14,640 nt of DNA from a virus (Duplodnaviria; Heunggongvirae; Uroviricota; Caudoviricetes): the IMG/VR virus record IMGVR_UViG_2630968342_000015; one strand, 5' to 3'. Of the stretch, positions 1 to 14,640 are shown piece after piece (the stretch's first letter is position 1; the number at the start of each line of letters is the position of its first letter). The notes beneath the pieces were generated by a model, which saw nothing but the letters and a program-made list of their open reading frames with translations, searched no databases and had not been told where the DNA came from. A program made the translations under genes and the position numbers.

Positions 1-1218
1 ATGAACAAACTGAGCGATACCTTGCTAAGGAAACTTCATGGTAAGCCAGCGGAGAAAAACACGTTTTATAGTGATGGCGGAAACCTGAGCGTGAAATATT
101 TAACATCAGGGAAATTGACCTGGTATTTCACATACAGGGCCGGAACGGGAAGGGAGACACGACCCGAACGCATTAAGCTGGGAAGTTATCCTGATCTGAG
201 CCTGAAAGCAGCCAGGGAAAAAGCCGCACAGTGTCGCACATGGCTGGCTGAGGGGAAAAATCCACGTCATGAGATGAATTACACCGTACAGGAAGCGTTA
301 AAGCCCGTAACGGTTGGCGATGCGCTCACCTACTGGCTTGAGTATTACGTAAAGGAAAACCGCGTGGATTATATCGCCCTGAAAAGGCGACTTAATAATC
401 ACGTAATACAGCAGATTGGTGCTATGCCGCTGGATAAATGCGAGCTACGGCACTGGCTGGCCTGTTTTGACCAGGTGGCAAAGCGAACGCCTGTTACTGC
501 CGGATTCGTGCTACAGGCGTGCAAACAGGCGCTTAAGTTCTGCCGTAGGCGGCGCTATGCAATCAGCAACGTTCTGGACGATCTGAACGTGGCGGACGTT
601 GGGAAAAAACCGGATATAAGCGAACGTGTCTTAAGTAACAAAGAACTTGGCGAATTATTGCAGGCACTGGACAAAAAAATATTCTCCCCTTACTACGTCG
701 CGTTAATCCGCCTCCTGATTGTCTTCGGAGCCAGAACGGTAGAACTGAGGTTATCGGAGATCGGAGAGTGGGATTTTACGGAAATGCTATGGACCGTTCC
801 GAAGGAGCACAGCAAAACGAAGGTCGCAATATTCCGGCCCATACCGGAAGCGATCCTGCCGTTCGTCACGCAGCTGGTGGAGCAGAACAGGCACACGGGC
901 TTATTGCTGGGGGAAGTGAAACAGGAGGCCAGCGTATCGCAGTATGGAAGATTAGCGCACAGGAGGCTTAATCATCCTCACTGGTCACTGCATGACATCC
1001 GGCGCACCTTTACAACCATGCTGAACGATTTAGGCGTTGATCCGCATGTCGTGGAGCAGCTTACAGGCCACCAGATGCCAGGAATGCAGCGAGTTTATAA
1101 TCATTCCCGTTATCTGGATGCTAAACGCAATGCGCTGGATATGTGGACGGAGCGGTTAGGGATACTGGCGGGAACACATGAAAACGTAACCACGCTACCA
1201 GTAGCCAGAAGAAAATAA
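1..1218 (+). CDS. int: P4-family tyrosine integrase (site-specific recombinase)
   Basis: 405-aa ORF. The N-terminus has the P4-type arm-binding pattern (LSDTLLRKL...FYSDGGNLSVKY...W.FTYR...RIKLGSYPDLSLKAAREKA). The catalytic region has ARTVELR, HDIRRT and a C-terminal tyrosine region (RVYNHSRYLD). Confidence 0.95.
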   Translation: MNKLSDTLLRKLHGKPAEKNTFYSDGGNLSVKYLTSGKLTWYFTYRAGTGRETRPERIKLGSYPDLSLKAAREKAAQCRTWLAEGKNPRHEMNYTVQEALKPVTVGDALTYWLEYYVKENRVDYIALKRRLNNHVIQQIGAMPLDKCELRHWLACFDQVAKRTPVTAGFVLQACKQALKFCRRRRYAISNVLDDLNVADVGKKPDISERVLSNKELGELLQALDKKIFSPYYVALIRLLIVFGARTVELRLSEIGEWDFTEMLWTVPKEHSKTKVAIFRPIPEAILPFVTQLVEQNRHTGLLLGEVKQEASVSQYGRLAHRRLNHPHWSLHDIRRTFTTMLNDLGVDPHVVEQLTGHQMPGMQRVYNHSRYLDAKRNALDMWTERLGILAGTHENVTTLPVARRK

Positions 1219-1235
1219 TTTTTTTCGTGTTTTTT

Positions 1236-1251
1236 CAGTATGCGCATACTG
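1236..1251. repeat. 16-bp perfect palindrome CAGTATGCGCATACTG just downstream of int; function unknown
   Basis: Read directly; the sequence equals its own reverse complement. TATGCG recurs at 1254-1259. Confidence 0.9.
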
Positions 1252-1258
1252 GATATGC

Positions 1259-1310
1259 GAACAGATACAACGTGCAACAATGAGCAACAATGCGGAACAA
1301 CTACGAACAA
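1259..1310 (-). repeat. Array of six TTGTTC-like motifs, five of them on a 10-bp phase (minus-strand orientation); candidate protein-binding array
   Basis: The plus strand reads gaacag/atacaa/caacaa/caacaa/gaacaa/gaacaa, with the last five ending at 1270, 1280, 1290, 1300 and 1310. The reverse complement of 1285-1310 matches 6862-6887 at 22 of 26 positions. Confidence 0.7.
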
Positions 1311-1405
1311 GAGGCGAAAAAGTGTACGGATTTATAAGTAGCTGATTTTTAATGTGTTACTGGTTTTTTATACACTAGCGAATCACTCTTTAAATAGCGA
1401 GAAAA

Positions 1406-1440
1406 AAGGCATGAAACAATATTTTATGCCTTTGTATTAA
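1406..1440 (+). terminator. Hairpin downstream of int; probable int terminator, possibly bidirectional
   Basis: AAGGCATGAAA/TTTTATGCCTT forms an 11-bp stem including one G.U that pairs only in plus-strand RNA, with a 5-nt loop. It is followed by TGTATT on plus. On minus it is followed by a better T-run (TTTTCTC). Confidence 0.5.
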
Positions 1441-1502
1441 CATGAATTTAAATGATTTTATCCTGATTATTCCTCTTTCTGTAAACCATGCGACCTCAAC
1501 AT

Positions 1503-1531
1503 TTGCCAACTCTGAATCATCCTGACACAAT
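1503..1531 (+). promoter_or_regulatory. Candidate sigma70 promoter for alpA (TTGCCA-17 bp-CACAAT)
   Basis: Hexamers and 17-bp spacing read by eye, about 60 bp upstream of the alpA GTG. No other support. Confidence 0.3.
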
Positions 1532-1592
1532 CAGACACATCCCAACGCAATAGAACACGAAATAACTCTTTAAGAAACGAAAGGGGGCAATA

Positions 1593-1781
1593 GTGTTAAG
1601 CACTGATCGGTTTATACGTGAAAAAGAATGCGAAAAGCTAACAGGCCTTAGCCGCTCATGCCGCTACCGCCTGGAAAAGGCCGGACAATTCCCATCACGT
1701 CGTAAACTTAGCGGTCGTTCCGTTGGCTGGTCTTTATCCGAGGTTCTGGCCTGGAAGGATAGCTGCAAGGCAGTTCATTAA
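1593..1781 (+). CDS. alpA: AlpA-family (MerR-like wHTH) regulator/excisionase
   Basis: 62-aa ORF with a GTG start 5 nt after AAGGGGG. Matches the Phage_AlpA pattern (EKLTGLSRSCRYRLEKAGQFPSRRKLSGRSVGWSLSEVLAW). Sits downstream of int as in P4-like islands and PICIs. Confidence 0.85.
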   Translation: MLSTDRFIREKECEKLTGLSRSCRYRLEKAGQFPSRRKLSGRSVGWSLSEVLAWKDSCKAVH

Positions 1782-1927
1782 TCACGCTGGCGGCACGCAG
1801 CCGCCACACATCAATCATCTGAACACAGAGCTATAACCATGAAGATTGAATATACGCCAGAACGTGGGCGGGGATTCGTTCGCCCTGGTGAAACTGAAAA
1901 ACAACAAAATTGGGGTTTTTCAGGTAT

Positions 1928-1956
1928 AAAAAAAGCGGCCCCGAAATGGAGCCGCC
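1928..1956 (-). terminator. Rho-independent terminator for the leftward Arc-like operon
   Basis: Minus strand: GCGGC..GCCGC stem extended by CC/GG, followed by TTTTTTT (plus-strand A-run 1928-1934). Lies about 95 nt past the stop of the 2051-2224 ORF. Confidence 0.6.
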
Positions 1957-2050
1957 TTTCTGAACAGATAACCCGCTGCGCCGTTTGTGTGTGTGATCCC
2001 AAACATAAGCACGGGGATGATAGCCGCTATCAGGCTGGTGGGCAATGCAA

Positions 2051-2224
2051 TCAGTCTGGTTCAGTTCGTTGCCATACCTGCAATGAGCGCTTTTCCCTGT
2101 ACTCTTTAAGGAATTGCTCAAGGGCAAAAGCACATGGTGCGAATCTTTCTGATTCATGCTCTATCTTTCTGCGCCGTCTTTTCCGTGCCGGTGATAATGT
2201 TTTGGTCAATTCTTTATCGGTCAT
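2051..2224 (-). CDS. Hypothetical small basic protein (57 aa), second gene of the Arc-like operon
   Basis: ORF with AGGA 7 nt upstream of the ATG at 2224; the ATG at 2239 lacks a well-spaced SD. Has an RKRRRRK stretch and a helical C-terminus (FALEQFLKEYREKRSL). No family recognised. Confidence 0.4.
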   Translation of the reverse strand: MTDKELTKTLSPARKRRRRKIEHESERFAPCAFALEQFLKEYREKRSLQVWQRTEPD

Positions 2225-2281
2225 TGTGTTGTCCTGCATAGCAATGCGCCGTAATACCTCACACCACGGCGCTGATAGTTT

Positions 2282-2473
2282 TTATCCTTTGGGTTCTATA
2301 CCGCGCCGCTTTAGTTCAGTACGCCCCAACTCTTTAAGCCAGTTGGCTAGGCTTATGCCGTCGCTCTGTGCTTCTTTATCGAATTGCTCTTTTAGCTCTG
2401 GAGAAATTCGCATTCTGAATTGTGGGGATTGCCCGTCCCCTTTAGGGCTTTTATCGCGTTTGATTGTTGACAA
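2282..2473 (-). CDS. Arc/Mnt-family ribbon-helix-helix DNA-binding repressor
   Basis: 63 aa, TTG start with AGGTGA 4 nt upstream. SPQFRMRISPELKEQFDKEAQSDGISLANWLKELGRTELKRRGI aligns by eye with P22 Arc (PQFNLRWPREVLDLVRKVAEENGRSVNSEIYQRVMESFKKEGRI). Confidence 0.65.
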   Translation of the reverse strand: MSTIKRDKSPKGDGQSPQFRMRISPELKEQFDKEAQSDGISLANWLKELGRTELKRRGIEPKG

Positions 2474-2518
2474 GTGGTCACCTATTGAATTAGCCTTTCT
2501 ATTGTTAGGTGGTCACCT
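2474..2518. promoter_or_regulatory. Two copies of GTGGTCACCT (palindromic GGTNACC core), each preceded by ATTGTT; candidate operators
   Basis: Copies at 2474-2483 and 2509-2518, 35 bp apart, in the gap between the leftward RHH gene and the rightward operon. The first copy overlaps the RHH SD. Confidence 0.5.
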
Positions 2519-2534
2519 TAACACAAGAGCACTT

Positions 2535-2578
2535 AAAAAAGCAAAGCCCCGCAAGTGTCATTACCACTCGCAGGGCTT
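2535..2578 (-). terminator. Strong minus-strand rho-independent terminator
   Basis: Arms 2545-2557 and 2565-2577 with a 7-nt loop. Plus-strand RNA has two C.A/A.C mismatches that become G.U wobbles in minus-strand RNA, giving 13 uninterrupted pairs. Followed on minus by TTGCTTTTTT. Confidence 0.7.
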
Positions 2579-2616
2579 CTAACCAACAACGTAAACTAGG
2601 AGCCGTTATGGTTGCT
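2535..2616 (-). ncRNA. Candidate ~80-nt cis-antisense RNA covering the SD and ATG of the Icd-like gene (predicted, unverified)
   Basis: The terminator above, plus an extended -10-like TGGTATATG on minus (plus coordinates 2623-2631). The transcript would be complementary to AGGAG (2598-2602) and the ATG at 2608. Confidence 0.3.
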
Positions 2617-2805
2617 GTAAATCATATACCACACCTTGTACACACACAAACGGCCTTTGTGTGGCGTTTTCTGGCACTGAGTGCCGGAGAATCTCAAATC
2701 ATCCACGTAACCGCCTGGACGGAACGCGAAGCGCGTAGCCGTTGCCCGTCCGGTTGTGTTGCTGTATTCGCCGCCCGTATTCGTCAGGGGGGGTGCCATG
2801 CCTGA
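2608..2805 (+). CDS. Icd-like small protein (P4-type host cell division inhibitor family), first gene of the rightward operon
   Basis: ATG 5 nt after AGGAG; 65 aa. The pattern FVWRFLALSAG...IIHVTAWTEREARSRC...VAVFAARIRQ resembles Icd-like proteins of P4-like prophages, from memory. The ORF-track start at 2509 is an upstream extension. Confidence 0.5.
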   Translation: MVAVNHIPHLVHTQTAFVWRFLALSAGESQIIHVTAWTEREARSRCPSGCVAVFAARIRQGGCHA

Positions 2806-3118
2806 CATGACCAATTACCAGTACCTGATTAATCCGCATTTTAACTGTGAGCATGATATTGCTAAAAAGGTTTATTCCGCTGCGGATGGGGCTACTGACA
2901 ATATATCAATGGCTGTTGCGTCAATTGGTAGCCTGATGTGGCATGCGTCAGAAAATGAGGACTATGACGAAAAGGCCATGCGCATTGATATGGGTAATAT
3001 TGGTTTGTTACTGGCAATGCTTGGACATTTTGATATTTCGTTACGGTGCACCATTGGAAATGCCACAGATGCATTAAATGCTATAAAGAAAGCGAATACT
3101 GATTCAAATCGGGGATAA
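2798..3118 (+). CDS. Hypothetical protein (106 aa)
   Basis: ATG at 2798 follows a G-rich SD and overlaps the previous stop. Ordinary protein-like composition; no family recognised. Confidence 0.6.
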   Translation: MPDMTNYQYLINPHFNCEHDIAKKVYSAADGATDNISMAVASIGSLMWHASENEDYDEKAMRIDMGNIGLLLAMLGHFDISLRCTIGNATDALNAIKKANTDSNRG

Positions 3119-3124
3119 ATAATC

Positions 3125-3424
3125 ATGAGAACGTATTTATCTGGCTTTACTGCCAGCGGTTATGCACACCCCAAAATTATCCCCGGCGCTATTTATCTGG
3201 ATAAGAACGGTAACAGAGTAACGGTAAAAGAACTGATGTTTGACCGTGTGTATTTTATTCGTGATGGCTATTCATTTCATAGTTCGCTGAACGTGGAGAT
3301 CTTTATTAGCAGATTCCGGCGGGAAATCCCGCTTTCCAGAAATAACCATGTGTCATGTATGGATGTTGATAAAAAACTACAGGAACTGAAAAACATGATT
3401 GCCGCGTGGAGAGAGCAGAAATGA
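3125..3424 (+). CDS. Hypothetical protein, possibly DUF4222-like
   Basis: 99-aa ORF. GAIYLDKNGNRVTVKELMFDRVYFIRDGY resembles small DUF4222 proteins found upstream of primases in enterobacterial islands (recall only). Confidence 0.55.
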   Translation: MRTYLSGFTASGYAHPKIIPGAIYLDKNGNRVTVKELMFDRVYFIRDGYSFHSSLNVEIFISRFRREIPLSRNNHVSCMDVDKKLQELKNMIAAWREQK

Positions 3425-5238
3425 AAAAAGCGCCAAATTTAAAACACCAGCCGCGTGACAAAATGACGGAAGTCATCATTTTTGCGGGTAGTGATGCGTG
3501 GGCACATGCGAAGCAGTGGCAGGAACAGGACGGGCGACTGGCTGGCGATAACGTGCCACCTGTCTGGCTTGGAGAGCAACAACTTGCCGAACTGGACAAC
3601 CTGCAAATCGTACCGGACGGACGCTATCGCGTGCGTCTCTACCAGGCGGGGTTATTGCGTCCGGGGCTTGTTAATACCATCGGGCAGAAACTGGCAGCGG
3701 CAGGTGTCAGGGATGCTGATTATTACCCTGAAGGAATGCACAGCCAGAAACGGGAGAACTGGCGCGAATATCTGGAACGTGAGCGGGGAGAGCTGGCGGA
3801 AAAGAAAAAGGTAGTTGAACTGCCTGTAAAGAAAAAAGAGCGGGTAAAAGACGATAACGCTTCATCACTGGCGCTTAACCAGATGGGAGCAAGTCAACGC
3901 GGCGAAGTTCTCCTGGCACATTATGGCGGTGAACTGGCGATTCATGCTGACTCTGACACTGTTCACTATTACAACGGCGTTGTATGGGAGCCAGTACAGG
4001 ATAAAGAATTACAGCGAGCTATGGCGCAGATTTTCATTGATGCGGAGATCAGCTATTCGCAGAACGCCATTAAATCGGCGGTCGATACCATGAAGTTAAG
4101 TTTGCCTGTAATGGGGAATACAGCCCGTAACCTGATTGGATTCAGTAACGGTGTTTTTGATACCCGGACAGGCGATTTTCGGGAGCATAACAAAAACGAC
4201 TGGTTGTTAATTGCCAGTGAATTACCTTTCAGCCCACCAGCAGAGGGGGAAACGCTGGCAACACATGCGCCGAATTTCTGGAAGTGGTTACGCCGTTCGG
4301 TGGCTGAGAATGACCGCAAGGCGGATCGCGTACTGGCTGCATTATTCATGGTGCTGGCGAACCGGTACGACTGGCAGTTATTCATTGAGGTAACAGGTCC
4401 AGGGGGAAGTGGTAAAAGCGTGATGGCGGAGATTTGCACCATGCTGGCGGGTAAGGCCAACACGGTATCGGCAAGCATGAAGGCGCTGGAAGATGCCAGG
4501 GAACGCGCGTTAGTGGTTGGCTTTTCGCTGATTATCATGCCGGATATGACCCGTTACGCTGGTGATGGCGCAGGAATTAAGGCCATTACAGGCGGTGACA
4601 AGGTGGCAATCGACCCGAAGCATAAAGCCCCCTACTCAACACGCATTCAGGCGGTAGTGTTGGCGGTGAACAATAACGCCATGTCATTCAGTGACCGCAG
4701 CGGGGGGATTTCACGTCGTCGGGTGATATTCAATTTTTCGGAGGTTGTACCGGAAAACGAACGCGACCCCATGCTGGCAGAAAAAATAGAAGGAGAGCTG
4801 GCGGTTGTGATTCGCCACCTGCTTACTCGTTTTTCTGACCAGGACGCAGCTAAACGCCTGCTGTATGAGCAGCAGAAATCAGAAGAAGCTCTGGTGATAA
4901 AACGCGAGGGCGATTCGCTGGTGGACTTCTGCGGCTATCTCATGTCGTCGGTAATGTGTGATGGTCTGTTAGTGGGTAATGCCGAAATTATTCCGTTCAG
5001 TCCGCGCAGGTATCTTTATCACGCCTATCTGGCATATATGAGGGCACACGGATTCGGTAAACCTGTAACACTGACGCGCTTCGGTAAAGATATGCCGGGG
5101 GCAATGGCGGAATATGGCAGGGAGTATATGAAACGGAAAACGAAGCACGGTTTGCGTTCAAACGTGACACTGACGGAGGAATCAGAAGACTGGATGCCAT
5201 CATGTGTATCGGTCACTAATGACGATAGCAAAAATTAA
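3421..5238 (+). CDS. P4-alpha/D5-type primase-helicase (SF3 helicase with a C-terminal origin-binding region)
   Basis: ATG at 3421 (GGAGAG 7 nt upstream) overlaps the previous stop. Walker A GPGGSGKS at 4396-4419 and Walker B-like LIIMPD. Overall resembles the P4-family primase C-terminal domain. An iteron origin lies immediately 3'. Confidence 0.9.
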   Translation: MKKAPNLKHQPRDKMTEVIIFAGSDAWAHAKQWQEQDGRLAGDNVPPVWLGEQQLAELDNLQIVPDGRYRVRLYQAGLLRPGLVNTIGQKLAAAGVRDADYYPEGMHSQKRENWREYLERERGELAEKKKVVELPVKKKERVKDDNASSLALNQMGASQRGEVLLAHYGGELAIHADSDTVHYYNGVVWEPVQDKELQRAMAQIFIDAEISYSQNAIKSAVDTMKLSLPVMGNTARNLIGFSNGVFDTRTGDFREHNKNDWLLIASELPFSPPAEGETLATHAPNFWKWLRRSVAENDRKADRVLAALFMVLANRYDWQLFIEVTGPGGSGKSVMAEICTMLAGKANTVSASMKALEDARERALVVGFSLIIMPDMTRYAGDGAGIKAITGGDKVAIDPKHKAPYSTRIQAVVLAVNNNAMSFSDRSGGISRRRVIFNFSEVVPENERDPMLAEKIEGELAVVIRHLLTRFSDQDAAKRLLYEQQKSEEALVIKREGDSLVDFCGYLMSSVMCDGLLVGNAEIIPFSPRRYLYHAYLAYMRAHGFGKPVTLTRFGKDMPGAMAEYGREYMKRKTKHGLRSNVTLTEESEDWMPSCVSVTNDDSKN

Positions 5239-5250
5239 ACTTATGGAATA

Positions 5251-5475
5251 ACTGTTCACCACTGTTCACCCTGTCATAAATATCTTTTGTATCAGTATGT
5301 TATAGGGTGAACAGTTATTTATGAACTGTTCACCAAACTATTCACTGTTCACCTTTTTGATTGTTTATTGAGCTTCAAGGGTGAACAGTGGTGAATAGTT
5401 GGTGAATAGTTTTTGTGAAACTGTTCACCCCTTAATATTATGAATTAAAAGATAAAATATCAAAAGGTGAACAGG
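5251..5475. repeat. Origin of replication: about 11 copies of the 10-bp iteron ACTGTTCACC in both orientations around AT-rich DNA
   Basis: Plus-oriented copies at 5251, 5261, 5325, 5344 and 5420, with a degenerate one at 5337. Inverted copies (GGTGAACAGT/GGTGAATAGT) at 5306, 5380, 5390, 5401 and 5466. AT-rich stretch at 5430-5465. Confidence 0.8.
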
Positions 5476-5525
5476 TGAAGGGTTAAAACGCAAAAATTTT
5501 AATTTACTGCTGTGAGATAAAGCCT

Positions 5526-5771
5526 ATGACAGCGAAGCACACAAAAAAATCACAATCGCACGCCCTTGATTTGACGGAACACTGGTTAAGGGTGTCGATA
5601 AAAATCATCGACCGCAACGCCGGGGAAGGATATGCGAAAGCACATCCCGAACTGATTAGCTCATTCATGACAACGGCAGCTGCAAACTTTGCCACGCTGA
5701 CAGAACGGGAGATTGCCGAAGCGGAACAGGTGACAACCATCAACGTTAAAACCGGAGAGCAGACAGCATGA
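5526..5771 (+). CDS. Hypothetical protein (81 aa)
   Basis: ORF whose stop overlaps the ssb start (ATGA). No family recognised. Confidence 0.55.
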   Translation: MTAKHTKKSQSHALDLTEHWLRVSIKIIDRNAGEGYAKAHPELISSFMTTAAANFATLTEREIAEAEQVTTINVKTGEQTA

Positions 5772-6178
5772 CAGCACAGATAGCAGCTTACGGGCGGCTG
5801 GTGGACGACCCGCAGGTAAAACAGACCAGTAAGGGCACACCGATGACGCTGGCGCGTATGGCGGTATCGTTGCCATGTAGTCAGGCGCAGGATGGGCAGG
5901 CGACGTTATGGCTATCGGTCATCGCATTTGGTAAGCAGGCCGACTTCCTGGCTAAACATCAAAAAGGCGACGTTGCCAGCGTATCCGGCACGATGCAGGT
6001 CAGCCAGTGGACCGGACAGAACGGGGAAACGCGGCAGGGTTATCAGGTTATTGCAGACAGCGTAATCAGTGCCCGTGCGGCACGTCCTGGCGGGAACAGA
6101 CGCAAAACCACAGGCACACAGGGTAATCAGCCACCAGCGGGAGGCGATGACCCTTACGGTGACGGTATTCCGTTCTGA
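5768..6178 (+). CDS. ssb: Single-stranded DNA-binding protein
   Basis: 136 aa. OB-fold-like N-terminus (YGRLVDDPQVKQTSKGTPMT...ATLWLSVIAFGKQA), Gly/Pro/Gln-rich linker, and the canonical acidic C-terminal tip DDPYGDGIPF. Confidence 0.85.
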   Translation: MTAQIAAYGRLVDDPQVKQTSKGTPMTLARMAVSLPCSQAQDGQATLWLSVIAFGKQADFLAKHQKGDVASVSGTMQVSQWTGQNGETRQGYQVIADSVISARAARPGGNRRKTTGTQGNQPPAGGDDPYGDGIPF

Positions 6179-6188
6179 GGGGGTGGCG

Positions 6189-6461
6189 ATGGTACATGAC
6201 CGCATAGCGGAAGAACTCGAGGCGAAAGGCTTTTACCGGAGGGCGGCGGCGCGATGGGGTGAAGTCATGCTGCTGGTGGAGACAGACAAGGAACGGCATC
6301 AGGTTACGATGCGACGGCTGGAATGTTCCAGGAAGGCACAGAAGCCACCGGAGCCGCCGGATAACTTCGGAGACCTGAGAAAGGCAGTAGATCGCACTTA
6401 TGCTGAAATGGGTATAGATGGTGTAAGCGATGAAATATGGCGTAATTACCCAGACAGCTAA
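6189..6461 (+). CDS. PerC-family-like transcriptional regulator
   Basis: ATG at 6189 after GAGGGGG; 90 aa. The N-terminal AEELEAKGFYRRAAARWGEVM resembles the PerC/Pch family signature (recall only). Confidence 0.5.
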   Translation: MVHDRIAEELEAKGFYRRAAARWGEVMLLVETDKERHQVTMRRLECSRKAQKPPEPPDNFGDLRKAVDRTYAEMGIDGVSDEIWRNYPDS

Positions 6462-6465
6462 TCAA

Positions 6466-6490
6466 CAGCCGGAGAAATCCGGCTTTTTTT
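6466..6490 (+). terminator. Rho-independent terminator
   Basis: AGCCGGA-GAAA-TCCGGCT followed by seven T. Confidence 0.85.
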
Positions 6491-6585
6491 GCACCAGTTG
6501 AAACGGTATGGCGCATTACCGGGTTTTCGTCACGGTCAGGCATAGTTACTATCTGAAACAAACAGACACAACAGAGGAAAAAACA

Positions 6586-6810
6586 ATGCCGATGAAATTT
6601 GATGAGATATTAAAACAGCGTGATAAATACCATGCTGACAACATGGAGACGATGAGCATCAATGATTACCGCGCATTCCTGGAGACGGGCGCACTGATTG
6701 AAAAGGATCAGCATGGTTTTGTGAGATGTGCTCTGTCCGGTGAAATGCTGGCGGTAAATCCTGAACAGATAGATGCATTGATAGAATTTCTGAAAGGGAT
6801 CAGGGACTGA
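6586..6810 (+). CDS. Hypothetical protein (74 aa), moron-like cassette
   Basis: ATG at 6586, 8 nt after AGAGGA. Flanked by two near-identical terminators. Confidence 0.55.
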   Translation: MPMKFDEILKQRDKYHADNMETMSINDYRAFLETGALIEKDQHGFVRCALSGEMLAVNPEQIDALIEFLKGIRD

Positions 6811-6819
6811 GCACGCATA

Positions 6820-6843
6820 CAGCCGGAGCAATCCGGCTTTTTG
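6820..6843 (+). terminator. Rho-independent terminator (near-duplicate of 6466-6490)
   Basis: AGCCGGA-GCAA-TCCGGCT followed by TTTTT. Confidence 0.85.
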
Positions 6844-6861
6844 TCATTTTTTGTAAATTAT

Positions 6862-6896
6862 TTGTTCGTGGTTGTTCCACGTTGTTCACTGACAGG
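6862..6896 (+). repeat. Three TTGTTC motifs on a 10-bp phase upstream of the head operon; candidate activator/Rep-binding site and promoter region
   Basis: TTGTTC at 6862, 6872 and 6882. The 15-mer TTGTTCCACGTTGTT (6872-6886) recurs exactly at 14374-14388. A possible -10 TATTTT lies at 6904-6909. Confidence 0.65.
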
Positions 6897-6964
6897 ATCG
6901 GCATATTTTACCCGAACTGAATCATGAGTATTCTCGCCCGTGGTGCCAGGACGCTGGGGCCACT

Positions 6965-7010
6965 TTCCCGCCTGTTAATGTGCTCGCCAATATTCATTAC
7001 CAGGCGGGAA
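6965..7010 (+). other. Long-range 10-bp inverted repeat in the head-operon leader
   Basis: TTCCCGCCTG (6965-6974) pairs perfectly with CAGGCGGGAA (7001-7010) across a 26-nt loop. Confidence 0.6.
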
Positions 7011-7064
7011 AACGATCGGTGCGATTGCTGATTTCCTTATGAAAAACGGTTGAGTTTTTGCCGC

Positions 7065-7102
7065 GTCCTGGAGTTCCTTACTTAACCCCAGGACTTTTTT
7101 TT
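7065..7102 (+). terminator. Intrinsic terminator directly abutting the capsid start codon
   Basis: GTCCTGGAGTT/AACCCCAGGAC gives an 11-bp stem with one mismatch and an 8-nt loop. It is followed by eight T (7095-7102) and then the ATG at 7103. Confidence 0.75.
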
Positions 7103-8260
7103 ATGCCGAGAATAATCGAATTACGCCAGCAGAAAACCGCCATTAAAAATCAGATGCGCGACATGCTGGAGAACGCGGAAAAAGAAAACCGCAGCCTTAA
7201 CGATGCAGAGGGCGCAAAATTTGACGAATTACGCGCTAAAGCTGAATCCCTCGATAAAGACATTTCCCGCCTTGAAGCCATTGCAGACGAAGAGCGCAGC
7301 AAGCCAGGTAAAAGCAGCCAGACCACTGACCCGGCAGAACTCCGCAACTACATCCTGACAGGTGAAACCCGCGCATTAAGTACAGGCGTTCCCGCTGATG
7401 GTGGTTATACCGTTATCCCCGAACTGAACACCGAAATCATGCGAATGCTGACGGATGAATCCACCATGCGCCGCATCTGTACCGTGAAGAAAATCAGCAG
7501 CAACGAGTTTAAGCAGCTTGTTTCCGCTGGCGGTGCGACCGTTAACCACGGTGAAGAGGGTAAGACACGCGAACAGACCAGCACCCCGCAGATTAACGAG
7601 GTGAGCATTAAGCTGTATCCGGTCTATGCGTACCCGCGCACCACACAGGAAATCGTGGATTTTTCCGATGTGGACATCCTTTCATGGCTGACGGGTGAGA
7701 TTGGCGACACCTTCACGGAAACCGAAGAAAGCGATCTGGTTGTGGGCGACGGTGACAAAAAAGCAAAAGGTTTTTTATCCGTACCCCGTGCAGAGAAGAA
7801 CGACAAAGAGCGTGATTTTGGTACGTTGCAGGTAATTAAACCTTCCGAATCTCTGGCGTGGACATCTGCGGACCCGCTGATCGACCTGAAATTTGCATTA
7901 CGTAAAAAATACCGCAAAAACGCGGTCTGGGTGGTTAACTCCACGACGGCGGCAAAACTTCAGAAGGTGAAGAACGCGAACGGTGATTACATCTGGCGCG
8001 ACCGTTTACAGGCGGGTGATCCTGATACGTTGCTGGGCCTTCCGGTCGAATATCTGGAGTTTATGCCTGATAACGTTATTGCCCTGGGTGACTTCAAACG
8101 CGGTTACTACATTGTTGATCACGAAACAGGTGTTCGCACCAGACCGGACAACCTCACAGAGCCGGGCTTCATCAAAATTTTCACGCAGAAATATTTAGGC
8201 GGTGGCGTGGTGGATTCGAACGCGATCAAGATTCTGGAACTGCCACAGGACGACGATTAA
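7103..8260 (+). CDS. HK97-family major capsid protein with an N-terminal delta/scaffold-like coiled coil
   Basis: The N-terminus MPRIIELRQQKTAIKNQMRDMLENAEKENRSLNDAEGAKFDELRAKAESLDKDISRLE is typical of HK97-type MCP delta domains. The body has GGYTVIPE... and ...LVVGDGDKKAKGFL motifs. Confidence 0.9.
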   Translation: MPRIIELRQQKTAIKNQMRDMLENAEKENRSLNDAEGAKFDELRAKAESLDKDISRLEAIADEERSKPGKSSQTTDPAELRNYILTGETRALSTGVPADGGYTVIPELNTEIMRMLTDESTMRRICTVKKISSNEFKQLVSAGGATVNHGEEGKTREQTSTPQINEVSIKLYPVYAYPRTTQEIVDFSDVDILSWLTGEIGDTFTETEESDLVVGDGDKKAKGFLSVPRAEKNDKERDFGTLQVIKPSESLAWTSADPLIDLKFALRKKYRKNAVWVVNSTTAAKLQKVKNANGDYIWRDRLQAGDPDTLLGLPVEYLEFMPDNVIALGDFKRGYYIVDHETGVRTRPDNLTEPGFIKIFTQKYLGGGVVDSNAIKILELPQDDD

Positions 8261-8270
8261 CAGCATACAG

Positions 8271-8299
8271 AAGGGGCTTAAAAGCCCCTTTAGTGTTTT
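8271..8299 (+). terminator. Hairpin with an interrupted U-tract after the capsid gene; probable partial terminator or attenuator
   Basis: AAGGGGCT-TAAA-AGCCCCTT (8-bp stem) followed by TAGTGTTTTA. Confidence 0.5.
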
Positions 8300-8314
8300 A
8301 TGGGTGAAAAAATT

Positions 8315-8872
8315 ATGAAGAGTATGGAAATCCGGTCATCGGAAATCACCACCAGCGCCAGCAACACGCTTACAGGCTACGTTGTTCGCTGGGATAAGCT
8401 TTCAGAGCTGCTATGGGGGGAGTTTTACGAAAAATTCCAGCGGGGAGCGTTTACTGAATGGCTTGCGGCGGGTAATGACGTTCGCGGCCTGTATGAGCAT
8501 GACCACAGCATGTTGCTGGGGCGTACCCGTTCCGGCACGCTGAAACTGGAAGAGGACGAAACAGGGTTACGCTTTGAACTGACCCCACCGGATACCAGTA
8601 CAGGGCGCGACGTTATCGAACTGGTTAAGCGTGGGGACATCTCGGGGATGAGCTTTGGCTTTCGCTCCCGTAAGGATGTATGGGATACCACAACAGATCC
8701 ATGCGTGCGCACCGTGCTGGTGGCGGAACTGTACGAAATTACCGTTACATCGGTACCGGCTTACCCTGATTCCGGCGTGGAGCTGGCCCGCCGTTCCCTG
8801 TATGAGCAGCACCCCGAAAAAATGCCGCGTGCGGATAATCGCCGCTGGTGGGTGGATTTAGCGGGGGTGTGA
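8315..8872 (+). CDS. HK97-family prohead protease (peptidase S78/U35)
   Basis: Family-typical pattern MEIRS...LTGYVVRWDKLSE...FQRGAF...DVRGLYEHD...LGRTRSGTLKLEEDETGLRFELTPPDTSTGRDVIELVKRGDISGMSFGF. The start is uncertain (8300, 8315 or 8324). Confidence 0.9.
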   Translation: MKSMEIRSSEITTSASNTLTGYVVRWDKLSELLWGEFYEKFQRGAFTEWLAAGNDVRGLYEHDHSMLLGRTRSGTLKLEEDETGLRFELTPPDTSTGRDVIELVKRGDISGMSFGFRSRKDVWDTTTDPCVRTVLVAELYEITVTSVPAYPDSGVELARRSLYEQHPEKMPRADNRRWWVDLAGV

Positions 8873-8873
8873 T

Positions 8874-10085
8874 ATGTGGCTTTTCAGAAGAAAAAAAGAG
8901 CAGCGCAGCATGACGCTTGATGAATTTATGGCGCTGGCTGGCACATCGAACACGGGGGCGGGTGAGTACGTATCATCGGGGACAGCGGAATCACTGCCCG
9001 CCGTCATGAACGCCGTGACGGTCATCTCTGAGGCGGTGGCTACCATGCCGTGTTACCTGTACCTGGTACGCAATGAGAAGGGGAAGGAGGCCCGCGAGTG
9101 GCTTGATTCTCATCCGGTCGATCACATCCTCAACGAGCGCCCGAACGCGTGGCAGACTCCCTACCAGTTTAAGCGAATGATGATCCGCCACTGCCTGTTA
9201 AACGGTAATGCTTATGCGGTGATTCAGTGGGGGCGTGATGGTTTTCCGGTGGCTTTACATCCTTACCCGCCGCAGTCGGTGAACGTGGAGCAGACAGGCG
9301 AACACAACTGGCGCTACTGCATCACTGACGCCTACACCGGAAACACCCGCAACTATTTACCGTGGGAGGTTCTCCACCTTCGTTACTCCACGGATGACGG
9401 TTTTATGGGGCGCTCACCTGTAACCATCTGCCGCGAATCGCTGGGGCTTGGGCTGGCCCAACAACGCCACGGCGCGAGCGTGATGCGTGATGGCATGATG
9501 GCGGCAGGGGTTATCACGTCAGGCGAATGGCTGGACGGCGTGAAGGGCAAACAGGCATTAGCCGCACTGGAACGCTACAAAGGGGCCAGAAACGCCGGAA
9601 AAACGCCCATCCTTGAAGGGGGTATGAGCTATCAGCAGCTGGGCATGAGTAATCAGGATGCTGAATGGCTGGCCTCCCGTCGCTTCACCATTGAAGACAT
9701 CGCCCGAATGTTCAACGTCTCGCCGATTTTTCTGCAGGAATACAGCAACAGCACCTACAGCAATTTCAGCGAGGCAAGCCGCGCATTTCTCACCATGACA
9801 ATGCGCCCGTGGCTGGCGAACTTTGAGCAGCAGATAAAAAACGCCCTGCTGGTGGCCTCGCCTGTACCTGGTATCCGGTATCAGGTGGAGTTTGACAGCG
9901 CGGACCTGTTACGGGCCACACCTGGCGAACGCTTTGCCACCTATGAACGCGGCATCAAATCCGGCGTTATGTGCCCGAACGAAGCCCGCGAACGTGAAGG
10001 GCTGTCCCCGCGTGATGGTGGTGATGAGTTCAGCCAGGCATGGAAACAGGAAGTAAAAATCAGCGAGGGAGAAAAACCGGAATGA
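8874..10085 (+). CDS. HK97-family portal protein
   Basis: 403-aa ORF with the size and overall sequence character of Phage_portal family proteins. SD GGGGG lies 6 nt upstream. Sits within the head module. Confidence 0.85.
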   Translation: MWLFRRKKEQRSMTLDEFMALAGTSNTGAGEYVSSGTAESLPAVMNAVTVISEAVATMPCYLYLVRNEKGKEAREWLDSHPVDHILNERPNAWQTPYQFKRMMIRHCLLNGNAYAVIQWGRDGFPVALHPYPPQSVNVEQTGEHNWRYCITDAYTGNTRNYLPWEVLHLRYSTDDGFMGRSPVTICRESLGLGLAQQRHGASVMRDGMMAAGVITSGEWLDGVKGKQALAALERYKGARNAGKTPILEGGMSYQQLGMSNQDAEWLASRRFTIEDIARMFNVSPIFLQEYSNSTYSNFSEASRAFLTMTMRPWLANFEQQIKNALLVASPVPGIRYQVEFDSADLLRATPGERFATYERGIKSGVMCPNEAREREGLSPRDGGDEFSQAWKQEVKISEGEKPE

Positions 10086-10420
10086 ACATAGGGCGACTGC
10101 GTGACAGGGTAACGATTCAGACCCTGAAACAGACCAGGGATATAACCGGCGAAATACTCGAAACGTGGGAGGACGGTCACACACTCTGGGCAAGCGTGAA
10201 CATGATCAGCAGCAAGGAGGCCATTTCATCGGGTGCAGAGCTGGCGATTGGTACCGTAAGGATCTGGATACGGTACCGGAAGGACATCAATGCCACCAGC
10301 CGGATAAAGGTCAGTACGGGGCCGCTGGCGGGGCGTGTACTGAATATCATCGGGCAGCCGCTGCCGGATGCCGCCAGGACACGCCTTGAAATTCTTTGTC
10401 GTGAGGGCGCGGAAAAATGA
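10082..10420 (+). CDS. Head-closure / head-tail adaptor protein (SPP1 gp16-like, Phage_H_T_join)
   Basis: ATG at 10082 overlaps the portal stop (ATGA). MNIGRLRDRVTIQ...WEDGHTLWASV...IRYRKDI...ILCREG is the typical family pattern. Confidence 0.8.
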   Translation: MNIGRLRDRVTIQTLKQTRDITGEILETWEDGHTLWASVNMISSKEAISSGAELAIGTVRIWIRYRKDINATSRIKVSTGPLAGRVLNIIGQPLPDAARTRLEILCREGAEK

Positions 10421-10713
10421 CAGAAGAACTTATCACCCTGGAAGAAGTGAAACTCCATTGCCGCATCGATGGCGACGAGGAAGACCAGTTAATCAGCGGA
10501 TACATCGCCGCATCGCTTGAGGCGTGCCAGATACACATAGGCAGGCGCTTTGATGACGGGCTGGAGTTCACGCCAGCCATAAAGATTGGCTGCATGATGT
10601 TTATCGCTCACCTGTATGAAAATCGCCAGATTGTCGCGGATAACGCAAAAACACGCGTACCCATGACGATTGGTGCACTCTGGACGGCTTACCGTGATGT
10701 GGGGGTGTACTGA
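10417..10713 (+). CDS. gp6-like head-tail connector protein (Phage_connect_1)
   Basis: ATGA overlap with the previous gene. ITLEEVKLHCRIDGDEEDQLISGYIAASLEACQIHIGRRF is the family-typical N-terminus. Confidence 0.8.
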   Translation: MTEELITLEEVKLHCRIDGDEEDQLISGYIAASLEACQIHIGRRFDDGLEFTPAIKIGCMMFIAHLYENRQIVADNAKTRVPMTIGALWTAYRDVGVY

Positions 10714-11153
10714 TGCCGTGGCAACCATTAAGACGATGCACAGAACCAGGCTGTAACAGGCGCGTGAAGTCCGGCAAGTGTGAGGAGCACAGGCGGGCGG
10801 CATGGCGTGCAGAGGATGCCAGACGAGGACACCGCCGCGCGCGTGGGTACTCCAGACAGTGGGACAAATACCGCGCCATGTATCTGAGTAAAAACCCGTT
10901 ATGCGTGCGATGCCTTGAGAAGGGGATATATACGCCCGCCGTGGTGGTGGATCACATTATCCCGATTAATGGCGGTGATGATGTTCTCTTCTGGCCCGAA
11001 TGGAACCATCAGCCATTGTGCCAGGCGTGCCATAACCAGAAAACGAAATGGCTTGATCCGGCAACAAAAAGCAAGCGTGCCGCAGGTGGATTTCGTGAAG
11101 AGGAAGAACGGGCCGCTAACCGCAATAACTGGATGTATGACGCTGATGAATGA
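10713..11153 (+). CDS. Phage HNH endonuclease (packaging-associated)
   Basis: N-terminal Cys cluster CTEPGCNRRVKSGKCEEH and HNH core DHIIPINGGDD...NHQPLCQACHNQKT. Sits upstream of terS as in HK97-like cos phages. Confidence 0.9.
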   Translation: MPWQPLRRCTEPGCNRRVKSGKCEEHRRAAWRAEDARRGHRRARGYSRQWDKYRAMYLSKNPLCVRCLEKGIYTPAVVVDHIIPINGGDDVLFWPEWNHQPLCQACHNQKTKWLDPATKSKRAAGGFREEEERAANRNNWMYDADE

Positions 11154-11319
11154 GCGGGAACAAAACCGCCTTATCCGTGGACTTATAAGGCAGCGTGACG
11201 CATGGAAGACACAGGAAACAGGGCATAAAGATAAAGCGTCAGGACGCGCAGAACGCATCACAGCGAAGCGATTAACCGACCGTGACCGCGAGGTTATGGA
11301 ATGTTTCCGCAATCGCTGA
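11146..11319 (+). CDS. Possible small charged protein (57 aa) in the HNH-terS gap
   Basis: ATG at 11146 overlaps the HNH stop (ATGAATGA). It is the only open frame across 11153-11319. No clear SD and no family recognised. Confidence 0.3.
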   Translation: MNEREQNRLIRGLIRQRDAWKTQETGHKDKASGRAERITAKRLTDRDREVMECFRNR

Positions 11320-11441
11320 TGAGGCTGTATGACGGGGTGGGGGGCGTTTTCAGGACAAACCCGACCCCGCCGGGCACCGACCGCCTCCTCAAATTTTTAT
11401 GCACGGGAATTTTTTGAAAAATAATCTGACGAAAAATAAGC
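11320..11441. other. Candidate cos region
   Basis: Lies between HNH and terS, the HK97-like position for cos. G-rich (11331-11346) and C-rich (11361-11389) segments are partly complementary and are followed by AT-rich DNA. Positional inference only. Confidence 0.35.
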
Positions 11442-11798
11442 ATGGCAAGACCACCGAAAGCCCCCGCCTACCTGGATGACATCGCCGTGAAGCAGTGGCG
11501 GGAAAAATCGCGGCAGCTTGCGGAACGGGGAGACCTGACCCCCGCCGACTGGAGCAATCTGGAACTGTATTGTGTCAACTACTCCATTTACCGGAAAGCC
11601 GTCGCAGACCTTGCGGCGCGCGGGTTCAGCATTGTTAACAGTCAGGGCGGCGAGAGCAGAAACCCCGCATTAAGCGCGAAATCAGACGCTGAAAGGGTGA
11701 TGATAAAAATGGCCTCCTTGCTCGGTTTTGACCCGATAAGCCGCCGTAAAAACCCACCGGAAACAGAAGAAGAGGACGAGCTTGACCGCCTGGAATAA
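11442..11798 (+). CDS. terS: Terminase small subunit, P27 family
   Basis: Family-typical pattern PPKAPAYLDDIAVKQWREKSRQLAERGDLTPADWSNLELYCVNYSIYRKA...NPALSAKSDAERVMIKMASLLGFDPISRRK. Confidence 0.85.
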   Translation: MARPPKAPAYLDDIAVKQWREKSRQLAERGDLTPADWSNLELYCVNYSIYRKAVADLAARGFSIVNSQGGESRNPALSAKSDAERVMIKMASLLGFDPISRRKNPPETEEEDELDRLE

Positions 11799-13443
11799 GT
11801 ACGCAGAAGACGTAAAAACGGGCAAAATTCAGGCCTGTAAACGGTTAAAACAGGCCGTTAAACGGTACTTTTCGGACCTTAAAAGCCCCCTTTACACGTT
11901 CGATCGTGAGGTTGTGGATCGGTTTATTGCCTTTTCCAGGGTGTGCCCGCACGTAAAAGGGCCGATGCGTGGCAGACCCATTGAGCTGGAGCCGTGGCAG
12001 CAGTTCGCCTTTGCGTGCATCCTCGGCTTTAAGGTTAAGGCCACCGGACGGCGCAAATATACGAGCGCCTTTATCGAAGTGCCGCGCAAAAATGCTAAAT
12101 CAACGACCGCCGCGATTCTGGCTAACTGGTTTCTGATTATGGAGAACGGTCAGCAGGATATTTACACCGCAGCGGTGAGCCGTGACCAGGCGAGGATCGT
12201 ATTTGATGATGCGCGTCAGATGTGCATTTTATCCCGACCGTTACGCAGGCGGGTGAATATTCAGGCGCATAAGGTGATACACCCGAAAACCAACAGCCTG
12301 TTAAAGCCGCTGGCAGCAAAAGCGGCAACTATCGAGGGCACAAACCCCAGTCTTTCTATCGTGGACGAATACCACCTACACCCCGACAACGGCGTATATT
12401 CTGCGCTTGAACTGGGGATGGGGGCACGTCCCGAAGGGCTGTTATTTGCCATTACCACATCGGGAAGTAACGTCGTTTCAGCCTGTAAGCAGCATTATGA
12501 TTATTGCTGCCAGATCCTGGACGGCGAAGAGGTTAACGAATCGCTTTTTGTGCTGATTTACGAACTGGACGACGAAAACGAGGTTGATGATCCGGAGATG
12601 TGGATAAAGGCGAACCCTAATATCGATGTTTCCGTGGATCGTGAAAAACTGGCCTCAACCATTCAGAAAGCGCGGGGTATTCCGTCGCAATGGGTGGAGA
12701 TGATGACAAAGCGATTTAATATCTGGTGTCAGGGGACTACCCCGTGGATGGGTAATGGTGCATGGGCTGAGTGTGCCGGAACGTTCACGGAGGAAGATTT
12801 ACACGGTCAGGAGTGTTACGCGGGGCTGGACTTATCATCAACCAGCGATATTTCCAGCGTGTGCTATGCCTTTCCGGTCGGTAAAACCATTATGATGATT
12901 TCCCGTCATTATCTGCCGGAGTTCCAGCTACAGAACCCCGCCAATAAAAACCGCGCTGTCTATCGTCAGTGGGCTAAAGCAGGCTGGATACGCACAACGC
13001 CTGGCGACTGCATTGATTACGACCGGATCAGAGATGACATCATGCAGGACGCGGAGAAATTTAATATCAGGCTGGTGGGCTTTGATACGTGGAACGCCAC
13101 GCATCTCAGAACGCAATTACAGGGGGCAGGTTTTGAGGTGGAGCCGTTCCCGCAAACCTACCTCAGATTCAGTCCGGCGGCGAAATCGTTCGAAGTTTTT
13201 GTTAACCGCAGGGTGATTGTGCATCGTGGCGATCCGGTGTTGTCCTGGTCGATGAGTAACGTCGTGATGCAGAGTGACGCGAACGCCAATATCAAGCCGA
13301 ACAAGAAAAAATCACCGAACAAGATAGACCCGAGCGTGGCGGCGCTGATGGCGTTTGGTACATTCCAGGCAGAGCATGAGGATTTTGCTTTTGATATAAG
13401 CGACAGCCACCGCCAGAAACTGGAAGAATTTAGCGGGGTGTAA
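11782..13443 (+). CDS. terL: Terminase large subunit (Terminase_1 family)
   Basis: 553 aa. TTG start with GAGGA 5 nt upstream; no ATG or GTG is available between the upstream in-frame stop and 11782. Walker A-like VPRKNAKST and Walker B-like LSIVDEYH. Confidence 0.9.
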   Translation: MTAWNKYAEDVKTGKIQACKRLKQAVKRYFSDLKSPLYTFDREVVDRFIAFSRVCPHVKGPMRGRPIELEPWQQFAFACILGFKVKATGRRKYTSAFIEVPRKNAKSTTAAILANWFLIMENGQQDIYTAAVSRDQARIVFDDARQMCILSRPLRRRVNIQAHKVIHPKTNSLLKPLAAKAATIEGTNPSLSIVDEYHLHPDNGVYSALELGMGARPEGLLFAITTSGSNVVSACKQHYDYCCQILDGEEVNESLFVLIYELDDENEVDDPEMWIKANPNIDVSVDREKLASTIQKARGIPSQWVEMMTKRFNIWCQGTTPWMGNGAWAECAGTFTEEDLHGQECYAGLDLSSTSDISSVCYAFPVGKTIMMISRHYLPEFQLQNPANKNRAVYRQWAKAGWIRTTPGDCIDYDRIRDDIMQDAEKFNIRLVGFDTWNATHLRTQLQGAGFEVEPFPQTYLRFSPAAKSFEVFVNRRVIVHRGDPVLSWSMSNVVMQSDANANIKPNKKKSPNKIDPSVAALMAFGTFQAEHEDFAFDISDSHRQKLEEFSGV

Positions 13444-13456
13444 TGAGGTCAGCAGC

Positions 13457-13738
13457 ATGACAGAAGCCGAAATAACGGGATTAATCCGCCGCGTTGCCGG
13501 AATCAGCCAGCAGGCTGACGAACAGGCCACGCAGCCGGACAGCGTGACAGCCGAAAACTATGCGCGTGTTGTTGCTGAGGTGATGCGCCGTGATGGTATA
13601 GAACTTAATGGCGTGGATATGCGCAACATACGAACCAGAGTTCTTGAGTTGCTGGCCTACCGTCGCCGCGTGGAGATGTATCGGGAGAAGGAGAAAATAA
13701 CGTACCACTGGAAGAAGCCGGAGCGGTTGCGGCGGTAA
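13457..13738 (+). CDS. Hypothetical protein (93 aa), last gene of the packaging operon
   Basis: GAGGT 7 nt upstream of the ATG. Protein-like composition; no family recognised. Confidence 0.6.
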   Translation: MTEAEITGLIRRVAGISQQADEQATQPDSVTAENYARVVAEVMRRDGIELNGVDMRNIRTRVLELLAYRRRVEMYREKEKITYHWKKPERLRR

Positions 13739-14031
13739 CTGGTTGATATTCCCGACGGACCAAAAATGGGTGGCTACATCCCTCGCTTCTGAGGACTGTT
13801 AACAAGCTGCCTGAAAGACAGTCACAAACTACGAAATTTTCGCAGTTTAATTAATGATCAGCTTAATCGCTAACCCGCTGATATTTTCGGAAACCTCAAT
13901 TTGAGGAAGTCGGCGCGGTAACTCGCTGAACTTTAAGCAAAGTGCAAAATTGCGCTTGCTGAATAATCATTATGATTACGCAGATGATTAAGGAATGACC
14001 GAAGGCGGAAATTCGCCTGTGGTTAATGGGG

Positions 14032-14051
14032 GAGTTGCAGATCTGCAACTC
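14032..14051. repeat. 20-bp perfect palindrome GAGTTGCAGATCTGCAACTC
   Basis: Read directly; the sequence equals its own reverse complement. Confidence 0.9.
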
Positions 14052-14071
14052 GACCATGAAACTACGGAAAC

Positions 14072-14142
14072 TACCCGTAGTTTGGGTAGTAAGAGTAACA
14101 CCCAGATTTTGGGTCTTACTCGTGATACCCAAATTTGGGGTA
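14072..14142. repeat. Three 17-bp palindromic sites (T)ACCC-N7-GGGT(A) with centres exactly 27 bp apart; operator-like or tandem RNA hairpins
   Basis: TACCCgtagtttGGGTA 14072-14088, cACCCagattttGGGTc 14099-14115, TACCCaaatttgGGGTA 14126-14142. Centres at 14080, 14107 and 14134. Confidence 0.75.
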
Positions 14143-14363
14143 TCAGTGGCAACCATAACGACTTTCGTTACGGTTGATGCTTTTACCCCATTGGGGGAAA
14201 GGTATTACGATAATCATAACACCTACCGAACAGGTAAAGCCCACCAGCCTGATTAACGTTTAACCGGAAAAAAATTCCGGTAGGTGGGGATCCCCATATC
14301 GACATTAACGCCCCTCATGAATTGGTGCGCTTCCCCCTGGAAAGATGATCCGCCTGTATATTT

Positions 14364-14398
14364 CTTGTGTCTATTTGTTCCACGTTGTTTCATACAGT
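14364..14398 (+). repeat. Three TTGT-core motifs on a 10-bp phase near the right end; homolog of 6862-6896
   Basis: TTGTGT 14364, TTGTTC 14374, TTGTTT 14384. Shares an exact 15-mer with 6872-6886. Confidence 0.65.
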
Positions 14399-14407
14399 GC
14401 ACCGAAC

Positions 14408-14430
14408 GGTGTAGTCACTGGTGTAGTCAT
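14408..14430 (+). repeat. Tandem direct repeat GGTGTAGTCA x2 (12-bp period); candidate integrase arm-type sites
   Basis: Copies at 14408-14417 and 14420-14429, about 70-90 bp from the presumed junction. Confidence 0.4.
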
Positions 14431-14473
14431 TTTGCGATTTTTGGCACTTTTTGCGGTGAAAATTATTTAATTA

Positions 14474-14486
14474 AATCAACGTGTTA
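14474..14486 (+). promoter_or_regulatory. IHF consensus match (WATCAANNNNTTR) with an A/T-rich upstream tract
   Basis: AATCAACGTGTTA matches every consensus position. It is preceded by AAAATTATTTAATTAA and lies about 15-25 bp from the presumed junction. Confidence 0.45.
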
Positions 14487-14640
14487 TGTGAAATAAGTTA
14501 TATATAACAGCAATAAATAATGCGAGAATAAACGGCACGATGATCTCGGCGGCAAAACGGATACCGCAGAGAATAATGACCAGCATTCCCAACATAATGA
14601 CGATTTTTAGGCCATTGAGCGTGATGATCGGCTTTGCCAT
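14476..14640 (-). pseudogene. tqsA: Truncated 5' fragment of a tqsA/ydgG-like AI-2E (PerM) family permease gene, disrupted by the island
   Basis: The minus-strand ATG at 14640 gives [46 protein letters not shown], which matches my recollection of the E. coli TqsA N-terminus. It then diverges (YNLFHITR) to a stop at 14476-14478. Too short (54 aa) to appear in the ORF track. Confidence 0.55.

Follow-up and report, generated by a model that had tools for sequence, protein, structure and literature searches.

The right end of the analysed DNA, a stretch of 14,640 nt referred to as the window, carries at positions 14364-14512 what is very probably the half of attR, or 'P arm' of attP, that belongs to a capsid-forming PICI (cf-PICI) of 14,699 bp, placed in tqsA by a heterobivalent tyrosine integrase of the P4 type. 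A region of E. coli G1/2 with tqsA fragments at both sides is 100% identical to the window. When the island is aligned with the empty K-12 site, homology to tqsA ends at 14504, which is where the original prediction had put the junction, with the first 46 residues of TqsA kept. The rest of tqsA and a second copy of the same 9-bp block, which were to be sought to the left of window position 1, are found immediately there, outside the window and 14,699 bp leftward of the first copy. The 14,699 bp between the two cores form a single unit, and its flanks rejoin base-perfectly to the intact K-12 tqsA. The junction comprises the following features:

14504-14512, no strand: 9-bp identity block ATAACAGCA, common to attL, attR and attB, in tqsA codons 43-46
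14504-14640, minus strand: beginning of tqsA, nt 1-137, covering codons 1-45 and 2 nt more, without a difference from K-12
14476-14640, minus strand: chimeric 54-codon ORF with TqsA residues 1-46, then island-encoded YNLFHITR, then a stop codon

The assignment of the 54-aa ORF to TqsA in the original prediction is borne out by an exact match of residues 1-46 to E. coli TqsA and of the DNA to K-12 tqsA, and the RefSeq label of the stub is a truncated 'pheromone autoinducer 2 transporter'. The gene is interrupted, as had been suspected, and not restored. At its left end, the island reads in the tqsA frame ...KNTK-TGA-TAA-AAT ahead of the core, and these in-frame stop codons mean that no replacement N-terminus for tqsA is provided. 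The crossover lies inside TqsA helix H2 (residues 31-57) and removes H1 (7-29), which in the TqsA structure 7NB6 makes the main contact of the pentamer. The conserved domain of the target is thus broken, in agreement with a 'yes' in the domain-disruption test of the TIGER catalogue, and RefSeq lists both tqsA halves as pseudogenes. Integration leaves the 54-codon stub and a promoterless 3' tqsA fragment, while precise excision would rebuild tqsA exactly, alongside an attP junction GTTATATATAACAGCATTTTATC.

It is most improbable that the true junction lies elsewhere or that a substitute 5' end keeps tqsA functional. As a general statement, P4-type integrases commonly use tRNA or tmRNA genes and usually restore their targets, and the annotation places on the left arm a 60-aa ORF that shares the tqsA frame; this ORF, however, is not hydrophobic and meets TGA TAA three codons before the core. 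No evident Shine-Dalgarno sequence precedes the nearest in-frame starts, GTG-51 and ATG-54, and a product from either would be without H1 and most of H2. A tRNA gene or att core further right, which would have moved the junction, is not seen: no tRNA or tmRNA gene is present in the 14,640-nt window, and the flanks rejoin exactly into tqsA. No Rfam family is found in the whole window at gathering scores, nor in 13700-14640 at E<=1; likewise, a promoter and terminator scan of 13400-14640 gives nothing beyond shuffle expectation, and BLASTN of 13990-14260 against phage genomes gives no match.

Judged by its genes, the element is a cf-PICI and a sibling of the prototype EcCIEDL933 (O-island 51/CP-933C/Sp7; Alqurainy et al., 10.1101/2022.09.08.507074). 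In the annotation of the identical G1/2 region, the island encodes int, alpA, primase, ssb, PerC, capsid, protease, portal, connectors, HNH, TerS and TerL; tail genes are absent from the annotated island. This gene set, the 14,699-bp unit and the proteins shared with EcCIEDL933 are those of a cf-PICI; gene order is the same in both islands, and the accessions for major capsid, connector, TerS, ssb, PerC and others are identical. The EcCIEDL933 unit measures 15,461 bp, which fits the published 15.4 kb. On the other hand, the replicase is of the primase family in the window's island and DUF927 in EcCIEDL933, and the AlpA allele also differs. Induction by a helper phage via alpA, with own small capsids and helper tails, has been demonstrated experimentally only for EcCIEDL933 (10.1101/2022.09.08.507074).

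While EcCIEDL933 sits between roxA and phoQ with the core GGACATATTT and breaks no gene, the island in the window has the core ATAACAGCA inside tqsA. Sibling integrases (84-91% identical) use the intergenic sites roxA/phoQ, abgR/smrA and allE, so that tqsA is the only intragenic, gene-breaking site in the set compared. The statement of the original prediction that P4-family integrases usually target tRNA or tmRNA genes is correct in general, but does not hold for this clade: the siblings are intergenic, and attB lies within the tqsA coding sequence. Among 5423 E. coli genomes, the tqsA site is intact in 5167 and split in 256, with the right arm of this island present in 233, among them O26, O111, O103, some O157:H7, O55:H7, ST1193, 042 and PCN033. 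The right-arm variants of these carriers are 84-100% identical and all join at one base; four diverged arm variants, with classical as well as capsid-forming cargo, share this join, as a repeatedly used site would.

Could the tqsA insertion nevertheless be an accident, or the use of a secondary site, by an integrase that properly targets another locus such as roxA/phoQ? The intergenic habit of the siblings, with tqsA alone a broken gene, and the suggestion of Bobay et al. 2013 (PMC3603311) that sites at which a gene is disrupted are mostly secondary speak for it. It is very unlikely in view of the islands themselves, which possess their own attP core ATAACAGCA equal to attB and unlike the phoQ-type core, a distinct integrase allele and the same join in 233 genomes of many lineages; in the TIGER catalogue, moreover, the islands at tqsA form a tight integrase clade and stem from independent events that occurred repeatedly.

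The arm of the island that adjoins the junction, the core sites and the integrase gene comprise the following features, with offsets counted from the att centre:

14365-14388, plus strand: three TTGT in 10-bp phase (TTGTGTCTAT TTGTTCCACG TTGT), starts at 14365, 14375 and 14385, offsets -144/-134/-124
14408-14417 and 14420-14429, plus strand: doubled GGTGTAGTCA with a 12-bp period, offset -101..-80, putative arm-type integrase sites
14458-14476, no strand: A/T tract, 95% A+T, directly 5' of the IHF core
14474-14486, plus strand: IHF consensus AATCAACGTGTTA, a perfect WATCAANNNNTTR match, offset -35..-23
14497-14505, plus strand: putative island-side core-type integrase site GTTATATAT, its pattern nTnATAnAn kept across three specificities
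14506-14512: predicted 7-bp strand-exchange overlap AACAGCA, tqsA nt 129-135, codons 43-45
2942-2963 of L003, outside the window: second, co-oriented doublet in the left arm, offset +132..+153
1-1218, plus strand: int, 409 aa, annotated GTG start 12 nt left of the window

All elements that had been proposed for the right arm are present, the TTGT motifs (14364-14389) exactly 10 bp apart, the tandem repeat (14408-14430) with its 12-bp period, and the A/T tract and perfect IHF consensus as described. The pattern TTGT-N6-TTGT-N6-TTGT occurs five times at three loci in the window, with 0.00 expected from 200 shuffles, and exact copies of GGTGTAGTCA in the window are restricted to the two of the doublet. 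The IHF consensus alone is not significant (2 matches versus 0.63 expected, and at least 2 in 24 of 200 shuffles); the weight of the predicted site comes from its conservation across arms and not from its match count. In nine right arms representing three specificities, the doublet, the phased TTGT and the IHF TCAA....TT are invariant, while the four N positions of the IHF site vary. Homology with the most distant right arms, those of smrA-site islands, starts at 14364. The comparison of five left arms with five specificities, the integrases of which are down to 74% identical, shows the same invariance, with unchanged doublet spacing; no indels are found in the core-to-doublet distance among the arms compared, and the arm geometry is identical in G1/2, EDL933 and CFT073. 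The consensus of the doublet across related elements is GGTGTAGTYA.

The IHF consensus at 14474-14486 also holds the stop codon at which the truncated tqsA ORF ends. A second IHF site on the plus strand of the left arm, TATCAACAGATTT (12/13), was discarded as it is not conserved in EDL933, and a candidate near-match on the minus strand of that arm, AATCAAAAACATA, is kept in 4/5 arms and deviates from the consensus.

The integrase possesses an Arm-DNA-bind_3 domain (PF13356, residues 8-95, E=1.4e-18) and a Phage_integrase domain (PF00589, 214-375, E=2.9e-16) with a weak match to Phage_int_M (PF22022), and is 91% identical to the EcCIEDL933 integrase. A short identity of attP and attB, repeats on both arms, a two-domain integrase and a predicted IHF site between arm repeats and core are thus found together, as in a heterobivalent att site. 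In the model we propose, the catalytic and core-binding domains would act on weakly symmetric core-type sites that flank the overlap, the N-terminal Arm-DNA-bind_3 domains would occupy the GGTGTAGTCA doublets at -101..-80 and +132..+153, and IHF at -35..-23 would bend the arm such that a single integrase molecule may bridge arm and core. The overlap is set at 7 bp because the ATAACAGCA block of the tqsA type and the GGACATATTT block of the phoQ type intersect in exactly 7 aligned columns. The core-type sites on either side of the overlap, GTGATAAAA and TTTTATCAA, form an inverted repeat in 8/9 positions in EcCIEDL933, and GTTATATAT and TTTTATCAT in the tqsA-type attP in 5/9 only. As the doublet of the left arm precedes the start codon of int by 26-47 nt, the integrase probably represses int, as in KplE1, whose int promoter is overlapped by attL and thereby repressed by Int (and the RDF) (Panis et al. 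2010, PMC2951348).

The original prediction had considered the tandem repeat plausible as arm-type integrase sites, and the doublet in the other arm, the invariant spacing in five elements and the Arm-DNA-bind_3 domain speak in its favour. Recognition of the doublets by AlpA or another factor instead of the arm-binding domain is unlikely, although the choice between Int and AlpA was left undecided for the analogous doublets of helper-embedded PICIs (HE-PICIs; Mageeney et al. 2023, PMC10111431). The doublets are confined to the two att arms, twice per island, whereas the TTGT motif also forms arrays in regulatory regions inside the island. Furthermore, the sequence of the doublet follows the integrase clade at constant period and position, with TGTATTGC in HE-PICIs, TAGGCCCA upstream of CP4-57 intA and GGTGTAGTYA here. 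Finally, the arm domain of the tqsA-type integrase has the unique residues K36 Y37 L38 K42 in place of R H S L in the siblings, and the tqsA-type doublets read GTCACT in place of GTTAAT; this coincidence stems from a single lineage and is weak.

With respect to the phased TTGT motifs, arrays are found beyond the att arms, and are given here together with alpA:

1267-1310, minus strand: five TTGT in 10-bp phase in the int-alpA spacer, just 3' of int
1593-1781, plus strand: alpA, 62 aa, PF05930, a winged-helix regulator of the AlpA family and relative of excisionases, and a candidate for binding to the TTGT arrays
6862-6885, plus strand: three TTGT (TTGTTCGTGG TTGTTCCACG TTGT) upstream of the capsid/packaging operon

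The array after int has an equivalent position in the O26, EDL933, IAI39 and CFT073 islands, and is absent from the cspD-site island, which hence provides no covariation of AlpA and array. The array ahead of the capsid operon is present in the cf-PICIs examined, with the strict pattern not detected in the classical PICI EcCICFT073. The right-arm array opens a module of about 68 nt that recurs in the left arm. The AlpA of CP4-57, at 29% identity only and with no TTGT arrays nearby, is uninformative in this respect.

It is possible, although doubtful, that the TTGT(TCCACG) arrays, which lie beside the doublets in both arms, after int and before the capsid operon, constitute the AlpA operator. 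In the least certain step of the model, an AlpA-type winged-helix protein would bind the phased arrays as directionality factor. If so, helper-induced AlpA would by one motif direct excision at the arms, regulate the int-alpA region and switch on the capsid/packaging operon; as excision rebuilds tqsA, the induced cell would also regain AI-2 export for a time. In EcCICFT073 the activity of the int promoter is unchanged by AlpA, so the left-arm array is not an AlpA-dependent activator site for int.

The arrays may, just as tentatively, be iterons of a replication initiator or additional arm-type sites of the integrase and not AlpA or excisionase sites. The P4 alpha protein binds TGTTCACC repeats, and the TTGTTCCACG unit resembles the P4 type-I iteron; direct-repeat arrays with 10-bp period are the typical form of iterons, and in both arms the arrays directly adjoin the doublets. 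The arm arrays are, however, identical despite different replicases (primase family in G1/2 and CFT073, DUF927 in EDL933), PICI origins have been reported downstream of pri and not in the arms, and the arrays after int and before the capsid operon are at places where the integrase has no known role. AlpA, in turn, is a known activator of its own promoter and needed for induction.

As to the excised form, the predicted attP AGTTATATATAACAGCATTTTATCATTTAGTG is present in the IMG/VR contig L035, the 119-nt terminal overlap of which gives a 10,979-bp circle, and also in CYGL01000683.1, and both contigs are without tqsA sequence. They represent classical PICIs of about 11 kb that share the int-att module of this cf-PICI but are distinct from it, and their attP junctions could stem from tandem island copies instead of free circles.

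The tqsA insertion site and the cf-PICI family are largely known from the literature, with tqsA disruption by integrative elements reported in 2013 and 2020. The cf-PICI preprint describes six attB sites (10.1101/2022.09.08.507074), and the TIGER catalogue includes the tqsA-disrupting elements Eco282.16.tqsA, Eco33.11.tqsA and Eco557.15.tqsA (Mageeney et al. 2020, PMC7192596). The elements of TIGER and of Bobay et al. 2013 (PMC3603311) are in E. coli tqsA and 11-16 kb in size, site identity being deduced from gene, host and size. In these surveys, the UPF0118 domain is disrupted without restoration, which has been proposed as a candidate for regulated gene integrity (PMC7192596; PMC3603311). 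They provide coordinates and a domain test only; a little is added here by the arm anatomy and by the TTGT arrays within the element.

The same int-alpA-att module is found in the classical PICIs EcCICFT073 and EcCIED1a, the ED1a island being mapped between ydgD and ydgG, which is tqsA (Fillol-Salom et al. 2018, PMC6092414; Flockhart et al. 2012, PMC3378721). The offsets of doublets, IHF site and arm arrays in EcCICFT073 equal those in the window's island, whereas the capsid-forming packaging module and its upstream TTGT array are missing from both classical islands. The att arms of EcCIEDL933 are about 90-95% identical to those of the window's island, with doublets, IHF site and TTGT arrays equally spaced.

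Farther away, HE-PICI attPs possess a co-oriented doubled motif tgTGTATTGCantgTGTATTGCa, 81+/-2 upstream and 132+/-2 downstream of the attP centre (Mageeney et al. 2023, PMC10111431). Both groups have in common two doublets of like orientation and 12-bp period; the doublets of the window at -80 (end) and +132 (start) match the HE-PICI values of 81 and 132 only if read as end and start, a convention unstated for HE-PICIs. The motif sequence itself differs, and in that work the HE-PICI motif was not found in other PICIs and no IHF-like site was seen, in contrast to the conserved IHF consensus of the window's clade (PMC10111431). The doubled arm-motif geometry of HE-PICIs therewith extends to a second clade. 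A heterobivalent integrase with core and arm sites, as proposed here, is also known from the lambda-type attP and the KplE1 IntS/TorI attL (Panis et al. 2010, PMC2951348), where an IHF site that separates the arm sites from the core and directly repeated directionality-factor sites form a layout to which the present one appears similar. Proteins and site sequences are, though, unrelated, and the putative RDF-type arrays in the window's island, unlike those of lambda and KplE1, are located in both arms and at internal promoters. The current picture of site-specific recombination is unchanged by these results.

In about 4% of complete E. coli genomes, tqsA is not intact because it harbours a phage satellite, and AI-2 export and related biofilm phenotypes of carrier strains (many O26, O111 and O103, some O157:H7) are to be interpreted accordingly. 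The sibling elements form a natural series with integrases 74-91% identical and nearly identical arms at differing cores and targets. As differing cores on near-identical arms narrow the strand-exchange region to 7 bp, this series could guide integrase retargeting. A scan of species-representative genomes for the doublet returned mostly chance or coding-repeat matches and says little on spread outside Escherichia, its relevant matches being a phoQ-site island in Shigella flexneri and an island beside fis in Phytobacter massiliensis.

The island in the window interrupts tqsA of E. coli, as the original prediction held, and the motifs on which that reading was based, phased TTGT units, a tandem repeat, an A/T tract with an IHF site and a minus-strand reading frame, were all found in the last 280 bases.

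Features at the right end of the window
14365, 14375 and 14385 (starts): three TTGT motifs, spaced by exactly one helical turn
14408-14417 and 14420-14429: pair of GGTGTAGTCA with a 12-bp period (the doublet)
14458-14476: A+T tract (95%), leading into the IHF match
14474-14486: AATCAACGTGTTA, a perfect match to the IHF consensus WATCAANNNNTTR
14476-14640, minus strand: reading frame of 46 residues that match TqsA 1-46 exactly, then YNLFHITR and a stop

The window has the phased TTGT triple at three loci, against none in 200 shuffles, and no further exact copy of GGTGTAGTCA was found across it. The IHF consensus alone is not significant, as its two matches compare with 0.63 expected and are equalled in 24 of the 200 shuffles.

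Three genomes of human commensal E. coli, those of G1/2, G6/7 and G8, match the window at 100% identity, and in G1/2 a 3' tqsA fragment lies by pntB on one side and a 5' fragment by ydgV-mdtJ on the other. Aligning both flanks to the uninterrupted tqsA of K-12 defined the junction.

Attachment sites
attL: CCAGCGGGTTAAGAATAACAGCA / TTTTATCATTTAGTG, from the alignment with K-12 tqsA
attB: CCAGCGGGTTAAGAATAACAGCAATAAATAATGCGAG, in K-12 tqsA
attR: GAAATAAGTTATAT / ATAACAGCAATAAATAATGCGAG, from the alignment with K-12 tqsA

The common block ATAACAGCA corresponds to window 14504-14512 and tqsA nt 129-137, with a second copy 14,699 bp leftward, 188 bp beyond the window edge, where the 3' tqsA fragment is also present. 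A tRNA, which had been proposed as a sign that the junction lies elsewhere, was sought in the window and not found; the junction is explicable without any tRNA. Among complete E. coli genomes the tqsA site is intact in 5167 of 5423 and split in 256, 233 of which carry the right arm of this island. These results support the original interpretation. At position 1 of the window is an ATG within int, whose annotated start, a GTG, lies 12 nt further left (2989-3001 in L003, the record extending leftward), and the left arm with the second doublet, a five-unit TTGT array and the core is therefore wholly outside the window. Island-free E. coli CFSAN004176 (L037 2223-2690) has a tqsA with an internal deletion of approximately 640 bp, one endpoint of which is 10 bp from the att core and which may be the scar of imprecise island loss.

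Disruption of tqsA had been predicted unless the left end of the island supplies a replacement. Read in the tqsA frame from the island into the 3' fragment, the sequence is ...HYETAKNTK-TGA-TAA-AAT-GCT-GTT-ATT-CTT..., so that the island contributes two stops and no substitute N-terminus. In the 3' fragment the tqsA frame first offers GTG-51 and ATG-54 as starts, neither with an evident ribosome-binding site. A 60-aa RefSeq hypothetical protein (WP_001332680.1; L003 2819-3001, minus strand) lies entirely over the left att arm, overlaps the int start, is in the tqsA frame, ends with TGA TAA and has no Pfam match; it is probably merely an open stretch over the arm, a real gene being unlikely. In the cryo-EM structure of TqsA (7NB6), H1 (residues 7-29) is the main contact holding the pentamer together and is followed by H2 (residues 31-57). 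As the insertion point cuts H2 and separates H1 from the remaining protein, functional inactivation of TqsA is strongly implied.

Integrated elements disrupting E. coli tqsA have been reported (Bobay et al., 2013; PMC3603311) and were later catalogued by Mageeney et al. (2020; PMC7192596), who put them forward as a candidate case of regulated gene integrity, an ED1a relative of OI-51 has been located between ydgD and ydgG (Flockhart et al., 2012; PMC3378721), and the PICI (PMC6092414) and capsid-forming PICI (cf-PICI; 10.1101/2022.09.08.507074) families have been described; the central claim is thus correct, already published and of low novelty. No description was found in the literature of the detailed arm map of this clade, the 7-bp overlap derived from sibling specificities, the conserved IHF site or the TTGT arrays common to arms and internal regulatory regions, all of which are ordinary in kind.

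The island encodes int, alpA, an Icd-like gene, primase, ssb, a PerC-family regulator, major capsid protein, prohead protease, portal, head closure, connector, HNH, TerS and TerL; neither tail nor lysis genes are annotated. This gene organisation is that of the cf-PICIs (10.1101/2022.09.08.507074), and many proteins have accessions identical to those of the prototype EcCIEDL933, whose unit, measured as 15,461 bp, agrees with the published 15.4 kb (10.1101/2022.09.08.507074). Domains recognised in the integrase are Arm-DNA-bind_3, a weakly scoring central domain and the tyrosine-recombinase catalytic domain, and the 62-aa product of 1593-1781 belongs to the AlpA family.

The attP junction, which had been proposed for detection by PCR, is present in two contigs. 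Predicted attP AGTTATATATAACAGCATTTTATCATTTAGTG occurs once in IMG/VR (L035, 11,098 bp, the first and last 119 nt of which are the same, giving a 10,979-bp circle) and once in a metagenome collection (CYGL01000683.1, 11,271 bp). In both, right arm, core, left arm and int are contiguous with 99% identity to the prediction, and neither contains tqsA sequence. Both share the int-att module but belong to the classical PICIs, unlike the cf-PICI of the window; tandem chromosomal copies may also give rise to such contigs. The non-coding stretch before the right arm (14040-14200) forms three strong hairpins when folded (MFE -67.2 kcal/mol; z = -6.9 relative to shuffles), matches no Rfam family and was not found in phage genomes; it is absent from L035 and therefore goes with the cargo, not with the att module.

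Sibling islands with other chromosomal targets delimit the core. EcCIEDL933, inserted between roxA and the phoQ 3' end, shares approximately 90% identity in the right arm (window 14330-14485), approximately 94% in the left arm and 91% in the integrase, while the integrases of relatives at the abgR/smrA site, adjoining allE and at cspD are 84%, 89% and 74% identical. Arm homology across specificities reaches the core and no further, ending approximately 18 nt short on the right and abutting the core on the left. The identity blocks of tqsA (ATAACAGCA) and phoQ (GGACATATTT) overlap in exactly seven alignment columns (AACAGCA / GGACATA); in EcCIEDL933 the sequences on either side of these columns, GTGATAAAA and TTTTATCAA, form an 8/9 inverted repeat. 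From these columns and flanks we infer a 7-bp overlap at 14506-14512, flanked by putative core-type sites, one at 14497-14505 and one in the next 9 bp on the opposite side. The island-side core-type site of the tqsA type, GTTATATAT, is a poorer inverted repeat (5/9).

Nine right arms of three specificities and five left arms were aligned. Similarity to the most distant right arms begins at 14364, the coordinate at which the predicted arm had been started, and the phased CTTGT/TTGT units and the doublet GGTGTAGT-A-T-GGTGTAGT-A are invariant in all nine. In the IHF consensus TCAA and TT are invariant, while the four N positions vary (CGTG, TGCG, TATG, TGGG, TGGT, TGGC, TAAG), the pattern to be expected for a genuine IHF site, as predicted here. 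The doublet and most TTGT units persist in the left arms where overall identity is as low as 72%, and no aligned arm has an indel between core and doublet. G1/2, EDL933 and CFT073 share one and the same geometry.

Arm positions from the centre of the inferred overlap
-144, -134 and -124: right-arm TTGT
-101 to -80: right-arm doublet
-35 to -23: IHF consensus
+77, +89, +99, +109 and +119: left-arm TTGT
+132 to +153: left-arm doublet

Right-arm 14364-14431 aligns without gaps to its left-arm counterpart (52/68 identical), so that both arms contain one composite module, oriented alike. In the tqsA island of E. coli 2015C-3163 (L009 636-700) the right-arm doublet has been reduced by exactly one 12-bp unit, and the single GGTGTAGTCA left would provide a natural case for asking whether one site suffices.

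We take the doublets as candidate integrase arm-type sites, mainly because their sequence differs by integrase clade, with period and position constant, and because they are confined to att arms. Helper-embedded PICIs carry a doubled, co-oriented motif tgTGTATTGCantgTGTATTGCa, placed 81±2 bp from the attP centre on the upstream side and 132±2 bp from it on the downstream side, for which integrase arm domains or AlpA were proposed as binders and which was stated to be absent from other PICIs (Mageeney et al., 2023; PMC10111431); the geometry is the same as in this clade, but the motif differs. In Phytobacter massiliensis, an island by the fis 3' end (L023 7330-7351) has the same GGTGTAGTCA / GGTGTAGTCAATGGTGTAGTCA doublet with CTTGTT/TTTGTT units ahead of it; a putative GGTGTAGTCAATGGTGTAGTCA arm motif is thus present in at least one fis-site PICI. 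The left arm of K-12 CP4-57 contains a 12-nt doublet TAGGCCCAttGA 46 nt upstream of intA (TAGGCCCATTGA TAGGCCCAACGA, L038 1091-1114, 12-bp period), placed similarly relative to the ssrA att site, and integrases with an Arm-DNA-bind_3 domain may generally have doubled arm motifs. As the left doublet, outside the window, precedes the int start codon by 26-47 nt, the integrase would be likely to repress its own gene, by analogy with the autorepression shown for KplE1 intS (PMC2951348). Differences between tqsA-type and sibling integrases (alignment residues 12-66) cluster in the arm-binding domain, e.g. K36 Y37 L38 K42 versus R H S L, and the doublets read GTCACT in the tqsA type and GTTAAT in the siblings; integrase and doublet may co-vary, as seen in a single lineage.

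Two further TTGT arrays, with units resembling TTGTTCCACG, are internal.

Internal TTGT arrays
1267-1310, minus strand: five units, just after int
6862-6885, plus strand: three units, upstream of the capsid operon

Other cf-PICIs keep both positions, as seen in the islands of O26, EDL933 and IAI39, and the array behind int is also found in EcCICFT073, a classical PICI, and in allE- and abgR-site islands. The arrays could be iterons, but islands that differ in replicase have identical arm arrays, which argues against this. AlpA is needed for PICI induction (10.1101/2022.09.08.507074) and activates its own promoter (PMC6092414), and relatives of AlpA act as excisionases; on these grounds AlpA is the preferred candidate binder, with about even chances of being correct. 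As the int promoter of EcCICFT073 is unaffected by AlpA (PMC6092414), the left-arm array is unlikely to activate int; a role in excision would fit.
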